Positions 1-11,405 of a stretch of DNA of 11,405 nucleotides are shown piece by piece (positions within the stretch are counted from its first letter, which is position 1; each line of letters starts with the position of its first letter). The translations under genes were made by a program, and so were the position numbers. The stretch is taken from the IMG/VR virus record IMGVR_UViG_648276668_000008, positions 1-11,405 of that record; one strand, written 5' to 3'. Source of the DNA: a virus (Duplodnaviria; Heunggongvirae; Uroviricota; Caudoviricetes). The notes beneath the pieces are model-generated. The model made no database searches. It had not been told where the DNA came from and worked only from the letters and a program-made list of their open reading frames with translations.

Positions 1-253
1 CACAAGACTCTTCTGCATTCGACGGCGGTTCTAGTCAGTAGTAGATGTTTAAGGCGTGGCAGAGACATTTCATCCTTACTCTACGGCATTGGTCCACATA
101 CAAATCGTGGTTGTGACACTTCACTTATCATCAGTGAGCGAACAGAGAATAGTTCAGTGATTTGAGTAATTAACCTGATTAAATGAAGAGGCATGATAAA
201 TGATAATACTCTGGCTTTATCGTTAATTACTTAATTCCACATGTAAGCAATTT

Positions 254-280
254 GCCCGCTTGGCATAGCGGGCATTTTTT
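254..280 (+). terminator. Rho-independent terminator-like hairpin in the left flank, outside the element
   Basis: Stem GCCCGCT (254-260), loop TGGCAT, stem AGCGGGC (267-273), then A + TTTTTT (274-280). Confidence 0.45.
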
Positions 281-466
281 CCAGGTACTTTTGAATGAGT
301 ACTGATGGATAAATACATTGCAGTGGCGTGCCACGTACCAAAACACCAGCCCTCATTCGAAACTACCTACCGCACTGCTTCTTTAAAATGGCGTTAGTCG
401 TGAAATATTGACCGCCATCGAGTCCCCCTTGTAACCTTAACTCTTCCTGATACGTGAATAATGATT

Positions 467-511
467 TGGTGGCCCTTGCTGGACTTGAACCAGCGACCAG
501 GCGATTATGAG
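467..511 (-). repeat. att direct repeat: ~45-nt fragment matching the 3' part of a tRNA (CAU-type anticodon loop through T-arm and CCA); not a complete tRNA
   Basis: Reverse complement reads ACTCATAATCGCCTGGTCGCTGGTTCAAGTCCAGCAAGGGCCACCA (anticodon loop CUCAUAA, T-arm GCTGG-TTCAAGT-CCAGC, acceptor 3' strand + CCA). Sequence 5' of it cannot form a D-arm or acceptor 5' strand. A second CCA-end copy starts at 11392. From memory it resembles the E. coli ileX/ileY-type tRNA 3' half. Confidence 0.7.
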
Positions 512-618
512 TTGGTTGATAACCCTTTACTTACAGATACTTAGCGATACTTTTCAATACCTTAGCATTTTTTAAAACTACTGTATAAATACCTGTATAT
601 ACCCCAAAATACTTCTTT

Positions 619-669
619 ACGGTATCCTATAGGTATCCTGGAACAGAACAAGCGATTTTCCAGGATACC
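619..669. promoter_or_regulatory. Candidate integrase arm-type binding sites: tandem GGTATCCT-ATA-GGTATCCT plus an inverted copy CCAGGATACC
   Basis: The 21-bp block ACGGTATCCTATAGGTATCCT (619-639) recurs exactly at 11324-11344 near the other end. GGTATCCTGG (632-641) has its inverted complement CCAGGATACC at 660-669, about 25 bp upstream of the int start. Confidence 0.5.
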
Positions 670-692
670 AGATCGCTTGGTGGGGTGTATGA

Positions 693-2126
693 GTGAAATT
701 ATTCAGATTCTCTAAAGTAAAAATTGCAGAACTGCCAACGCCGGAACATGGACAGGTCGAATATGGTGATACGGAGGTTAACGGGCTGCGTGTCCGTGTA
801 GGTTCGTCTGGTGTGAAAAGTTTCTGCATTTCCCGTAAGCGTAACGGAAAATTTATTCGTGCAACGCTGGGGCGTTTTCCTGATCTGAGCGTGGATAATG
901 CCAGGGCTAAAGCTATGGAACTCCTTGGCGAAGTCGCCACAACGGGGATAAATCCGAACATAGCAAAGCGCACTAACAACAAGGCCATGATAACGCTGAG
1001 TGAGGCGATTGACGCCTACGTAAAAAATCGTGGCCACCGCCTGAAACCCTCCACAGAAAAACAGTACCGCAGCATATTACAGAATTATTCCGGTGACTGG
1101 ATGGCCCATACCCTCGCCAGTATTTCCCGCGAACGGGTGGAACAACGGCATAAGGCCATCACTGATGGGGCTGTATGGTTCGGTGCTGATAAAACCACGT
1201 TACGGGCTGGGGTTGGTACAGGAAGCAAGGCACAGGCCGATTTATGGGCGCGTGCGCTGCGTGCCGTGTGTCGGTTTGCGCATGATCATTATCGTGATGA
1301 TGCGGGTAATACTCTTTTACCGGATCCGCCGACGCTGGTACTGAGCACTAAGCGCCAGTGGCACGGAACGGTAAGAAAAACGGAACGTATCCGCCTGCAT
1401 GATTTTTCGCGCTGGTTTGCTGCTGTAGCAGCTGTACGCGACCAGGGCGAACAGAAAAGGGATGATATAGCGGTGACGGTATGTGATGCCGTGGAAATGG
1501 CGCTTTTTACCGGACTGAGAAAATCAGAAATTTTTGGCCTTACGTGGGATCGCGTGAATATGGGCGGTCGTTTTTTCTGGATAGACACCACGAAAAACGG
1601 GGATCCGCTCGAATTGCCGATCACTGATACGTTGCGGGAGATGTTCCGCCGCCGGCTGAAAATAAAAAACGCTGATGATGTTCTGGTGTTTCCTGGTGTG
1701 AAGGGCGTTATTCAGGAGACACGGCACATCATAGACCGGATAAGCGCGGCTACCGTTTCAGAGTCGAACGATGAAATGCTCTCCCCTGTACCATTCAAAT
1801 GGCACGATGCGCGCCGGACGTTCGGAACGGTTGCCGAACTGGTGGGTGTGGGCAATTACATCCTCAAGCGCCTGATGAATCACCGTACTATGCGAAGTGC
1901 TGACGTAACGCAGGGGTATTTACATTTTGGTGCTGATGAACTGCTGGAGCCAGCGTCACGGATAGAACGGGCAATTCTGGAACATGCCGGGCTGGTGGAG
2001 AGTAAAAAATCTATTGATGCGCAATTGATGGCGGTCTTAAACAACCTAAGCGAAGAAGAAAAAAGGAAATTAATTTTTTCCTTATCTACAGATGAGTGTA
2101 ACCAGTTATGGCAGAAAGAAAAATAA
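693..2126 (+). CDS. int: Tyrosine recombinase, P4-type phage integrase
   Basis: 477-aa ORF from GTG 693 with GGTGGGG upstream. N-terminus GLRVRVGSSGVKSF...TLGRFPDLSV...GINPN fits the P4-integrase N-terminal pattern. Catalytic-domain motifs: LFTGLRKSE (box I Arg), WHDARRTF (HxxR), GYLH (Tyr). First gene inside the att repeat. Confidence 0.9.
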   Translation: MKLFRFSKVKIAELPTPEHGQVEYGDTEVNGLRVRVGSSGVKSFCISRKRNGKFIRATLGRFPDLSVDNARAKAMELLGEVATTGINPNIAKRTNNKAMITLSEAIDAYVKNRGHRLKPSTEKQYRSILQNYSGDWMAHTLASISRERVEQRHKAITDGAVWFGADKTTLRAGVGTGSKAQADLWARALRAVCRFAHDHYRDDAGNTLLPDPPTLVLSTKRQWHGTVRKTERIRLHDFSRWFAAVAAVRDQGEQKRDDIAVTVCDAVEMALFTGLRKSEIFGLTWDRVNMGGRFFWIDTTKNGDPLELPITDTLREMFRRRLKIKNADDVLVFPGVKGVIQETRHIIDRISAATVSESNDEMLSPVPFKWHDARRTFGTVAELVGVGNYILKRLMNHRTMRSADVTQGYLHFGADELLEPASRIERAILEHAGLVESKKSIDAQLMAVLNNLSEEEKRKLIFSLSTDECNQLWQKEK

Positions 2127-2845
2127 CAACCCCTGATTATATCATTCACCTTTTTATACGTGAGTTATTTACTTACGGTGATAAAGCCTCTGTTGTACGT
2201 ATAATTAAACGATGCTATGACGATAAAAATAACAAAGGGATAGACGGTTTTACAGAGCTTCTTACAAGTGTAGTTGCGTATTTTGCAAAATCAGCGAATG
2301 CTACAGAGGTTTTTCTTTATTTTATTGGCTTTACGACAGAAAATAAAAAGTTTAAACATCCAGAATTTTTTATCCATCAATTACAGCAAATGGATACTAG
2401 AAAAGAATCTTTTTTTCAGATTGAAAACTTGCCACCAGGCGCAATTAGTGCGTTAAATTCGGCAATCTCACTGTATGCAATAGGAATGAGAAATAATGCT
2501 GATAATCTTGTAAAACTTGGAATATACTTGTTAATTTCAGGGCTTTTTGAAGGTTATCATGTGGATTATGTTTGTGATGAAATATCAAAGCAAGCTATTG
2601 CTGAACATCAAAGAGAAAAAGCAAGCAAACCAAGAAATCATTATTACAATGAAGTTATGCACGTAATTAAATTAACGTGGGAAAAGTACCCTAAAGCCAG
2701 TAAAACAGGTTTATTGAACGAGCTTTCTGTTTACTATCATGGGAAAGTAAGTAAAAACACTCTGGATAAATGGATTAAAGAATCAGGAGCACAACCACCA
2801 AGACCTGATAAATATTCTTCGTTTGAACTTGTTCACCCCCAATAG
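2108..2845 (+). CDS. Hypothetical protein; AT-rich cargo gene with no recognisable family
   Basis: 245-aa ORF whose ATG at 2108 overlaps the int stop by 19 nt. Visibly lower GC than the flanking genes. Mostly hydrophilic, no motif I can name. Confidence 0.6.
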   Translation: MAERKITTPDYIIHLFIRELFTYGDKASVVRIIKRCYDDKNNKGIDGFTELLTSVVAYFAKSANATEVFLYFIGFTTENKKFKHPEFFIHQLQQMDTRKESFFQIENLPPGAISALNSAISLYAIGMRNNADNLVKLGIYLLISGLFEGYHVDYVCDEISKQAIAEHQREKASKPRNHYYNEVMHVIKLTWEKYPKASKTGLLNELSVYYHGKVSKNTLDKWIKESGAQPPRPDKYSSFELVHPQ

Positions 2846-2978
2846 CTGGCTAGTGTATCTTAATAGCTGGCTATTAAGGCTAAATAACTGGTAACCTCCC
2901 CACAGCAACTGGCTATTGGGCTAAAAACAAAATACCCATTGATTGATATTTATCACCGTTGTTACTTAGAAGTACACG

Positions 2979-3197
2979 GTGATAGATATGAATTTAAAGA
3001 AATCTGATTTATCAACTGACCGCCTTACACGTGCTGAAGCTGCTGCCTACCTTGGCGTTAACAATCAAACGCTGGCGAACTGGGCCTGTACTGGCAAGGT
3101 AAAAATCCCTTTCCATAAGCTGGGGCGCAAAGTGCTGTATATGCGCACTGATCTCGATGCTTATCTTGCATCCACTCGCAGAACGCAGACGGTGTAA
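2979..3197 (+). CDS. Excisionase/AlpA-type helix-turn-helix DNA-binding protein
   Basis: 72 aa. LTRAEAAAYLGVNNQTLANWACTGKVKIPFHKLGRKVLYMRTDLDAYL fits the excisionase-family HTH pattern. Start is GTG 2979 or ATG 2988. Confidence 0.8.
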   Translation: MIDMNLKKSDLSTDRLTRAEAAAYLGVNNQTLANWACTGKVKIPFHKLGRKVLYMRTDLDAYLASTRRTQTV

Positions 3198-3544
3198 GGG
3201 GGAGTGATGGCACATAAAACAAAGGCGACCGTAGAGGGCCGCCAGTGGCATAACACTAAACTTGAGCATATCCAGAATACCAGGTTGTTGGCTGGTGGGC
3301 AATGCTATCAGTCTGGCTCGATTCGCTGCCATGCCTGCAATGAGCGTATTTTCCTAGAATACTCTTTAAGGTACTTCTCAAGGATAAACGCACATGGTGC
3401 GAATCTCTCCGGTTCATGTTCGTTTACCGCATTTTTGCGTTGTTTTTTCTTGGATGAGGATAATTTCTTTAATGATTTGTCAGTCATCGTAGATACCTGT
3501 AACCCTGTGCGCCACAGTTCACCGCACCACGGCGCTGGTGATGG

Positions 3545-3724
3545 TTACTCCTGCTCTTTGGCCTTGCGACGCTGGCGGTATTCAACTTCTCGCTTTAATG
3601 CTGCTGTTACAAACTGCCCTGTACTTTCACCAGGCATTTTTACCGCCTCAACATTGTTCATAACTTCATGCGGAACCCTTGCCGCAACTGTTTGTGATTT
3701 TGCGTTTACTGCTTTTGTCGCCAT
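3545..3724 (-). CDS. Small ribbon-helix-helix (CopG/Arc-like) putative repressor, 59 aa; below the ORF-track cutoff
   Basis: Minus-strand ATG at 3724-3722 with AAGGGG 8 nt upstream; stop TAA at 3547-3545. Translation MATKAVNAKSQTVAARVPHEVMNNVEAVKMPGESTGQFVTAALKREVEYRQRRKAKEQE shows a strand / helix / G-x-S-T / helix pattern typical of RHH proteins. It abuts the palindromic operators. Confidence 0.6.
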   Translation of the reverse strand: MATKAVNAKSQTVAARVPHEVMNNVEAVKMPGESTGQFVTAALKREVEYRQRRKAKEQE

Positions 3725-3774
3725 GTTGTGTACCCCTTACAAAAAACAAATGCAGTATGCAGGAAAAAAAATAA

Positions 3775-3826
3775 GTGTTCAACACTTGACGTGTTTAACA
3801 CCTGGATTTAAATTGGTGTTCAACAC
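3775..3826. promoter_or_regulatory. Divergent promoter/operator region with three 11-bp palindromes GTGTT(C/T)AACAC
   Basis: Copies at 3775-3785, 3791-3801 and 3816-3826. A sigma70-like -35 TTGACG (3786-3791), 17-bp spacer and -10 TAAATT (3809-3814) read toward the Icd-like gene and are overlapped by the palindromes. Confidence 0.6.
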
Positions 3827-3923
3827 CTTGTTGATGCAAGGTGCAGAAACGACGAAACCCGGCAGTGCGCTAACACTAACCGGGCTTCTAACCACCAACG
3901 ATAGAAAGCGTATCGAGGTAGCT

Positions 3924-4127
3924 ATGAGAAATCATACCACACACCCGCAAGGGCGGGACTCGCACGACCTGAATAAATACATCTGGCGTTTTATCGCCCT
4001 GAGCACCGCACAACCGCGCGTGATTCACATCGTGGCCACCAGCGAACAGGAAGCACGCCAGCAATCCCCGGCTGGCTGCGTGATGGTATTCGCCGCCCGT
4101 ATTCGTCAGGGGGTGTGCCATGCCTGA
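3924..4127 (+). CDS. Icd-like small protein (P4-type host cell division inhibitor family)
   Basis: 67-aa ORF, ATG 3924 with GAGGTA upstream. KYIWRFIALSTAQPRVIHIVATSEQEARQQ...VMVFAARIRQG resembles Icd-like proteins of P4-type elements (from memory). It is the in-frame C-terminal end of the 307-aa track ORF 3204..4127, which I regard as spurious. Confidence 0.65.
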   Translation: MRNHTTHPQGRDSHDLNKYIWRFIALSTAQPRVIHIVATSEQEARQQSPAGCVMVFAARIRQGVCHA

Positions 4128-4440
4128 TATGTCAAATTACCAGTACCTGATTAATCCGCATTTTAACTGTGAGCATGATATTGCTAAAAAGGTTTATTCC
4201 GCTGCGGATGGGGCTACTGACAATATATCAATGGCTGTTGCGTCAATTGGTAGCCTGATGTGGCATGCGTCAGAAAATGAGGAATATGACGAAAAGGCCA
4301 TGCGCATTGATATGGGTAATATCGGTTTGTTACTGGCAATGCTTGGACATTTTGATATTTCGTTACGGTGCACCATTGAAAATGCCACAGATGCATTAAA
4401 TGCTATAAAGAAAGCGAATACTGATTCAAATCGGGGATAA
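4120..4440 (+). CDS. Hypothetical protein
   Basis: 106-aa ORF; AGGGGG upstream; start overlaps the Icd-like stop (ATGCCTGA). Acidic, no recognisable motif. Confidence 0.55.
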   Translation: MPDMSNYQYLINPHFNCEHDIAKKVYSAADGATDNISMAVASIGSLMWHASENEEYDEKAMRIDMGNIGLLLAMLGHFDISLRCTIENATDALNAIKKANTDSNRG

Positions 4441-4446
4441 ATAATC

Positions 4447-4746
4447 ATGAGAACGTATTTATCTGGCTTGACTGCCAGCGGTTATGCACACCCCCAAATT
4501 ATCCCCGGCGCTATTTATCTGGATAAGAACGGTAACAGAGTAACGGTAAAAGAACTGATGTTTGACCGTGTGTATTTTATTCGTGATGGCTATTCATTTC
4601 ATAGTTCGCTGAACGTGGAGATCTTTATTAGCAGATTCAGGCGGGAAATCCCGCTTTCCAGAAATAACCATGTGTCACGTGTGAATGTGGATAAAAAACT
4701 ACAGGAACTGAAAAACATGATTGCCGCGTGGAGAGAGCAGAAATGA
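4447..4746 (+). CDS. Hypothetical protein
   Basis: 99-aa ORF with GGGGAT upstream; its stop overlaps the primase ATG (ATGA at 4743-4746). Confidence 0.55.
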   Translation: MRTYLSGLTASGYAHPQIIPGAIYLDKNGNRVTVKELMFDRVYFIRDGYSFHSSLNVEIFISRFRREIPLSRNNHVSRVNVDKKLQELKNMIAAWREQK

Positions 4747-6560
4747 AAAAAGCGCCAAATTTAAAACACCAGCCACGTGACAAAATGACGGAAGTCATCA
4801 TTTTTGCGGGTAGTGATGCGTGGGCACATGCGAAGCAGTGGCAGGAACAGGACGGGCGACTGGCTGGCGATAACGTGCCTCCTGTCTGGCTTGGAGAGCA
4901 ACAACTTGCCGAACTGGACAACCTGCAAATCGTACCGGACGGACGCTATCGCGTGCGTCTCTATCAGGCGGGGTTATTGCGTCCGGGGCTTGTTAATACC
5001 ATCGGGCAGAAACTGGCAGCGGCAGGTGTCAGGGATGCTGATTATTACCCTGAAGGAATGCACAGCCAGAAACGGGAGAACTGGCGCGAATATCTGGAAC
5101 GTGAACGGGCAGAGCAGGCGGAAAAGAAAAAGGTAGTTGAACTGCCTGTAAAGAAAAAAGAGCGGGTAAAAGACGATAACGCTTCATCACTGGCGCTTAA
5201 CCAGATGGGAGCAAGTCAACGCGGCGAAGTTCTCCTGGCACATTATGGCGGTGAACTGGCGATTCATGCTGACTCTGACACTGTTCACCATTACAACGGC
5301 GTTGTATGGGAGCCAGTACAGGATAAAGAATTACAGCGAGCTATGGCACAGATTTTCATTGATGCGGAGATCAGCTATTCGCAGAACGCCATTAAATCGG
5401 CGGTCGATACCATGAAGTTAAGTTTGCCTGTAATGGGGAATACAGCCCGTAACCTGATTGGATTCAGTAACGGGGTATTTGATACCAGAACAGGTAATTT
5501 TCGGGGGCATAACAAAAACGACTGGTTGTTAATTGCCAGTGAATTACCTTTCAGCCCACCAGCAGAGGGGGAAACACTGGCAACACATGCGCCGAATTTC
5601 TGGAAGTGGTTACGCCGTTCGGTGGCTGAGAATGACCGCAAGGCAGATCGCGTACTGGCGGCATTATTCATGGTGCTGGCGAACCGGTACGACTGGCAGT
5701 TATTCATTGAGGTAACAGGGCCGGGGGGAAGTGGTAAAAGCGTGATGGCGGAGATTTGCACCATGCTGGCGGGTAAGGCTAATACAGTATCAGCAAGCAT
5801 GAAGGCGCTGGAAGATGCAAGGGAACGTGCGTTAGTGGTTGGCTTTTCGCTGATTATCATGCCGGATATGACCCGCTACGCTGGTGATGGGGCAGGGATT
5901 AAGGCCATTACAGGCGGTGACAAGGTGGCAATTGACCCGAAACACAAAGCCCCCTACTCAACGCGTATTCCGGCAGTAGTGCTGGCGGTTAACAATAACG
6001 CCATGTCATTCAGTGACCGCAGCGGGGGGATCTCACGTCGTCGGGTGATATTCAATTTTTCGGAAGTTGTACCGGAGAACGAACGCGATCCAATGCTGGC
6101 GGAAAAAATAGAAGGTGAGCTGGCGGTAGTGATTCGCCATCTGCTTACACGGTTTGCTGACCAGGACGAAGCCAGACGCCTGTTATATGAGCAGCAGAAA
6201 TCTGAAGAAGCACTGGCGATAAAGCGAGAGGGGGATTCGCTGGTGGACTTCTGCGGCTATCTCATGGCGTCGGTAATGTGTGATGGCCTGTTAGTGGGTA
6301 ATGCTGAAATTGTGCCATTCAGCCCACGCAGGTATCTCTATCATGCCTATCTGGCTTATATGAGGGCACATGGGTTTGGTAAACCTGTAACACTGACGCG
6401 CTTCGGTAAAGATATGCCGGGGGCAATGGCGGAATATGGCAGGGAGTATATGAAACGGAAAACGAAGCACGGTTTGCGTTCAAACGTGACACTGACGGAG
6501 GAATCAGAAGACTGGATGCCATCATGTGTATCGGTCACTAATGACGACAGCAAAAATTAA
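4743..6560 (+). CDS. P4-alpha-like primase / replication initiator (D5/SF3-type NTPase); the satellite pri-rep gene
   Basis: 605 aa from ATG 4743 (GGAGAG upstream, ATGA overlap with previous ORF); the frame is open from GTG 4728. Walker A VTGPGGSGKSV and a possible Walker B LIIMPD. Followed directly by the iteron origin. Confidence 0.8.
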   Translation: MKKAPNLKHQPRDKMTEVIIFAGSDAWAHAKQWQEQDGRLAGDNVPPVWLGEQQLAELDNLQIVPDGRYRVRLYQAGLLRPGLVNTIGQKLAAAGVRDADYYPEGMHSQKRENWREYLERERAEQAEKKKVVELPVKKKERVKDDNASSLALNQMGASQRGEVLLAHYGGELAIHADSDTVHHYNGVVWEPVQDKELQRAMAQIFIDAEISYSQNAIKSAVDTMKLSLPVMGNTARNLIGFSNGVFDTRTGNFRGHNKNDWLLIASELPFSPPAEGETLATHAPNFWKWLRRSVAENDRKADRVLAALFMVLANRYDWQLFIEVTGPGGSGKSVMAEICTMLAGKANTVSASMKALEDARERALVVGFSLIIMPDMTRYAGDGAGIKAITGGDKVAIDPKHKAPYSTRIPAVVLAVNNNAMSFSDRSGGISRRRVIFNFSEVVPENERDPMLAEKIEGELAVVIRHLLTRFADQDEARRLLYEQQKSEEALAIKREGDSLVDFCGYLMASVMCDGLLVGNAEIVPFSPRRYLYHAYLAYMRAHGFGKPVTLTRFGKDMPGAMAEYGREYMKRKTKHGLRSNVTLTEESEDWMPSCVSVTNDDSKN

Positions 6561-6572
6561 ACTTATGGAATA

Positions 6573-6797
6573 ACTGTTCACCACTGTTCACCCTGTCATA
6601 AATATCTTTTATATCAGTATATTATAGGGTGAACAGTTATTTATGAACTGTTCACCAAACTATTCACTGTTCACCTTTTTGATTGTTTATTGAGCTTCAA
6701 GGGTGAACAGTGGTGAACAGTTGGTGAATAGTTTTTGTGAAACTGTTCACCCCTTAACATTATGAATTAAAAGAGAAAATATCAAAAGGTGAACAGG
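6573..6797. repeat. Replication-origin-like iteron array: at least 9 copies of ACTGTTCACC in both orientations around an AT-rich spacer
   Basis: Forward copies start at 6573, 6583, 6647, 6666, 6742; reverse copies (GGTGAACAGT) at 6628, 6702, 6712, 6788; degenerate copies near 6658 and 6723. AT-rich stretch 6593-6627. Sits between the primase and the next gene. Confidence 0.8.
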
Positions 6798-6847
6798 TGA
6801 AGGGTTAAAACGCAAAAATTTTAATTTACTGCTGTGAGATAAAGCCT

Positions 6848-7093
6848 ATGACAGCGAAGCACACAAAAAAATCACAATCGCACGCCCTTGATTTGACGGA
6901 ACACTGGTTAAGGGTGTCGATAAAAATCATCGACCGCAACGCCGGGGAAGGATATGCGAAAGCACATCCCGAACTGATTAGCGCATTCATGACAACGGCA
7001 GCTGCAAACTTTGCCACGCTGACAGAACGGGAGATTGCCGAAGCGGAACAGGTGACAACCATCAACGTTAAAACTGGAGAGCAGACAGCATGA
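6848..7093 (+). CDS. Hypothetical protein
   Basis: 81-aa ORF; stop overlaps the start of the SSB-like gene (ATGA). Confidence 0.5.
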   Translation: MTAKHTKKSQSHALDLTEHWLRVSIKIIDRNAGEGYAKAHPELISAFMTTAAANFATLTEREIAEAEQVTTINVKTGEQTA

Positions 7094-7431
7094 CAGCACA
7101 GATAGCGGCTTACGGGCGGCTGGTGGCTGACCCGCAGTTAAAGACCACCAGCAAGGGTACACAAATGACGATGGCTAGTATGGCGGTCCCCCTTCCGTGC
7201 AGCCAGGCAGATGACGGAACGGCGACGATGTGGTTATCCGTCCTGGCGTTTGGCAGACAGGCCGACGCACTGGCAAAACACCACAAAGGCGAACTGGTGA
7301 GCGTGGCGGGTAACATGCAGGTAAGCCAGTGGACAGGCCAGAACGGCGAAACGCGGCAGGGCTGGCAGGTTATCGCAGACAGTGTAATCAGTGCCAGAAC
7401 GGCGCGACCGGGCGGCAAAAAAGGTCAATAG
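7090..7431 (+). CDS. Single-stranded DNA-binding protein-like (OB fold only, no acidic C-terminal tail)
   Basis: 113 aa. GRLVADPQLKTTSKG...WLSVLAFGRQAD...GELVSVAGNMQVSQWTGQNGETRQGWQVIADSV parallels E. coli SSB GNLGQDPEVRY...WHRVVLFGKLAE...[22 protein letters not shown] (from memory). Confidence 0.7.
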   Translation: MTAQIAAYGRLVADPQLKTTSKGTQMTMASMAVPLPCSQADDGTATMWLSVLAFGRQADALAKHHKGELVSVAGNMQVSQWTGQNGETRQGWQVIADSVISARTARPGGKKGQ

Positions 7432-7529
7432 GGCCAGGCTACTGACGCACTGAACAGGGCAAAACAACAGTCGGGGAATGATGATCCGTACGGCGATAAT
7501 ATACCGTTTTAAATTCTGCAAATAAAAAA

Positions 7530-7558
7530 ATGCCGGAAGAAAATAGATTTTCCGGCAT
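7530..7558 (-). terminator. Terminator-like hairpin with a U-run only on the minus-strand side
   Basis: 9-bp stem ATGCCGGAA (7530-7538) / TTCCGGCAT (7550-7558), 11-nt loop. On the minus strand it is followed by TTTTTTTATTT (complement of 7519-7529); on the plus strand no T-run follows. Confidence 0.4.
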
Positions 7559-7729
7559 GCTACATAAATCCCGACCAAAGGAAGTAAATACATTAACACG
7601 AATTATCAGCACTGAAGTTGTCACGGCAGATTTTATACAACATTGCACTTGGTTGCATGTATTCGCATAGCAAATATCGGTGATAGCATATATCCACAAT
7701 TATTTTTAATGAATGCAAAGAGGATGCGT

Positions 7730-8770
7730 ATGGTTGATTTATATTCGCCTGCCCAGCTTGTGCAGGTGGCTAATGCTGAAGATGTGCAAAAAAAATTAAA
7801 TGCGTTGTTTACCAGTTTGTTTTTCACTCGCTCGGTAATGTTTGAATCGAGAGACATTATTCTTGATACGATCGACGATCCAAATATCCCGATCGCGGCG
7901 TTTTGCTCTCCTATGGTGGGCAGTAAGGTTTCACGAGATGAGGGATACGAATCAAAAACAATTCGCCCTGGCTATATGAAACCGAAAAGCAGCATTGATC
8001 CAAATAAGTTAGCTGTGCGCCCTGCTGGTGTGTCACCTGAGCAATACAATGCTTTTGGGGCGCGTAATATTAAAGTTAAACAGGCGATTGTAAATCAGGC
8101 TAAAGCTATTCGTGCACGTATTGAATGGCTTGCTGTTCAGGCAATCACAACGGGGAAAAATATCATTGAGGGCGATGGTATTGAACGTTATGAGCTGGAC
8201 TGGAATATAAAACCACAAAATATTATCACGCAGTCTGGCGGTGCTGAGTGGTCAGGTAAGGATAAAGAAACTTTTGATCCAAATGATGATATTGAGAGCT
8301 ACGCAGAATTTAGTGAGGGCGTCACTAATATCATCATTATGGGCGGTAATGTATGGAAGAAATACCGTTCATTCAGAGCGATAAAAGAGGCTCTGGATAC
8401 CCGTCGTGGTTCTAATTCCGAACTGGAAACGGCCCTTAAAGACCTTGGTGATTCGGTGAGTTTTAAAGGGTATATGGGCGATGTTGCGATTGTTGTTTAC
8501 AGCGGACGTTATACCGACGAGGACGGAACTGAAAAACATTTCCTTGATCCTGATTTGATGGTGCTTGGCAATACGGCTCTTCAGGGGATTGTCGCCTATG
8601 GCGGTATTCAGGATCCGGAGCTAATCCGAATGGGGCTGACTAAAGCCGAACTTGCACCGAAAAACTATATTGTGCCTGGTGATCCGGCTATTGAGTACGT
8701 ACAAACGCACTCTGCACCACAGCCAATACCGGCCCGCATCAATCGTTTTGTTACCGTTCGCATTGGCTAA
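7730..8770 (+). CDS. Major capsid protein, lambda gpE-like
   Basis: 346 aa from ATG 7730 (AAGAGG 6 nt upstream; frame open from 7643). Blocks ITQSGGAEWSGKDKETFDPNDDIESYA and LDTRRGSNSELETALKDLGDSVSFKGYMGDVAIVVYSGRY parallel lambda gpE (ITQSGGTEWSKRDKSTYDPTDDIEAYA; LDTRRGSNSELETAVKDLGKAVSYKGMYGDVAIVVYSGQY). Length is similar to gpE. Confidence 0.9.
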   Translation: MVDLYSPAQLVQVANAEDVQKKLNALFTSLFFTRSVMFESRDIILDTIDDPNIPIAAFCSPMVGSKVSRDEGYESKTIRPGYMKPKSSIDPNKLAVRPAGVSPEQYNAFGARNIKVKQAIVNQAKAIRARIEWLAVQAITTGKNIIEGDGIERYELDWNIKPQNIITQSGGAEWSGKDKETFDPNDDIESYAEFSEGVTNIIIMGGNVWKKYRSFRAIKEALDTRRGSNSELETALKDLGDSVSFKGYMGDVAIVVYSGRYTDEDGTEKHFLDPDLMVLGNTALQGIVAYGGIQDPELIRMGLTKAELAPKNYIVPGDPAIEYVQTHSAPQPIPARINRFVTVRIG

Positions 8771-8779
8771 GGGGGAGCA

Positions 8780-9121
8780 ATGGCTACTCATTACACTGAA
8801 CTCATGTCTGGCACTGAAGCACTGGTTACTACGCTGGGGATATTTTCAGCCAATAAAGGGATAATACCTGCGTTTACGCCACTGATGCAGGAAGATGCAA
8901 CTGGTGCGCTAGTGGTATGGGATGGAACGAGCGCAGGCAAAGCGGTTTATGTTTCCGCTGTACAAATCGACACAGCGAAAAAAACACAGGCACAGGTTTA
9001 TAAGACAGGTGTTTTAAATGTTGATGCTCTGAACTGGCCTGAGTCTGTAAAAGAACTGTCGGCAAAGGTTGCCGCGTTTGTTGGCTCAGGTATTTCTGTT
9101 CAGCCGCTGGCTCGTGTGTAA
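8780..9121 (+). CDS. Head decoration protein, lambda gpD-like
   Basis: 113 aa, AAGGGGGAG upstream. TPLMQEDATGALVVWDGTSAGKAV...YKTGVLNVDALNWPE...AAFVGSGISVQ parallels lambda gpD ([24 protein letters not shown]...YKSG...LWPE...AFAGTAISIV). Immediately follows the gpE-like gene. Confidence 0.85.
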   Translation: MATHYTELMSGTEALVTTLGIFSANKGIIPAFTPLMQEDATGALVVWDGTSAGKAVYVSAVQIDTAKKTQAQVYKTGVLNVDALNWPESVKELSAKVAAFVGSGISVQPLARV

Positions 9122-9132
9122 AGGGGGATACA

Positions 9133-9516
9133 ATGCAGAATCATTACAATGACCTTAAGCCAATTGCCGAAATGATGTATCCGGATCCAGCAGTAGAGGA
9201 ATTAAAGGCTATTGCTGACAAAATGCGTTTAAGTGAACGCCTTGTTGATATGAATCAGGTGATGGAAATTACTACCCTTAGCCGTCGCACATTGCTAAAC
9301 CTTGAGGCTCGCGGAGAGTTCCCCGAACGCGTACAGGTTACGGAAGGGCGTAAGGCCTGGTATTTAAGCGAAGTGATCGACTGGATAAACAATATTCCTC
9401 GCGCTTCTGAATATTGCCGCGTACCTGTCCCAAAAAAGCCAGATGCGGCGCTATGCCTCAAGATTGAGCGTGTACGCCGCAATGCACGGGATGGTCGCTA
9501 TAAGTTGATTGGTTGA
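9133..9516 (+). CDS. AlpA-family transcriptional regulator (HTH) with an N-terminal extension
   Basis: 127 aa, AAGGGGGA upstream. VDMNQVMEITTLSRRTLLNLEARGEFPERVQVTEGRKAWYLSEVIDWI fits the AlpA-type HTH pattern. Confidence 0.8.
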   Translation: MQNHYNDLKPIAEMMYPDPAVEELKAIADKMRLSERLVDMNQVMEITTLSRRTLLNLEARGEFPERVQVTEGRKAWYLSEVIDWINNIPRASEYCRVPVPKKPDAALCLKIERVRRNARDGRYKLIG

Positions 9517-9572
9517 TGAAATTAGGGCCCGTTCTGGCTGGCGGGTCCTTTCCGGCGATCCGGTAGGCTACG

Positions 9573-9614
9573 GGGCGGCGACCTCGCGGGTTTTCGCTAT
9601 TTATGAGCATTTTC
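9573..9614. other. cos site: lambda-type cosN (12-nt cohesive end GGGCGGCGACCT) with adjacent conserved sequence
   Basis: 9573-9606 matches the left end of phage lambda as I recall it for 34 of 34 nt (GGGCGGCGACCTCGCGGGTTTTCGCTATTTATGA), and 40 of 42 through 9614, then diverges. It lies ~120 bp upstream of the Nu1-like gene, the same arrangement as lambda cos-Nu1. Confidence 0.8.
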
Positions 9615-9732
9615 AGGGGGCTGGTGGTGGTTTTGTTGTTCGCTCTATCTCTATGAATAAGAAGAGAAAAATACAATCAATACACCAACCTGAAACAGTA
9701 ATTAAGTTGTGGTATCAATGAAATTGCACCTG

Positions 9733-10260
9733 ATGAACAAAAAAAACATGGCAAAAAGTTGCCGTGTAAGCGCCACTGCGTTTGATAAGTGGGGAGTGAT
9801 TCCCGTCGAGCGTAAGGGCCGTGAGGCATTCTATGATGTTGCCAGTGTAATAGATAATCGGGTTAACAATGCAATTAGCCAGATTACAAACGAAACGGGC
9901 GATATTGATGACGATGAACTTTTACGCGTCAGGATCAGATTACTGACAGCACAGGCAGAGGCGCAGGAGCTTAAAAACGAGCGCGAACGCGGCGACGTTA
10001 TTGATACAGAGTTTTGTATGTATGTTCTTTCCAAACTGGCGAGTCAGATTTCATCTATCATGGACAGCCTGCCGCTTACCATGCAAAGGCGCTTCCCACA
10101 GATGACTCCGGCTATGCTGGATGGACTTAAAAAGGAAGTGGCTAAAGCCTGTAATGCCAGTGCCGGAGTTGACGACAACCTCCCGCAGATACTGGCTGAT
10201 TACCTGATGGAAACTACCGGAAATGTGCCGGATAAGTTGCAGCCGAATAAAGACAAGTAA
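9733..10260 (+). CDS. Terminase small subunit, lambda Nu1-like
   Basis: 175 aa from ATG 9733 (frame open from GTG 9709). RLLTAQAEAQELKNERERGDVIDTEFCMYVLSKLASQISSIMDSLPLTMQRRFPQ parallels lambda Nu1 RLTRAQADAQELKNARDSAEVVETAFCTFVLSRIAGEIASILDGLPLSVQRRFPE. The N-terminal region (NKKNMAKSCRVSATAFDKW) also aligns with the Nu1 N-terminus. Confidence 0.85.
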   Translation: MNKKNMAKSCRVSATAFDKWGVIPVERKGREAFYDVASVIDNRVNNAISQITNETGDIDDDELLRVRIRLLTAQAEAQELKNERERGDVIDTEFCMYVLSKLASQISSIMDSLPLTMQRRFPQMTPAMLDGLKKEVAKACNASAGVDDNLPQILADYLMETTGNVPDKLQPNKDK

Positions 10261-10271
10261 CGTAGCGCACT

Positions 10272-10556
10272 ATGACAGAATCTGAATTGCTGGGATTAAT
10301 CCGCCGCGTTACCGGAATCAAACAACCATCAAGCAAACAGGAGGCCACGCAGCCGGACAGCGTGATAGCCGAAAATTACGCGCGTGTGGTGGCTGAGATG
10401 ATGCGCCGTGACGGTATCGAGCTTAACGGCGTGGATATGCGCGACATACGGATCAGAGTCCTTGAGTTGCTGGCATACCGTCGCCGTTCTCAACAACGGA
10501 GGGAGAGCGCGAAAAATACTTACCAGTGGAGGAAGCCGGAACGGTTGCGGCGGTAG
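10272..10556 (+). CDS. Hypothetical basic protein downstream of the small terminase gene; possible packaging accessory
   Basis: 94-aa ORF with an Arg-rich C-terminus and weak RBS. Sits where a large terminase would be expected, but is far too small to be one. Confidence 0.5.
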   Translation: MTESELLGLIRRVTGIKQPSSKQEATQPDSVIAENYARVVAEMMRRDGIELNGVDMRDIRIRVLELLAYRRRSQQRRESAKNTYQWRKPERLRR

Positions 10557-11345
10557 ATTCCTGATATTCAGGAAAACCACGAATCTGTGGGGTTTACTGG
10601 CGCGGTTACGGCGGTGACACGCACCGAGGCAGAACAATTACCGTAGGTTAAAGCGACAGTATTCACACCAAAGGCAGAAATTAGCGGTTAACGTAACTGA
10701 CTGATATTTTCGGGAACAGCCAACGGCTGAGGCCGGAGCTATAAAAATAGCTTTGGGTACAGTCCTCAGTTTTGAGGGATGTTAACCAACTGAATAATAA
10801 GCAAAGCTCAAAATTGAGTTTTGTATCTGCCTGAGTTATTTCTGTGCTAACTTGCTGATATTCCCGATAACGCAAAATTGCGTTGGCTGGTGGGTGAGTT
10901 GCAGATCTGCAACTCGACCATGAAATTACGGAAACTACCCGTAGTTTGGGTAGTAAGAGCAACACCCAGATTTTGGGGCTTACTCGCGATACCCAAATAC
11001 AGGGGATCGGTGGAAGAAATATCGTTTCTCATATGTGAGTACCGAGGGCGGAATTCCGCCTTCGGTTACTTATTGTGCTCATGCACAGGGAGGGGCGGGT
11101 CAAATCTCTGTACCCTGACGTCTTCCGGACTGCCAGCCCCATCGATTTTTTATACCCGCGAAAAATGAAAAACGCTTCACGCTGGTGGGTCTGATGCCGA
11201 TATGGGGATCCACATAACGGATTATCCGTGATCATCGACCAGCTATCATGTCGGATAGTTAAAGTTTCATGACAGGTATGATGTTGCGTAACTTGTTGTT
11301 TTTATACCTGCTTATACTCTGTCACGGTATCCTATAGGTATCCTA

Positions 11346-11383
11346 GAAAAAACGAAGGGGTCACGCTGTTAACGTAACCCCTT
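11346..11383 (-). terminator. Rho-independent terminator for the minus-strand tRNA
   Basis: Minus-strand hairpin AAGGGGT-(15 nt)-ACCCCTT (11355-11383) followed by CGTTTTTTCT; begins 8 nt downstream of the tRNA CCA end. Confidence 0.65.
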
Positions 11384-11391
11384 GATAGATA

Positions 11392-11405
11392 TGGTGGCCC
11401 CTGTT
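11392..11405 (-). tRNA. 3' end of a tRNA gene, truncated by the window edge; integration target
   Basis: Reverse complement of 11392-11405 is AACAGGGGCCACCA, which differs at two positions from the CCA end of the 467-511 repeat (AGCAAGGGCCACCA). A terminator follows on the minus strand. Confidence 0.5.

Follow-up and report, generated by a model that had tools for sequence, protein, structure and literature searches.

Genome organization and integration site

The window analyzed, a stretch of DNA of 11,405 nucleotides, contains an island of 10,925 bp inserted in E. coli at the 3' end of ileY, a gene for tRNA-Ile2. The analysis established where the island begins and ends, which genes it carries and that other strains have the same site unoccupied. 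The features at its ends are as follows.

467–512, minus strand: left att site, 46 nt that partly copy the 3' portion of tRNA-Ile2 (anticodon loop through CCA) and do not match the intact gene at every position, as aligned to the tRNA-Ile of the relative L001
598–669, no strand assigned: candidate arm-type integrase sites, three copies of GGTATCCT (two direct, one inverted)
11303–11357, no strand assigned: right-arm copy of a 55-nt repeat, carrying two copies of GGTATCCT
11392–11405, minus strand: right att site, 3' end of a tRNA-Ile2 gene that is intact and continues past the end of the window

The position between tRNA-derived repeats given by the original prediction was confirmed, with the tRNA-Ile2 fragment at 467–512 on one side and the tRNA from 11392 on the other. 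ARAGORN found no tRNA in the window because the window stops 14 nt into the gene; a full tRNA-Ile is annotated at the matching position in a relative that is 96–97% identical. The 55-nt repeat lies at 598–652 and again at 11303–11357, and the five copies of GGTATCCT in the window all lie near the two ends of the island, against a chance expectation of 0.17. The rebuilt empty site aligned in a single piece with 97% identity, and at least 80% of it was present in one place in 2,909 genomes; the insertion is discrete. In the 96–97% identical relative the flanks are chromosomal: one contains ypjA, an IS5-like element and a DUF5507 pseudogene, and the other contains glaH and lhgO together with a gene of the alpha-amylase family. 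PICIs at tRNA-Ile2 have already been reported in the literature.

Integration, regulation and replication genes

The left part of the island carries the following genes and the replication origin.

693–2126, plus strand: tyrosine integrase with an N-terminal arm-binding domain (Pfam Phage_integrase 3.9e-14, Arm-DNA-bind_3 2.9e-13)
2108–2845, plus strand: 245-aa ORF in a low-GC stretch (33–35%)
2979–3197, plus strand: HTH_17 excisionase/regulator in the alpA position (Pfam HTH_17 1.4e-11)
3545–3724, minus strand: YlcI/YnfO-family small protein (PHROG 949 4.7e-22), 98% identical to the EcCIIHE3034 copy
3924–4127, plus strand: Icd-like host cell-division inhibitor (NCBIfam phage_ICD_like 5.3e-20)
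4120–4440, plus strand: 106-aa ORF (PHROG 15327 1.1e-71, a family without assigned function)
4447–4746, plus strand: DUF4222 protein (Pfam DUF4222 1.1e-16)
4728–6560, plus strand: pri-rep, a D5/P4-type primase-helicase (Pfam D5_N, DUF5906, Pox_D5)
6574–6796, no strand assigned: AT-rich replication origin with 10 GGTGAACAG iterons in both orientations
6848–7093, plus strand: 81-aa ORF (PHROG 1231 2.3e-49), kept 5' of SSB
7090–7431, plus strand: SSB (Pfam SSB 2.6e-16)

The 245-aa ORF had no match in Pfam, PHROGs, NCBIfam, PADLOC or PDB. In L001, to which most of the window is 96–97% identical, the counterpart of this ORF shares just 30% identity with it over 132 residues; the ORF is probably accessory cargo. 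The DUF4222 gene lies immediately 5' of the primase in every one of these islands compared, and the primase itself contains a P4-family primase C-terminal domain (NCBIfam TIGR01613, 1.4e-26). The iteron block sits directly 3' of pri-rep, nine of its 10 copies are exact, and it holds 10 of the 16 matches to GGTGAACAG in the whole window, where 2.2 were expected. The 81-aa ORF is 87.5% identical to the copies of EcCICFT073 and EcCIIHE3034. The SSB, Icd-like, YlcI/YnfO and DUF4222 proteins had gone unmentioned in the original prediction.

Late module

The right part of the island consists of the following.

7730–8770, plus strand: gpE-type major capsid protein homologue, 346 aa (Pfam Phage_cap_E 4.8e-41)
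8780–9121, plus strand: gpD-type head decoration protein homologue (Pfam HDPD 3.8e-15)
9133–9516, plus strand: AlpA-family HTH protein of the late zone (Pfam Phage_AlpA 9.3e-9; PHROG 2790 8.8e-49)
9541–9717, plus strand: cos site, with a lambda-like part at 9541–9619 that includes cosN at 9573–9584
9718–10260, plus strand: Nu1-type small terminase, TerS (Pfam Phage_Nu1 1.1e-24; PHROG 57 5.7e-54)
10272–10556, plus strand: 94-aa ORF (PHROG 1561 8.8e-49), kept 3' of TerS or Rpp in these PICIs

The coat protein is 42% identical to lambda gpE end to end, the decoration protein 40% identical to gpD, and the late AlpA-family protein 30–33% identical to the early alpA genes of reference PICIs. The cosN sequence GGGCGGCGACCT is exact at 9573–9584, and the lambda-like part of the site showed 90–93% identity to lambda-type phages. 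Identity to lambda itself covers cosN and about the next 22 nt and stops there; the region from this point to terS is a PICI-specific candidate cosB, which is kept in TerS-carrying PICIs only. TerS is 35% identical to lambda Nu1 over its full length, with 21 of 62 residues identical in the N-terminal DNA-binding part and 46 of 100 in the remainder. The 94-aa ORF is 68–72% identical in EcCICFT073 and EcCIIHE3034. The coat protein had a dN/dS ratio of 0.03–0.04 and TerS one of about 0.10, and both genes are under strong purifying selection.

Profile searches and alignments bore out the predicted integrase, HTH regulators, pri-rep, iteron origin, cos site and Nu1-, gpE- and gpD-like proteins, the capsid and terminase calls being upheld by the Phage_cap_E and Phage_Nu1 matches. 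The predicted lack of portal, protease, large terminase (TerL) and tail genes was also confirmed, as no Pfam or PHROG match to any of them was found in any ORF of the window, long antisense ORFs included. In the 96–97% identical relative, the genes beside the island are chromosomal and include none of these either. No stretch of the window longer than about 830 bp is free of called genes. The reading as a small satellite that depends on a helper and carries part of a lambda-type set of head and packaging genes is right, as is each of the gene calls. The statement that every sizeable ORF was accounted for did not hold, as the ORFs of 245, 106, 81 and 94 aa are without known function.

Comparison with known satellites

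The island is very probably a classical Gram-negative PICI ("Type A", EcCI family), and the architecture that it shares with the reference PICIs is observed directly. The closest counterpart in gene order is EcCIIHE3034, a reference Gram-negative PICI of about 10.5 kb in E. coli IHE3034 (NC_017628.1, 920272–930825; Fillol-Salom et al. 2018). Both have, in this order, int, HTH regulator, YlcI, Icd-like gene, DUF4222, primase, origin, small ORF, SSB, major capsid, head decoration, small ORF, terminase small subunit and small ORF. Identity between their proteins is 90% for TerS, 88% for SSB, 91% for the Icd-like protein and 98% for YlcI, and lower for the coat (55%), the decoration protein (53%) and pri-rep (48%). 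Both islands also keep cosN and the PICI-type cosB region. EcCIIHE3034 differs in its integrase, in its att site (cspD-clpS against tRNA-Ile2), in having a 137-aa hypothetical protein instead of an AlpA-family protein between the decoration gene and cos, and in lacking the 245-aa ORF after int.

EcCICFT073, the model Gram-negative PICI with lambda and phi80 as helpers, has the same four-zone layout and order of genes as the window, capsid (c1499) and decoration (c1500) homologues at the matching place, a lambda-type cosN with a divergent cosB, and the kept 93–94-aa ORF at the right end. Its RppA (144 aa) takes the place that a full Nu1-type TerS occupies in the window, and it has two cosN sites against one; Rpp retargets the helper TerS, whereas the window island would supply its own. 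It must be noted that the window integrase gave no tblastn match at E ≤ 1e-3 to the integrases of these two reference islands, and that its coat and decoration proteins reach just 53–55% identity to reference PICI alleles.

The SatelliteFinder model of PICIs comprises an integrase, a regulator, pri-rep, a capsid-morphogenesis gene and terS, and forbids portal, connectors, tail and holin (PMC10085698). Compared with this published definition, the gene content of the window includes all five components and none of the forbidden ones; the island is a genuine phage satellite. Moreover, of 29 Gram-negative PICIs used as references, 21 carry a capsid gene (PMC10111431). The original prediction had placed the gene set outside known families, as a possible distinct lineage. 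Since the gene set (integrase, regulator, primase, coat homologue and small terminase) is that of the published Gram-negative PICI definition, the island is not a new lineage but of an already known kind.

A separate, unrecognized satellite lineage, intermediate between classical and capsid-forming PICIs, is accordingly very improbable. In its favor, deposited phages offer only distant matches to the coat, decoration and TerS proteins (best 42% with lambda E and 48% with N15 gp1, none above 60%), the integrase is unmatched in the two reference EcCIs, and at least 80% of this exact mosaic was found in 2 genomes only. The claim of a new family is nevertheless refuted by the gene-for-gene synteny with EcCIIHE3034, published in 2018, and by a PICI definition that already includes a capsid homologue and terS, under which SatelliteFinder (2023) recovered 375 complete PICIs of "Type A", with E. 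coli accounting for 97% (PMC10085698); c1499, c1500 and PICIs at tRNA-Ile2 were likewise on record. The late module (E-D-AlpA-cos-TerS-orf94) is present in 264 of 5,426 complete E. coli genomes.

Because the island brings a coat and a decoration protein, a TerS and a cos of its own, it could also be read as a capsid-forming PICI (cfPICI), or a decayed one, that builds its own heads and steals tails only. The cfPICI EcCIEDL933 likewise has an int, alpA and pri-rep front end and its own capsid and TerS genes. Nonetheless, cfPICIs make their own heads with protease, portal, head-tail connectors, HNH and TerL, all of them missing from the window, and 10.9 kb is too small for these genes, none of which lie in the flanks of the 96–97% identical relative. 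The coat is of the gpE type, and published capsid and TerS trees set PICIs apart from cfPICIs (PMC10085698). Since the module is kept as it stands in the 264 genomes under purifying selection, it is not the product of a recent deletion, and we consider this explanation hardly credible.

It is just as unlikely that the island is the remnant of a degraded lambdoid prophage of which a few head genes were retained, or a satellite of the P4 type. The cos, Nu1, E and D homologues are of the lambda family, but their order (E-D-alpA-cos-terS) is not that of lambda (cos-Nu1-A-W-B-C-Nu3-D-E), the window has no lambda early, lysis or tail genes, this compact layout is found again at many att sites, and the island has intact att sites and late genes under purifying selection. 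With P4 the island shares a tyrosine integrase at a tRNA, the P4-family primase domain, an AlpA/Vis-type regulator, an Icd-like gene and, presumably, cos packaging by the helper terminase. However, its cos is of the lambda type, its coat, decoration and TerS homologues are missing from P4, and Sid, Psu, Delta and Epsilon gave no Pfam or PHROG match in any ORF of the window.

Two other systems resemble the island in part. SaPIbov5 is also a cos-packaged satellite with a homologue (Ccm) of the helper major capsid protein, but it is Gram-positive, unrelated in sequence and without TerS; Ccm is shown to redirect capsid size and shape, an effect that the coat homologues of E. coli PICIs are not known to have. 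The HE-PICIs (e.g., 11capE; Williams lab 2023) are helper-embedded PICIs, and the window from SSB to orf94 is 93.5% identical in nucleotides to a PICI located in the portal gene of a lambda-like prophage of E. coli AHB4. Many relatives in IMG/VR are likewise embedded in lambda-like late genes; the window island is instead chromosomal, at tRNA-Ile2, with another integrase and another integration zone.

Probable helper type and proposed life cycle

Among the 80 IMG/VR loci, many have flanking genes that show 95–100% identity to one of the lambda genes A, W, B, C, D and E. The fact that the E-D-AlpA-cos-TerS module is often found within lambda-like prophages points to lambda-like helpers for such islands. 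The life cycle outlined here is inferred from work on EcCICFT073 and SaPIs. A lambda-like helper phage would turn on the AlpA-type regulator or regulators, the integrase would excise the island, and pri-rep, probably with SSB, would replicate it from the iteron origin. From its sequence, the Nu1-type TerS is predicted to bind the island-specific candidate cosB and to recruit the helper large terminase gpA via its better-conserved central and C-terminal part, after which gpA would cut at the shared cosN. The DNA would then enter heads reliant on the portal, scaffold, protease, connectors and tail of the helper. Four island units amount to 43.7 kb, 90% of lambda, and would fill a lambda-sized head; EcCICFT073 is packaged into phage-sized heads.

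The gpE-like and gpD-like proteins most likely join or modify these helper-dependent heads. In EcCICFT073, the sole model tested, c1499 and c1500 were described and deleted in 2018, and both homologues were dispensable, deletion of either leaving transfer and interference unchanged (PMC6092414). The islands of IHE3034 and 18098 encode TerS, and after prophage induction they were transferred barely or not at all (PMC6092414). Finally, the SSB of the window is shortened by an in-frame TAG at codon 114, the copies of three relatives (L001, L003 and L004) being 136–140 aa long, and this premature stop may impair replication of the island.

Classification and gene content of the element

The element carried by the window is a Type A Gram-negative phage-inducible chromosomal island (PICI) of the E. 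coli PICI (EcCI) family, located at ileY, and is of an already known kind. The window is E. coli chromosome, and its plus strand carries every gene except one.

Features of the window (coordinates, strand, description and supporting match)
467-512, minus: left att, a 46-nt copy of the 3' part of tRNA-Ile2, from anticodon loop to CCA
693-2126, plus: tyrosine integrase with arm-binding domain (Phage_integrase 3.9e-14, Arm-DNA-bind_3 2.9e-13)
2108-2845, plus: 245-aa ORF, GC 33-35%
2979-3197, plus: HTH_17 regulator (Pfam 1.4e-11)
3545-3724, minus: YlcI/YnfO protein (PHROG match)
3924-4127, plus: Icd-like protein (NCBIfam 5.3e-20)
4120-4440, plus: 106-aa ORF, no function assigned
4447-4746, plus: DUF4222 protein (Pfam)
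4728-6560, plus: D5/P4-type primase-helicase, pri-rep (D5_N, DUF5906, Pox_D5, P4-family primase domain)
6574-6796: ten GGTGAACAG iterons, both orientations
6848-7093, plus: 81-aa ORF (orf81), no function assigned
7090-7431, plus: SSB (Pfam)
7730-8770, plus: gpE-type major capsid protein (Phage_cap_E 4.8e-41; 42% to lambda E end to end)
8780-9121, plus: gpD-type decoration protein (HDPD 3.8e-15; 40% to lambda D)
9133-9516, plus: AlpA-family protein (Phage_AlpA 9.3e-9)
9541-9717: cos site
9718-10260, plus: Nu1-type TerS (Phage_Nu1 1.1e-24; PHROG 57 5.7e-54; 35% to Nu1, full length)
10272-10556, plus: 94-aa ORF (orf94), no function assigned
11392-11405: right att, matching tRNA sequence, 14 nt up to the window end

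The SatelliteFinder definition of a PICI comprises an integrase, a regulator, a primase-replicase, capsid morphogenesis and a small terminase, and forbids tail, holin, portal, head-tail connectors or adaptor (PMC10085698). Islands with all five components (Type A) numbered 375, of which 97% were from E. coli (PMC10085698), and PICIs are further described as att-bounded islands of ~8-15 kb with the integrase at one end (de Sousa et al., 2023; Fillol-Salom et al., 2018). The element was scored from profile matches against this published component list. An integrase (693-2126) lies in an att-bounded island of 10,925 bp whose site is empty elsewhere; the regulation module (AlpA, MerR or Stl homologue) is represented by HTH_17 (2979-3197) and Phage_AlpA (9133-9516); pri-rep (4728-6560) is followed by an origin with 10 iterons (6574-6796), and the GGTGAACAG motif has 16 matches in the whole window against 2.2 expected. 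Capsid morphogenesis is covered by Phage_cap_E (7730-8770) and HDPD (8780-9121), the small terminase by TerS (9718-10260), and the forbidden components are absent. Judged from its sequence, the element agrees with the SatelliteFinder definition in every sequence-testable respect. Induction and packaging by a helper phage, and interference with it, also characterize PICIs; for these the support is indirect and consists of the lambda-type cosN and the occurrence of the late module within lambda-like prophages. The satellite family in question is already catalogued and common in E. coli, and the element carries little weight as a discovery.

The reading of the element as a satellite in the original prediction was borne out, and each gene call in the proposed partial lambda-type head and packaging set was backed by a profile or an alignment. 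The reported absence of portal, protease/scaffold, large terminase and tail genes was also confirmed, as profile searches of ORFs of at least 40 aa on both strands gave no match to portal, protease, scaffold, large terminase, connector, tail, lysis or holin genes. The longest stretch without a called gene is ~830 bp. The statement that every sizeable ORF was accounted for did not hold, given that four ORFs have no known function.

Three other classes were considered. A capsid-forming PICI (cfPICI) was rejected because the TerL, portal, protease, head-tail connectors and HNH that define this class were not detected in the element, which has no coding space left for them. A P4-like satellite shares with the window only the primase domain, an AlpA-type regulator and tRNA integration; it was rejected because the window ORFs had no Pfam or PHROG match to the hijack genes Sid, Psu, Delta or Epsilon and the cos is of lambda type. 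A lambdoid prophage, intact or remnant, which would show an early/late organisation with a repressor, lysis genes and complete head and tail sets, was dismissed since the order is E-D-alpA-cos-terS, against cos-Nu1-A-W-B-C-Nu3-D-E in lambda, and A, W, B, C, lysis and tail genes are missing.

Some traits of individual genes deserve mention. For the 245-aa ORF, directly after int, searches of Pfam, PHROGs, NCBIfam, PADLOC and PDB gave no match, and PADLOC gave no convincing defence-system match for the ORFs without assigned function. In the E. coli F1053 locus (L001), whose element mostly matches at 96-97%, the counterpart of the 245-aa ORF shows only 30% identity across 132 residues; in the IMG/VR locus L061 the counterpart is 50% identical. 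This ORF is probably variable accessory or defence cargo. The SSB gene has an in-frame TAG at 7429-7431 (codon 114) where relatives have CAG, so that the protein lacks its last 26 residues, among them the conserved acidic tip (...DDPYGDNIPF), which is intact in L001 and in the reference islands EcCIIHE3034 and EcCICFT073. The TAG is regarded as a recent nonsense mutation because the downstream frame is otherwise undamaged, and it may impair island replication. Of the two HTH genes, the late one between D and cos (9133-9516) is a true Phage_AlpA member, its protein being 30-33% identical to the early alpA products of reference PICIs, in which an unrelated 137-aa hypothetical protein lies between D and cos. 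The gene in the usual alpA position (2979-3197) encodes an HTH_17 protein with no match to the reference islands.

Boundaries and integration site

ARAGORN called no tRNA in the window because it holds a tRNA fragment and only 14 nt of the matching real gene. A complete tRNA-Ile is annotated at the corresponding position in L001, which matches most of the window at 96-97%. On the tRNA side this locus is flanked by an alpha-amylase-family pseudogene, glaH, lhgO and gabD, and on the opposite side by ypjA, a DUF5507 pseudogene and an IS5-like element. These flanks are chromosomal genes, and the missing head genes, sought just outside the repeats, are not among them. The unit bounded by the two att cores is the 10,925 bp island. 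The empty site was rebuilt by joining the left flank to the L001 tRNA and right flank. It gave a single-piece alignment at 97% identity, with at least 80% of the rebuilt site in one place in 2,909 complete genomes. Since the empty site aligns unbroken in other genomes, the element is a discrete insertion. A 55-nt repeat (598-652 and 11303-11357) bears GGTATCCT motifs, which occur in five copies, all near the two ends of the element (chance expectation 0.17), and are plausible candidate arm-type integrase sites flanking attP.

The fragment at 467-512 differs from the 3' part of the intact tRNA-Ile (L001 17014-17089) at 6 of 46 positions, including paired T-stem changes (GCTGG/CCAGC against GTTGG/CCAAC). 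Presumably, it resembles the standard K-12 ileX/ileY T-arm with two extra changes. If its T-arm is of the standard ileX/ileY type, that of the resident tRNA would derive from the island. Damaged tRNA att fragments have been reported as a PICI trait, and PICIs at tRNA-Ile2 have been described (PMC10111431).

Comparison with reference islands

The suggestion that the element may define a distinct lineage was not supported, given that its gene order is that of the published EcCIIHE3034 and its five components are those of the published PICI definition. The annotated gene order of EcCIIHE3034 (Table S1, Fillol-Salom et al., 2018), which is the same as that of the window, begins with int, HTH, YlcI/YnfO, Icd-like, a small ORF, DUF4222, primase, a small ORF and SSB, and continues with a small ORF, major capsid, head decoration, a small ORF, terminase small subunit and a small ORF. 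Identities between the proteins of both islands, obtained from tblastn with the window proteins, were 98% for YlcI, 91% for Icd-like, 90% for TerS, 88% for SSB, 87.5% for orf81, 72% for orf94, 55% for the coat protein, 53% for the decoration protein and 48% for pri-rep. The IHE3034 and 18098 islands encode TerS (PMC6092414), and the satellite-encoded TerS of pac-type SaPIs offers a parallel to that of the window (PMC6092414). EcCICFT073 has the layout of the window, but with RppA (144 aa) in place of TerS. Of 29 reference Gram-negative PICIs, 21 carry a major capsid gene, and the window element follows the four-zone PICI layout (Integration, Bro, Replication, Late) of the same paper on helper-embedded PICIs (PMC10111431).

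cos site, TerS and packaging

An exact cosN GGGCGGCGACCT lies at 9573-9584, within a stretch (9541-9619) that shares 90-93% identity with lambda-type phages. No second cosN was found in the window, while EcCICFT073 has two. From cosN through the 22 nt that follow it, the window, three other TerS-carrying PICIs and lambda have one and the same sequence; the cosB position, from there to the terS start, is conserved among PICIs and unrelated to that of lambda. The four PICI TerS are 86-88% identical among themselves and ~40% identical to Nu1 of both lambda and the helper prophage of E. coli AHB4. TerS matches Nu1 at 21/62 positions of the N-terminal DNA-binding part and at 46/100 positions of the central and C-terminal part, which in lambda Nu1 holds the self-assembly and gpA-binding regions. 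This conservation pattern fits a TerS that would read its own cosB and would recruit the helper large terminase to the shared cosN. Such a route differs from that of EcCICFT073, in which Rpp retargets the TerS of the helper. A PDB sequence search with TerS gave no match. Four units of the element amount to 43.7 kb, 90% of the 48.5 kb of lambda, which fits the published packaging of EcCICFT073 as phage-length DNA in phage-sized heads (PMC10111431).

Coat and decoration genes

Among deposited phages, none had a coat protein more than 42% identical to that of the window, nor a TerS more than 48% identical (48% being N15 gp1). This low identity points to old satellite lineages rather than recent captures. 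In Nei-Gojobori comparisons against close relatives, dN/dS was 0.03-0.04 for the coat protein (19-21 synonymous vs. 2-3 non-synonymous differences), ~0.10 for TerS, 0.15 for the decoration protein and 0.23-0.42 for orf94; selection thus maintains these genes. Deletion of c1499 or c1500, the capsid and decoration homologues of EcCICFT073, had no effect on interference or transfer (PMC6092414). When the post-ori genes of that island were expressed singly, only RppA blocked lambda. According to these results, the coat and decoration homologues have no demonstrated role, and in the later literature we found no paper assigning them a function in E. coli PICIs. Ancient, strongly conserved and widespread, yet dispensable in the sole model tested, they are a puzzle in PICI biology.

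It is conceivable, although we consider it improbable, that in TerS-type E. coli PICIs the E/D pair assembles a capsid shell belonging to the satellite itself, with the portal, scaffold and protease supplied by the helper. In favor of such a shell, a cognate decoration protein is useful only on a lattice made mostly of its own coat, and the dN/dS of the coat (0.03-0.04) is as expected for an essential shell protein. The published tests of these genes were made in EcCICFT073, an RppA-carrying island, and the coat allele of the window is only 55% identical to its c1499. If it were true, the shell would be a halfway house between capsid remodelling and capsid formation, and the E/D pair would not be dispensable passengers as in EcCICFT073.

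Distribution and likely helpers

The E-D-AlpA-cos-TerS-orf94 block was present at a coverage of at least 80% in 264 of 5,426 complete E. coli genomes, and at least 80% of the whole window in only two; the modules are thus common one by one, but rare in this particular combination. E. coli AHB4 (L006, NZ_OZ546951.1, 2031-11911) carries a PICI with a different integrase, whose SSB-to-orf94 stretch is 93.5% nucleotide-identical to that of the window. It interrupts the portal gene (B) of a lambda-like prophage, leaving B as two pseudogene halves, and is flanked by prophage A, W, C, D, E, FI and tail genes. The arrangement exemplifies the helper-embedded PICI, and prophage and island make a natural candidate pair of helper and satellite. 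In IMG/VR, 80 loci (L008-L087) encode a coat protein with at least 98% identity, and only 2 of these loci have the window's integrase type. The flanking genes of many of these loci are 95-100% identical to lambda A, W, B or C, D, E, which is the published helper-embedded configuration.

That the late module is often found within lambda-like prophages suggests phages of this kind as helpers. The TerS-type islands examined in 2018 showed little or no transfer (PMC6092414), so that TerS-type EcCIs have no demonstrated helper, and no later paper with one was found. The place of the late module inside these prophages guides the choice of helper for such islands. The 87% nucleotide matches to TerS in O157:H7 genomes were rejected as helper prophage genes, as they belong to another PICI at the ycfD-phoQ site.

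Among the 80 loci, the position after the AlpA-like gene varies: some have a TerS of the window type (81-100% identical), a few one ~71-73% identical to lambda Nu1, and many have no TerS match. The gene for packaging specificity thus seems to be exchanged separately from the coat/decoration pair. A circular form of L047, a 10.8-kb metagenome contig with an apparent terminal repeat, was rejected because only a 20-mer recurs and its 306-nt ends match at 52%.

Noncoding regions

The Rfam search of the window (E <= 1) gave sub-threshold matches only, to a symR-like RNA and two miRNA families, and no C4 or isrK immunity RNA. The symR-like match (3851-3923, minus strand) scored 32.8 bits (gathering score 61; E = 0.004). 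The consensus scan for promoters and terminators gave no more sites than shuffled sequence. The divergent intergenic region 3725-3923, which separates the YlcI gene (minus) from the Icd-like gene (plus), contains a promoter-like site (3786-3814) and a pair of 17-nt direct repeats, AAATAAGTGTTCAACAC and AAATTGGTGTTCAACAC, that lie 41 bp apart; this region may be an island regulatory switch or an antisense-RNA locus. After orf94, ~270 bp (10578-10847) are missing from the close relatives L001 and L006, which resume at 10848 and match at 96-97% up to 11221. The shared 10848-11221, without annotated gene, has strong hairpins, such as that at 11041-11066 (11 pairs).

Follow-up and report, generated by a model that had tools for sequence, protein, structure and literature searches.

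That tyrosine integrases replace the 3' half of a tRNA gene is textbook knowledge dating back to P4, HP1, and 186. P4 encodes a tyrosine integrase with the same type of N-terminal arm-binding domain as the integrase described below, its int gene is transcribed away from the adjacent att site, and its attP carries a replacement tRNA 3' end. In P4-type islands at leuX and other tRNA genes, int adjoins the complete tRNA gene and is co-oriented with it.

Anticodon-centred sites (type 'A') account for 2083 of the 3919 islands in Islander, compared to 1836 at T-stem sites. Phage 186 uses both ileY and ileX (PMC3448106), and the supplement of a 2023 study (PMC10111431, Supplementary Files 3 and 4) gives attL and attR of two E. 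coli ileX insertions, Eco12671.21.M and Eco6270.21.M, which were mapped with TIGER/Islander and contain the identity block ACTCATAATCGCTTGGTCG. According to the same study, the complete tRNA lies in attL of tRNA-targeting elements, attL is upstream of int in satellites, and the fragments lie in attR. The attP of helper-embedded PICIs (HE-PICIs) contains a doubled 8-mer, tgTGTATTGCantgTGTATTGCa, at 81 and 132 bp from the crossover, and whether Int or AlpA binds it was left open (PMC10111431).

The window analysed here, the whole stretch of 11,405 nt, is identical to bases 1-11405 of GL884224.1 (assembly GCA_000176615.2; L017), of which bases 1-12126 were fetched. It begins in host DNA beside the tRNA gene ileY and then enters an inserted element with a tRNA fragment at its left boundary. 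We conclude that this fragment was very probably made when a PICI-type phage satellite of about 10.9 kb integrated into ileY by tyrosine-integrase site-specific recombination. On this reading, tRNA-Ile2 positions 31-76 are present in the satellite attP as a separate copy with an intrinsic terminator behind it, and strand exchange takes place in or next to the anticodon loop, at positions 31-42. Integration then joins the host 5' half and the satellite 3' half into a complete chimeric tRNA gene at the right end (11392 onward), and the host 3' half stays at the opposite boundary, 181 nt upstream of the divergent int gene. The arm-binding domain of Int probably contacts the doubled motif GGTATCCT and its catalytic domain the core; if the element is active today, excision would probably reverse the reaction with help from the HTH_17 or AlpA protein.

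The mechanism is standard, the att site was already catalogued in the PMC10111431 supplement, and no new mechanism is proposed. What is added here is the insertion at ileY, a 12-nt crossover interval, the cause of the imperfect repeat, and the gap at the window end, together with a conserved GGTATCCT arm motif and an element-supplied terminator. The window element resembles Eco12671.21.M and Eco6270.21.M in its left arm, which reads gtaagtaaagggttatcaacca directly before AC at the junction, in its right end, where ccacca is followed by tatctatcaaggggttacgttaacagcgtgaccccttcgttttttctaggatacctatagg, in its element-type T arm, and in an identity block that starts at A31. By contrast, those two insertions are in ileX and are 21-kb composites without alpA and with a nested HE-PICI in a Clp-protease gene (PMC10111431), whereas the window element is in ileY, is 10.9 kb long, and has an AlpA-family gene and no Clp protease that we could find. 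Compared to P4, int here adjoins the displaced fragment, the tRNA gene points into the far end of the element, and no psu, sid, or delta gene was found.

The displaced ileY fragment and the empty site

The features that define the two ends of the insertion are as follows.

1-466, no strand assigned: host chromosome downstream of ileY, on the ypjC side; 100% identical to E. coli 'isolateA' (L003) and to strain SCEC020023 (L004), and adjoining ypjCB in both
467-512, minus strand: displaced host 3' part of ileY, the fragment-side junction (attR in tRNA orientation); 46/46 against the 'isolateA' ileY
501-512, minus strand: strand-exchange interval ACTCATAATCGC, tRNA positions 31-42 (anticodon loop and 3' anticodon stem), from single-base differences between host and element
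513-11391, plus strand for the assigned genes: integrated PICI-type phage satellite of about 10.9 kb, as classed from Pfam and from the RefSeq annotation of relatives
11392-11405, minus strand: final 14 nt (positions 63-76) of the chimeric tRNA-Ile2, whose 3' half comes from the element; the tRNA-side junction (attL in tRNA orientation), cut short by the scaffold gap; identical to the complete-tRNA 3' ends in GL884224.1, L001, L002, and L016

The first-pass annotation had read positions 467-511 as a 45-nt piece of a tRNA gene, running from the anticodon loop (CUCAUAA, anticodon CAU) to CCA, and had proposed that it marks the boundary of an element whose int gene lies next to it and is transcribed away. 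The reverse complement, CTCATAATCGCCTGGTCGCTGGTTCAAGTCCAGCAAGGGCCACCA, does run from this loop through the variable loop, the T arm, and the acceptor 3' strand to CCA, and the identity to ileY extends one base further, to A31 at window position 512, to give a 46-nt block. On the minus strand, 467-512 corresponds to positions 31-76 of tRNA-Ile2 (CAU) and matches the complete ileY of the empty-site strain 'isolateA' at 46 of 46 positions, an agreement too long and too exact for a chance origin. Identity to ileY stops at 512/513, and element DNA begins at 513. The fragment has the same orientation (minus strand) as the complete tRNA gene described below and lies downstream of its 3' end. ARAGORN reported 0 tRNAs in the window alone, as is to be expected with one incomplete copy and one truncated to 14 nt.

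Window 1-512, the left flank with the fragment, has matches in more than 3000 complete E. coli genomes; among the matches listed, it mostly runs straight into an annotated complete tRNA-Ile gene. In 'isolateA', which is 100% identical over 1-512, ypjCB, the tRNA-Ile gene, and an alpha-amylase-family gene stand in an unbroken row; this row is the ileY locus, and K-12 has the same arrangement, also empty. The join in 'isolateA' is exact: window 1-512 is contiguous there with the segment found in GL884224.1 from 12032 to the end, which holds the tRNA 5' half and its flank. An uninterrupted attB in a reference genome thus joins exactly at the repeats, as the first-pass annotation had anticipated of an empty-site strain. 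Together with the complete tRNA gene on the right side and the alignment of the two copies, this join supports the proposed boundary, and we conclude from the match that 467-512 is the host's own ileY 3' part, pushed aside by the insertion of a phage satellite.

The position of the crossover can be narrowed with one host polymorphism. Both the 'isolateA' ileY and the fragment have C43, the rebuilt tRNA gene has the element-type T43 alongside the host A28, and element identity to the tRNA begins at A31, which together place the crossover within positions 31-42. As read from this one informative polymorphism (position 43) in one lineage, strand exchange took place around the anticodon loop. The block common to both junctions in E. 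coli insertions generally is ACTCATAATCGCTTGGTCG, positions 31-49 (19 nt), and the host polymorphism cuts it to 12 nt. The att site is of the anticodon-centred type, with identity from A31, a crossover between 31 and 42, and a replacement segment that reaches CCA. The satellite ends are therewith fixed: the inserted DNA is 513-11391 plus the 46-nt replacement segment. Such defined ends are useful for annotation and for the design of attB, attP, and excision assays.

The ileY allele of the window lineage combines A28 with C43 and has an A28-C42 mismatch in the anticodon stem (L003:2967-3042; host part of GL884224.1:11986-12061). It scores 67.4 bits on the Rfam tRNA model compared to 73.8 for K-12 ileY. 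In some genomes (H34, H90), a 'tRNA-OTHER' is annotated under the match to the ileY region.

The right end, the scaffold gap, and the chimeric tRNA gene

On the minus strand, the right edge of the window (11392-11405) reads AACAGGGGCCACCA, compared to AGCAAGGGCCACCA in the fragment, so the second copy differs at 2 of the last 14 nt, just as first described. The window ends at 11405 because a scaffold gap of 258 N (11406-11663) follows directly in GL884224.1. Past the gap lies a complete tRNA gene (CAU) on the minus strand (GL884224.1:11986-12061; ARAGORN; 64.1 bits on Rfam tRNA). The 322 nt between the gap and this gene repeat the right end of the element (window 11070-11391). Relative to the window, the first approximately 75 nt past the gap have transposed bases and small indels found in no relative, whereas the remaining stretch of about 250 nt (about 11150 to 11391) has no differences. 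The gap is probably spurious, that is, two contig ends that overlap over the same DNA and were left unmerged. A look-up of the ORF at 10878-11168 for an independent contig across the gap returned nothing.

In the relatives L001, L002, and L016, the right end of the element runs unbroken into a complete tRNA-Ile2 gene. L016 encodes an identical Int protein, and its DNA is about 99% identical to the window element over most of its length. The expectation of an intact tRNA gene immediately to the right of 11405 therefore holds for the complete gene, and the word 'immediately' is borne out in these close relatives only; in this assembly the 258-N gap intervenes.

Aligned over their full length, the fragment is of the host type and the rebuilt 3' half is of the element type. 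Within this genome, there are 6 mismatches between the two copies over the 46 nt, at tRNA positions 43, 50, 59, 60, 64, and 67 (window 500, 493, 484, 483, 479, and 476). The element-type 3' half has the T arm GTTGG-TTCAAAC-CCAAC and the acceptor strand AGGGGCC, compared to GCTGG-TTCAAGT-CCAGC and AAGGGCC in the host, and the T-stem differences are compensatory. Exact copies of the element-type 45-mer are present in 114 stretches that represent many genera of Enterobacterales, among them Kluyvera, Kosakonia, Klebsiella, Serratia, Dickeya, Pectobacterium, and Edwardsiella. Of 117 matches to it, about 91 are complete tRNAs with a normal 5' half, and the satellite motif lies downstream in only 7. 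We conclude from this distribution that the tRNA-Ile2 3' half of the satellite is a version common in genera other than Escherichia. The repeat is imperfect in E. coli because the E. coli T arm differs from the satellite's copy; in a host whose tRNA has the same sequence as that copy, the terminal repeats would be perfect. Thus, the imperfection noted at first is real, and its cause is a 3' half foreign to E. coli and not decay. Decay of the repeat in an old insertion was rejected as an explanation, since the differences are exactly those between tRNA-Ile2 of E. coli and of other Enterobacterales and are compensatory in the T stem.

The rebuilt tRNA gene is a chimera of a host 5' half, with the A28 allele of this lineage, and an element-type 3' half. 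Rebuilt tRNAs score 64-72 bits on the Rfam tRNA model, compared to a gathering score of 29. For annotation, this means that 467-512 is not a pseudo-tRNA and that the neighbouring tRNA gene is a chimera. Integration swaps the 3' half of ileY or ileX for a foreign one with another T arm and, at ileY, a U6-G67 wobble; in the window lineage, the chimera adds a G27-U43 pair to the existing A28-C42 mismatch. It is conceivable, but a long shot, that the chimeric tRNA-Ile2 is altered in lysidine modification, aminoacylation, or AUA decoding, with changed host translation or a satellite-linked cost or benefit as a consequence. If so, the reversed polarity described below (antisense tRNA transcription and int beside the fragment) could be an adaptation and not a neutral layout.

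Integrase, attP arms, and terminator

The features of the two attP arms and of the candidate recombination proteins are as follows.

513-692, plus strand: int-side arm of attP; shares conserved blocks with the aligned relatives from Kosakonia and Kluyvera
621-639, plus strand: doubled motif GGTATCCTataGGTATCCT on the int side, candidate integrase arm-type sites; exact 8-mers at 621 and 632, an invariant island in the alignment
662-669, minus strand: third GGTATCCT copy, inverted; exact match, +150 from the fragment end in the window and between +148 and +150 in relatives
693-2126, plus strand: tyrosine integrase of 477 aa with an N-terminal arm-DNA-binding domain (PF13356 Arm-DNA-bind_3, E = 2.9e-13; PF00589 Phage_integrase, E = 3.9e-14)
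2979-3197, plus strand: small HTH_17 protein (PF12728, E = 1.4e-11), candidate excisionase or directionality factor
11326-11344, plus strand: tRNA-side counterpart of the doubled motif GGTATCCTataGGTATCCT, in the same orientation as 621-639; exact 8-mers at 11326 and 11337
11346-11383, minus strand: predicted intrinsic terminator for the rebuilt tRNA gene, a hairpin at 11383-11355 followed by CGTTTTTTCT (terminator scan)

The int gene is flanked by the fragment, 181 nt from its start, and by the tRNA gene on the far side, and its transcription leads away from the fragment, in agreement with the first description. Its product has both the arm-binding and the catalytic domain of a heterobivalent tyrosine integrase; candidates for the catalytic R-K-H-R-H-Y residues, picked by inspecting the translation, are R276, K301, H371, R374, H397, and Y409. 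With a complete tRNA gene at one end, past the gap, a co-oriented displaced fragment, an integrase gene between the two, and an exact attB join, the insertion fits the Islander/TIGER definition of a tRNA-gene-integrated genomic island. L016 and a second insertion, L018, both at ileX, encode an identical Int protein. In every relative examined, from several genera but of the same Int clade, int lies beside the displaced fragment, and transcription of the tRNA gene enters the far end of the satellite, antisense to the satellite genes. Relative to the order in P4-type islands and in the elements of PMC10111431, this layout is reversed: with respect to int, the attP core has the rarer of its two orientations, for which no new mechanism is required.

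The ileY locus of strain SCEC020023 is occupied by a 186-like prophage of the P2 family (L004:16467-32513). Like the satellite, this prophage targets ileY, has its int toward the fragment end, and displaces a fragment that ends at the same base. It differs in that its integrase has 334 aa and is transcribed toward the att site, and it is a full phage of more than 16 kb, the far end of which lies outside the fetched locus. Relatedness of the satellite Int to this integrase was rejected, as BLASTP against the L004 prophage integrase detected no similarity (E = 1.3); it appears that integrases of two lineages have converged on a single core.

E. coli A33 (L020; NZ_CP028742.1:4240719-4269095) carries at least three related satellites arranged head to tail, with internal junctions of the attP type, in an assembly with many frameshifted genes and low sequence quality. 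We rebuilt attP in silico by placing the element-type 46 nt between the right end and the left end of the element; the resulting 377-nt sequence was found whole, at 99.2% identity, as an internal junction of the A33 array. This match therefore validates the reconstruction.

Five exact copies of GGTATCCT occur in the window, at 621 and 632 (plus strand), 662 (minus strand), and 11326 and 11337 (plus strand). All lie within about 160 nt of the element ends, compared to a chance expectation, by our own estimate, of approximately 0.35 copies per window. The doubled motifs are approximately 98 nt (tRNA side) and approximately 122 nt (int side) from the centre of the anticodon loop. The int-side copies are at +109 and +120 from the fragment end in the window. 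Kosakonia arachidis, Kluyvera sp., and K. georgiana, whose Int is 74-77% identical, have them at +109/+120 or +110/+121, within DNA that is otherwise diverged. The tRNA-side arm has just one long conserved block, CGGTATCCTATAGGTATCCT, in Pectobacterium, Symbiopectobacterium, Kosakonia, Serratia, Kluyvera, and Rosenbergiella; its variation amounts to a single substitution, in the 3-nt spacer of one sequence. A more distant relative in a Raoultella MAG (L127; Int 59% identical) has three G(G/A)ACCCCC repeats in place of GGTATCCT, about 100-150 nt from the fragment, which is consistent with arm sites that co-vary with the integrase. The arrangement also resembles the HE-PICI attP in its tandemly doubled 8-mer with 11-nt periodicity, present as one doubled copy per attP arm, co-oriented, and at fixed distances. 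It differs from the HE-PICI attP in the motif itself (GGTATCCT), in an extra inverted copy on the int side, in belonging to another integrase clade, and in having a tRNA gene rather than a phage late gene as its target.

The predicted terminator hairpin begins 8 nt past the CCA end on the tRNA strand, is supplied by the element, and is kept in relatives by compensatory changes. A scan for sigma-70 consensus sequences over 300-720 found no int promoter, which should lie within the int-side arm (513-692).

Because of the conserved motif positions and the Arm-DNA-bind_3 domain of Int, the GGTATCCT copies are probably arm sites of the integrase. The doubled motif might instead be bound by AlpA, the HTH_17 protein, or another regulator or directionality factor; the same choice between Int and AlpA was left open for the analogous HE-PICI motif (PMC10111431), and the int-side copies overlap the expected int promoter region, where they could serve as operator sites. 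However, Int does have an arm-binding domain, and occurrence in both arms, co-oriented and at fixed distances from the core, is the classic layout of arm sites. Moreover, the motif changes once Int identity falls to 59%, although accessory proteins could have changed as well. We consider binding by another protein unlikely, but a serious competitor to the reading of GGTATCCT as integrase arm sites.

The boundary itself can be explained in other ways. In a tandem array, 11392-11405 would be an internal attP-type junction, with a second satellite hidden or collapsed at the gap and the rebuilt tRNA gene after it. The A33 arrays, of the same satellite family, show precisely this sequence at their internal junctions, the element right end is present a second time past the gap, and both PICI tandems and att duplications around blocks of N are reported in PMC10111431, where the latter are treated as assembly artefacts. 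However, the post-gap copy is identical over approximately 250 nt and differs only in its first approximately 75 nt, which resemble a poor-quality contig end; the gap is estimated at 258 nt and not 11 kb, and single insertions are the rule in the genomes examined. An array at this locus is thus quite improbable, and even then 467-512 would still be its outer boundary. A different proposal is that the fragment is a relic of an earlier ileY occupant, such as a 186-type prophage, and was not made by this satellite, since the prophage in L004 leaves an identical fragment that ends at the same base, and phage 186 is known to use ileY and ileX (PMC3448106). Against this origin, 86 E. coli insertions, distributed over two loci, and insertions in other genera all have the fragment joined to the conserved left arm of the satellite at one and the same base, there is no foreign DNA between fragment and arm, and the tandem-array junction places the 46-nt segment in the satellite's own attP. 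A relic of an earlier occupant is hardly credible in comparison with integration of the satellite itself into ileY.

Gene content, distribution, and possible exchange of the late module

The remaining assigned ORFs of the element, all on the plus strand, are as follows.

After int in the gene list, plus strand: 245-aa ORF without a family hit in the profile scan
3924-4127, plus strand: Icd-like ORF
4447-4746, plus strand: DUF4222
4728-6560, plus strand: D5-type primase (D5_N/DUF5906/Pox_D5)
7090-7431, plus strand: single-strand binding protein gene (SSB)
7643-8770, plus strand: capsid protein, lambda-E-like (Phage_cap_E)
8780-9121, plus strand: decoration protein, D-like (HDPD)
9133-9516, plus strand: AlpA (PF05930)
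9709-10260, plus strand: Nu1-like small terminase TerS (Phage_Nu1)

The starts of the HTH_17, capsid, and TerS ORFs are the first in-frame start codons, and the gene calls start later. Class was assigned from Pfam gene content, set against the published SatelliteFinder definition, by which a Gram-negative PICI has an integrase, a regulator (AlpA, MerR, or Stl), a primase-replicase, a capsid-morphogenesis gene, and a small terminase (PMC10085698). All five components are present: Int, AlpA with HTH_17, the D5-type primase, Phage_cap_E with HDPD, and Phage_Nu1. The Pfam scan of 17 ORFs, several of which gave no hit at all, found no portal, protease, large terminase (TerL), tail, holin, or head-tail connector or adaptor family. 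As read from its gene content, the element at 513-11391 is a Gram-negative PICI-type phage satellite. Membership in the cfPICIs, which are defined by a large terminase, a portal, and a head-tail adaptor and connector, was rejected, as none of these families was found with Pfam. A P4-like satellite, for which the criteria were a psu-delta-sid operon, epsilon (ash), and an alpha primase, was likewise rejected: there was no hit to Psu, Sid, or Delta, and only the D5-type primase, the Icd-like ORF, and AlpA are shared.

Among 5426 complete E. coli genomes, the fragment with the left-arm junction was found at ileY in 11 and at ileX in 75. In NZ_OY757949.1, the left-arm junction is apparently present at both ileX and ileY (about 691186-691430 and 1111551-1122577).

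Several smaller features of the element were also recorded. PICI origins have been reported just downstream of the primase gene, and a cluster of direct and inverted GGTGAACAG(T) repeats lies in this position, at window 6559-6796; it is a candidate replication origin with iterons. On the minus strand at 3851-3923, a sub-threshold match to the Rfam SymR antitoxin RNA (32.8 bits, where the gathering score is 61; E = 0.0046) adjoins the Icd-like ORF at its start and may represent a structured antisense or leader RNA, or chance. The SSB ORF has 113 aa in the window compared to 140 aa in L001, L002, and L016, which may reflect a truncation or a homopolymer error in the draft assembly. Within the long non-coding right end (10557-11391), a stretch of approximately 280 nt (10570-10847) has no counterpart in L016, L001, or L002; the cos sites of other PICIs have been reported in such a right-end region.

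The late module at 7090-10556, which comprises SSB, capsid, decoration protein, AlpA, TerS, and a 94-aa ORF, also occurs in islands beside clpS/clpA and thiM/thiD-like genes (L006-L015). A look-up of the 94-aa protein did not return the ileY junction, and the protein is identical in the clpS/clpA- and thiM/thiD-adjacent islands. This distribution suggests that the late module is exchanged among satellites that use other insertion sites.

Follow-up and report, generated by a model that had tools for sequence, protein, structure and literature searches.

The octamer GGTATCCT occurs as five exact copies in the 11,405-nt stretch of DNA analyzed here (the window), all of them within ~160 bp of the two junctions of an integrated island, and these copies most likely serve as the arm-type sites to which the P4-family tyrosine integrase of the island binds. 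From the sequence data, we infer that the integrase, and not an AlpA-like protein which co-varies with it, would be the factor that binds the octamers. The evidence comprises the position and spacing of the copies, their conservation in relatives, their exchange together with the integrase gene, and an attachment site architecture that is shared with P4.

The island, its tRNA target and the repeated block

As judged from its sequence, the window is a ~10.9-kb PICI-like phage satellite residing in the tRNA-Ile gene ileY. In near-identical E. coli loci the island adjoins a tRNA-Ile gene according to the RefSeq annotation, and in other strains ileX is the site of the same island type. Comparison with the empty site of K-12 identified positions 1–466 of the window as the normal ileY downstream region and position 513 as the first island base. 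The stretch 1–465 was found in 3106 of 5426 E. coli genomes, K-12 among them, and the possibility that it is the end of a second, tandem island was ruled out, as it represents the normal downstream region of ileY. The attL core region consists of the displaced 3′ 46 nt of the host tRNA-Ile gene (467–512, minus strand); identity to the empty K-12 ileY stops at 512, and the anticodon-loop overlap TTATGAG is located at 505–511. On the attR side, positions 11392–11405 (minus strand) are the 3′ end of the functional, island-completed tRNA-Ile gene. The T-arm bases are host-type in the left tRNA copy and island-type in the right copy; by this comparison, the crossover must lie in ACCAAGCGATTATGAGT, which is the anticodon arm, and the right-hand copy of this region must be situated just past the window end.

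The int gene (693–2126, plus strand) encodes a tyrosine integrase of 477 aa (Pfam, PHROG integrase) with an N-terminal arm-DNA-binding domain. Its residues 9–94 match the Pfam family Arm-DNA-bind_3 (50.2 bits vs a cut-off of 27, E = 2.9e-13) and residues 266–403 match Phage_integrase, and a weak match (E = 0.13) was obtained to PDB entry 3ju0, which is listed as 'Phage integrase'. The end of int is overlapped by an ORF of no assigned function (2108–2845). An AlpA-like HTH_17 protein (2979–3197, plus strand; Pfam) moves with the int module and, based on its family matches, is a probable excisionase or activator. A D5-type primase/helicase gene (4728–6560; Pfam/PHROG) is followed by GGTGAACAG iterons at 6560–6800. 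Further island genes code for a lambda-E-type capsid protein, a head-decoration protein, a second HTH protein and a Nu1-type small terminase (Pfam/PHROG), and GGGCGGCGACCT at 9573–9584 is an exact lambda cosN.

A first-pass annotation had described an identical 21-bp block near both ends, each built of two octamers one helical turn apart, and both statements were confirmed. The 21-mer ACGGTATCCTATAGGTATCCT has exactly two copies, at 619–639 and 11324–11344; no third copy with up to three mismatches was found in the whole window, and a 21-mer match appeared in none of 200 dinucleotide-preserving shuffles. Exact octamers on the plus strand start at 621, 632, 11326 and 11337 and form a proximal tandem pair (621–639, with units at 621–628 and 632–639) and a distal tandem pair (11326–11344, with units at 11326–11333 and 11337–11344), both of them proposed integrase arm-type sites. 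In both pairs, the octamer starts are 11 bp apart. The fifth copy is inverted (662–669, minus strand) and ends 23 bp ahead of the int start codon GTG at 693. For this copy the earlier description held for the octamer 662–669, which is exact to both units of the block, and did not hold for the longer extent 660–669, which matches only the GGTATCCTGG of the second unit. The five exact octamers compare with 0.33 expected from the base composition on both strands of 11.4 kb. Beyond the block, the arms are alike over ~55 nt with 75% identity (598–652 vs 11303–11357). The distances of 110 bp and 50 bp from the ends that had been noted for the blocks agree with the 108 bp (proximal) and 47 bp (distal) which separate them, on the island side, from the tRNA-Ile-derived junctions. 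Counted from the overlap, three octamers lie at 113–161 bp on the int side and two at 89–107 bp on the other side.

Conservation in relatives and exchange with the int module

A sample of related loci was collected by integrase homology only, with the block left unused. It comprised loci from three genomes (Kluyvera, Leclercia and Citrobacter; 75–78% integrase identity) and 12 viral contigs with an upstream arm (75–96%). All 15 loci hold CGGTATCCTAT(A/G)GGTATCCT ~125 bp past the core start and ~70 bp ahead of int, with invariant octamers and variable flanking bases. Hence, the conservation in related elements that had been proposed as a check was observed at every locus with at least 75% integrase identity. 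The distal pair was present with at most one mismatch in six of six loci with a right end (L001, L002, L008, L078, L083 and L096), and these right ends had come with the int match or with a whole-window match, not via the block. The three genome loci (L003, L005 and L006) have right ends past the 10-kb flank and thus are without distal arms in this sample. In L008 the cargo by the right end is unrelated, and the pair is still present 42 bp from the tRNA.

A pattern scan of viral contigs used the block itself as query, so that block conservation in this set is partly by construction. The 65 loci obtained were 28 int-proximal arms, 28 distal arms, three arm-like loci, which have another tRNA or an arm cut by the contig end, and six loci elsewhere. 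In the 28 contigs with a distal arm, the pair lies 90–94 bp before the core. Because homology of the distal arms in this set starts only ~24 bp outside the pair, the pair is located at the outer edge of the functional arm. The inverted octamer reads AGGATACC in 22 of 31 unique relatives and AGGATGCC in five, and the adjoining spacer bases are freely variable. Three of the six loci elsewhere are long GGTATCCT arrays, situated in the contigs L024 and L073 between genes for a sigma70_r4-type small protein and HNH/TerL, and in L065 beside a T7-type terminase gene whose end is ~40 bp away. These three arrays adjoin terminase genes and have no integrase link.

The repeats change when the integrase changes. 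Loci with integrases that are 61–62% identical to that of the window (L004 from Aeromonas and the viral L095) contain, in the place of the pair, three to four copies of RTATCCCC with 11-bp spacing. Many E. coli islands share positions 3197–11227 almost exactly and differ in integrase, AlpA and ends, and 3197, exactly the stop codon of the alpA-like gene, is where the homology to islands with a different int module begins. The recombination genes of one of these islands, L007, encode a different Arm-DNA-bind_3 integrase and a Phage_AlpA protein, and each of its arms has TTGTTCG arrays and, next to them, a GGTGTAGTTAAT pair that follows. A different int module carrying different repeats on both arms argues, at the level of sequence comparison, that int, alpA and both arms exchange as one unit and that the repeats are part of it. 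In all comparisons, the HTH gene diverged together with int and the arms, and no elements with the same arms and another or a missing HTH gene were found among them. Therefore, this comparison cannot separate the integrase from the AlpA-like protein as the binder of the octamers.

Proposed organization of the attachment site and control of int

The int-proximal arm (P′ arm; 513–692, plus strand), which is also expected to hold the int promoter and 5′ leader, contains blocks that are conserved in 30 unique relatives. One of its elements is an IHF-like site, TTTCAATACCTTA (552–564, plus strand), with one mismatch to WATCAANNNNTTR, of which TTTCA...TTA is kept in the alignment. The only exact IHF consensus of the window, TATCAAGGGGTTA (11375–11387, minus strand), is situated approximately midway between the distal pair and the core; its TTGAT and AA are conserved, even the AA that is unpaired in the stem of a terminator. 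This rho-independent terminator for the tRNA-Ile gene (11345–11383, minus strand; stem 11383–11355, T-run 11354–11345) is supplied by the island and has a fold of −20.2 kcal/mol (z = −4.1). As judged by eye on the alignment, its stem has changes on both sides in relatives. The T-run abuts the distal pair. With this element, the island replaces the tRNA terminator that its insertion displaces.

A second repeated motif accompanies both pairs. Two copies of ATAC, 10 bp apart (599 and 609; feature 599–612, plus strand), lie directly 5′ of the proximal pair and are conserved in relatives, and two copies with the same spacing (11304 and 11314; feature 11304–11317, plus strand) lie at the outer edge of the conserved distal-arm sequence. 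The two ATAC copies and the following pair have identical geometry on both arms, with TA centres 10, 13 and 11 bp apart. On the proximal arm, the motif extends into a helically phased series of six copies (537, 547, 557, 589, 599 and 609). Because of the analogy with the TorI arrays of KplE1, described below, and with locus L007, the ATAC motifs are candidate sites for a second factor (RDF), namely the HTH protein.

In the excised circle, the ends of the island would join to form an attP of ~370 bp. Its order would be two ATAC motifs, the distal GGTATCCT pair, the tRNA terminator with the IHF site and the 46-bp tRNA-Ile segment, followed on the proximal side by the IHF-like site, the ATAC series, the proximal GGTATCCT pair, the inverted GGTATCCT and int. 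Crossover would take place in or beside the anticodon loop of the 46-bp segment. The integrase would occupy the octamers with its N-terminal domain (residues ~9–94) and the core with its C-terminal domains, and bends introduced by IHF would turn each arm back and bring its bound protomers within reach of the core. The position of the octamers on the outer part of both arms, as such bridging requires, and the IHF consensus sites between the pairs and the core favor the integrase as their ligand. Upon integration, the five sites would be divided into three at attL and two at attR.

At the empty K-12 site, the nearest annotated gene upstream, ypjCB, is on the opposite strand. Since no co-directional gene precedes int, its promoter should lie within 513–692. 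A consensus promoter scan of positions 400–800 returned no match, and heuristic weight-matrix scoring together with reading of the sequence yielded three weak, mutually exclusive candidates, which place the pair anywhere from +4 to +61. The first, from the heuristic scan, has the −35 element TTTACT (526–531) and the −10 element TACTTT (548–553) with a start at ~560; the second, found by reading, combines TTAGCA (562–567) with TATAAA (584–589) and a start at ~596; the third combines TGTATA (582–587) with CAAAAT (605–610) and a start at ~617, and its position is conserved in relatives. All three candidates would place both the pair and the inverted copy downstream of the start and ahead of the int GTG; for the third, the pair would be at +4 to +23. 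In the proposed scheme, int would be transcribed outward from within the proximal arm, and integrase on the proximal pair and the inverted copy would overlap its own promoter or lie immediately past it and thereby keep int expression low. Because both elements are found between the predicted start and the GTG, repression of the predicted promoter by the integrase is plausible. It would be analogous to P4 Int and IntI of PAI I536, which repress their own promoters, that of P4 having a high-affinity IHF site (PMC7286903), and to the autorepression by IntS of KplE1 (PMC2951348). The suggestion in the first-pass annotation that int may be autoregulated through the arm is likewise plausible, because int is without a co-directional upstream gene and transcription is expected to start inside the proximal arm.

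The inverted octamer lies at the centre of an inverted repeat, CAAGCGAT-N15-ATCGCTTG (649–679), which was read from the sequence. Both arms of this palindrome copy the attachment-site core sequence ACCAAGCGAT, for which the chance expectation as a 10-mer in the window is 0.02. All of 31 unique relatives keep the 15-nt spacing, with a symmetric double change in one of them. The palindrome could be an integrase site that is bound via both domains of the protein, or the site of another dimeric protein. A more elaborate arrangement, in which an int-proximal composite autoregulatory operator uses both DNA-binding activities of the integrase and RDF sites are present on both arms, appears unlikely to us. 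If it were true, the cassettes of two ATAC motifs with two GGTATCCT octamers and of TTGTTCG with GGTGTAGTTAAT would mean that each of the two arms, rather than a single one, has RDF sites.

Known systems and alternative readings

The repeats of P4 (NC_001609) are annotated as 'attP arm sequence repeat' features (Pierson & Kahn 1987, cited via PMC7286903). Common to P4 and the window are five motif copies: a distal and a proximal tandem pair flank a core at a tRNA 3′ end, and an inverted copy sits at the int start. In both, the four direct copies are co-oriented with int, int points outward from the arm, and the integrase has an Arm-DNA-bind_3 domain. P4 has an IHF site in the int regulatory region, and IHF-like or consensus sites are found in the arms of the window. 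In int orientation, the order in P4 is GTGGGGGCACAA / AAGGGGGCATAT, 53 bp, a 20-bp core, 112 bp, TTGGGGGCATAA / TTGGGGGCATCT, 15 bp and ATGTGCCCCCAA. The corresponding order in the window is the pair, 47 bp plus the tRNA T-arm, the core, 108 bp, the pair, 22 bp, the inverted copy, 23 bp and the GTG. Relative to the core centre, the motifs are located at about −86 to −64, +123 to +146 and +162 to +173 in P4 and at −107 to −89, +113 to +131 and +154 to +161 in the window, and the proximal pair is ~110–125 bp from the core in both elements. The inverted copy of P4, ATGTGCCCCCAA, contains the int ATG, whereas that of the window sits 23 bp before the GTG. The motifs themselves are unrelated (GGTATCCT with 11-bp spacing in the window vs TTGGGGGCAYAN with 12-bp spacing in P4), and the targets differ, with 46 bp of tRNA-Ile (anticodon arm and whole 3′ part) in the window and the 20-bp leuX core in P4. 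Core-like half-sites that frame the inverted copy and a phased ATAC motif with each pair are features of the window only, and nothing like the palindrome at 649–679 was found in the P4 attP. The two integrases share 21% identity over 289 aa (pairwise E = 0.024). With this identity and the unrelated motifs, the comparison indicates that the island and P4 are linked by architecture and domain family and not by a recent common ancestor, and that the island is no narrow-sense P4 relative. The reading of the repeats as an integrase arm-type layout, which had already been put forward, is supported by the Arm-DNA-bind_3 domain, the fixed positions in relatives, the co-variation and the layout of P4.

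The attL of KplE1 (CPS-53; Panis et al. 2010, PMC2951348) contains the intS promoter, and the −10 element is overlapped by the IntS arm site next to int. GTTCG-type arrays, to which the RDF TorI binds, are located between the core and the arm sites of IntS, and TorI and IntS repress intS (PMC2951348). The window is similar in that the int promoter is predicted inside an att arm and proposed arm-type sites lie beside int. On a KplE1-like reading, the ATAC or TTGTTCG arrays would be RDF sites and the int-adjacent pair an integrase site. The KplE1 motifs, of the GTTCG type for TorI, are unlike those of the window, and int is located beside the intact tRNA gene in KplE1, whereas in the window it is beside the displaced tRNA fragment with the intact gene at the far end.

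The attP of lambda, like that proposed for the window, has five arm-type sites over two arms (P1, P2 and P′1–P′3), and IHF sites separate these from the core. Transcription of lambda int starts at pI/pL and runs towards att, so that it is without autoregulation through the arm. The N-domain family and the arm-site sequence of lambda differ from those of the window. In general terms, the lambda integrase is described as heterobivalent (PMC2951348).

With regard to gene content, the Gram-negative PICIs of the EcCICFT073 type (Fillol-Salom et al. 2018, PMC6092414) have int, alpA, pri-rep, ori iterons, packaging genes, a lambda-type cos, an island size of ~11 kb and an att site of their own, as does the window. 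The island in the window also encodes lambda E-like capsid, decoration and Nu1-like proteins, which distinguishes it from the EcCICFT073 PICIs. The function of int and att and the activator role of AlpA are established in that article, and term searches of it did not reveal a description of arm-type sites. The island is a previously undescribed case, with regard to the motif GGTATCCT and the target ileX/ileY, of a well-known kind of element, and it has a P4-like five-site attP. By analogy with the autoregulated systems mentioned above, its int is probably autorepressed.

The GGTATCCT pairs could instead be bound by the AlpA-like HTH_17 protein (2979–3197) acting as RDF, with the integrase sites elsewhere, for example at the ATAC motifs. 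This alternative is improbable in our assessment. It is in agreement with the constant association of the HTH gene with int and the arms and with the matches of the protein to PHROG excisionase families, and RDF sites are, according to the abstract of PMC7498355, typically direct repeats one helical turn apart. However, it leaves aside that the P4 arm-repeat layout is reproduced down to the fifth, inverted copy at the int start, and that the RDF-like position in the window is held by a second motif, ATAC. In KplE1, the RDF occupies short arrays that separate the core from the arm sites of the integrase, and the repeats beside int are not its sites. A GGTATCC-like motif upstream of alpA was found in none of 39 unique relatives, and the window has only GGTAACCT, with one mismatch, at 2890; its alpA upstream region contains other repeats (three copies of AGCTGGCTAKT), which are absent from the arms. 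Moreover, the AlpA of EcCICFT073 is an activator of its own promoter, and int is not under its control there (PMC6092414).

Another possibility is that the second proximal octamer and the inverted copy act mainly as a hairpin in the int leader RNA (631–643/657–669), with an effect on mRNA stability or translation. Piazzolla and colleagues are said to have reported premature termination or decay of P4 int transcripts in 2006. In the MFE fold, AGGUAUCCUGGAA pairs with UUCCAGGAUACC in a 12-bp helix, but this hairpin is no better than those of shuffled sequences (z = −1.79; 11 of 200 shuffles fold equally well). In most relatives the complementarity is limited to the 8–9 bp of the octamer, and an RNA hairpin leaves the identical distal pair ~10.7 kb away unexplained, which makes a principal role in RNA very unlikely. 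Finally, the block can hardly be some general repeat of the host or of phages (a packaging site, an iteron or a REP-like element) that is near both ends by chance: long GGTATCCT arrays with 11-bp spacing do occur in the unrelated viral contigs L024, L073 and L065, but 59 of the 65 viral-contig matches are att arms of this integrase family, the proximal and the distal arm of the window are found in 87 and 60 of 5426 complete E. coli genomes, respectively, at a median of one copy per genome and never on a plasmid, which also speaks against the host repeat that the first-pass annotation had considered, and the iterons (6560–6800) and the cos site (9573–9584) of the island lie elsewhere.

The assignment of the octamers to the integrase reveals no new mechanism, and the arms are a known kind of arm-site system. 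It provides a site-by-site att map for a common enterobacterial satellite-island integrase, with arm sites, IHF sites, the crossover region and the island-supplied tRNA terminator. Such a map helps to delimit islands, to predict which of them have remained mobile and to design vectors that integrate at ileX/ileY. The persistence of the P4 five-site layout at 21% integrase identity suggests that this architecture, and probably also the autorepression of int, is family-wide and not a peculiarity of P4.

Flanking elements of the integrase gene and the tRNA-Ile junction

The inverted octamer upstream of the integrase gene (662-669) is enclosed in a palindrome, CAAGCGAT-N15-ATCGCTTG, at window positions 649-679, both arms of which copy the att core sequence ACCAAGCGAT. 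The length of its spacer was constant across 31 unique relatives, and one of the relatives, L030, carries a symmetric G-C to A-T change in the counterpart of this palindrome. Farther upstream, approximately 44-29 bp before the proximal octamer pair (621-639), most relatives (including L003, L006, L009 and L018) contain CTGTATAAATAACCAG. This sequence matches CTG-N10-CAG, the pattern of known LexA boxes. The window (582-597) and its closest kin have CTGTATAAATACCTGT instead, without the right half of CTG-N10-CAG. Judged by this motif, the integrase gene might be under SOS control in the other clade, that is, in the relatives with CTGTATAAATAACCAG.

At the opposite end, the island supplies a rho-independent terminator for the interrupted tRNA-Ile gene (11345-11383, minus strand), and the T-run of this terminator directly adjoins the distal octamer pair (11326-11344). 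In relatives, the stem is altered on both of its sides according to an alignment judged by eye. The T-arm of the tRNA was compared between the island-borne 3' segment (window 11392-11405 and positions 12514-12559 of the related locus L001) and the displaced 3' part of the host gene (window 467-512), which itself carries an A-to-G change at position 500. Paired changes distinguish the island-borne segment from host ileX/ileY (CTGTTGGGTTTGAACCAACG vs CTGCTGGACTTGAACCAGCG), so a chimeric tRNA-Ile is expressed by the lysogen.

In L019 (3400-3640), a relative with another target, a sequence resembling the distal arm adjoins another tRNA gene at its 3' end and comprises two TAC motifs, the octamer pair, a T-run/hairpin and an IHF-like site. 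The design of the distal arm serves this element as well.

The alpA upstream region and a fast-evolving reading frame

The inverted repeat TATCACCG...CGGTGATA at 2942-2993 overlaps both the ribosome-binding site and the start of alpA. It is kept in most relatives, and the remaining alpA upstream region is highly variable. Its half-site is identical to the lambda operator consensus half-site TATCACCGC, with a spacing that is not the same. The intergenic region preceding alpA also contains three AGCTGGCTAKT repeats (2841-2917), two of which sit inside AATAGCTGGCTA palindromes. These repeats are poorly conserved among relatives, and none were found in the att arms.

An ORF of 245 amino acids (2108-2845) lies between int and alpA, sharing 19 nt with the end of int. 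No matches were obtained for it in Pfam, PHROGs or PADLOC. Its products share 26-52% identity between most relatives whose integrases are 75-96% identical; in L008, the identity is 99.6%. The ORF is a fast-evolving accessory gene.

Replication and packaging region

Directly after the primase gene, GGTGAACAG iterons are densely clustered in direct and inverted orientation (6560-6800) and presumably represent the replication origin of the island. The exact lambda cohesive-end sequence GGGCGGCGACCT (cosN) is present at 9573-9584, and the stretch around it (9541-9619), which is located just upstream of a Nu1-type small terminase gene (9709-10260), shares 91-93% identity with lambdoid phages. The island evidently employs lambda-type cos packaging. 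Just upstream of cos, a second HTH protein is encoded (9133-9516) that matches phrog_2790, a PHROG family annotated as 'excisionase and transcriptional regulator' (E=9e-49). This gene is part of the conserved cargo and lies outside the integrase module.

Arrays of four to nine tandem GGTATCCT-like units with 11-bp spacing were also observed in the unrelated viral contigs L024 (~4000-4130), L073 and L065 (~2500-2560). In L024 and L073, they are bordered by a gene for a sigma70_r4-type small protein on one side and by HNH/TerL genes on the other, and in L065 a distance of ~40 bp separates the array from the end of a gene for a T7-type terminase. As a candidate role, these arrays may function in packaging recognition.

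Exchange of the recombination module

The part of the island that serves replication and packaging (3197-11227) shares ~96% identity with L007 (NZ_CP013663) and with many other E. coli genomes. The islands sharing this part possess another integrase, another AlpA and other arms, and are inserted at a non-tRNA site between cspD/yljB and clpS. One module breakpoint is precisely the alpA stop (3197). The recombination module is swapped as a cassette between islands.

In L007, the alternative integrase module features TTGTTCG arrays followed by a GGTGTAGTTAAT pair (2970-3137 and 13440-13520), and this order is identical on its two arms. The TTGTTCG arrays contain the pentamer GTTCG, which is bound in KplE1 by the recombination directionality factor (RDF) TorI. 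The arms of L007 suggest a shared cassette design that would combine an RDF array with an integrase pair.

Follow-up and report, generated by a model that had tools for sequence, protein, structure and literature searches.

The window analysed here, a stretch of DNA of 11,405 nucleotides, probably derives from an integrative phage satellite of the Gram-negative PICI or P4-like kind. It carries genes for an integrase, an AlpA/excisionase-like HTH protein, an Icd/Kil-like protein, DUF4222, a D5-type primase, SSB, lambda E/D-type capsid proteins, a second AlpA-like protein and a Nu1-like small terminase. Two small genes, a ylcI-type gene (ORF1) and ORF2, lie on the minus strand and, as part of the same overall explanation, probably constitute a leftward two-gene transcription unit in the immunity region of the satellite, from which they would be co-transcribed. 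The leftward unit comprises the following features:

3214..3243, minus strand: intrinsic terminator of the leftward transcript, with the stem GGCGGCC/GGTCGCC followed by UUUGUUUUAU
3308..3487, minus strand: ORF2, 59 aa, basic; N-terminal tail rich in Lys/Arg, and a single long helix
3488..3544, minus strand: ylcI-ORF2 spacer, 57 nt, with a conserved GC-rich inverted repeat and the AGG of ORF2
3545..3724, minus strand: ylcI-type gene (ORF1), 59 aa, a predicted ribbon-helix-helix (RHH) DNA-binding protein and candidate repressor of the rightward operon
3733..3738, minus strand: Shine-Dalgarno sequence AAGGGG of the ylcI-type gene, 8 nt upstream of its ATG

Both ORFs lie where the first-pass annotation had placed them, each of 59 aa and with the translation that it quoted (ORF listing). 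Its labels of a strong and a weak ribosome-binding site are also fair, given AAGGGG before ORF1 and a bare AGG (3496-3498) before ORF2, both 8 nt from the ATG, while the gap between the two genes measures 57 nt instead of the 58 nt claimed. At the Shine-Dalgarno position of the ylcI-type gene, relatives have GGAG, AGGAG or AAGGAG. The RHH-like pattern attributed to ORF1 is borne out by its predicted RHH fold. The protein matches NCBIfam YlcI_YnfO_N with 59.7 bits (NF041551; E 2e-16, profile positions 1-42 of 42, curated cut-off 30 bits). The gene had further been described as unlisted, which is correct for the ORF track that was used but not for public annotation, since RefSeq WP_000201462.1, named YlcI/YnfO family protein, is 100% identical to ORF1, and RefSeq annotates it as YlcI/YnfO in a genome that is 99.7% identical. 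The AlphaFold model resembles RHH repressors such as AmrZ, Arc, omega and CopG, and its predicted succession of beta-strand, helix A, turn and helix B is that of the RHH topology. The G32-E33-S34 turn, invariant across 39 aligned YlcI/YnfO members, conforms to the G-x-S/T/N turn of RHH proteins, and the beta-strand framework is conserved in the family alignment. A Foldseek comparison of the model with the PDB gave no significant match, and PDB sequence searches with ORF1 and with ORF2 returned none.

Judged by its conservation, ORF2 is a real gene confined to Escherichia, and it is presumably translated. Its homologues fall into 29 protein clusters, all of them from Escherichia, and by sequence match (E 5e-30, residues 1-53) it belongs to phrog_21027, a PHROG entry listed under 'unknown function'. 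An exhaustive profile search yielded only ~10 representatives, and a search of genome contigs gave no match. The first-pass annotation had proposed that frameshifts or stops in conserved relatives would speak against these ORFs; of 70 distinct DNA homologues, 69 have ORF2 intact, and the gene is under purifying selection (median dN/dS 0.27; median pN/pS about 0.35-0.43); two frameshifted versions, P0127 and P0128, are present in the database. In the DNA alignment every indel measures 3 or 6 nt and so preserves the frame, the homologues range from 57 to 66 aa with three distinct C-terminal ends, each closed by its own stop, and the ATG, the AGG and the 8-nt distance between them are kept in 70/70, though the letters of that short spacer vary. 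Invariant residues show synonymous codon turnover, and the N-terminal tail varies in sequence while its basic character stays. The AF2 model has a helix over residues 30-56 (pLDDT ~91). A hairpin inside ORF2 (CGCAC-CAT-GTGCG, 3401..3389) had been flagged as terminator-like, with variants APCAF, TPCVF and VPCTF that seemed compensatory; it was rejected because synonymous Ala/Pro codon changes in the DNA alignment break the stem and FAPC is invariant, which places the constraint at the protein level and not at the RNA level.

The spacer has the same length in 70/70 homologues, and the two genes share one reading frame; a read-through fusion was discarded on account of an in-frame TAG in the spacer of some relatives. 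Although the inverted repeat in the spacer is conserved in sequence, it shows 0 compensatory changes and a z of -0.98, and thus cannot be called a structure. No convincing terminator was found between the two genes. The terminator past ORF2 (hairpin at 3243..3224; -14.2 kcal/mol, z -2.5) keeps its stem in relatives by compensatory changes (GGCGACC..GGTCGCC, GGCCACC..GGTGGCC), and with this terminator behind ORF2 and none convincing before it, a short leftward operon is plausible.

The palindrome GTGTTYAACAC is present in three copies on the divergent icd-primase promoter and nowhere else in the 11.4 kb, with 6 matches observed on both strands and 0.36 expected by chance. The promoter region is arranged as follows:

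3754..3782, minus strand: inferred promoter PL, read from sequence, with -35 TTGAAC (3777-3782), a 17-nt spacer and -10 CATACT (3754-3759)
3775..3785, no strand: candidate operator O1, GTGTTCAACAC, which abuts the -35 of PR and holds the inferred -35 of PL
3786..3814, plus strand: promoter-like PR, TTGACG-17 nt-TAAATT, 9/12 in the consensus scan, function inferred
3791..3801, no strand: candidate operator O2, GTGTTTAACAC, in the PR spacer between -35 and -10
3816..3826, no strand: candidate operator O3, GTGTTCAACAC, directly past the PR -10, over the expected transcription start

PR, which presumably drives the icd-DUF4222-primase operon, has TTGAC or TTGAA kept at its -35 site in relatives. 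The consensus match of PL (8/12) is under the promoter-scan threshold, and relatives have TATACT at its -10 site, followed by an operator-like copy. Across genera O2 stays at ~+66 and O3 at ~+88 to +92 from the ylcI ATG, with the remaining copy at ~+21 or +50 in relatives, and the same layout was found in Pectobacterium, Kosakonia, Edwardsiella, Leclercia, Xenorhabdus and a record titled Enterobacter pulveris. Comparison of ~27 YlcI-type protein variants from several genera revealed 2-4 GTG-N5-CAC repeats at conserved promoter positions, the N5 core of which covaries with beta-strand residues 11-15: T[VIL]AARVP pairs with GTGTTYAACAC, KLEARVP with GTGGCTGACAC, RFDVRVP with GTGTCSGACAC, and K[LI]QARAP with GTGGAGTCCAC or CTGGAATCCAG. 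Part of this covariation reflects shared descent, as operator and protein are physically linked. On the strength of the repeats on the divergent promoter and their covariation with the beta-strand, we contend that ORF1 most likely serves a satellite of the Gram-negative PICI/P4-like kind as a heteroimmune repressor that binds these operators. An E. coli genome can contain up to six related regions; this number and the variety of specificity types suggest that satellites sharing one host are heteroimmune to each other. The suggestion of an immunity-type leftward operon in the first-pass annotation is thereby strengthened as far as ylcI is concerned, by its divergent position, the candidate operators and the covariation; for ORF2, nothing was found that ties it to immunity.

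The opposite strand of the same region is also occupied:

3204..4127, plus strand: eta-like long open frame of 307 codons, which crosses ORF2, ylcI and the operator region in antisense and ends as icd
3845..3939, minus strand: candidate cis-antisense sRNA of an expected ~75-80 nt, running from ~3923 to ~3845 and facing the icd ribosome-binding site and start codon
3924..4127, plus strand: Icd/Kil-like gene (icd), 67 aa, first cistron of the rightward operon, NCBIfam NF033153 E 5e-20

The first-pass annotation had overlooked a conserved eta-like frame without stops that is fused to icd and has both small genes on its antisense strand. The frame begins at the junction TAA GGGGGAG GTG ATG (3195-3209), directly past the stop codon of an alpA-like gene, to which it would be translationally coupled; this junction is conserved, and in relatives it is found behind alpA-like genes of two different types. 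In frame with icd, which has a separate GAGG-ATG start at 3924, it contains no stop in 67 of 85 distinct relatives, against ~11 stops in every one of the other frames, and over the intergenic region it is open in 17 of 21 sequence types (shuffles, P 0.001-0.07 per type). NF033153 spans residues 259-302, and the first 255 residues have no family match. The nested long ORF has its precedent in P4 eta/kil (PMC10111431): in the P4 sequence, eta starts at the end of ORF88/vis and the same domain ends eta/kil (residues 146-193 of P4 8168-8767), and here, too, an Icd/Kil-like end is separately translatable and the start directly follows an alpA/vis homologue. Annotation pipelines pick either the long plus-strand frame, called by some as a single protein or pseudogene, or the short minus-strand genes, which leads to inconsistent calls and spurious 'Icd-like pseudogenes'. 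In RefSeq, ORF2 is variously unannotated, a minus-strand hypothetical protein or placed under a plus-strand pseudogene call, and PGAP frequently omits it.

A likely antisense sRNA over the icd start was likewise missed before. Its extended -10, TGGTATGAT at 3931-3939, is conserved. The minus strand of this region folds at -36.5 kcal/mol (z -5.8) and the plus strand at -20.5 (z -2.0), and the consensus fold of the minus strand has 26 pairs, 50 G-U cells and an energy of -34.8 kcal/mol, compared with -10.8 for the plus strand, so that the conserved leader structure belongs to the minus strand and not to the sense strand of the icd operon. The match to Rfam symR (RF01809) is sub-threshold (32.8 bits, E 0.0044; gathering threshold 61); the candidate resembles SymR in architecture and is not a member of that family by the Rfam criterion. 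For an immunity RNA of the P4 CI/C4 type, the Rfam scan gave no match to C4 or isrK at E <= 1.

The model that we favour, and consider rather probable as a whole, combines an RHH repressor, a co-transcribed ORF2 and eta-like read-through. A dimer or higher oligomer of the YlcI-type protein would insert its beta-ribbon into the three GTGTTYAACAC operators, which flank the -35, fill the PR spacer and cover the PR start site, and would thereby silence the icd-primase replication operon as long as the island is quiescent. The protein probably also regulates its own synthesis, with the inferred PL -35 lying inside O1, and residues 11-15 of the beta-strand would set operator specificity and so give rise to many heteroimmune types. 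ORF2 would be transcribed together with ylcI up to the intrinsic terminator, on a leftward RNA of ~520 nt that would run from ~3747 to ~3220, and would yield a protein of 57-66 aa from a weak AGG-N8-ATG start site of its own; as a best guess, this protein binds nucleic acids or has an accessory part in regulation, and is made in the repressed state. By analogy with P4, the eta-like frame would be translated from alpA-coupled read-through transcripts, which would let induced transcription pass through this stretch to icd and the primase gene. More tentatively, and with somewhat less than even confidence, it can be speculated that some Gram-negative PICI/P4-like satellites have a compact and previously undescribed, doubly coded immunity switch, in which an RHH master repressor of many heteroimmune specificities and ORF2 are encoded antisense in the eta-like frame and a SymR-like cis-antisense RNA further blocks icd/kil translation, the eta-like frame staying translatable so that AlpA-coupled read-through crosses the repressor genes and the operators.

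Several other readings of the minus-strand genes were considered. We regard it as unlikely that ORF2 is no protein gene and merely the shadow of constraint on the eta-like frame or a conserved 3' UTR of ylcI. Plus-strand constraint is indeed not cleanly separable within ORF2, because the two frames share wobble positions, the antisense frame is open across ORF2 (stop-free in 42/42 sequences compared, pN/pS 0.45-0.55), and ORF2 varies as much at codon position 1 as at position 2, so that a comparison of these positions failed to separate the two frames; the non-coding flanks are also about as conserved as ORF2, and PGAP leaves it out even in the closest genome. The ORF2 frame nevertheless has the lowest pN/pS of all six, its Arg (AGA/CGA) and Leu (CTT/TTA/CTA) codon switches are synonymous in this frame only, and the invariant start signals across a variable spacer, the maintained length with separate stops, the basic tail and a plus-strand partner that has no family match in its N-terminal 255 residues all point to a protein gene. 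That the 307-aa plus-strand ORF alone is real and both minus-strand ORFs are chance antisense frames is scarcely credible, even though that frame is conserved as open and annotated by some pipelines: ylcI belongs to a curated family found across Enterobacterales, with a confident RHH model and a strong Shine-Dalgarno sequence, its operators covary with it, and the plus-strand frame has no domain beyond its Icd-like end. A type II toxin-antitoxin system, with the RHH protein as antitoxin and autorepressor and ORF2 as a small toxin, is a reading we rejected as very improbable. ORF2 has no match to toxin or defence families in Pfam, NCBIfam or PADLOC, and its model is a single long helix and not a RelE fold. 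The two genes do not behave as an obligate pair either, given the 57-nt gap without overlap or translational coupling, the absence of ORF2 downstream of ylcI in ~30 loci from other genera (all the non-Escherichia loci examined) and its occurrence behind unrelated RHH types; moreover, the repeats lie on the divergent replication promoter and not just on that of the pair itself.

It is quite unlikely, in our view, that the YlcI-type protein binds DNA without repressing the replication operon, acting in self-regulation only or, as relatives in lambdoid prophages may do, in a packaging or late role. The literature searched gives no assigned function, fold or characterised member of the YlcI/YnfO family, and the K-12 namesakes ylcI and ynfO presumably have a different gene context, in lambdoid prophages beside terminase genes and not beside a replication operon. 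Separate RNA-level control of icd seems to be present, and control of Gram-negative PICIs has been ascribed to an activator, AlpA (PMC6092414). However, two of the three repeats occupy the PR spacer and start region in every type and genus examined, which is the position expected for repression, and the divergent arrangement recurs widely: of 36 loci in other species, at least 17 have ylcI facing away from icd and/or a primase gene.

Whether Gram-negative PICIs have a global repressor has been stated to be unclear (PMC6092414), and the YlcI-type RHH protein is a concrete and easily testable candidate for this role. If the doubly coded switch were true, it would supply this 'missing' repressor and provide a first function for the widespread YlcI/YnfO 'y-gene' family.

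With that family (NF041551; phrog_949), ORF1 shares its size and the conserved motif MATK..N.KS..R.PH...GES..QF; what sets it apart, a position divergent from the replication operon of a satellite together with operators that match it, suggests a concrete role. Like the Arc/MetJ-type RHH repressors P22 Arc, Mnt, CopG, omega and AmrZ, it is predicted to have a beta-alpha-alpha fold with a G-x-S turn within 50-60 aa, and the candidate operators are similar to the short repeated or palindromic operators of these proteins, which overlap promoter elements. The P22 immI region contains a small antisense RNA, as the region described here also appears to do. Stl and Rpr are larger proteins of the helix-turn-helix type. 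The SaPI Stl and PICI Rpr regulators (PMC6092414) are divergent from the excision/replication operon and keep the island silent, and ylcI matches them in position and logic, whereas their protein class is unrelated to its RHH fold. A parallel in layout is P4 (PLL, vis, eta/kil, PLE and CI RNA), in which, as here, a long ORF past alpA/vis runs over an internal promoter to an Icd/Kil end and then to primase-ward genes; the frame is kept open here far more than chance would allow, as would be expected if translation prevents Rho-dependent termination, by analogy with eta/kil. P4 has no protein repressor gene antisense in eta and uses the sense-encoded CI RNA, whereas the island described here has instead an antisense-embedded RHH gene, ORF2, candidate protein operators and a candidate cis-antisense sRNA.

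The window shares 99.7% identity with E. coli KC-Dl-1, in which the island sits after nfeF and adjoins a tRNA-Ile gene. It encodes a tyrosine integrase and a hypothetical protein, an HTH_17/excisionase-like gene (2979-3197), an Icd-like gene (3924-4127) followed by a hypothetical protein and DUF4222, a D5-type primase and SSB, a lambda E-type capsid protein with a D-type decoration protein, and a second AlpA-like gene with a Nu1-like small terminase. Gram-negative phage-inducible chromosomal islands (PICIs) with a capsid gene of their own are organised in this way, according to Mageeney et al. (PMC10111431). Of 5426 complete E. coli genomes, 1510 contain related regions, at up to six places in a single genome, as would fit islands of different immunity types residing together. 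Inverted TGTTCAC/GTGAACA-type repeats cluster at 6645-6734, either side of an AT-rich stretch just 3' of the primase gene, and are possibly the island replication origin; a microRNA match there is spurious.

The first-pass annotation had noted two minus-strand small genes, a ribbon-helix-helix (RHH)-like regulator (ORF1) and a possible basic protein (ORF2), that could form an immunity-type operon opposite icd and primase. The observation is confirmed; its interpretation is supported in part. An RHH regulator divergent from icd/primase and a leftward operon have good computational support, whereas the description of ORF1 as unlisted is incorrect and an immunity role for ORF2 finds no support; both are already in public databases as genes.

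Features of the region
3204-4127, plus strand: open reading frame of 307 codons, with ORF2 and ylcI antisense within it
3243..3214, minus strand: terminator hairpin GGCGGCC...GGTCGCC followed by UUUGUUUUAU, downstream of ORF2
3308-3487, minus strand: ORF2, 59 aa
3545-3724, minus strand: ORF1 (ylcI-type gene), 59 aa
3775, 3791 and 3816: copies of GTGTTYAACAC, putative operators O1, O2 and O3
3786-3814, plus strand: rightward promoter-like site TTGACG-17-TAAATT
~3923-3845 (region ~3845-3939), minus strand: strongly structured RNA candidate opposite the icd Shine-Dalgarno and start codon

An ORF listing reproduced the coordinates and translations of both genes exactly. They share a reading frame and are separated by 57 nt, not 58 as first claimed, and the ribosome-binding sites rated strong for ORF1 and weak for ORF2 correspond to AAGGGG versus AGG alone, each 8 nt before the ATG. 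ORF1 scores 59.7 bits against NCBIfam YlcI_YnfO_N (cut-off 30) and also matches phrog_949. Its sequence is that of RefSeq WP_000201462.1, a protein annotated in many genomes including the near-identical one, so the gene itself is not new; no function is assigned to the YlcI/YnfO family in the literature searched. Across 39 Enterobacterales relatives, M1-A2-T3, N7, S10, R16, H19, G32-E33-S34, Q37-F38, E46 and R50 are invariant. Sequence-only PDB and Foldseek searches returned nothing significant for ORF1, and its AlphaFold model (pLDDT 84) shows residues 12-18 extended, followed by two helices, so that the predicted fold supports its assignment as an RHH protein. The term ribbon-helix-helix is absent from the PICI/satellite literature matching a combined search.

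The 11-bp palindrome GTGTTYAACAC is present three times in the 199 nt between ORF1 and icd and nowhere else in the window; allowing one mismatch, the window has 6 both-strand matches versus 0.36 expected by chance. The palindromes bracket the rightward promoter-like site, with O1 abutting the -35, O2 filling the spacer and O3 covering the expected transcription start. On its opposite strand O1 reads TTGAAC, 17 nt upstream of CATACT, a weak candidate for a leftward promoter. ORF1 is best explained as a repressor that would bind these operators and silence the rightward icd-primase promoter, a role read from sequence, and it probably autoregulates.

Comparison of 36 ylcI-type loci from other species and ~95 from Escherichia bears on this pairing. 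At least 17 of the 36 loci outside E. coli have the gene divergent from an icd homologue, a primase homologue or both, and every ylcI type has two to four GTG-N5-CAC copies between the genes at constant positions: ~+66, immediately past the -35; ~+88 to +92, past the -10; and a further copy at ~+21 or +50. The N5 core varies by type in step with protein residues 11-15, the predicted DNA-reading beta-strand (~27 variants in total), a correlation that is inflated by linkage. All copies within each intergenic region change in concert, as a repressor-operator pair predicts.

Predicted beta-strand, operator and hosts of ylcI types
T[VIL]AARVP; GTGTTYAACAC; E. coli, Edwardsiella, Pectobacterium, Kosakonia
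KLEARVP; GTGGCTGACAC; E. coli, Pectobacterium
RFDVRVP / RIDARVP; GTGTCSGACAC; Leclercia, Pectobacterium, E. coli
K[LI]QARAP; GTGGAGTCCAC or CTGGAATCCAG; E. coli, Xenorhabdus, a record titled Enterobacter pulveris
LTTVRVP; GTGTGTTTCA
SVTARIA; GTGTAAGACA

ORF2 matches phrog_21027 ("function unknown") and nothing in Pfam, NCBIfam or PADLOC. A word-indexed search returned 29 protein clusters, in Escherichia only (64-100% identity, 58-68 aa); when 1.8 billion representatives were searched exhaustively with a profile, only ~10 were found, two of them frameshifted forms. Stops or frameshifts in relatives, which would have spoken against the gene, are nearly absent among 70 distinct homologues compared at the DNA level: the frame is intact in 69 (57-66 aa), the start ATG is kept in all, indels inside it are all of 3 or 6 nt, and the AGG lies 8 nt from the ATG in 70/70 while the intervening 8 nt vary. 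Median NG86 dN/dS is 0.27 and pN/pS 0.35-0.43 (0.8-1.25 in four control frames), although the antisense plus-strand frame, with pN/pS of 0.45-0.55 and no stops, limits what dN/dS says on ORF2. Invariant residues use several synonymous codons, and Arg AGA/CGA and Leu CTT/TTA/CTA switches are silent in the ORF2 frame only. An RNA hairpin at 3401..3389 as the cause of the conserved core was rejected, as synonymous codon turnover breaks its stem. The terminator hairpin, maintained in relatives via compensatory changes, is the only convincing one on the minus strand, so the simplest reading is a ylcI-ORF2 co-transcript of ~520 nt; the short leftward operon is well supported computationally.

ORF2 is not bound to ylcI: it does not lie downstream of ylcI in any other genus examined, and the E. 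coli copies come after several unrelated types of RHH gene, among them a distant Arc-like one in O157:H7. These patterns and the lack of a toxin signature speak against a toxin-antitoxin pair, and ORF2 cannot be given a role in immunity. Homology between islands begins within 10 codons before the end of the RHH gene (...RRQRRKAKEQE*) and continues through ORF2. The sequence AAAGAGCAGGAGTAACCAYCACCAGC (...KEQE stop; window ~3560-3530) is the terminus of many different RHH genes and also ends 65-aa ORF2 variants (...KEQE*) in two sets of related loci (L053-L064 and L119-L126); homology starts there, which suggests a module boundary or a site of repeated recombination. In the O157:H7 locus, the ylcI position (L004 2750-2923, minus strand) is taken by a different ORF of 57 aa that weakly resembles Arc and YlcI_N and is another RHH type; the record does not annotate it, and an ORF2 homologue follows.

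The minus-strand RNA is a candidate cis-antisense sRNA, with a sub-threshold but full-length Rfam symR match; the Rfam scan of the window detected no C4 or isrK immunity RNA. It folds at -36.5 kcal/mol (z -5.8), versus -20.5 (z -2.0) for the plus strand, and the consensus over 13 diverse relatives reaches -34.8 kcal/mol (26 pairs, 50 G-U cells, 12 covarying pairs), versus -10.8 on the plus strand. An extended -10 (TGGTATGAT or TGGTATAAT) is conserved 6-8 nt upstream of its 5' end, within icd codons 3-5. In the plus-strand leader (3851-3890), relatives show compensatory change on both sides of the first hairpin at 5 pairs, and in the second (CGATA-N7-TATCG) ACC pairs with GGT of the icd Shine-Dalgarno region; these hairpins fit the minus-strand RNA better.

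The long plus-strand frame begins directly after the alpA-like stop codon (TAA GGGGGAG GTG ATG, a junction that recurs after two different alpA-like genes), shares wobble positions with both minus-strand genes, spans the operators and terminates as icd; its only family match, at the C-terminal end, is Icd-like. Over the 400-700 nt from ORF2 to icd it is in phase with icd and stop-free in 67 of 85 distinct relatives, while the other two plus-strand frames have ~11 stops each, and when only the intergenic region is considered, 17 of 21 sequence types keep it open (0.1-7% chance per type by shuffling). Because of this overlap an ORF track would hide both minus-strand genes, PGAP sometimes calls 'Icd-like pseudogenes' over ORF2, and the annotation of one satellite record has a 324-aa protein but lacks the antisense RHH gene. 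RefSeq/PGAP calls are inconsistent: ORF2 is called as a gene in some genomes only, plus-strand 'Icd-like' or 'hypothetical' pseudogenes cover it in others (L004 2307-2900; L005 2544-2823; L135 1069-1525; L002 2788-3325), and in one other genome the start of ylcI is overlapped by an Icd form of 134 aa (L134 1709-2113).

In the scheme of Mageeney et al. (PMC10111431), the ORF1/ORF2 pair falls in the 'dynamic/Bro zone' between the integration and replication zones. That the YlcI family would act as a heteroimmune satellite repressor is a new inference. In P4, kil is the end of a longer ORF, eta, whose start lies upstream of the internal promoter; translation of eta is coupled to that of the alpA homologue and prevents termination, so that late transcription can read through (PMC10111431). 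The P4 sequence places the eta/kil ORF (8168..8812) with its start at the vis end and the same Icd-like domain at its terminus, like the window frame in the alpA-homologue junction, the long ORF and the Icd-like end. No antisense RHH gene was found within the P4 ORF, whereas the eta-like frame of the window has one, ylcI, and this nesting would be a new arrangement.

Follow-up and report, generated by a model that had tools for sequence, protein, structure and literature searches.

We analysed a stretch of 11,405 nucleotides (hereafter the window), which was 99.7% identical to an island of approximately 10.5 kb located between nfeF and tRNA-Ile in E. coli KC-Dl-1. The gene order starts with an integrase, a 245-aa hypothetical protein and an HTH_17 regulator, followed by two leftward genes and then by a rightward early operon that reaches the primase. 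Downstream of the primase we found iterons and genes for SSB, the major capsid protein, a head decoration protein, an AlpA-domain protein and a Nu1-like small terminase (TerS). The order of int, an alpA-type regulator, early genes, pri, downstream iterons and capsid/packaging genes, in an island of about 10–15 kb without tail or lysis genes, defines the EcCICFT073 type, and we recovered this order in the window. Judged from its gene content, the element belongs to the Gram-negative PICIs of the EcCICFT073 type; a P4-type satellite was rejected because the gene layout is that of EcCICFT073. In CFT073 itself, positions 1377930–1388654 showed the same order as the window, including the YlcI/YnfO and Icd-like genes: int, alpA, a 57-aa leftward ORF and the leftward YlcI/YnfO gene C_RS30120, and next, rightward, the Icd-like, DUF4222, primase, SSB, capsid (c1499) and decoration (c1500) genes. 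The small genes of CFT073 carry late-issued locus tags.

The features of the control region and of the early operon are listed in Table 1. The iteron cluster downstream of the primase is the probable replication origin, and the sites at 3775–3826 are probably not origin iterons; we take the octamer of the cluster to resemble the origin repeats of P4. In Gram-negative PICIs, the origin lies downstream of pri (PMC6092414).

Table 1. Features of the early control region and replication operon, with positions in the window.
Feature	Position	Strand	Remarks
HTH_17/excisionase-type regulator	2979–3197		
Terminator-like hairpin followed by T run	3224–3243	-	Ends the leftward RHH transcript
Small basic 59-aa ORF	3308–3487	-	Downstream of the RHH gene; probably co-transcribed
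59-aa YlcI/YnfO-family RHH protein	3545–3724	-	Proposed repressor
Putative P_L (RHH gene)	3754–3782	-	-35 TTGAAC (3782–3777), 17-bp spacer, -10 CATACT (3759–3754)
Site 1 (op1), GTGTTCAACAC	3775–3785		End directly adjoins P_R -35; includes the putative P_L -35
P_R, early rightward promoter	3786–3814	+	TTGACG (3786–3791), 17-bp spacer, TAAATT (3809–3814); predicted +1 at about 3821–3822
Site 2 (O_R1), GTGTTTAACAC	3791–3801		First base is the last base of the -35; spans the promoter spacer
Site 3 (O_R2), GTGTTCAACAC	3816–3826		Begins 1 base past the -10; over the predicted transcription start
Conserved structured leader	3822–3923	+	Early operon
Icd-like protein, 67 aa	3924–4127	+	First gene of the controlled operon; NF033153, 71.2 bits (cut-off 25)
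Hypothetical protein	4120–4440	+	Early/replication operon
DUF4222	4447–4746	+	Early/replication operon
D5_N/DUF5906/Pox_D5 primase-helicase	4728–6560	+	Early/replication operon
Iteron cluster, TGTTCACC/GGTGAACA	6645–6734		Downstream of the primase

The original prediction had described three copies of GTGTT(C/T)AACAC that overlap a good sigma70-like promoter and lie between a leftward RHH gene and a rightward Icd-like/primase operon, and our searches agreed with it on each of these points. Exact matches to GTGTTYAACAC were found at the three positions given in Table 1, and no other copy was present in the 11,405 bp. With one mismatch allowed on both strands we obtained six matches, every one of them from the three palindromes; dinucleotide-preserving shuffles gave a mean of 0.36 matches, and none of 200 shuffles reached six. 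A repeat finder recovered the same three copies, with start-to-start spacings of 16 and 25 bp. The sigma-70-like promoter scan of the + strand from 3300 to 4300 returned a single site (TTGACG-17-TAAATT, 9 of 12 consensus positions), here called P_R, which is oriented into the Icd-like/primase operon and is bracketed by the sites. The two flanking ORFs (3724–3545 and 3924–4127) lay on either side as described. The putative promoter of the RHH gene, P_L, is weak (8 of 12 consensus positions), falls under the threshold of the promoter scan and was read from the sequence; its expected start is near 3747. Its -35 lies, on the minus strand, within site 1, and its -10 is the counterpart of a conserved CAGTATAC in relatives, which reads TATACT on the minus strand.

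The leader of the early operon comprises a 5' hairpin (3824–3843), a long covarying hairpin (3857–3886), the nearly invariant motif TCTAACCAC (3887–3895) and a short hairpin (3899–3915) that adjoins the Shine-Dalgarno GAGG. The Icd-like gene behind it carries the same annotation in RefSeq on the 99.7% identical locus. The Rfam models C4 (RF01695) and isrK gave no match at E <= 1 in the window and nine related loci, and the only recurrent RNA signal was a symR-like match below the threshold, antisense to the leader and present in the window and four relatives. A possible antisense start lies near 3923, from TGgTATGAT (3939–3931, minus strand). Some Gram-negative PICIs have been proposed to have an RNA-based immunity (PMC10111431).

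We collected related loci from a scan of one genome per species and from contigs encoding particular variants, and added CFT073 and FORC_069. The layout was fixed in about 35 related loci of about 12 enterobacterial genera (Escherichia, Salmonella, Klebsiella, Edwardsiella, Pectobacterium, Serratia, Xenorhabdus, Proteus, Kosakonia, Yokenella and others). TTGA(C/A/G) was located 64 nt (63–65) from the start codon of the RHH gene in 23 out of 24 loci, and a site next to TTGAC, at the O_R1 position, was found in essentially all the related loci. In the relatives, O_R2 adjoins the -10 or overlaps it by at most 3 nt, and the start-to-start distance from O_R1 to O_R2 is 22–26 bp (34 bp in locus L033). 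Most loci have a further site at the leftward promoter, placed against the CAGTATAC that forms the -10 of the RHH gene, and thus both promoters carry a site over -10/+1.

The site common to the whole family is (G/C)TG-N5-CA(C/G). Since the sites of some other classes are asymmetric and occur in either orientation, perfect palindromy is specific to the GTGTTYAACAC class. Within this class, the operators and the -35 were invariant among E. coli, Edwardsiella and Klebsiella, and the surrounding intergenic DNA had diverged. The extra site upstream of the -35 (site 1) was likewise found in this class only (in the window, L002, L004 and L044/45, and in degenerate form in L003). The usual leftward site is lost in the window and in Edwardsiella; the Klebsiella and Kosakonia relatives have both. 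We detected the GTGTTYAACAC class in 487 of 5,426 complete E. coli genomes (about 9%), and P0044, an RHH protein of a different class, was found in thousands of contig-index blocks. Two loci, L013 and L021, resemble deletions arising from recombination between repeats, and L044 has a tandem duplication of TTGACGTGTTTAACAC.

The 59-aa protein matched the NCBIfam YlcI/YnfO model NF041551 at model positions 1–42 with 59.7 bits (cut-off 30; E 2.1e-16), and RefSeq gives it the YlcI/YnfO name too. Its predicted fold consists of an N-terminal strand and two helices and matches RHH repressors and antitoxins, which supports the earlier description of the leftward gene as RHH; we accept the assignment at the level of the predicted fold. 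The predicted DNA-reading strand corresponds to residues 10–16 (SQTVAAR), and the N-terminal arm (MATKAVNAKS) is nearly invariant in the satellite subfamily and distinctive with respect to the YlcI/YnfO family. The Pfam search of the protein gave no match to any RHH or HTH family, and a sub-threshold match to Med10 was rejected as chance. Distant family members, taken from the full profile search, had weak Pfam matches to RHH_1 (4.5e-4), PSK_trans_fac (2.9e-4), CB_ParB_C, HicB_lk_antitox and TacA1, and the subfamily profile reached DUF3950-type proteins. In the PDB, neither the protein itself nor the profiles of its subfamily and of the broad family found anything significant (CcdA, E 0.45), and the matches to DNA polymerase beta and TssC in the PDB sequence searches were set aside as chance. 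Nothing significant was recovered by Foldseek against the PDB (best match, the SeqA N-terminal domain, E 7), and hhalign placed RVPHEV of the protein on RWPREV of Arc with a non-significant probability of 5%. The model of P0145, a natural tandem-repeat relative that served as a stand-in for the dimer, was of low confidence (pLDDT 57).

The RHH gene of the window and its Edwardsiella copy differ, over codons 1–58, by 15 synonymous and 0 non-synonymous changes, which argues that the gene is real and under purifying selection. The protein has no evident sensor domain. Finally, blastn and tblastn searches of 50,697 phage genomes yielded no match to the satellite RHH subfamily, and therefore no evidence of a cognate RHH protein in helper phages.

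We then compared the sites with the RHH proteins encoded beside them. The site sequences fell into at least 11 classes, and within a locus all the sites change together: O_R1 and O_R2 of one locus differed on average at 0.72 of 11 positions (18 loci, 11 site classes), and the sites of loci with different RHH strands (residues 11–15) at 3.58 of 11. The observed pairing was reached in none of 100,000 permutations, and the same was true with one representative per class. This parallel change of two or three sites is not explained by descent alone and therefore indicates a reader that acts in trans and is not the same in all islands. Strand positions 12 and 14, which are the outward-facing positions on the Arc alignment, have their own residues in each site class. 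Residues T/A at positions 12/14 were found with GTGTTCAACAC, K/E with GTGGCTGACAC, K/Q with both GTGGAGTCCAC and CTGGAATCCAG, S or A/K with GTGGGCCACAC, R/D with GTGTCCGACAC, K/D with GTGTC(A/T)GACAC, A/R with GTGTAGACCAC and S/T with GTGTAAGACAC. The outer bases were CTG..CAG in three loci, and the N-terminal arm was changed in all three. The relation of residue to base is not a clean code: K12/S14 occurs with two different cores, and O_R1 of locus L009 is degenerate.

The reading that we consider likely is that the palindromes are the operators of the RHH protein, which would be an autoregulated repressor that occludes P_R, limits its own synthesis and defines specificity groups. The comparative evidence from the approximately 35 loci supports the core of the original prediction, namely that the replication operon has a promoter overlapped by operators of the neighbouring RHH protein; its labels "immunity switch" and "governing replication" name functions that we infer. 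RHH dimers would place their paired N-terminal strands (residues ~10–16) in the major groove, in the middle of each site, probably with the N-terminal arm on the outer GTG/CAC triplets and the variable strand on the variable core. We infer one dimer per 11-bp site. For the paired strands of one RHH dimer, 11 bp is a wide site; indirect support for the dimer comes from the sites being dyad-symmetric or present in either orientation, and from their co-variation with the strand residues. Occupation of sites 2 (-35/spacer) and 3 (-10/+1) would block RNA polymerase at P_R, and the operon from the Icd-like gene to the primase would be silent in the integrated state. Occupation of site 1 would give negative autoregulation via the putative P_L -35; in most relatives, autoregulation would act via the dedicated site on the leftward -10/+1.

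No second, antagonistic regulator was evident. We can only speculate that derepression might come from helper-induced, AlpA-driven rightward transcription that traverses the RHH gene in antisense and continues into the operon. The + strand of the hairpin at 3224–3243 has no T run, and therefore transcription driven by AlpA could run antisense through the RHH gene. AlpA activates EcCICFT073, and helper phages induce alpA (PMC6092414); antisense read-through would thus reconcile the module with both of these published observations. A helper-encoded anti-repressor or a short half-life of the RHH protein are alternatives of the same speculative kind. An EcCICFT073 ORF3 reporter was more active with alpA than without it (PMC6092414), which would fit a P_R that is largely shut, if the construct has the RHH gene.

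Less probably, and in our view unlikely, the RHH protein binds the sites but is a local autoregulator or an accessory factor, and the switching is done by AlpA and the leader or antisense RNA. The protein could in that case be an antitoxin-like partner of the small basic ORF, a centromere binder like omega or ParG, or a fine-tuner of the Icd-like gene. AlpA is necessary for the induction of EcCICFT073 and sufficient when over-expressed (PMC6092414), so that the RHH protein can be at most one layer of control, and this agrees with an accessory role. The RHH gene is also often followed by a small ORF, and the conserved structured leader together with the recurrent symR-like antisense signal is a possible further control layer. 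On the other hand, the best-conserved sites are those on the core of the rightward promoter and not merely those on the RHH gene's own promoter. Homologues of the 3308–3487 ORF were found in CFT073 (C_RS30800), L041 and L042, and in FORC_069 the small downstream ORF is present though unannotated, but many loci with the same RHH protein and operators have no such ORF or an unrelated one (e.g. L036, whose RHH protein and operators are those of L035); by this comparison, the ORF is not a constant part of the module. We rejected a toxin-antitoxin pair with this ORF because it is not conserved among loci with the same RHH protein. The ORF matched no toxin family in Pfam and NCBIfam, no ParA-like partner was found, and the 59-aa protein lacks the toxin-binding C-terminal extension of antitoxins.

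The association between strand and site is partly confounded by the physical linkage of the RHH gene and the sites, and for this reason we ran mosaic tests. Edwardsiella hoshinae (L002) has only 3551–3992 in common with the window, at 92% DNA identity. Over 58 aa the two RHH proteins do not differ, and L002 has the same three sites; the Icd-like protein and the primase are 55% and 42% identical, respectively. The coding content of this co-inherited segment is the RHH gene and the first 23 codons of the Icd-like gene only. P0044, with identical operators, was found beside either a DUF927 or an AAA_25 replicase, and the first operon gene varied among its loci, with or without Phage_ASH. Loci that share both the RHH protein and the sites had AlpA proteins of 22–26% identity; between CFT073 and L040, AlpA identity was 95%, yet the site classes of these two differ. 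At least four site classes were present in E. coli alone. By these comparisons, the site class varies independently of AlpA, the first operon gene, the replicase and the host.

It is accordingly hard to assign the palindromes to another protein (AlpA/HTH_17, the Icd-like protein, a replication initiator or a host factor) with the RHH gene as a bystander, and we regard this as very unlikely. AlpA-family proteins are known regulators of these islands, but we rejected AlpA as the reader since the site class dissociates from the AlpA type. Short repeats near replication genes are often iterons, but iterons were rejected because the class is independent of the replicase family and a separate cluster lies at 6645–6734. 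We also rejected a host transcription factor, as E. coli has several site classes, and the segment co-inherited with the sites codes for no complete gene other than the RHH gene. That the repeats are fortuitous or structural, as leftovers of local duplication or as recombination hot spots, has next to no probability: the deletion-like loci L013 and L021 and the duplication in L044 would agree with it, but shuffled sequences never reached the observed count, the positions are fixed with respect to the -35 and -10 across genera, the sites are invariant where the spacers diverge, and two sites are inverted in some classes, which tandem duplication does not explain.

With the RHH protein as the probable reader, the RHH gene, the operators and the leader form what appears from the mosaic loci to be a cassette of about 440 bp that moves between islands. 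The cassette is portable and its classes are many, and it therefore probably sets which islands repress each other. It would in this way probably be an immunity determinant, with islands of different classes not cross-repressing. As a tentative joint reading, which taken as a whole we hold to be possible and rather doubtful, the cassette of RHH gene, operators and leader would be the master repressor and immunity determinant that has long been missing from the picture of Gram-negative PICIs, EcCICFT073 included. In the same joint reading, changes at two or three strand residues would have given the cassette a new DNA specificity at least 11 times, it would sort islands into groups without cross-repression, it would be overcome on helper infection via AlpA-driven antisense transcription or an anti-repressor, and a SymR-like antisense RNA over the ribosome-binding site of the Icd-like gene would act as a second lock.

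Whether Gram-negative PICIs have a global repressor was called "unclear" in 2018, their induction is reported to take place via the activator AlpA, and helper-dependent induction, replication and packaging have been shown experimentally for EcCICFT073 only (PMC6092414). The literature that we searched (YlcI/YnfO, RHH proteins in PICIs and EcCICFT073; most subscription journals are outside its coverage) contained no description of the module, and judged by their titles, none of the papers mentioning EcCICFT073 dealt with it. No function of YlcI/YnfO was described in the same literature; the name was found in gene lists only, for instance among the accessory genes of a capsid-forming PICI in Enterobacter (PMC13612085). 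The RHH protein is a candidate repressor for Gram-negative PICIs, which have no known one. The prototype EcCICFT073 has the RHH gene C_RS30120 and matching sites on its early promoter, which makes this a concrete candidate and renders an open question of PICI biology, that of the repressor, directly testable. The natural strand/operator pairs, at least 11 in number, are in addition a data set on how RHH proteins read DNA, and engineered PICI delivery vehicles could draw on them for orthogonal repressor-operator pairs. If the RHH protein is only a local autoregulator, the locus is an ordinary promoter architecture.

The mechanism is of a familiar kind, and what appears to be new is an RHH repressor-operator cassette that has apparently gone unrecognised in Gram-negative PICIs. 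With Stl of the SaPIs and Rpr of Gram-positive PICIs, the locus shares the position of the repressor gene between the integrase side and the replication module, its divergence from the primase/replication operon (Pstl/Pstr promoters in the Stl/Rpr systems), the operators in the shared intergenic promoter region and the expected role, namely silencing of the island as long as no helper phage is active. Stl and Rpr belong to the helix-turn-helix proteins, are several times as large and bind the helper-phage inducer with one part of the molecule. Here, in contrast, the protein has 59 aa, no evident sensor, no HTH match and RHH proteins as fold neighbours; it could work like Stl and is not a member of the Stl family.

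Arc and Mnt of P22 immI are small, autoregulating RHH repressors whose operators overlap closely spaced divergent promoters. The window resembles them in its small RHH protein and in the sites that lie over the core elements of divergent promoters in the control region of a mobile element. It differs in having one RHH protein and three 11-bp sites, instead of two proteins with one operator of about 17–21 bp each, and in that the replication operon is controlled here, whereas in P22 it is the antirepressor gene. Of the plasmid RHH copy-number repressors, CopG of pMV158 is co-transcribed with repB, whereas here the RHH gene is divergent from the operon; omega of pSM19035 binds runs of 7-bp heptads, whereas the 11-bp sites of the window and its relatives are 16–26 bp apart. 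The closest family by sequence is YlcI/YnfO (NF041551; proteins of the cryptic prophages DLP12 and Qin; Pfam DUF3950), whose model the window protein passes. P1 immI (c4 RNA - icd - ant), P4 CI and the locus described here have in common a structured leader of about 75–100 nt before an Icd-like first gene, expressed from the same promoter, but the protein operators of the window have no counterpart in P4 immunity. The proposed mechanism thus resembles that of P22 Arc/Mnt and of plasmid CopG and omega, and the position of the repressor gene resembles that of SaPI Stl.

The module of RHH gene and operators was also found in the prototype PICI EcCICFT073 (CFT073, NC_004431.1, 1380242-1381052, equivalent to 243-1053 of the locus handled as L046), where the sites read GTGGGGGACAG, GTGGGCCACAC and GTGGGCCACAC and the RHH strand is SQALKAR. 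The CFT073 genes for the RHH protein (C_RS30120), a 57-aa product (C_RS30800) and the Icd-like protein (C_RS30125) bear late-issued locus tags, which suggests that they were entered after the original annotation. The very basic small ORF of the window carries the conserved motif ERFAPCAF..LE.(F/Y)LKEY, with homologues in CFT073, in FORC_069 (unannotated there) and in the related loci L041 and L042; L035 and L040 may hold distantly related forms. It was absent from many related loci.

Features of the window and of related loci (window coordinates unless a locus handle is given)
Feature	Coordinates	Strand	Remark
Leader 5' hairpin	3824-3843	+	
Leader long hairpin	3857-3886	+	clear compensatory changes between loci
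Leader motif TCTAACCAC	3887-3895	+	nearly invariant
Leader short hairpin	3899-3915	+	adjoins Shine-Dalgarno sequence
SymR-like match	3923-3851	-	
SymR-like match	L008 3807-3878		
SymR-like match	L035 2802-2874		
SymR-like match	L014 3802-3873		
SymR-like match	L002 (Edwardsiella) 3802-3874		
Very basic small ORF, 59 aa	3308-3487	-	after RHH gene
TGTTCACC/GGTGAACA direct and inverted repeats	6645-6734		between primase and next gene
AATAGCTGGCTA (two copies) and AACTGGCTATT repeats	2841-2852, 2862-2873, 2907-2917		upstream of HTH_17/excisionase-like gene (2979-3197)
127-aa protein with Phage_AlpA domain	9133-9516		followed by Nu1-like small terminase (9709-10260)

Two Xenorhabdus loci (L013 and L021) showed apparent deletions through recombination between operator copies, with the -10 element or the entire promoter gone, and a Klebsiella locus (L044) had TTGACGTGTTTAACAC duplicated in tandem; the repeated operators are evidently prone to recombination. 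In two Salmonella loci (L038 and L039), an RHH gene of the GTGTCCGACAC class, together with its operators, would likewise control a quite different operon, comprising genes for KilA-N, HTH_17 and dATP/dGTP pyrophosphohydrolase-like proteins, so that the cassette is not confined to primase-type PICIs. The structured leader was missing at these two loci. In an E. coli locus (L040 3465-3864, CP028381.1), the first module is arranged in tandem with another RHH-type ORF (..FQFRLDPDLREKMEK..) that looks unrelated to it. This additional ORF comes with a separate palindrome, TGTGTATATACACA, and with the same kind of leader (..GCCCCGCAGTG..CGGGGCGTCTAACCA..), so the design of a small RHH gene, palindromes and a leader appears to have been used more than once, with RHH proteins that differ.

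Among the other repeats of the window, the TGTTCACC/GGTGAACA cluster is probably the replication origin, and its octamer resembles the ori/crr repeats of P4. The AATAGCTGGCTA/AACTGGCTATT repeats may be sites for the HTH_17/excisionase-like regulator or for arm-type recognition by the integrase. By position and type, the Phage_AlpA-domain protein may be the counterpart of Rpp, the packaging-redirection protein of EcCICFT073 (PMC6739421). An above-threshold match to the int-alpA RNA (Rfam RF02996; 44.6 bits vs a gathering score of 35.8) was detected in a Dryocola island (L005 6893-6961, minus strand).

The leader of the early operon (3822-3923, plus strand) contains a structured RNA that was conserved at the equivalent position in about 25 related loci; neither Rfam C4 nor isrK matched it. 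Antisense to this leader and to the ribosome-binding site of the Icd-like gene, full-length hits to SymR, an antitoxin RNA in Rfam, recurred below threshold, at 30-40 bits where the gathering score is 61. Within codons 3-6 of the Icd-like gene of the window lies an extended -10 element, TGgTATGAT (3939-3931, minus strand), positioned such that it could initiate a putative SymR-like antisense RNA near 3923, and this RNA may act in cis as a second lock on the Icd-like gene, the first of the operon. The arrangement of the leader in the window is reminiscent of both P1 c4-icd-ant and P4 CI.

Follow-up and report, generated by a model that had tools for sequence, protein, structure and literature searches.

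An iteron array downstream of rep as the probable replication origin of an EcCICFT073-type PICI of E. coli

Comparison of an 11,405-nucleotide stretch of DNA (the window, taken at its full length) with phage P4, with previously described PICIs and with a survey of related loci points to an iteron array at positions 6573–6805 as the vegetative replication origin of an EcCICFT073-type PICI, with the Rep protein encoded immediately upstream as its initiator. Judged from sequence, we put the probability of this reading at roughly 0.88. The kind of element is known and has been experimentally tested in the homologue EcCICFT073. According to Fillol-Salom et al. 2018 (PMC6092414), an EcCICFT073 rep-ori fragment maintains a plasmid, while delta-rep and delta-ori constructs do not; Fig. 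2a of the same paper gives the iteron sequences of several E. coli PICIs. That figure aside, the identity of the iteron with the P4 type I iteron appears not to be stated in the PICI and P4 literature available to us, and the same apparently holds for the structure of two inverted units relative to P4 ori and crr, and for the classes of specificity formed by wing and iteron. These points are refinements and not a new kind of system. A full-text literature search for the iteron word TGTTCACC returned unrelated primer sequences only.

The repeat array and its upstream gene

The initial annotation had proposed an iteron-type origin of at least nine 10-bp units in both orientations, flanking a 35-bp A+T-rich segment, and these counts are borne out. 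Within 6573–6797 the 10-mer ACTGTTCACC occurs eight times exactly and twice with one mismatch, counting both strands. Across the whole window there are 12 matches with at most one mismatch, against a chance expectation of 0.54, and a total of 12 was reached in 0 of 200 dinucleotide-preserving shuffles. The array is also, as claimed, the densest repeat structure of the window, with nearly all strong direct and inverted repeats falling inside it. Some of the original details require revision. The start at 6573 holds but the array continues past 6797 to about 6805, and while the repetition is real, the conserved word is the 8-mer TGTTCACC and not the 10-mer. As the two 5′ bases of the 10-mer are not conserved (AGTGTTCACC in Klebsiella), the functional unit would be the 8-mer, as in P4. 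This core is present in the cluster as nine exact copies and one copy with a single mismatch, and elsewhere in the 11.4-kb window as solitary exact cores at 2830 and 5282. With two degenerate sites the array comprises 12 sites, six in each half.

Aligned with its reverse complement, the array proves to be an imperfect palindrome of two inverted units of approximately 115 bp, each built from two iterons, an A+T-rich stretch of about 35 bp (about 80% A+T), one inverted iteron, about 13 bp of spacer and two to three further iterons. The three-iteron ends of the two units meet near 6689. In the left unit (6561–6690, +), iterons 1 (6575–6582, +) and 2 (6585–6592, +) stand on one flank of the A+T-rich segment anticipated by the initial annotation (6593–6627; 35 bp, 80% A+T) and iteron 3 (6628–6635, −) on the other, followed by iterons 4 (6649–6656, +), 5 (6661–6668, +) and 6 (6668–6675, +). 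The right unit (6691–6822, −) is an inverted copy of the left and mirrors this arrangement around a second A+T-rich segment (6752–6787; 36 bp, 81% A+T), with iterons 7 (6702–6709, −), 8 (6712–6719, −), 9 (6723–6730, −) and 10 (6744–6751, +) on one side and iterons 11 (6788–6795, −) and 12 (6796–6803, −) on the other. Nine of these sites are exact TGTTCACC cores. Iteron 9, found by core search, reads TATTCACC with one mismatch, and iterons 5 (TATTCACT) and 12 (GGTGAAGG, also given as CCTTCACC, on the minus strand) are degenerate, although comparison with relatives places both at positions of full iterons, that of iteron 5 being occupied there by TATTCACC. The two A+T-rich segments, delimited from the sequence and its GC profile, are candidate DNA-unwinding elements; GC content is 28–37% over 6550–6850 compared with about 50% in the flanks.

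The stop codon of rep ends at 6560, so that the first 10-mer begins 13 nt after it and the first core at 6575. The array is free of ORFs of 40 aa or more and spans the entire gap from rep to the next ORF, which starts at 6848. DnaA boxes (TTATNCACA with up to one mismatch), which mark DnaA-dependent iteron plasmid origins, are absent between 4694 and 6915.

The rep gene (4743–6560, +) encodes a 605-aa SF3 helicase of the P4 alpha type whose C-terminus forms an origin-binding domain (OBD), with Pfam matches to D5_N, DUF5906 and Pox_D5. Its start is taken as ATG 4743, following the PGAP annotation of the identical gene in the E. coli island L003, the mechanical ORF beginning at GTG 4728. Over 452 residues covering the helicase and OBD, Rep residues 150–600 are 51% identical to residues 320–771 of P4 alpha. 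The OBD (6210–6557, +), a predicted winged helix, is delimited by its Pox_D5 match and by a phmmer match of Rep residues 502–598 to PDB 1KA8 (E=1.8e-24), a 100-residue piece of the P4 alpha C-terminus entered there under the name ‘putative P4-specific DNA primase’. The N-terminal module of about 145 aa (4743–5163, +) is separate and exchangeable, and resembles Toprim in fold only. The Zn-ribbon and Toprim primase domains of P4 alpha were not found in Rep, a PDB sequence search with the Rep N-terminus gave no match even at E=10, and the idea that this module is a diverged copy of the P4 primase was rejected at the sequence level. Databases annotate the product as ‘DNA primase family protein’, and the initial annotation had placed the array immediately downstream of a primase gene; the position is correct, but Rep is only nominally a primase and the label is unproven. 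Inside the rep coding region a solitary exact ACTGTTCACC at 5280–5289 is kept in the closest relatives and absent from a group about 87% identical; it might have arisen by chance or might serve autoregulation in one lineage.

The gene content of the window identifies it, at the level of sequence, as an E. coli PICI of the EcCICFT073 type. A tyrosine integrase gene (693–2126) and an HTH regulator gene (2979–3197) are followed by an Icd-like gene, a 106-aa ORF and a DUF4222 gene ahead of rep. Beyond the array come an 81-aa ORF, a gene for a single-strand DNA-binding protein (SSB; 7090–7431, +; Pfam SSB, E=2.6e-16), genes for a lambda E-like major capsid protein and a D-like decoration protein, and an AlpA-like regulator gene (9133–9516). 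An exact 12-nt lambda cosN, GGGCGGCGACCT, at 9573–9584 lies upstream of a Nu1-like small terminase (TerS) gene (9709–10260) and is probably the island's packaging site for lambdoid helper phages. Close relatives in E. coli chromosomes adjoin tRNA-Ile, and the window is colinear with EcCICFT073, which has the same gene order, and with L003 and L004, two islands of E. coli. Features at 463–512, 598–652 and 11303–11357 comprise a direct repeat of 55 nt (75% identity) near both window ends and, separately, a left-end stretch of about 50 nt matching that end of related islands which lies next to tRNA-Ile; they probably represent att core or arm sites bounding the island. Two copies of AAATNNGTGTTCAACAC, at 3769–3785 and 3810–3826, lie 41 bp apart upstream of the Icd-like ORF and look like an operator pair for an island HTH regulator.

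Relation to the origins of P4, EcCICFT073 and SaPIs

A close counterpart of the array is found in the satellite phage P4, in whose record (NC_001609) the octamer TGTTCACC bears the label ‘ori type 1 repeat’, at ori as well as at crr (cis replication region). By blastn against phage records, window positions 6697–6769 are 78.7% identical to P4 9304–9378, annotated as ‘origin of DNA replication / ori type 1 repeat’, and the array matches P4 crr at 81% identity. When the left half and the reverse complement of the right half are aligned with P4 ori and both 120-bp repeats of crr, all five resolve into one common unit; iteron positions of the right unit superimpose on P4 ori within 1–2 bp. As in P4, TGTTCACC occurs in both orientations and the iterons surround an A+T-rich stretch of about 35 bp, and an alpha-type SF3 helicase with a C-terminal OBD is encoded directly 5′ of an iteron cluster. 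According to PMC4234260, the winged helix of P4 alpha binds the origin repeats, after which unwinding and priming follow; our description of the P4 mechanism is drawn from the GenBank annotation and from citing papers.

P4 ori consists of one unit plus type 2 repeats and P4 crr of two direct units, with a gap of about 4.5 kb between them, whereas the PICI origin has two inverted units abutting at one locus and no second cluster. The bipartite P4 arrangement of ori and distant crr is thus absent from the 11.4-kb window, which has one cluster. The P4 type 2 repeat CAYTTAAAGY has two one-mismatch matches in the window, both far from the array and fewer than the 3.7 expected by chance. Unlike P4 alpha, Rep lacks the Zn-ribbon and Toprim primase, and unlike P4 the window has no psu, sid or delta and its capsid genes are lambda-like. 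A P4 ORF106-like regulator beside rep was considered and rejected, the 106-aa and 99-aa ORFs of the window having no similarity to P4 ORF106.

The cluster that directly follows the alpha gene in P4 is crr and not ori, and position alone is therefore no proof that initiation occurs here. The array might instead be a crr-like accessory site acting in cis, used by Rep for looping, handcuffing or copy-number control, with initiation elsewhere; the 81% match of part of the array to crr and the alignment of each half with the crr repeats would fit such a role. The window, however, offers no second iteron cluster at which initiation could occur, only the two solitary cores, and the right half superimposes on P4 ori itself. 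In addition, according to PMC6092414 the homologous EcCICFT073 region is needed for replication of a plasmid whose sole island DNA is rep and ori, and together with rep it suffices. We regard a purely accessory role as unlikely, and two adjacent inverted units could serve as both ori and crr, which would make it a sub-case of the origin reading and not a true rival.

EcCICFT073 supplies the experimental counterpart of the proposed origin. The window shares with it the integrase, HTH and AlpA-like regulators, Icd-like and DUF4222 genes, rep, array, SSB, lambda E- and D-like genes and cos, and the two Rep proteins are 49% identical over their full length. The origin starts about 15 nt past the rep stop in both islands and the layout matches site for site, with iteron offsets from the rep stop of +15 +25 -68 +89 +100 +108 ... 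-228 -236 in the window and +15 +24 -72 +92 +103 +112 ... -224 -233 in EcCICFT073. Within this same layout the EcCICFT073 iterons read CTGTCTACC, their word being TGTCTACC compared with TGTTCACC here, and the predicted wing differs accordingly. EcCICFT073-type gene content, Rep homology and layout together support the initial proposal of an iteron origin in the position known from PICI rep/ori modules.

A second described island, EcCI224 (L166; NZ_CP018948.1:1961212–1974481; CP018948.1), listed as a PICI in Table S1 of PMC6092414, has the same rep and a 270-bp array that is 100% identical to that of the window. Downstream in EcCI224, a fusion of a ClpP-like prohead protease and major capsid protein replaces the SSB and lambda E/D-like genes. 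The integrase and attachment region of the window are unlike those of either EcCI224 or EcCICFT073. The rep-ori cassette is thus common to islands that differ in capsid module and integration site.

The SaPI replicons provide a further parallel. In SaPIs, Rep is a self-loading helicase that reads, through a winged helix at its C-terminus, 6–12 iterons around a central A+T-rich region (PMC9371898). The array resembles SaPI origins in lying immediately 3′ of rep, in having 6–12 iterons, and in placing at least two of them on each side of an A+T-rich region in opposite directions, and Rep likewise ends in a C-terminal winged helix, for which iteron reading is here predicted. SaPI iterons are 5–6 nt long and unrelated in sequence, and there is one central A+T-rich region in SaPIs compared with two here, one for each inverted unit.

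Conservation and exchange of the rep-origin cassette

The survey comprised 164 loci, 160 of them with helicase and OBD relatives fetched from bacterial genomes and viral contigs; the underlying searches reported 350 and at least 474 relatives, and several hundred further matches lie outside the 164. A repeated 8-mer is found within 400 bp after the rep stop in nearly every surveyed locus, the exceptions being a few decayed arrays such as that of L018. L018 and several Xenorhabdus loci have few exact cores and were checked as possible counterexamples; their layout is kept and their iterons are degenerate. In the 96 closest type-A loci, the density of exact TGTTCACC cores over the 400 bp that follow rep is 194-fold that of the remaining locus. 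The initial annotation had named the absence of the repeats from relatives with the same gene as the observation that would count against an origin; across the 164 loci this was not found, and 145 of 145 loci assigned to the TGTTCACC type (type A) keep an array of that word within 400 bp of the rep stop.

Conservation within the array follows the iterons. Among 35 non-redundant type-A arrays it is 0.905 in iteron columns and 0.606 in spacers (Mann-Whitney p=2.7e-14), a difference reached in 0 of 228 circular shifts of the mask. This bears on whether the array is a protein-binding origin at all, or whether it serves in packaging (cos or pac), encodes a structured RNA, or stems from a miniature transposable element or from decayed repeats. 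Its single strand folds far better than shuffled sequence (z = -7.2), it is palindromic, and it is present in many genomes, the identical array being found at 658 places in 594 of 5,426 complete E. coli genomes and unannotated in 12 of 12 records sampled. The fold score arises because the array is palindromic, the inverted iterons alone being sufficient to account for it, and conservation lies on the 8-bp cores and not on stems. A structured RNA was rejected with no Rfam match, and a cos site inside the array was rejected given the exact cosN elsewhere beside the small terminase gene. Moreover, in 164 of 164 loci the array holds the same place relative to rep and never occurs alone. All of these non-origin readings are exceedingly improbable.

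Five iteron words account for the surveyed loci: TGTTCACC in 145, TGTCTACC in 7 (including EcCICFT073), TCTCCACC in 8, TGTCCGC in 3 and TGTCCACC in 1. Each word has its counterpart in a distinct sequence of a single short OBD segment, the predicted wing, as for KRK-TKHGIRSN with TGTTCACC and RKQCTRGPDKGRTISN with TGTCTACC, while the rest of the OBD, including the predicted recognition helix, is conserved across iteron types. In the window, an OBD alignment sorted by iteron type locates the predicted wing hairpin, KRKT-KH-GLRS, at 6453–6482 (+; residues 576–585 counted from the ORF start at 4728). An AF2 model of the OBD fragment, of low confidence (pLDDT 54.9) and used for its secondary-structure order alone, has an H-S-H-H-S-S winged-helix topology with strands at fragment residues 82–85 and 88–91, and places the iteron-covarying segment on the β-hairpin. 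Iterons and wing are physically adjacent, and part of the covariation could therefore reflect linkage and not recognition.

Iteron specificity appears to have changed by more than one route. In types B, D and E (L015–L017, L027, L028, L031–L034), the resemblance in DNA to the closest type-A locus, as high as 92%, breaks off 97–126 nt before the rep stop, the wing starting at -107. Type C (L022–L026, L083), in contrast, is alignable with type A through the origin at about 72%. This suggests that specificity has changed both in place, through mutation of the iterons in type C, and by replacement of the cassette from the wing onward in types B, D and E. Despite their different words, the iteron offsets from the rep stop are nearly equal in type A, B and C origins.

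A further exchange is seen in L004, which has the same island backbone (87–96% DNA identity in aligned segments) with a DUF927-type rep. Homology between the window and L004 is lost by blastn at 5163 and regained at 6866, which argues that helicase, OBD and array were exchanged as one block, and these breakpoints define an exchangeable cassette at 5164–6865 (+) containing the helicase, the OBD and the whole iteron array; the island SSB gene lies outside it. TGTTCACC occurs nowhere in L004. After its DUF927-type rep, at 7470–7790, A+T-rich stretches are surrounded by approximately 13 TAACCCGCA/TGCGGGTTA repeats of either orientation, seemingly an iteron origin unrelated to that of the window but placed alike.

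Iterons of plasmids often double as operators, and an array that fills the gap from rep to 6848 could in principle be mainly an operator or promoter through which Rep or another island DNA-binding protein controls the genes for SSB, capsid and packaging that follow. A search of 6300–7200 gave neither sigma-70-like promoters nor intrinsic terminators, compared with 1.9 and 0.7 expected. In exchanges the array goes with the helicase and OBD and not with the downstream genes, as EcCI224 illustrates with an identical array ahead of a different capsid module, and its layout is common to P4 ori, which lacks such a gene context. A mainly regulatory role is, in our judgement, very unlikely.

Model for initiation and implications for phage satellites

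Our results suggest a model for how replication of the island could begin at the proposed origin. The C-terminal winged helix of Rep would bind the 12 TGTTCACC iterons, as homology and covariation suggest, and since adjacent iterons are 10–11 bp apart the bound domains would lie on one face of the helix. By analogy with P4 alpha and the SaPI Rep helicases, Rep bound on both flanks of each A+T-rich segment may then oligomerise and melt it, and SF3 helicase hexamers may load themselves, probably one for each unit and in opposite directions, leading to bidirectional replication. Priming could be performed by host DnaG or by the Toprim-like N-terminal module of Rep. The island SSB would coat the opened strands, and is likely accessory to origin opening.

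P4 and PICIs have been argued to have evolved independently (PMC6092414, 2018), and a 2023 survey calls satellite replicases likely analogues across families (PMC10085698). The present comparison points to a helicase-OBD-origin cassette common to P4-like elements and PICIs, families usually described as independently evolved. The short swappable segment within this cassette offers a testable specificity code, in which the wing sequence would be read against the middle bases of T-N-T-N-N-N-C-C.

The wing of the window, KRKTKHGLRSN, is closely similar to that of P4, KRHTKQGIQTN, and the iteron word is exactly that of P4. With the same word and a similar wing, P4-like satellites and PICIs in one E. 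coli cell could fire, titrate or block each other's origins. Taken together, we raise as a speculative and rather doubtful proposal that the PICI origin is a head-to-head dimer of the P4 ori unit and that the origins of these satellites cross-talk through their common iteron word. If true, the split ori and crr of P4 would be collapsed here into one palindromic origin, with two SF3 hexamers opposed as at SV40 and papillomavirus origins. Also if true, the wing-plus-iteron cassettes (TGTTCACC, TGTCTACC, TCTCCACC, TGTCCGC and TGTCCACC) would represent replication ‘incompatibility groups’, swapped to escape cross-talk. More immediately, the array probably serves as the origin for a phage satellite that is very common in E. 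coli, which has practical value for annotation and for PICI-based vectors, and it raises the question of replication cross-talk among satellites that share one cell.

Follow-up and report, generated by a model that had tools for sequence, protein, structure and literature searches.

A lambda-type capsid and decoration gene pair of a separate satellite lineage in a cos-type PICI of Escherichia coli

Lambda-type capsid and decoration genes (E and D) are already known from PICIs of E. coli: the pair was published in 2018 as c1499 and c1500 of EcCICFT073 (PMC6092414), and a capsid gene occurs in 21 of the 29 reference Gram-negative PICIs (PMC10111431). PDB entry 3BQW, available since 2008, is the crystal structure of a c1499-type satellite capsid protein, and RefSeq already annotates the exact E and D genes described here. 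Helper induction, replication and high-frequency transfer have been seen for EcCICFT073 only (PMC6092414). All DNA packaged for this 11.4-kb island is phage-sized, with no band of PICI-monomer size (PMC6092414), and deletion of c1499 or c1500 leaves transfer and interference unchanged (PMC6092414; the review PMC6893505 agrees). We found no later functional study of c1499, c1500 or 3BQW in the literature, where citations of 3BQW concern its use as a structural template. The preliminary description of the present locus took a satellite-specific coat protein to be a strategy unlike those of other satellites, which does not agree with the precedents offered by Ccm of SaPIbov5 (PMC8569155) and by the whole-capsid cf-PICIs. 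New in the present analysis are the satellite clade, the selection on the pair, its fixed gene order, the addition of scaffold and protease genes in relatives, and the copies embedded in helper genes.

The window (the whole stretch of DNA analysed, 11,405 nt, from IMG/VR record IMGVR_UViG_648276668_000008) contains a cos-type Gram-negative PICI of ~10.7 kb from E. coli, the features of which are collected in Table 1. A repeat search identified 55-nt terminal direct repeats with a spacing of 10,705 nt, in keeping with the size of repeat-bounded PICIs (~10-15 kb), and doubled motifs analogous to that in the left repeat are present at both termini of related islands. The layout is that of a classical Gram-negative PICI: the integrase (RefSeq labels the equivalent gene a tyrosine recombinase) lies terminally, and an alpA-type regulator as well as a primase/rep gene with the origin behind it share its direction. 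Since origins in PICIs sit immediately 3' of the replication gene (PMC6092414), the position of the iteron cluster, together with its repeats and palindromes, leads us to read it as the presumed origin. The second AlpA-like protein also matches PDB 8C3T (2.2e-10) and phrog_2790 (8.8e-49); the slot of its gene is occupied by a Nu3-like scaffold gene in CFT073-type islands such as L003 and L004. An ORF of the phrog_1561 type follows TerS in related loci too. Pfam and PHROGs scans of the window ORFs revealed no lysis or tail families. In the matching genome the island is chromosomal and adjoins a tRNA-Ile gene and IS elements.

Table 1. Features of the satellite island, in window coordinates
Feature	Position	Strand	Evidence or remarks
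Left terminal repeat	598..652	.	doubled 10-nt motif GGTATCCTATAGGTATCCT; a likely recombinase or att-flanking site
Tyrosine integrase	693..2126	+	Pfam Phage_integrase 3.9e-14, Arm-DNA-bind_3 2.9e-13
Small HTH regulator, in the slot of the PICI alpA gene	2979..3197	+	Pfam HTH_17 1.4e-11
D5-type primase/helicase (PICI pri-rep)	4728..6560	+	Pfam D5_N, DUF5906, Pox_D5
Iteron cluster, presumed replication origin	6563..6751	.	CTGTTCACC repeats and palindromes; repeat families D2, D6, D8
Single-strand DNA-binding protein	7090..7431	+	Pfam SSB 2.6e-16
E, major capsid protein of the satellite lineage, gpE-family HK97-fold, 346 aa	7730..8770	+	Pfam, PDB, PHROGs, AlphaFold; ATG at 7730, stop at 8770
D, head decoration (cement) protein of the satellite lineage, gpD/SHP family, 113 aa	8780..9121	+	Pfam, PDB, PHROGs, AlphaFold
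Second AlpA-family winged-helix protein, 127 aa, last gene of the E-D operon	9133..9516	+	Pfam Phage_AlpA 9.3e-9
cos site, lambda-like cosQ and cosN	9541..9617	+	cosN at 9573-9584, exact lambda GGGCGGCGACCT
Nu1-type small terminase (TerS), satellite lineage, 180 aa	9718..10260	+	Pfam Phage_Nu1 1.1e-24; phrog_57 5.7e-54
Conserved 94-aa ORF after TerS, no assigned role	10272..10556	+	phrog_1561 8.8e-49
Right terminal repeat	11303..11357	.	55-nt copy of 598-652

The E gene is preceded by an AGAGGA ribosome-binding site, and RefSeq calls an identical gene of 1041 nt. Our profile search identified its product as a full-length gpE homologue (Pfam Phage_cap_E, PF03864: E=4.8e-41, 141.3 bits, cut-off 22.9; profile positions 4-327 of 329), and in the PDB it matches 3BQW (E=1.8e-121) and, from end to end, lambda gpE (7VI9, E=2.6e-77). 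Identity to lambda E is 42%, and only ~30% in the N-terminal third; the two proteins are colinear, with indels of 1-3 residues only and no extra domain. The AlphaFold model of E (pLDDT 79.9) superimposes on 3BQW with a TM score of 0.89 and on lambda gpE with 0.82-0.86, and displays the predicted N-arm, E-loop, P domain and A domain of an HK97-type fold. D starts 9 nt past the E stop codon. It combines a profile score above the cut-off (Pfam HDPD, PF02924: E=3.8e-15, 56.5 bits, cut-off 29.1) with the gpD fold (TM 0.81-0.90, rmsd 1.5 A to SHP for the AlphaFold model), and its PDB matches include phage 21 SHP (E=3.4e-16) and lambda gpD (E=1.4e-12). D nevertheless has an N-terminal signature of its own, distinct, conserved and shorter than in lambda gpD or phage 21 SHP, as well as a conserved SVQPL tail. 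The N-terminus is the gpE-binding part of gpD. This distinct N-terminus and the constant linkage and order of the two genes (see below) argue for E and D being a cognate lattice-and-cement pair.

No portal, protease, connectors or large terminase were detected by Pfam and PHROGs searches with all sizeable ORFs of the window. Queries with lambda A, W, B, C, FI and FII in tblastn gave no match in the window, the flanks of which thus lack lambda-like late genes, and an HMM built from the gpC/Nu3 C-termini found no scaffold domain in it. The preliminary description, which had proposed lambda-type shell and decoration genes without a portal or protease, is borne out by these searches and by the matches of both proteins to gpE and gpD in profile searches and structure prediction, well past chance; its suggestion that portal and scaffold come from the helper is supported as well, since the island must obtain portal, protease and scaffold from a helper. 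A promoter and terminator scan around the E-D module gave nothing above shuffled expectation, so the mode of expression of E and D is presumed.

The cos site that had been noted is real: the window is identical to the lambda left end at 34 of 34 positions between 9573 and 9606, and the segment 9541-9617 shows 92% identity to lambdoid cos regions. Divergence from lambda begins past 9606, where cosB would lie, and TerS, which is 35% identical to lambda Nu1, 48% to N15 gp1 and 88% to its homologue in L003, is encoded downstream. The island thus has the helper-type cosN/cosQ, its own cosB and the specificity protein that characterize cos-type PICIs. In phmmer searches of the PDB, neither the 180-aa TerS-like nor the 127-aa AlpA-like protein matched an Rpp entry, and the same was true of the L003 homologue (RppA and RppC have 144 and 153 aa, respectively); we rejected the identification of either protein as Rpp and therefore treat the island as TerS-type. 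We found no second cos site in the window by blastn-short and repeat search; one is present in EcCICFT073, L005, L007 and L011. Lambda packages DNA between ~78 and 105% of 48.5 kb, and small cos replicons are packaged as multimers. These limits support the earlier claim that, as a monomer, a cos genome of ~11 kb is too small for a lambda head. Four copies of the island amount to 42.8 kb, or 88% of lambda, and the 22 complete embedded satellites (10.3-11.7 kb) would yield 41-47 kb when multiplied by four.

In a neighbour-joining tree of capsid proteins (own code, 200 bootstraps), 50 satellite E proteins form a clade apart from 66 lambda-like capsid proteins in all 200 replicates. Satellite E is ~42% identical to phage capsid proteins, with none above 45% among 50,697 phage records, and all 11 contexts that we inspected are int-alpA-primase islands. 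Based on the separate clade, the lack of a close phage relative and the island contexts, comparison of the sequences indicates that the presence of the pair in satellites is a matter of long-term retention, not recent capture. The E protein of the window belongs to a 346-aa sub-clade that is only 53-54% identical to c1499.

It could be argued that E and D are left over from a prophage, or from a more complete capsid-forming ancestor, and are decaying without a present function in this island. The lack of a phenotype of c1499 and c1500 would fit such a scenario, as would the deletion and fusion variants that we found (P0146 and P0005, and L021, which is a 4.1-kb remnant) and the relatives with protease and scaffold, which suggest a stepwise loss of head genes. 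We nonetheless consider it highly improbable, given the strong purifying selection on E and D over their full length (dN/dS 0.03-0.16; 0.039, 0.083 and 0.156 for E, 0.070 and 0.025 for D) and the intact reading frames of E in 77 of the 77 evaluable IMG/VR loci and of D in 77 of 78. E precedes D in 77 of 78 loci, at a spacing of 13 nt in 68 of them; the module is present in 395 of 5,426 complete E. coli genomes, and the clade has been kept across at least eight enterobacterial genera.

Several relatives carry further head genes. L003 and L004 encode a Nu3-like scaffold (C-terminus of phrog_53, 1.5e-9; our own HMM, 7e-6 and 1e-5), and in L007 and L013 an S49 protease and a scaffold have been added to the module. 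The assignment as Nu3-like relies on profiles, as pairwise BLASTP of the 137-aa protein of L004 and the 143-aa protein of L013 against lambda Nu3 was not significant. Such additions would be sensible only if satellite E really assembles. The module was also found, 98-99% identical, in satellites that reside within helper late genes: helper gene E is interrupted at codon ~80 in 34 of 80, the helper portal gene B in 8 of 80, and all 42 are co-oriented with the helper late operon. A back-up role for the module has been proposed for embedded satellites (PMC10111431).

We also identified natural reciprocal chimeras between satellite and lambda E (L012 and L084), with intact reading frames and a crossover in the conserved block LDTRRGSNSELETA; both reciprocal junctions were found. 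Judging from their sequences, these intact chimeras suggest that satellite E is structurally compatible with a lambda-type lattice and that capsid sequences are exchanged between satellites and lambdoid phages. The same recombination could be taken to mean that the pair does not make a shell for the satellite but acts on the helper or on other phages, as poison or modifier subunits co-assembling with helper E, as decoys or triggers of capsid-sensing immunity, or simply as a homology block for recombination into the helper head genes, and PICIs do interfere with helpers and carry defence genes (PMC6739421); the unchanged transfer after deletion of c1499 would also be expected. We give this explanation little credence: interference with lambda, for which Rpp accounts (PMC6739421), persisted when c1499 or c1500 was deleted, PADLOC gives no defence-family match for E or D, and neither matches any known defence or NCBIfam family. 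Moreover, a decoy or a homology block has no need for a co-evolving cement protein, nor for the scaffold and protease of the relatives, and the purifying selection spans both proteins in full.

The preliminary description went further and proposed that satellite E and D build a smaller shell, of T=3 or T=4, on the helper portal and scaffold, in which one or two units are packaged and the helper genome is excluded. A capsid homologue that acts in this sense is known, as Ccm of SaPIbov5 takes its place in the pentamers and gives rise to T=4 heads (PMC8569155), and small heads are also made by PmCI172, another Gram-negative PICI in which a capsid homologue occurs (PMC6092414; PMC6893505). If capacity scales as 48.5 kb x (T/7)^1.5, heads of T=3 and T=4 would hold ~13.6 and ~21 kb, into which one or two units fit, and the narrow range of sizes (10.3-11.7 kb in the 22 embedded satellites, 9.9-11.8 kb in repeat-bounded islands) is what a monomer per small head would predict, while multimers do not strictly require it. 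The negative data for EcCICFT073, furthermore, come from the other sub-lineage. Still, we regard a small shell as unlikely, and in the closest tested relative it is contradicted: EcCICFT073 has the same pair plus a Nu3-like scaffold, and yet only phage-sized DNA and no effect of the deletions were seen. The colinearity of satellite E with lambda E and the existence of intact chimeras speak against it as well, and the solved gpE-family capsids that we retrieved (lambda, YSD1 and Chi) are, as we take it, all T=7. Taken as a whole, the earlier account of a satellite with gpE and gpD homologues, dependent on a helper and limited by the size of its monomer, is supported; the step to a smaller shell is not, and the novelty of the strategy does not hold.

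The reading that we favour, and to which we assign slightly less than an even chance, is that E and D are a working shell-plus-cement pair that forms lambda-size heads on the helper portal and scaffold, serves as a back-up supply, and encloses about four packaged units. The late module of the island, E-D-AlpA-like-cos-TerS, would then include a functional satellite-lineage version of both components of the mature lambda shell, which consists solely of the major capsid protein and its trimeric cement. Upon induction of a lambdoid helper, the island would excise, replicate from its primase and iterons, and express E and D. Satellite E would then assemble on the helper portal gpB with the protease and scaffold gpC/Nu3 and chaperones into T=7 proheads of normal size, to be stabilised by the cognate D, as helper D probably misfits a lattice that is only 42% identical. 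Satellite TerS may read its own cosB and recruit the helper TerL, with cutting at the conserved cosN, and TerL could fill the head with ~4 tandem genome units (42.8 kb), as the EcCICFT073 data and the packaging rules of lambda would predict. With the pair, the satellite would have its own reserve of both bulk head proteins, normally redundant but of use once helper E or D is absent or in short supply. Such a benefit is proposed because sibling satellites carry the same module while interrupting helper gene E. The absence of a scaffold gene from the window and the low identity (~30%) of the N-terminal third of E to lambda E speak against this reading. The back-up argument does not explain why the pair is retained in chromosomal islands and in portal-embedded satellites, and the lack of a phenotype of the EcCICFT073 deletions fits redundancy and non-use equally well. 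A different possibility, which seems improbable to us, is that with their natural helpers the classical enterobacterial PICIs are partial capsid-formers, building satellite shells from E and D (and, in some relatives, with a satellite scaffold or protease) on stolen portals, maybe of smaller T and with one or two units, and that the negative result for EcCICFT073 is an artefact of the non-cognate helpers lambda and phi80. If this is true, they would stand, both in function and in evolution, between capsid-stealing PICIs and cf-PICIs.

The pair is retained in hundreds of E. coli genomes under strong purifying selection, and yet no phenotype has been found for it. Should E and D indeed form heads specified by the satellite, the islands would travel in particles with a coat unlike that of the helper. 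The cargo of the islands includes virulence and defence genes. A changed coat could influence how stable the particles are and how capsid-sensing defence systems recognize them, and it could bear on the design of delivery vehicles based on PICIs.

Among the systems described so far, EcCICFT073 and the classical cos PICIs (PMC6092414, PMC6739421) are most similar in layout, with int, alpA, and primase plus origin followed by the capsid and decoration genes; further features in common with EcCICFT073 are a size of ~11 kb, a foreign cosB combined with lambda-like cosN/cosQ and, as predicted for the window, a lambdoid helper. The structure of the c1499-type protein (3BQW) and the predicted structure of the window E are close (TM 0.89) at 53% identity. 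The two islands differ in the gene after D, which encodes an AlpA-like HTH protein in the window and a Nu3-like 137-aa protein in EcCICFT073, in the small upstream ORF of phrog_3255, which the window lacks, in packaging specificity (full-length Nu1-type TerS versus the 144-aa Rpp) and in the number of cos sites (one versus two). The att site of the window is absent from those listed for classical Gram-negative PICIs in Table S1.

Helper-embedded PICIs (HE-PICIs) of the 11capE type (PMC10111431) share the E-D-AlpA-like(-TerS) module at 96-99% amino-acid identity, the size (median 10.9 kb) and the direction. They sit inside helper late genes and use other integrases, whereas the present island is chromosomal and has no lambda-like late gene in its flanks; we therefore do not count it among the HE-PICIs. 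A P4-like satellite was also considered and rejected, as the Pfam and PHROGs matches of the window ORFs include no Sid, Psu or delta/alpha family.

What SaPIbov5 has in common with the window is a cos-type satellite genome with a gene for a homologue of the helper major capsid protein. For Ccm it has been proven that the protein takes up the pentamer positions and converts the prolate heads of phi12 into T=4 heads (PMC8569155), but it belongs to a different capsid-protein family than E and has no decoration partner; redirection of head size is thus demonstrated for SaPIbov5, while in the E. coli relative EcCICFT073 it was tested and not seen. The cf-PICIs, e.g. EcCIEDL933 (bioRxiv 10.1101/2022.09.08.507074), likewise have a capsid protein of their own in a clade apart from the phage homologues. 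In addition to portal, protease and head-tail connectors, they have HNH and both terminase subunits, and the capsids that they make are small, whereas Pfam, PHROGs and tblastn reveal only E, D and TerS in the window, which we accordingly do not classify as a cf-PICI. Finally, in comparison with lambda gpE and gpD and phage 21 SHP, the satellite proteins belong to the same families and folds and are colinear from end to end, at 42% identity for E and 36-40% for D, but the order of the genes is inverted: E precedes D in satellites, whereas D precedes E in lambda and prophages.

The preliminary description of the window placed a lambda-type capsid gene (E) and a decoration gene (D) at 7730-9121, and these coordinates proved exact; RefSeq annotates the two genes alike in near-identical E. 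coli islands. The E protein matches Pfam Phage_cap_E (E-value 4.8e-41) and the crystal structure 3BQW (1.8e-121) and aligns end to end with lambda gpE (2.6e-77), and D matches Pfam HDPD (3.8e-15), phage 21 SHP (3.4e-16) and lambda gpD (1.4e-12). Both families and both folds were thus recovered by the profile searches and structure prediction against gpE and gpD that had been proposed as a check; the AlphaFold models, made from family alignments, reached TM 0.89 against 3BQW and 0.82-0.86 against lambda gpE for E, and TM 0.81-0.90 with an rmsd of 1.5 A against SHP for D. As had also been claimed, no portal or protease was found in the island by Pfam, PHROGs and tblastn searches with lambda head proteins, and these searches, together with a scaffold HMM, likewise found no scaffold, large terminase or connector in the window. 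The observation of satellite-borne E and D is confirmed in full. The protein database also contains fusions (entries P0005, 463 aa; P0077, 470 aa; P0146, 194 aa), namely two E-D fusions (PF03864+PF02924), one of the satellite type and one of the lambda-like type with five members, and a D::TerS fusion (PF02924+PF07471), all of which may have arisen by deletion, by read-through or from errors in sequencing.

All genes of the window run one way, in a mobile element bounded by direct repeats with a spacing of 10,705 nt. Just within each island end these repeats hold a doubled 10-12-nt motif (GGTATCCTATAGGTATCCT in the window). The ends of seven related loci (L002, L003, L004, L005, L007, L011 and L013) likewise carry doubled 10-12-nt motifs, which differ by integrase type and are present in chromosomal and helper-embedded islands alike; a doubled motif of this kind has been given as unique to helper-embedded PICIs (HE-PICIs; PMC10111431). 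The 245-aa ORF right after the integrase gene, in a stretch of low GC (33-35%, against 43-57% elsewhere), has no match in Pfam, PHROGs, PADLOC or NCBIfam, and is likely an accessory or cargo gene. The conserved 94-aa ORF always follows the satellite small terminase gene (TerS), at the place taken in lambda by the beginning of gene A; its weak PADLOC match to BrxA (E-value 0.0027) is probably noise. The 298-nt gap 5' of E holds a GC-rich hairpin (GCCGGAA...TTCCGGC); with an A-run before it on the + strand, it reads as a minus-strand intrinsic terminator. In the CFT073-type islands, + strand terminator hairpins (GCCGGAGAAATCCGGCTTTTTT) flank the E-D-scaffold block.

Features of the window and of related loci (L handles)
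Locus	Feature	Position	Basis
Window	direct repeats bounding the island	598-652, 11303-11357	repeat search
Window	tyrosine integrase	693-2126	Pfam/PHROGs
Window	245-aa ORF	2108-2845	
Window	small HTH regulator	2979-3197	Pfam/PHROGs
Window	D5-type primase/helicase	4728-6560	Pfam/PHROGs
Window	iteron cluster, directly after primase/helicase gene	6563-6751	repeat search
Window	SSB	7090-7431	Pfam/PHROGs
Window	GC-rich hairpin	7525-7558	
Window	gene E, 346 aa	7730-8770	
Window	gene D, 113 aa	8780-9121	
Window	AlpA-family protein	9133-9516	Pfam/PHROGs
Window	similarity to lambdoid cos regions	9541-9617	
Window	match to lambda left end	9573-9606	
Window	Nu1-type small terminase (TerS)	9718-10260	Pfam/PHROGs
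Window	conserved 94-aa ORF, phrog_1561	10272-10556	PHROGs
L005	direct cos-like copies	8666-8743, 11437-11514	
L007	direct cos-like copies	9471-9554, 12770-12853	
L011	direct cos-like copies	9643-9712, 12091-12160	
L003	terminator hairpins, + strand	8017, 8381, 10654	
L003	candidate Nu3-like scaffold, 137 aa, after D	10239-10652	
L004	candidate Nu3-like scaffold, 137 aa, after D	10238-10651	
L007	candidate S49 (gpC-like) protease, after D	11409-12752	
L013	candidate S49 (gpC-like) protease, after D	11418-12659	
L013	separate candidate scaffold-like ORF, after D	12652-13083	
L003	phrog_3255 ORF	8617-8823	
L004	phrog_3255 ORF	8617-8823	
L005	phrog_3255 ORF	9789-10001	
L007	phrog_3255 ORF	9774-10001	
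L013	phrog_3255 ORF	9765-10004	
L012	chimeric E gene	2801-3829	
L021	remnant of portal-embedded satellite	3076-7671	
L084	chimeric E gene	10001-11080	

The lambda cos site ascribed to the satellite is genuine: it agrees with the lambda left end at 34/34 positions, cosN included, lies in a region 92% identical to lambdoid cos regions, and diverges from lambda cos at the place expected for cosB. TerS is of the full Nu1 type (35% identical to lambda Nu1) and stands far from its phage counterparts, much as E does. Only one cos site was found in the window by blastn-short and a repeat search, and a phmmer comparison of TerS-like and AlpA-like proteins with PDB detected no homologue in the window of Rpp, the packaging-specificity and interference protein of EcCICFT073, the closest tested relative. 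In several relatives (L005, L007 and L011) the E-D(-C) module lies between two direct cos-like copies, an arrangement reminiscent of cos1 and cos2 of EcCICFT073; L002 and L003 have an inverted cos-like copy 3' of TerS instead.

When 116 full-length proteins of the gpE family were placed in a neighbour-joining tree, 50 of them formed one satellite clade (bootstrap 200/200), with 47-100% identity internally and 32-59% to lambda-like proteins outside. Across 50,697 records, window E shares at most 45% identity with the capsid protein of any phage, and D is distant from its phage counterparts to a similar degree. All 11 clade contexts inspected (from Escherichia, Serratia, Edwardsiella, Salmonella, Lelliottia and one metagenome) are int-alpA-primase islands of 9.9-11.8 kb. 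Many complete E. coli genomes contain islands near-identical to the window's, and the E-D pair is present in 395 of 5,426. The dN/dS values of 0.039, 0.083 and 0.156 for E (comparisons without saturation at synonymous sites) and of 0.070 and 0.025 for D point to strong purifying selection on both genes, and the reading frame is intact in 77/77 (E) and 77/78 (D) evaluable IMG/VR loci. That the pair is a relic is contradicted by these selection and frame data, and we consider it very improbable. E precedes D in 77 of 78 loci, mostly with a spacing of 13 nt, whereas lambda and lambdoid prophages have D before E; satellite D is set apart by a conserved N-terminus of its own and by an SVQPL tail.

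Across the islands compared the head module takes three forms: E-D-AlpA-like as in the window; a small ORF, E, D and a 137-aa protein in the CFT073-type islands L003 and L004; and a form with an added complete S49 protease in the Lelliottia-type L007 and L013. For the 137-aa proteins, the match is to the Nu3-like C-terminal section of head protease/scaffold profiles (phrog_53, E-value 1.5e-9) and to an HMM of gpC C-termini built here (7e-6 and 1e-5), which has no match anywhere in the window; L013 has an additional, separate scaffold-like protein (2.5e-13). These profile matches suggest candidate scaffold and protease functions for the genes after D, of which we found no description in the literature searched. 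A conserved 68-79-aa ORF (phrog_3255, no assigned function) overlaps the E start in most satellite sub-clades, and is absent from the window and L002.

We mapped lambda head proteins onto 80 loci obtained by an IMG/VR scan. The satellite lies inside helper gene E (codon ~80-82) in 34 of them, inside portal gene B (codon ~273-279) in eight, and elsewhere beside lambda-like late genes in one; the remaining 37 have no lambda-like late gene within the available stretch. The embedded satellites all have the orientation of the helper late genes, and complete copies (n=22) measure 10.3-11.7 kb (median 10.9 kb). They carry different integrases, yet their E-D-AlpA-like module is 96-99% identical to that of the window, which makes the window island a chromosomal sibling of the HE-PICIs of PMC10111431. 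In one locus, L021, a portal-embedded satellite is reduced to a remnant of 4.1 kb: integrase and primase are gone, and what is left is part of SSB together with E and D, the AlpA-like gene, TerS and the conserved 94-aa ORF; here the head and packaging module outlasts the deletion of the remaining satellite. Two loci have chimeric E genes that are reciprocal recombinants of satellite and lambda E: L012 joins lambda E residues 1-235 to window-type 236-346, followed by satellite D, and L084 joins window-type residues 1-240 to lambda 241-341, with lambda FI and FII coming next. In both, the crossover falls in the most conserved block of E, LDTRRGSNSELETA, and the pair has the look of both junctions of a cointegrate between satellite and helper, although L012, being a metagenome contig, may be an assembly chimera. 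Such recombinants would fit a non-structural role of E and D, as poison subunit, decoy or recombination homology; this role does not, however, fit the co-evolving cement, scaffold and protease, and deletion of c1499 or c1500, the E/D pair of EcCICFT073, gave no relief of interference; we think this role improbable.

The mature lambda shell without its portal consists of two proteins, the major capsid and the decoration protein, and exactly these two are encoded by the genes that the satellite retains. Five observations argue that satellite E would build a lattice and need the satellite's own D as cement: E and D are under strong selection, they are strictly linked, D has a distinct N-terminus, relatives carry a cognate scaffold or protease, and embedded copies point the same way as helper late transcription. 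The preliminary description had envisaged a smaller, satellite-specific head built on helper parts, for which there is precedent in SaPIbov5 Ccm (PMC8569155) and in the small heads of PmCI172 (PMC6092414, PMC6893505), and which the narrow range of island sizes favours somewhat. However, when tested in EcCICFT073 (11.4 kb) such a shell was not seen: there was no monomer band, packaged DNA was only phage-sized, and deletion of c1499 or c1500 left both transfer and interference unchanged (PMC6092414), the interference being accounted for by Rpp (PMC6739421). The colinearity of E with lambda E and the chimeras also contradict a smaller shell, which we regard as unlikely. Four island copies amount to 42.8 kb (88% of lambda), within the limits of what lambda can package. 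A normal head size is best supported, and such heads would be filled with about four genome copies. We therefore tentatively favour the reading that the E-D pair is a self-supplied stock of shell and cement, which would normally be redundant and would become essential or advantageous once the helper's E or D is disrupted or in short supply, for example in the 34 E-embedded siblings. A back-up role for the satellite capsid pair has already been suggested (PMC10111431).

The element is a Gram-negative PICI, and every computationally testable defining feature of the classical cos type is found in it; the defining features of capsid-forming PICIs and of P4-like satellites are lacking, as are those of HE-PICIs in the window copy. 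With SaPIbov5 Ccm it shares only that a capsid homologue is encoded. From EcCICFT073 it differs in its E, just 53-54% identical to the c1499 type (the protein of strain CFT073 seen in 3BQW), in its full Nu1-type TerS and undetected Rpp homologue, in having one cos site and not cos1 and cos2, and in its att site, which is absent from the 2018 list (PMC6092414). A capsid gene is present in 21 of 29 reference Gram-negative PICIs (PMC10111431); the E-D pair in PICIs is already published (PMC6092414), and the supposed departure from the strategies of other satellites is not new. The present analysis adds that satellite E proteins form a clade of their own, that both genes are under selection, that their order is inverted, that relatives vary in scaffold and protease genes, that siblings of the island are embedded in helpers and that chimeric E genes exist, and the interest now lies in the reason why satellites retain the E-D pair.

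Follow-up and report, generated by a model that had tools for sequence, protein, structure and literature searches.

The combination of a conserved cosQ and cosN with a different cosB is already known, having been published in 2018–2019 for the Rpp-type PICIs, and relatives of these islands that encode a small terminase (TerS) have been catalogued. In EcCICFT073 the cosQ and cosN are lambda-like and the cosB is different, and a heterocomplex of Rpp with the helper TerS recognises the EcCICFT073 cosB (Fillol-Salom et al., PMC6092414; PMC6739421); the cos sites of the Rpp-type PICIs were analysed further by Murialdo & Feiss in 2022 (PMC9026076). The islands of strains IHE3034 and 18098 were noted in 2018 to encode TerS and not to be mobilised by the resident prophages (PMC6092414), and SatelliteFinder treats the small terminase as a core PICI component (PMC10085698). 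In the searchable literature we found no description of the cosB of the TerS-type islands, of its N15-like origin or of its helpers. Nor did we find there an account of a complete Nu1-type TerS, rather than Rpp, as the specificity protein, of an R3/R2 cosB architecture derived from the N15/O55 type, of a strict linkage between cosB and TerS together with modularity of the cassette, or of lambda itself as the helper of close relatives of the satellite described below.

The satellite and its lambda-like cosQ-cosN block

The window, the whole 11,405-nt stretch of viral DNA that was analysed, contains a complete, small E. coli phage satellite of the PICI type, about 10.7 kb long, in which cos occurs once and a gene for the large terminase is lacking. 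Its genes are compact and all in one direction, and those from the integrase to the AlpA-like regulator were assigned from the listing of open reading frames (ORFs) together with Pfam matches:

598–11357, + strand: the whole satellite, between 55-nt att-like direct repeats at 598–652 and 11303–11357
693–2126: tyrosine integrase
4728–6560: D5/primase-helicase
7090–7431: SSB
ending at 8770: lambda-E-like major capsid protein
8780–9121: lambda-D-like decoration protein
9133–9516: AlpA-like regulator
between the AlpA-like regulator and terS: a 200-nt non-coding stretch
9718–10260, + strand: Nu1-family small terminase gene (terS), 180 aa, directly downstream of cos (PF07471, Phage_Nu1)
after the small terminase gene: a 94-aa ORF

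The element has the attributes of a Gram-negative PICI, with an integrase, an alpA-like regulator, a primase-replicase, unidirectional genes, a length of about 10 kb, att repeats and no tail or lysis genes, and the RefSeq annotation of relatives gives the same gene layout. ORF listing and Pfam scans of the window reveal no large terminase, portal, protease, tail or lysis genes, and the E-like capsid and D-like decoration proteins are the only homologues of structural genes in the satellite. A capsid-forming PICI and a P4-like satellite are both ruled out, since there is no portal, protease or large terminase (TerL) gene and there are no P4 sid, psu or delta genes. Two ORFs that overlap cos (9509–9721 on the + strand and 9458–9676 on the − strand) have no Pfam match and no annotation and are taken as spurious. 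Rfam yields no RNA family in the window, no promoter-like site is seen in 9400–10400, and the sole terminator-like hairpin is at chance level. In one close relative an IS1 is present between the AlpA-like gene and cos. As the element is 10.7 kb long, about four units (42.8 kb) would fill one lambda head; alternatively, its own E-like and D-like proteins might build small capsids.

The first-pass annotation had described the 12-nt lambda cohesive end and about 30 nt to its right as nearly unchanged. Alignment to the actual sequence (circularised lambda, NC_001416, on which the window was anchored) shows that the match is real. Positions 9541–9617 resemble lambda cos, with 12/12 bases identical in the cohesive end (9573–9584) and 28/30 identical in bp 13–42 to its right. 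A match to the left of the nick, which that annotation lacked, covers 27/33 bases and includes cosQ. The elements of this block are as follows:

9543–9549, + strand: cosQ heptamer GGGTCCT, 30 nt upstream of the top-strand nick, with sequence and spacing as in lambda
9573–9584, + strand: cosN cohesive-end 12-mer GGGCGGCGACCT, identical to lambda bp 1–12
9585–9609, + strand: right flank of cosN, bp 13–37, CGCGGGTTTTCGCTATTTATGAGCA, with the first 22 nt identical to lambda

The heptamer GGGTCCT is what we take, from the Feiss-laboratory literature, to be lambda cosQ, and its GGGTCC is nearly invariant among 59 distinct sequences of the satellite family. The 12-mer GGGCGGCGACCT is an exact lambda match present as a single copy in the window; alone it lacks significance (by chance one expects 0.6 matches at ≤2 mismatches). 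The conserved block as a whole is significant: a blastn search of 50,697 phage records matches about 100 lambda-type phages at 90–92% identity with E values down to 4e-24, all confined to window positions ~9541–9619, and the cohesive end sits inside this 77-nt block. In every case the likeness between the satellite cos and the cos of lambda-type phages stops just after TTTATGA, at bp ~38. By analogy with lambda the nicks would lie at 9572/9573 on the top strand and at 9584/9585 on the bottom strand.

The cosB region, the small terminase and their linkage

The earlier annotation also stated that, beyond the conserved block, the sequence departs completely up to the small terminase start. With respect to lambda this is correct: over bp 43–145, up to the TerS start, 39/103 bases match without gaps, and local alignment of this stretch with lambda cosB is at the level of shuffled sequence (z=1.4). 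It does not hold for the cosB of a lambdoid prophage of E. coli O55:H7 that has an N15-like TerS, with which the satellite cosB aligns at z=15 and about 75–80% identity, and the same stretch also aligns significantly with one cos site of an Rpp-type PICI. Judged by these alignments, the satellite cosB is a derivative of the N15/O55-prophage type and is not unique. When 9520–9760 was used as a query against 5,426 complete E. coli genomes, the cosQ-cosN core was found in 4,678 of them and ≥80% of the query in 533 (~10%). There is also an intermediate class in which window positions 9541–9691 are matched at about 81%; to it belong the O55:H7 prophage named above, which is a full lambdoid prophage with the gene order TerS-TerL-W-portal-protease-D-E, and a cos site of an Rpp-type PICI. 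The recognisable elements of the satellite cosB are these:

9622–9640, + strand: R3-position element, TGGTGGTGGTTTTGTTGTT, bp 50–68, (nearly) invariant in the 59 distinct family sequences
9641–9677, no strand: spacer rich in A+T that separates the R3-like from the R2-like element where lambda has I1, variable in the family
9678–9694, − strand: R2-position element, inverted, CAATACACCAACCTGAA (reverse complement TTCAGGTTGGTGTATTG), bp 106–122
9704–9715, + strand: weak R1-like element, AAGTTGTGGTAT, degenerate in the window and missed by the repeat search

The layout is that of a cosB, with an R3 element ~50–65 bp from the nick, an inverted R2 and a weak R1, in a sequence that is not lambda's. 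The exact sequence GGTGGTGGT is present as a single copy in the window, inside the R3-position element (9623–9631), and the element is in register with GGTTGTTGTTT of the O55 prophage. That prophage has GGTTGTTGT three times (two direct copies and one inverted), and the first copy shares its core with the R3 of N15. Scanning mutagenesis placed the N15 R3 at bp 48–60 (Murialdo & Feiss, PMC9026076), which reads GAGGTTGTTGTTT in the N15 record; the R3 core starts at bp 51 in the window and at bp 50 in N15, that is, 1 nt further upstream in N15, and only 2+2 positions of the core differ from the N15/O55 type. The R2-like element lies ~60 bp beyond the R3-like element, contains ACACCAACCTGAA, which is invariant in the family, and its counterpart in the alignment with the O55 prophage cosB is the inverted repeat CAACAACC. 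In relatives, including EcCIIHE3034, the R1-like position is occupied by AAGTTGGTGTATTA, which matches the inverted R2-like element at 12 of 14 positions.

A search of the spacer (9641–9677) for the IHF consensus WATCAANNNNTTR with ≤1 mismatch gave no site, and the N15 cosB likewise lacks I1 (PMC9026076). An N15-type remote rR2 inside terS, ~200 bp away, is absent, there being no further GGTGGTGGT-like site in 9718–10260; unlike the remote rR2 of N15, the inverted R2-like element of the satellite is upstream of terS. The repeat search of 9560–9800 found no direct repeats and a single inverted pair (9628–9641 and 9735–9748), which overlaps conserved NKK codons and is probably a coding coincidence.

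The protein encoded directly downstream of cos matches PF07471 with E=1.1e-24 and 87 bits (cutoff 30). An alternative start at 9733 would give 175 aa, and the RefSeq start in relatives corresponds to 9718. It is 35% identical to lambda Nu1 over its full length (BLASTP E=1e-35), 48% identical to N15 gp1 and 47% identical to the TerS of the O55 prophage, and the degree of relationship varies along the protein:

DNA-binding domain: 60% identical to N15/O55, 42% to lambda
Central region: 52–55% identical to N15/O55, 57% to lambda
Last ~40 residues: 32–42% identical to N15/O55, 29% to lambda

In lambda Nu1 the last ~40 residues are the TerL-binding part. The C-terminal tail of the satellite TerS has the motif LPxxLxxY(L/I), which is common to the lambda, N15 and O55 proteins. 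A profile built without lambda matches, over residues 6–84, the lambda TerS 6HN7_B (E=5e-6) and the gpNu1 DNA-binding domain 1J9I (E=0.05), and a PDB search with the single sequence gave nothing relevant. The AlphaFold2 model, from a 17-sequence alignment, shows the order beta-alpha-alpha-beta-beta-alpha at low confidence (pLDDT 66, pTM 0.33), and a Foldseek search of the PDB with it gave no match at E<0.9; because the model is poor and the Foldseek search empty, we base the fold assignment on the sequence profile. As a reference for Rpp we used the homologue from the NCTC86 PICI, verified against RppC (PDB 6HLK, E=2.4e-31), to which TerS has no detectable similarity (BLASTP E=6.6). A PDB search found no RppC homologue among the window ORFs, and the AlpA-like ORF matches only the AlpA regulator in the PDB, so that an identity of either TerS or the AlpA-like protein with Rpp is ruled out.

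A TerS 84–100% identical to that of the window is encoded at 80 IMG/VR loci, and 83 loci have an intact TerS ORF whose conservation is like that of purifying selection. Alignment of the 59 distinct cos-terS sequences shows islands of conservation at cosQ, the nick regions, bp 13–37 (the most conserved stretch), the R3-like and the R2-like elements, with variable segments at bp −14 to −5, bp 6–12, bp 38–48 and bp 96–105. TerS residues 1–45 are nearly invariant in the family, including the segment SATAFDKWGV, the counterpart of the lambda recognition helix in the alignment. The tail at the C terminus varies and has two alleles, between which and the helper type (lambda or O55) there is no correlation. 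A search of 5.8 billion proteins shows a gap, among the matches listed, between the E. coli family (76–98% identical) and a ~60% group in Enterobacter and Citrobacter, whose members are satellites too. These relatives keep the core GGTGGTGGT, with GGTGGTGGTGTTGTT at the R3 position, and the helix (A/V)TAFDKWGV, with the other cos sequence diverged, and phages with the helix SVQAFDKWGV carry GGTTGTTGT in place of GGTGGTGGT.

We sorted 110 dereplicated cos loci, some of phages and others of satellites, according to their R3 type and the product of the downstream gene, and the cosB type matched the TerS type without exception in this sample, which is biased because the loci were gathered by TerS similarity or by cosN pattern:

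R3 GGTGGTGGT: satellite-family TerS downstream, 46 loci and 1 poly-G variant
Lambda R3: Nu1 ≥90% identical downstream, 41 loci
Lambda R3: Nu1-like protein, 72% identical, downstream, 1 locus
R3 CATGTCGG: Nu1-like protein, 53–83% identical, downstream, 10 loci
R3 GGTTGTTGT: O55-type TerS downstream, 2 loci
Lambda R3: no TerS (satellites), 2 loci

The cassette of GGTGGTGGT-type cosB and TerS is in a satellite at every locus examined, and neither INPHARED nor IMG/VR, nor the 120 proteins listed from the search of 5.8 billion, yielded a full-size phage with a GGTGGTGGT R3 or with a TerS >48% identical.

Helpers, exchangeable cassettes and the proposed role of the small terminase

Helpers were typed by tblastn of lambda and O55-prophage late proteins against the 30–60 kb viral contigs that contain relatives of the satellite. 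Satellites with a TerS 98% identical to that of the window are inserted at codon ~80 of gene E, and in these prophages the proteins on either side (E, FI, FII, Z, U and V) are 97–100% identical to lambda (all 100% in L014/L142). Those with a TerS 84–89% identical are inserted at codon ~273 of a lambda-type B gene, or in an O55-type B. Some embedded relatives reside in O55-type prophages (L048, L075) and most in lambda-type helpers, and one TerS allele is present in satellites embedded in lambda-type as well as O55-type portal genes (L041 and L048). In IMGVR_UViG_2923302340_000009 the helper has a lambda Nu1 (99.4%), a lambda gpA (99.4%) and a lambda cosB ~13 kb from the different cassette of the embedded satellite. 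Because these close relatives are embedded in prophages 97–100% identical to lambda, the comparison points to a lambda-type phage as their helper, one with which the satellite shares the cosN module and not the cosB and TerS. The Williams laboratory has described these satellites as helper-embedded PICIs (PMC10111431), in a paper that does not discuss the satellite terS.

Among satellites with nearly identical TerS and cosB the cohesive-end 12-mer may be GGGCGGCGACCT, GGGCGTCAGGCG, GGGCGGAAGGCG, GGGCGGCTGACG or GGGCGGCAGACG. The differences lie in positions 6–12, and variants are also present in lambda-type phages, GGGCGGAAGGCG and GGGCGTCAGGCG being common to both; an IMG/VR scan for two of the 12-mer variants found mostly phages with Nu1 93–99% and gpA 99–100% identical to lambda. 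The blocks on the cosQ side are identical between satellites and phage-type (lambda-cosB) cos loci. Some satellites are 97–99.7% like the window in the primase, capsid, decoration and AlpA genes but differ in cassette: the cosB is of lambda type in L005, L138 and L111, with no terS in the first two and a 72% Nu1-like TerS in L111. As cassettes are swapped on near-identical backbones, cosQ-cosN appears to be a constant joint, and cosB with its reader an exchangeable cassette. A wider proposal, for which we would claim only that it is possible and on balance doubtful, is that this joint serves at least four swappable cassettes (a GGTGGTGGT-type cosB paired with TerS, a lambda-type cosB paired with a Nu1-like TerS, a lambda-type cosB by itself, and Rpp together with the Rpp-specific cosB), that recombination at the cut cos spreads cohesive-end variants from helper to satellite and back, and that the satellite TerS alone drives both lambda gpA and the O55-type TerL. 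Such a protein would correspond, in cos packaging, to the SaPI TerS, and its compatibility with TerL proteins would be unusually broad.

The reading we favour, and regard as fairly probable, is that 9541–9717 is the functional cos of a PICI-type satellite dependent on lambda-type helpers, in which the helper TerL cuts and the satellite's own TerS recognises its own cosB. The segment formed by cosQ, cosN and ~25 nt to the right would be the same module as that of the helper, and nicking would fall to the helper large terminase because the satellite encodes no TerL. The winged helix-turn-helix N-terminal domain of TerS would bind the R3-like, R2-like and weak third elements, and its C-terminal part would bring the helper TerL to cosN. 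By reading the satellite cosB and recruiting the helper TerL, TerS would thus cause satellite concatemers to be packaged in place of helper DNA. We infer the cleavages at 9572/9573 and 9584/9585, the binding of TerS to the R elements and the direct contact of TerS with TerL from sequence comparison. Both halves of the first-pass proposal, a helper large terminase as cutter and the satellite's own small subunit as recogniser, gain support from that comparison: the former from the lack of a TerL gene, the lambda-type cosQ-cosN and the location of relatives in lambda-like prophages, and the latter from the linkage of cosB with TerS and the invariance of the R3 element and the recognition helix. 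An N15-like TerS and R3, with few fixed changes, apparently work with lambda gpA.

Several observations bear against parts of this reading. The failure of the resident prophages to mobilise EcCIIHE3034 counts against it (PMC6092414), as do the lack of an IHF consensus in the spacer and the weakness of the R1-like element in the window. The TerS of N15 reportedly accepts the R3 of lambda, which is very different (PMC9026076), and as the satellite R3 core differs from that of the N15/O55 type at so few positions, the sequence difference alone is no proof of a separate specificity. A specific direct fit of TerS to TerL is not evident, since the tail is 29% identical to lambda and 42% to O55 and one allele is present with two helper lineages. 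The poor conservation of the tail relative to lambda Nu1 and the occurrence of that allele in both lineages make an indirect, Rpp-like mode a serious rival, albeit one that we think unlikely. Here TerS would read the satellite cosB but form mixed oligomers with the helper TerS, whose tail would supply TerL; the helper TerS would be diverted from the phage cos, with interference as the outcome. The Rpp of sibling PICIs, encoded at the same gene position, strictly needs the helper TerS (PMC6739421; PMC9026076), and within the satellite TerS it is the central oligomerisation region that most resembles lambda Nu1 (57% identity, against 29% for the TerL-binding tail). The satellite protein is, however, of full length, keeps the terminal LPxxLxxY(L/I) and is without detectable similarity to Rpp, which has 139–154 aa and no tail, and it has S-C-R where lambda Nu1 has I11-F12-G13, a contact of the DNA-binding-domain dimer (numbering of PMC9026076).

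A private specificity could also be lacking altogether if the cos-terS cassette was captured from an N15/O55-type phage and its cosB is usable by the TerS of such a helper, with the satellite TerS redundant; the satellite would in that case have a helper cos, like P4 and the cos-SaPIs. The alignment of the satellite cosB with that of the O55-type prophage, the 60% identity of the TerS DNA-binding domain to the N15/O55 type, the relatives embedded in O55-type prophages, and the near-identical satellites that use a plain helper cos, with lambda cosB and no TerS, would all fit such a capture. We nevertheless judge it improbable, as the databases and listed proteins searched yielded no phage source for the GGTGGTGGT R3 or for a TerS above 48% identity, the differences from the phage R3 are fixed across genera, and most embedded relatives are in lambda-type helpers in which cosB and Nu1 are entirely different. 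That cos and terS are remnants of a defective prophage with no packaging function seems very improbable: the carriers EcCIIHE3034 and EcCI18098 gave no transfer after induction of resident prophages (PMC6092414), and one close relative has an IS1 upstream of cos, but the TerS ORF is intact and conserved as if under purifying selection, the non-coding DNA has a site-specific conservation footprint, and the cassette is present in 533/5426 complete E. coli genomes and in other genera.

If the favoured reading, with helper TerL as cutter and satellite TerS as recogniser, is right, it is a second, independent way for a lambda-dependent satellite to be packaged instead of its helper. The published way uses Rpp, an adaptor that needs the helper TerS; in the way proposed here the task would fall to a small terminase that is complete and has its own recognition site. 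Carriers of the cassette include O157:H7 and O145 strains and the ExPEC strain IHE3034, and its presence in ~10% of complete E. coli genomes makes it relevant to the spread of such islands. The family also offers natural material for a question of lambda packaging, namely which residues and base pairs set the specificity of TerS for cosB, and how much the contact between TerS and TerL tolerates.

Comparison with described islands and phages

The Rpp-type PICIs, with EcCICFT073 as the example, belong to the same satellite family and are alike in gene order, with int, primase, SSB, E-like capsid and D-like decoration genes, cos and then the specificity gene, which lies directly downstream of a cos with lambda-like cosQ and cosN at the same spacing and a non-helper cosB. 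In the satellite family this pairing of helper-like cosQ and cosN with a non-helper cosB can be seen by comparing the lambda cosB of the helper with the satellite cosB in embedded relatives. The specificity gene encodes Rpp in those PICIs and a full-length, 180-aa Nu1-family TerS with a tail in the satellite; Rpp-type cos sites have no repeated R sequences (Murialdo & Feiss, PMC9026076), whereas the satellite cosB has a repeated, N15-like architecture, and the Rpp-type PICIs have two cos sites where the satellite in the window has one.

A second comparison is with the islands that encode TerS. EcCIIHE3034 (NC_017628, 920272–930825), a listed PICI, and EcCI18098 have the same cassette as the satellite. 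In EcCIIHE3034 the TerS is identical at 158/180 residues, the R3-like and R2-like elements are the same, and the distance from cosN to terS is unchanged; it differs in its integrase and integration site (cspD-clpS) and in having, downstream of terS, a second cos in inverted orientation whose cosB is different.

Among phages, the lambda, 21, phi80 and N15 specificity classes resemble the satellite in having a common cosN with a class-specific cosB read by the N-terminal helix-turn-helix of TerS, and in placing R3 ~50 bp from the nick with R2 inverted relative to it (PMC9026076). Unlike in these classes, the satellite TerS must work with a TerL from another genome, as the satellite has none, and its R core GGTGGTGGT is in none of the full-size phages examined.

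The pac-type SaPIs of Staphylococcus aureus also use their own TerS to redirect the helper TerL (PMC6739421, PMC6092414), but they package by headful, their TerS is of an unrelated family, and they have an extra inhibitor, Ppi, whereas the satellite is of the cos type and conserves the cutting site of the helper. P4, cos-SaPIs such as SaPIbov5, and 11capE share with the satellite a helper-compatible cosN and dependence on the helper terminase. They carry the complete cos of the helper, a strategy that L005 and L138 follow with a lambda-type cosB on near-identical backbones, whereas the satellite in the window has a cosB that is not that of the lambda helper, together with its own cognate TerS.

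Packaging-cassette exchange and cohesive-end variants

Three of the related loci (L005, L138 and L111; L-numbers denote satellites or phages) contain primase, capsid, decoration and AlpA genes that are almost identical to those of the window's satellite, and yet have other packaging cassettes. L005 (12080-12290) and L138 (~8100-8590) have a lambda-type cosB with R3, R2 and R1 and lack terS, and in L111 a 72% Nu1-like TerS lies alongside a lambda-type cosB. The boundary of cassette exchange is at cos bp ~38, counted from the cosN nick. The cos region closest to that of the window (99.2%) is in L175, from E. coli 51489; here an IS1 (3248-3945) separates the AlpA-like gene from cos.

The 12-nt cohesive end comes in five versions in satellites that are almost identical in cosB and TerS: GGGCGGCGACCT, GGGCGTCAGGCG, GGGCGGAAGGCG, GGGCGGCTGACG and GGGCGGCAGACG. 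The loci concerned in this polymorphism are as follows.

Satellite loci L009-L021, L030, L037 and L050; cos at locus position ~3841
Phage loci L088-L174

Phages whose gpA (the lambda TerL) is 99-100% identical to that of lambda share two cohesive-end variants, these being the two that were scanned for. Within one helper-satellite composite the helper (L105) and the satellite (L071) have different 12-mers.

Ends of the element and integration sites

The satellite in the window is bracketed by direct repeats, giving a length of 10,705 bp, and four such units amount to 42.8 kb, inside the lambda headful range. The element also encodes E-like and D-like head proteins of its own.

598-652 and 11303-11357: 55-nt direct repeats, 75% identical, with core CACGGTATCCTATAGGTATCCT
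2108-2845: 245-aa ORF overlapping the end of the integrase gene

The ORF is without a Pfam match and is annotated as a hypothetical protein in relatives; PICIs often have accessory genes at this position.

Satellites with cassettes closely related to the window's are helper-embedded and split the late genes of the lambda-type prophages in which they lie; the loci are listed by site, those from Enterobacter/Citrobacter last.

Gene E, codon ~80: L011-L020, L030, L114, L119, L123 and L142
Lambda B, codon ~273: L041 and L066-L072
O55-type B (the type of the lambdoid prophage with an N15-like TerS in E. coli O55:H7): L048 and L075
Enterobacter/Citrobacter relatives: L178-L183

The window element has a different integrase from the helper-embedded relatives and occupies a chromosomal site, which in relatives (L185) adjoins a tRNA-Ile gene. 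The TerS-type cassette (that is, the window's cosB-terS) is also found in PICIs adjoining phoQ in O145 and O157:H7 strains (L176, L177), and these PICIs of enterohaemorrhagic strains also contain a PerC-family regulator gene.

Inverted sequences around cos and terS

One arm of an inverted repeat lies in the R3-like element (its 3' half), the other in TerS codons 6-10.

9628-9641 and 9735-9748: arms TGGTTTTGTTGTTC and GAACAAAAAAAACA, 86% complementary

Both arms are kept in the family, and because the second encodes a conserved NKK motif, the repeat may be a coding coincidence. In L007, an Rpp-type locus (with Rpp rather than TerS downstream of cos), the minus-strand cos upstream of rpp has an R3-equivalent at bp 52-63, CACCACCACCAC, which is the reverse complement of the TerS-type R3 core GGTGGTGGTG; this match could be a coincidence or could reflect a common origin in inverted orientation.

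In many TerS-type relatives a second cos, in inverted orientation, follows terS at a distance of ~190 bp; the window lacks it.

L186 (EcCIIHE3034), ~9870-9881, minus strand: second inverted cos
L053, ~4708: second inverted cos
About 30 other relatives: second inverted cos

Its cosB is of another type, with CATGTCGG.../GAAACGACA repeats, which we take to be 21-like. The two-cos layout of these relatives resembles cos1 and cos2 of EcCICFT073, and in the Rpp-type PICI of NCTC86 it is the inverted cos copy that has the N15/O55-type GGTTGTTGT repeats.

Follow-up and report, generated by a model that had tools for sequence, protein, structure and literature searches.

We conclude that the window (the whole 11,405-nucleotide stretch of viral DNA analysed here) is probably a complete PICI (phage-inducible chromosomal island) of the E. 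coli EcCIIHE3034 type, located at a tRNA-Ile gene, and that the locus singled out in the original prediction, a small terminase gene followed by a gene for a 94-aa protein, is its packaging module. An orphan small terminase (TerS) is an ordinary feature by which PICIs are recognised, and a close relative of this island has already been published. Its TerS is a full-length member of the Nu1/N15-gp1 family and, judging from homology, would most likely act by binding its own cosB and directly recruiting the gpA-type large terminase (TerL) of a helper phage.

Architecture and boundaries of the island

Pfam and PHROG searches identified in the window, in this order, an integrase, an AlpA-type regulator, a primase-replicase, a capsid-morphogenesis homologue and terS. 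These genes and their order are the core set by which SatelliteFinder defines Proteobacterial PICIs, with terS listed as a core component. The tyrosine integrase (693–2126, plus strand; Pfam Phage_integrase and Arm-DNA-bind_3) is followed by a 245-aa ORF that matches no family and, at the PICI alpA position, by a gene for a small HTH regulator or excisionase-like protein (2979–3197, plus strand; phrog_66 and related excisionase/regulator families), which is annotated as an HTH protein in the related locus L001. A YlcI/YnfO-family gene on the opposite strand lies between this gene and a D5-type primase/helicase (pri-rep; 4728–6560, plus strand; Pfam D5_N, DUF5906 and Pox_D5). Four more genes on the plus strand precede the cos site: an SSB gene (7090–7431; Pfam SSB, E 2.6e-16), a homologue of the lambda gpE major capsid protein that represents the PICI 'capsid morphogenesis' gene (7730–8770, with the start taken from the RefSeq annotation of L001; Phage_cap_E, 4.8e-41; phrog_29, 1.7e-91), a homologue of the lambda gpD head decoration protein (8780–9121; Pfam HDPD, 3.8e-15; phrog_49), and a second AlpA-family HTH protein (9133–9516; Pfam Phage_AlpA, 9.3e-09; phrog_2790, 8.8e-49). 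To the right of terS and the 94-aa gene, a stretch of about 840 bp that holds no annotated genes extends to the 3' end of tRNA-Ile. Among the main ORFs scanned there were no tail, lysis, portal or TerL genes, and Pfam and PHROG recognised no phage structural genes beyond the gpE-like and gpD-like proteins. Measured between the att copies, the island is approximately 10.9 kb long, within the range of about 10–15 kb for PICIs.

Both ends of the island can be assigned. On the left, attL (465–510, minus strand) is a duplicated 3' part of tRNA-Ile, with the sequence TGGTGGCCC... found again at 11392; this boundary is fixed by the matches to related E. coli islands, which start at 464/467. On the right, the attR core (11392–11405, minus strand) is the 3' end of tRNA-Ile itself. 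The window stops inside this gene, and in L001 the sequence runs on as part of an annotated tRNA-Ile. The island also supplies a terminator-like hairpin with a T-run after it (11355–11383, minus strand), immediately downstream of the tRNA-Ile gene. The repeat GGTATCCTATAGGTATCCT, found at 620 and 11327, flanks both att arms.

The closest published relative is EcCIIHE3034, which Fillol-Salom et al. (2018, PMC6092414) list with those E. coli islands that 'encode TerS'. It shares with the window the same architecture, a TerS that is 90% identical, a terminal 93-aa gene that is 72% identical, and the same cosQ-cosN and type of cosB. Unlike the window, it has a different integrase and an attachment site near clpS, a 137-aa hypothetical gene at the position of the AlpA-like gene, and an additional cos, in inverted orientation, that separates terS from the 93-aa gene.

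The small terminase, its cos site and helper packaging

The terS gene lies in an ORF at 9709–10260 (plus strand) with in-frame ATGs at 9718 and 9733. A start at 9733 yields a protein of 175 aa, and the start annotated in RefSeq on near-identical islands, which equals 9718, yields 180 aa. The protein translated from 9733 matches Pfam Phage_Nu1 (PF07471; E 1.1e-24, profile positions 34–162 of 164) and phrog_57 'terminase small subunit' (E 1.7e-52), and its BLASTP alignments with N15 gp1 (48% identity, E 1e-55) and with lambda Nu1 (35% identity, E 2e-35) cover the full length. Residues 5–45 align with the DNA-binding domains of N15 gp1 and lambda Nu1, suggesting that the N terminus forms a winged helix-turn-helix. 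At the other end, the alignment stops just a few residues short of the Nu1 and gp1 C-termini, suggesting that a TerL-binding segment is retained; the proposed TerL-binding domain of lambda TerS consists of its C-terminal ~40 residues (PMC9026076). A phmmer search of PDB chains with the island TerS returned none below E 0.38, and its sole two weak matches are unrelated proteins.

As in N15 and lambda, the island gene lies directly downstream of cosN-cosB. Unlike in the phages, no cognate TerL gene follows it, which is the situation of a satellite. When lambda gpA, N15 gp2 and a cf-PICI TerL were used as tblastn queries against all six frames of the window, the best E value was 2.3, and the only ORFs longer than 400 aa encode the integrase and the primase. 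The original prediction of a Nu1-like small terminase without a large subunit is thus borne out by the Phage_Nu1 and phrog_57 matches, and the closer search that could have overturned it, through all six frames, found no TerL. It had been reasoned further that a lone TerS must depend on a helper TerL or serve as a specificity switch or decoy. This agrees with established PICI logic and with the publication of the 90%-identical relative as a TerS-encoding PICI. The pairing of a satellite-encoded TerS with a helper TerL is also known from SaPIs, in which TerS pairs with the helper TerL and recognises satellite DNA only (PMC6739421); SaPIs use headful (pac) packaging, whereas the window carries a lambda-type cos.

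This cos (9543–9606, plus strand) comprises a cosQ side (9543–9572), cosN GGGCGGCGACCT (9573–9584) and the 22 bases that follow. It lies, from cosQ to cosN, about 130 bp upstream of terS. All 12 bases of cosN are identical to lambda, and an alignment with the left ends of lambda, N15 and CFT073 showed that the next 22 bases equal the lambda left end. On the other side, about 26 of the 30 bases at 9543–9572 are the same as in the lambda right end (hand count), and GGGTCCTTTCCGG in cosQ is invariant across lambda, the window, CFT073 and IHE3034. The similarity to lambda ends at a candidate island-specific cosB (9607–9717, plus strand), which diverges from both lambda and CFT073 cos1 and is shared with EcCIIHE3034. 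This short stretch contains a Chi site (9620–9627) and the motif TTGTTGTT (9633–9640). The same motif occurs in N15, inside R3, which was mapped at bp 48–60 (PMC9026076); the copy in the window is 9 bp further from cosN, and that the island TerS might bind this displaced motif is a guess. The cosB sequences of the TerS-type window and IHE3034 are alike and that of the Rpp-type CFT073 is not, so the putative recognition site co-varies with the type of specificity protein.

We propose that a helper lambdoid phage would induce the island, which would then replicate. The island TerS would bind the island cosB via its N15-like winged helix-turn-helix, and its retained C-terminal segment would recruit the helper's gpA-type large terminase. 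The helper TerL would then nick or cut the lambda-identical cosN and package island DNA into heads built by the helper. Competition of the island TerS for TerL, perhaps together with mixing with the helper TerS, may lower packaging of the helper itself. We infer the DNA binding, TerL binding and interference attributed to this protein from homology and anatomy.

A sister island with the same overall plan suggests another way in which the TerS might act. EcCICFT073 carries gpE-like and gpD-like genes, cos, a packaging-specificity gene and a 93-aa gene (Fillol-Salom et al. 2019, PMC6739421), its lambda-type cosQ-cosN likewise lies directly upstream of the specificity gene, and the aim is common to both islands, namely to redirect the terminase of a lambdoid helper to island DNA. 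Its specificity protein, RppA, forms a heterodimer with the phage TerS (PMC6739421). As Rpp does there, the TerS of the window could form hetero-oligomers with the helper TerS and block recognition of the phage cosB, with the helper TerS providing the bridge to TerL. Such mixed oligomers are conceivable because the central region of the island TerS is well conserved (by eye, it is the segment most similar to lambda and N15 TerS) and because a related island uses an Rpp-TerS heterodimer. We nevertheless regard an Rpp-like action as unlikely, although it is partly compatible with direct recruitment of TerL. The island TerS has no detectable similarity to RppA (BLASTP E 6.2), and phmmer against PDB gave no sign of a relationship to RppA, RppB or RppC. 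In addition, RppA has 144 aa and Rpps in general 144–153 aa (PMC6739421), compared to 175–180 aa for the island TerS. Murialdo and Feiss argued that Rpps are without a TerL-binding domain and hence need the phage TerS as a bridge (PMC9026076), whereas the C-terminus of the island TerS aligns with those of Nu1 and gp1 and probably keeps this segment. A different origin for the whole locus, as a remnant of the left end of a lambda-like prophage in which TerL and all that lay beyond it are gone and which holds no functional satellite module, could account for the lambda-identical cosQ-cosN and the presence of Nu1-, gpE- and gpD-like genes. We consider this highly improbable, given that the order E, D, cos, Nu1 is unlike that of lambda, that the closest TerS among 50,697 phage records is N15 gp1, at no more than 48% identity, and that the annotated relatives examined show this compact architecture again, their integrase and primase being intact. 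Moreover, 759 of 5426 complete E. coli genomes carry near copies of the island terS, and purifying selection acts on the 94-aa gene (see below).

One observation counts against direct recruitment of a helper TerL: the IHE3034 island, the TerS of which is 90% identical to that of the window, showed hardly any transfer. Mitomycin induction of its resident prophages gave fewer than 1 to 40 transductants, and no efficient helper was found (PMC6092414).

The 94-aa gene and the DNA downstream of it

The last conserved gene of the island (10272–10556, plus strand) encodes a basic protein of 94 aa that is predicted to be helical, with 21 Arg/Lys compared to 13 Asp/Glu residues and a net charge of about +8. 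Homologues occupy the same terminal position, at the end of the rightward operon, in many enterobacterial satellites. The original prediction described this protein as unexplained. The profile searches leave that description intact with respect to Pfam and NCBIfam, in which it has no family, but it matches phrog_1561 end to end (E 8.8e-49) and is a recurrent satellite gene. A weak BrxA match (E 0.0027) was taken as chance, and scans of Pfam, NCBIfam and PADLOC were otherwise empty. None of the 907 database clusters for the family is named. A PDB search by sequence found nothing, and the predicted all-helical fold matched no structure in PDB or BFVD.

The dN/dS of the gene is 0.2–0.48 in comparisons with four homologues, indicating purifying selection. 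The core is conserved, and the C-terminal tail Y-x-W-K-K-P-E-R-L-R-R, preceded by an Arg-rich helix, is invariant or nearly so; the Arg-rich segment may resemble the arginine-rich motif of lambda N, a likeness given no weight here. Near copies are present in 739 of 5426 complete E. coli genomes. The gene is essentially absent from phages, with one partial match in 50,697 records. A phmmer search of 1.84 billion representative proteins yielded 37 clusters, mostly fragments or frameshift chimeras from enterobacteria; two large proteins, one with mucin-like and the other with ankyrin repeats, matched by virtue of those repeats and were discarded as spurious. The family is narrow, since a scan of one genome per species found a single locus, in Shigella.

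At least six satellite arrangements end, as far as conserved genes go, with a homologue of the 94-aa gene. It follows TerS in the window, in L001 and L002 and in IHE3034, and it follows RppA in EcCICFT073 and an Rpp-like gene in L014; the homologues in EcCICFT073 and EcCIIHE3034 are 68–72% identical to the gene in the window. In a third arrangement (L008), it comes after a gene for a 175-aa protein that has a TerS-like HTH, together with an array of AAAAGTGTCAA repeats. A fourth group of satellites (L015–L017) carries ProQ and PerC genes, has neither a capsid nor a terminase gene, and here a Q-antiterminator homologue comes after it. The fifth arrangement, an O157:H7 island (L019), has a homologue of a protease-capsid fusion and no annotated TerS; in this island and in the fourth group, no terminase gene is annotated or recognisable by Pfam. 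Finally, in cf-PICIs (L007 of S. flexneri and EcCIEDL933) the homologue comes directly after a complete TerL. EcCIEDL933 resembles the window in having this homologue as its last gene, followed by a similar array of boxes, but differs in encoding its own capsid, portal, HNH, P27-type TerS and TerL. The 94-aa gene had been said to occupy the position of a large terminase gene. This is accurate for the window, but elsewhere the gene follows a real TerL or sits in satellites without a terminase, and it can thus be neither a substitute for TerL nor a partner dedicated to TerS.

The approximately 0.5–0.9 kb of DNA after the 94-aa gene accompanies it even in islands whose integrases and packaging genes differ. 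In the window, this conserved region without annotated genes (10554–11353, plus strand) contains IHF-like boxes at 10554, 10694 and 10848, hairpins with variable stems, and Chi sites at 10886 and 11181. Its repeating unit is a box, TAAC-N3-4-(T/C)TGAT(A/T), then a short hairpin whose loop is A/T-rich; a Chi or near-Chi site often comes next. On the complementary strand, the box reads as the IHF consensus, WATCAANNNNTTR. Exact matches to this consensus, in one orientation, occur at 1–7 per kb in the array compared to 0–0.2 per kb elsewhere in the same loci, and in six loci the first exact match starts on the stop codon of the 94-aa gene; each of the three boxes in the window differs from the consensus by one base. 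In many E. coli genomes it is the third unit that directly adjoins the stop codon, which indicates that units of the array are gained and lost.

Compared with shuffled sequence, the array has about 3–4 times as many hairpins with a stem of 6 bp or more (window, L007 and L008). Across 20 array units, some of which were picked for a visible hairpin, 74% of cells pair compared to 56% in shuffles, with changes on both sides of the stem. The covariation score for this set is 0.47, a value reached by 0 of 500 shuffles, compared to 0.17, and slid controls scored much lower. A search of Rfam with the window and the downstream region returned no family. Two other readings of the boxes were discarded. 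As in-frame stop-codon modules, the TAAC boxes fall in a frame that is inconsistent across loci (hand count from box positions), and they are unlikely to be integrase arm sites, since they are common to islands with different integrases.

Chi octamers are abundant throughout these satellites. The window contains 10, compared to 0.4 expected from shuffles, and seven of them are on the gene strand. Six related satellites together contain 66 over 68.6 kb, or 0.96 per kb, of which 42 lie on the gene strand and 24 on the opposite strand, and about 101 kb of flanking DNA from the same loci contain eight (0.08 per kb). The E. coli average is about 0.2 per kb. The enrichment in these satellites is roughly 4-fold or greater. 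RecBCD enters a cos-cut lambda molecule at its free right end; entry at the right end would make the majority orientation of Chi the active one. This would fit protection of a satellite that has no recognisable Gam. A limited literature search found no report of Chi enrichment in PICIs.

Possible roles of the right end and implications for satellites

As a low-confidence guess, we suggest that the 94-aa protein is a small nucleic-acid-binding accessory factor that aids satellite transfer. One version of this idea is that it acts on the downstream array, in regulation or in the protection or organisation of DNA, maybe via its arginine-rich C-terminal part. The gene and array travel together across islands that differ in integrase and packaging module, the first box overlaps the stop codon of the gene in most loci, and the near-invariant tail with its Arg-rich helix would suit such a role. 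We nonetheless consider this version doubtful: the link is one of pure association, the predicted structure has no recognised DNA- or RNA-binding fold, the array belongs to no Rfam family, and the boxes in the window are one base off the IHF consensus. A role in packaging itself, either as a gpFI-like chaperone or as an adaptor standing in for part of TerL alongside the orphan TerS, seems less probable still. In its favour, the ORF begins 11 bp after terS in the window, homologues come after packaging genes in several architectures, and in EcCIEDL933 a packaging-module mutant of 'hypothetical gene 1792' was severely reduced in transfer (Alqurainy et al., bioRxiv 10.1101/2022.09.08.507074). The packaging module of that island has two hypothetical genes, either of which could be gene 1792: a 60-aa ORF that lies between hnh and terS, and the 93-aa homologue (RefSeq WP_000133425.1) that follows terL. 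In EcCICFT073, when genes downstream of the origin were overexpressed singly, only rppA blocked lambda, and the text is silent on whether the 93-aa gene was included (PMC6739421).

The faint resemblance to lambda gpFI that had been noted for the 94-aa protein did not withstand comparison. The two share only an N-terminal MT-x-x-EL and a QPD(S/T)VI peptide, and BLASTP against lambda FI gave just 8- and 13-residue matches (E 0.06 and 0.9). Homology was rejected because tblastn with FI misses the 94-aa ORF and because Pfam scans of 34 family members match no packaging family. Neither sequence nor profile comparisons with gpFI reached significance, and no PDB structure, solved packaging proteins included, matched the predicted fold significantly.

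Returning to an accessory role in transfer, a broader proposal is that the 94-aa protein and the array form a conserved, satellite-specific 'right-end module', maybe one needed for efficient transfer and a possible cause of the 'gene 1792' phenotype. We offer this as speculation that is more probably wrong than right. The two components are common to classical PICIs, Rpp-type PICIs, cf-PICIs and terminase-less satellites, and a possible function of the module is to organise or protect satellite DNA or its transcript.

The comparison of these islands shows that E. coli PICIs built on the same plan use two unrelated ways to capture a lambdoid terminase, one through Rpp and the other through a full-length N15-like TerS. 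Rpp is thought to reach TerL through the phage TerS, and the N15-like TerS, from its sequence, should bind TerL itself; experiments so far address the Rpp route alone. At the end of these islands lies a small gene, never named and absent from phage genomes, that is common to satellite families wholly different in packaging.

Interval upstream of the terminal small gene and its homologues

In EcCICFT073, EcCIIHE3034 and a satellite of the Rpp-like type, an extra cos in inverted orientation separates the rpp or terS gene from the terminal small gene, which in the window encodes a 94-aa protein (10272-10556, + strand). The interval between the two genes spans 3095-3373 in EcCICFT073 (locus L003), 11688-11943 in EcCIIHE3034 (L013) and 4688-5000 in the Rpp-like satellite (L014). 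In contrast to EcCICFT073 and EcCIIHE3034, the window has no second, inverted cos, nor does its TerS-type relative L002; the intergenic gap is 11 bp (10261-10271 in the window). At the position of the second cos, another TerS-type relative, L001, instead has a truncated additional 5' copy of the terminal small gene.

Transfer of EcCIEDL933 has been reported to fall severely when "hypothetical gene 1792", a member of its packaging module, is mutated (Alqurainy et al., bioRxiv 10.1101/2022.09.08.507074). This module contains two hypothetical genes, a 60-aa ORF (37159-37341 in L020) and a 93-aa homologue of the window's 94-aa gene (39480-39761), and either could be 1792. In satellite L008, the stretch that separates the gene for a 175-aa protein with a TerS-like HTH from that for the 86-aa homologue (5760-6000) holds AAAAGTGTCAA in five copies, some in each orientation, and no lambda cos. 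One possibility is that these copies form a packaging-recognition array of another satellite type.

A hairpin array downstream of the 94-aa gene

An array of repeat units lies 3' of the 94-aa gene and is common to satellites that differ in their integrase and packaging genes. It occupies 10554-11353 in the window, 3650-4200 in EcCICFT073, 6256-7130 in L008, 12220-12900 in EcCIIHE3034, 5313-5830 in the ProQ/PerC-type satellite L015 and 39758-40600 in EcCIEDL933. Each unit consists of a box resembling the IHF consensus, TAAC-N3-4-TTGAT-W, and a short hairpin, often accompanied by a Chi site, and the first box usually overlaps the stop codon of the 94-aa gene. Comparison of units revealed compensatory changes that preserve hairpin pairing, and unit number varies through gains and losses between genomes. 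The array matched no family in Rfam. The three ProQ/PerC-type satellites (L015, L016 and L017), which are devoid of capsid and terminase genes, have a homologue of the 94-aa gene, the hairpin array and then a homologue of the phage Q antiterminator (5834-6226 in L015; Pfam E-value 6.6e-50).

Attachment flanks, insertion sites and an accessory position

Two direct copies of GGTATCCTATAGGTATCCT flank the att core (620-641 and 11327-11348) and are candidate arm-type sites for the integrase. Directly 3' of the tRNA-Ile gene, within island DNA, is a terminator-like hairpin followed by a T-run (11355-11383, - strand); the island appears to supply the tRNA-Ile terminator after integration. Between the integrase gene and the AlpA-position gene, a 245-aa ORF (2108-2845, + strand) had no match in Pfam, NCBIfam or PADLOC. 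In PICIs, this position is often occupied by accessory or defence genes.

Related satellites sit within lambdoid prophage morphogenesis genes in L002 (NZ_CP032892.1, 800-12460) and L019 (NZ_CP038416.1, 3226-15778). One of them interrupts a portal gene and the other a large terminase gene. Each insertion therefore damages a packaging gene of a potential helper.

Chi enrichment

Chi (GCTGGTGG) is strongly over-represented in the window, with ten sites (1991, 3291, 4036, 5556, 6239, 7119, 7145, 9620, 10886 and 11181) against 0.4 expected from shuffles. Enrichment is shared with the islands in L001, L002, L013, L019 and L020. The six satellites average 0.96 Chi sites per kb, whereas their flanks hold 0.08 per kb over approximately 101 kb. 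The gene strand of the satellites carries 42 of the sites and the opposite strand 24. Such an excess may protect a satellite that has no recognisable Gam from RecBCD.
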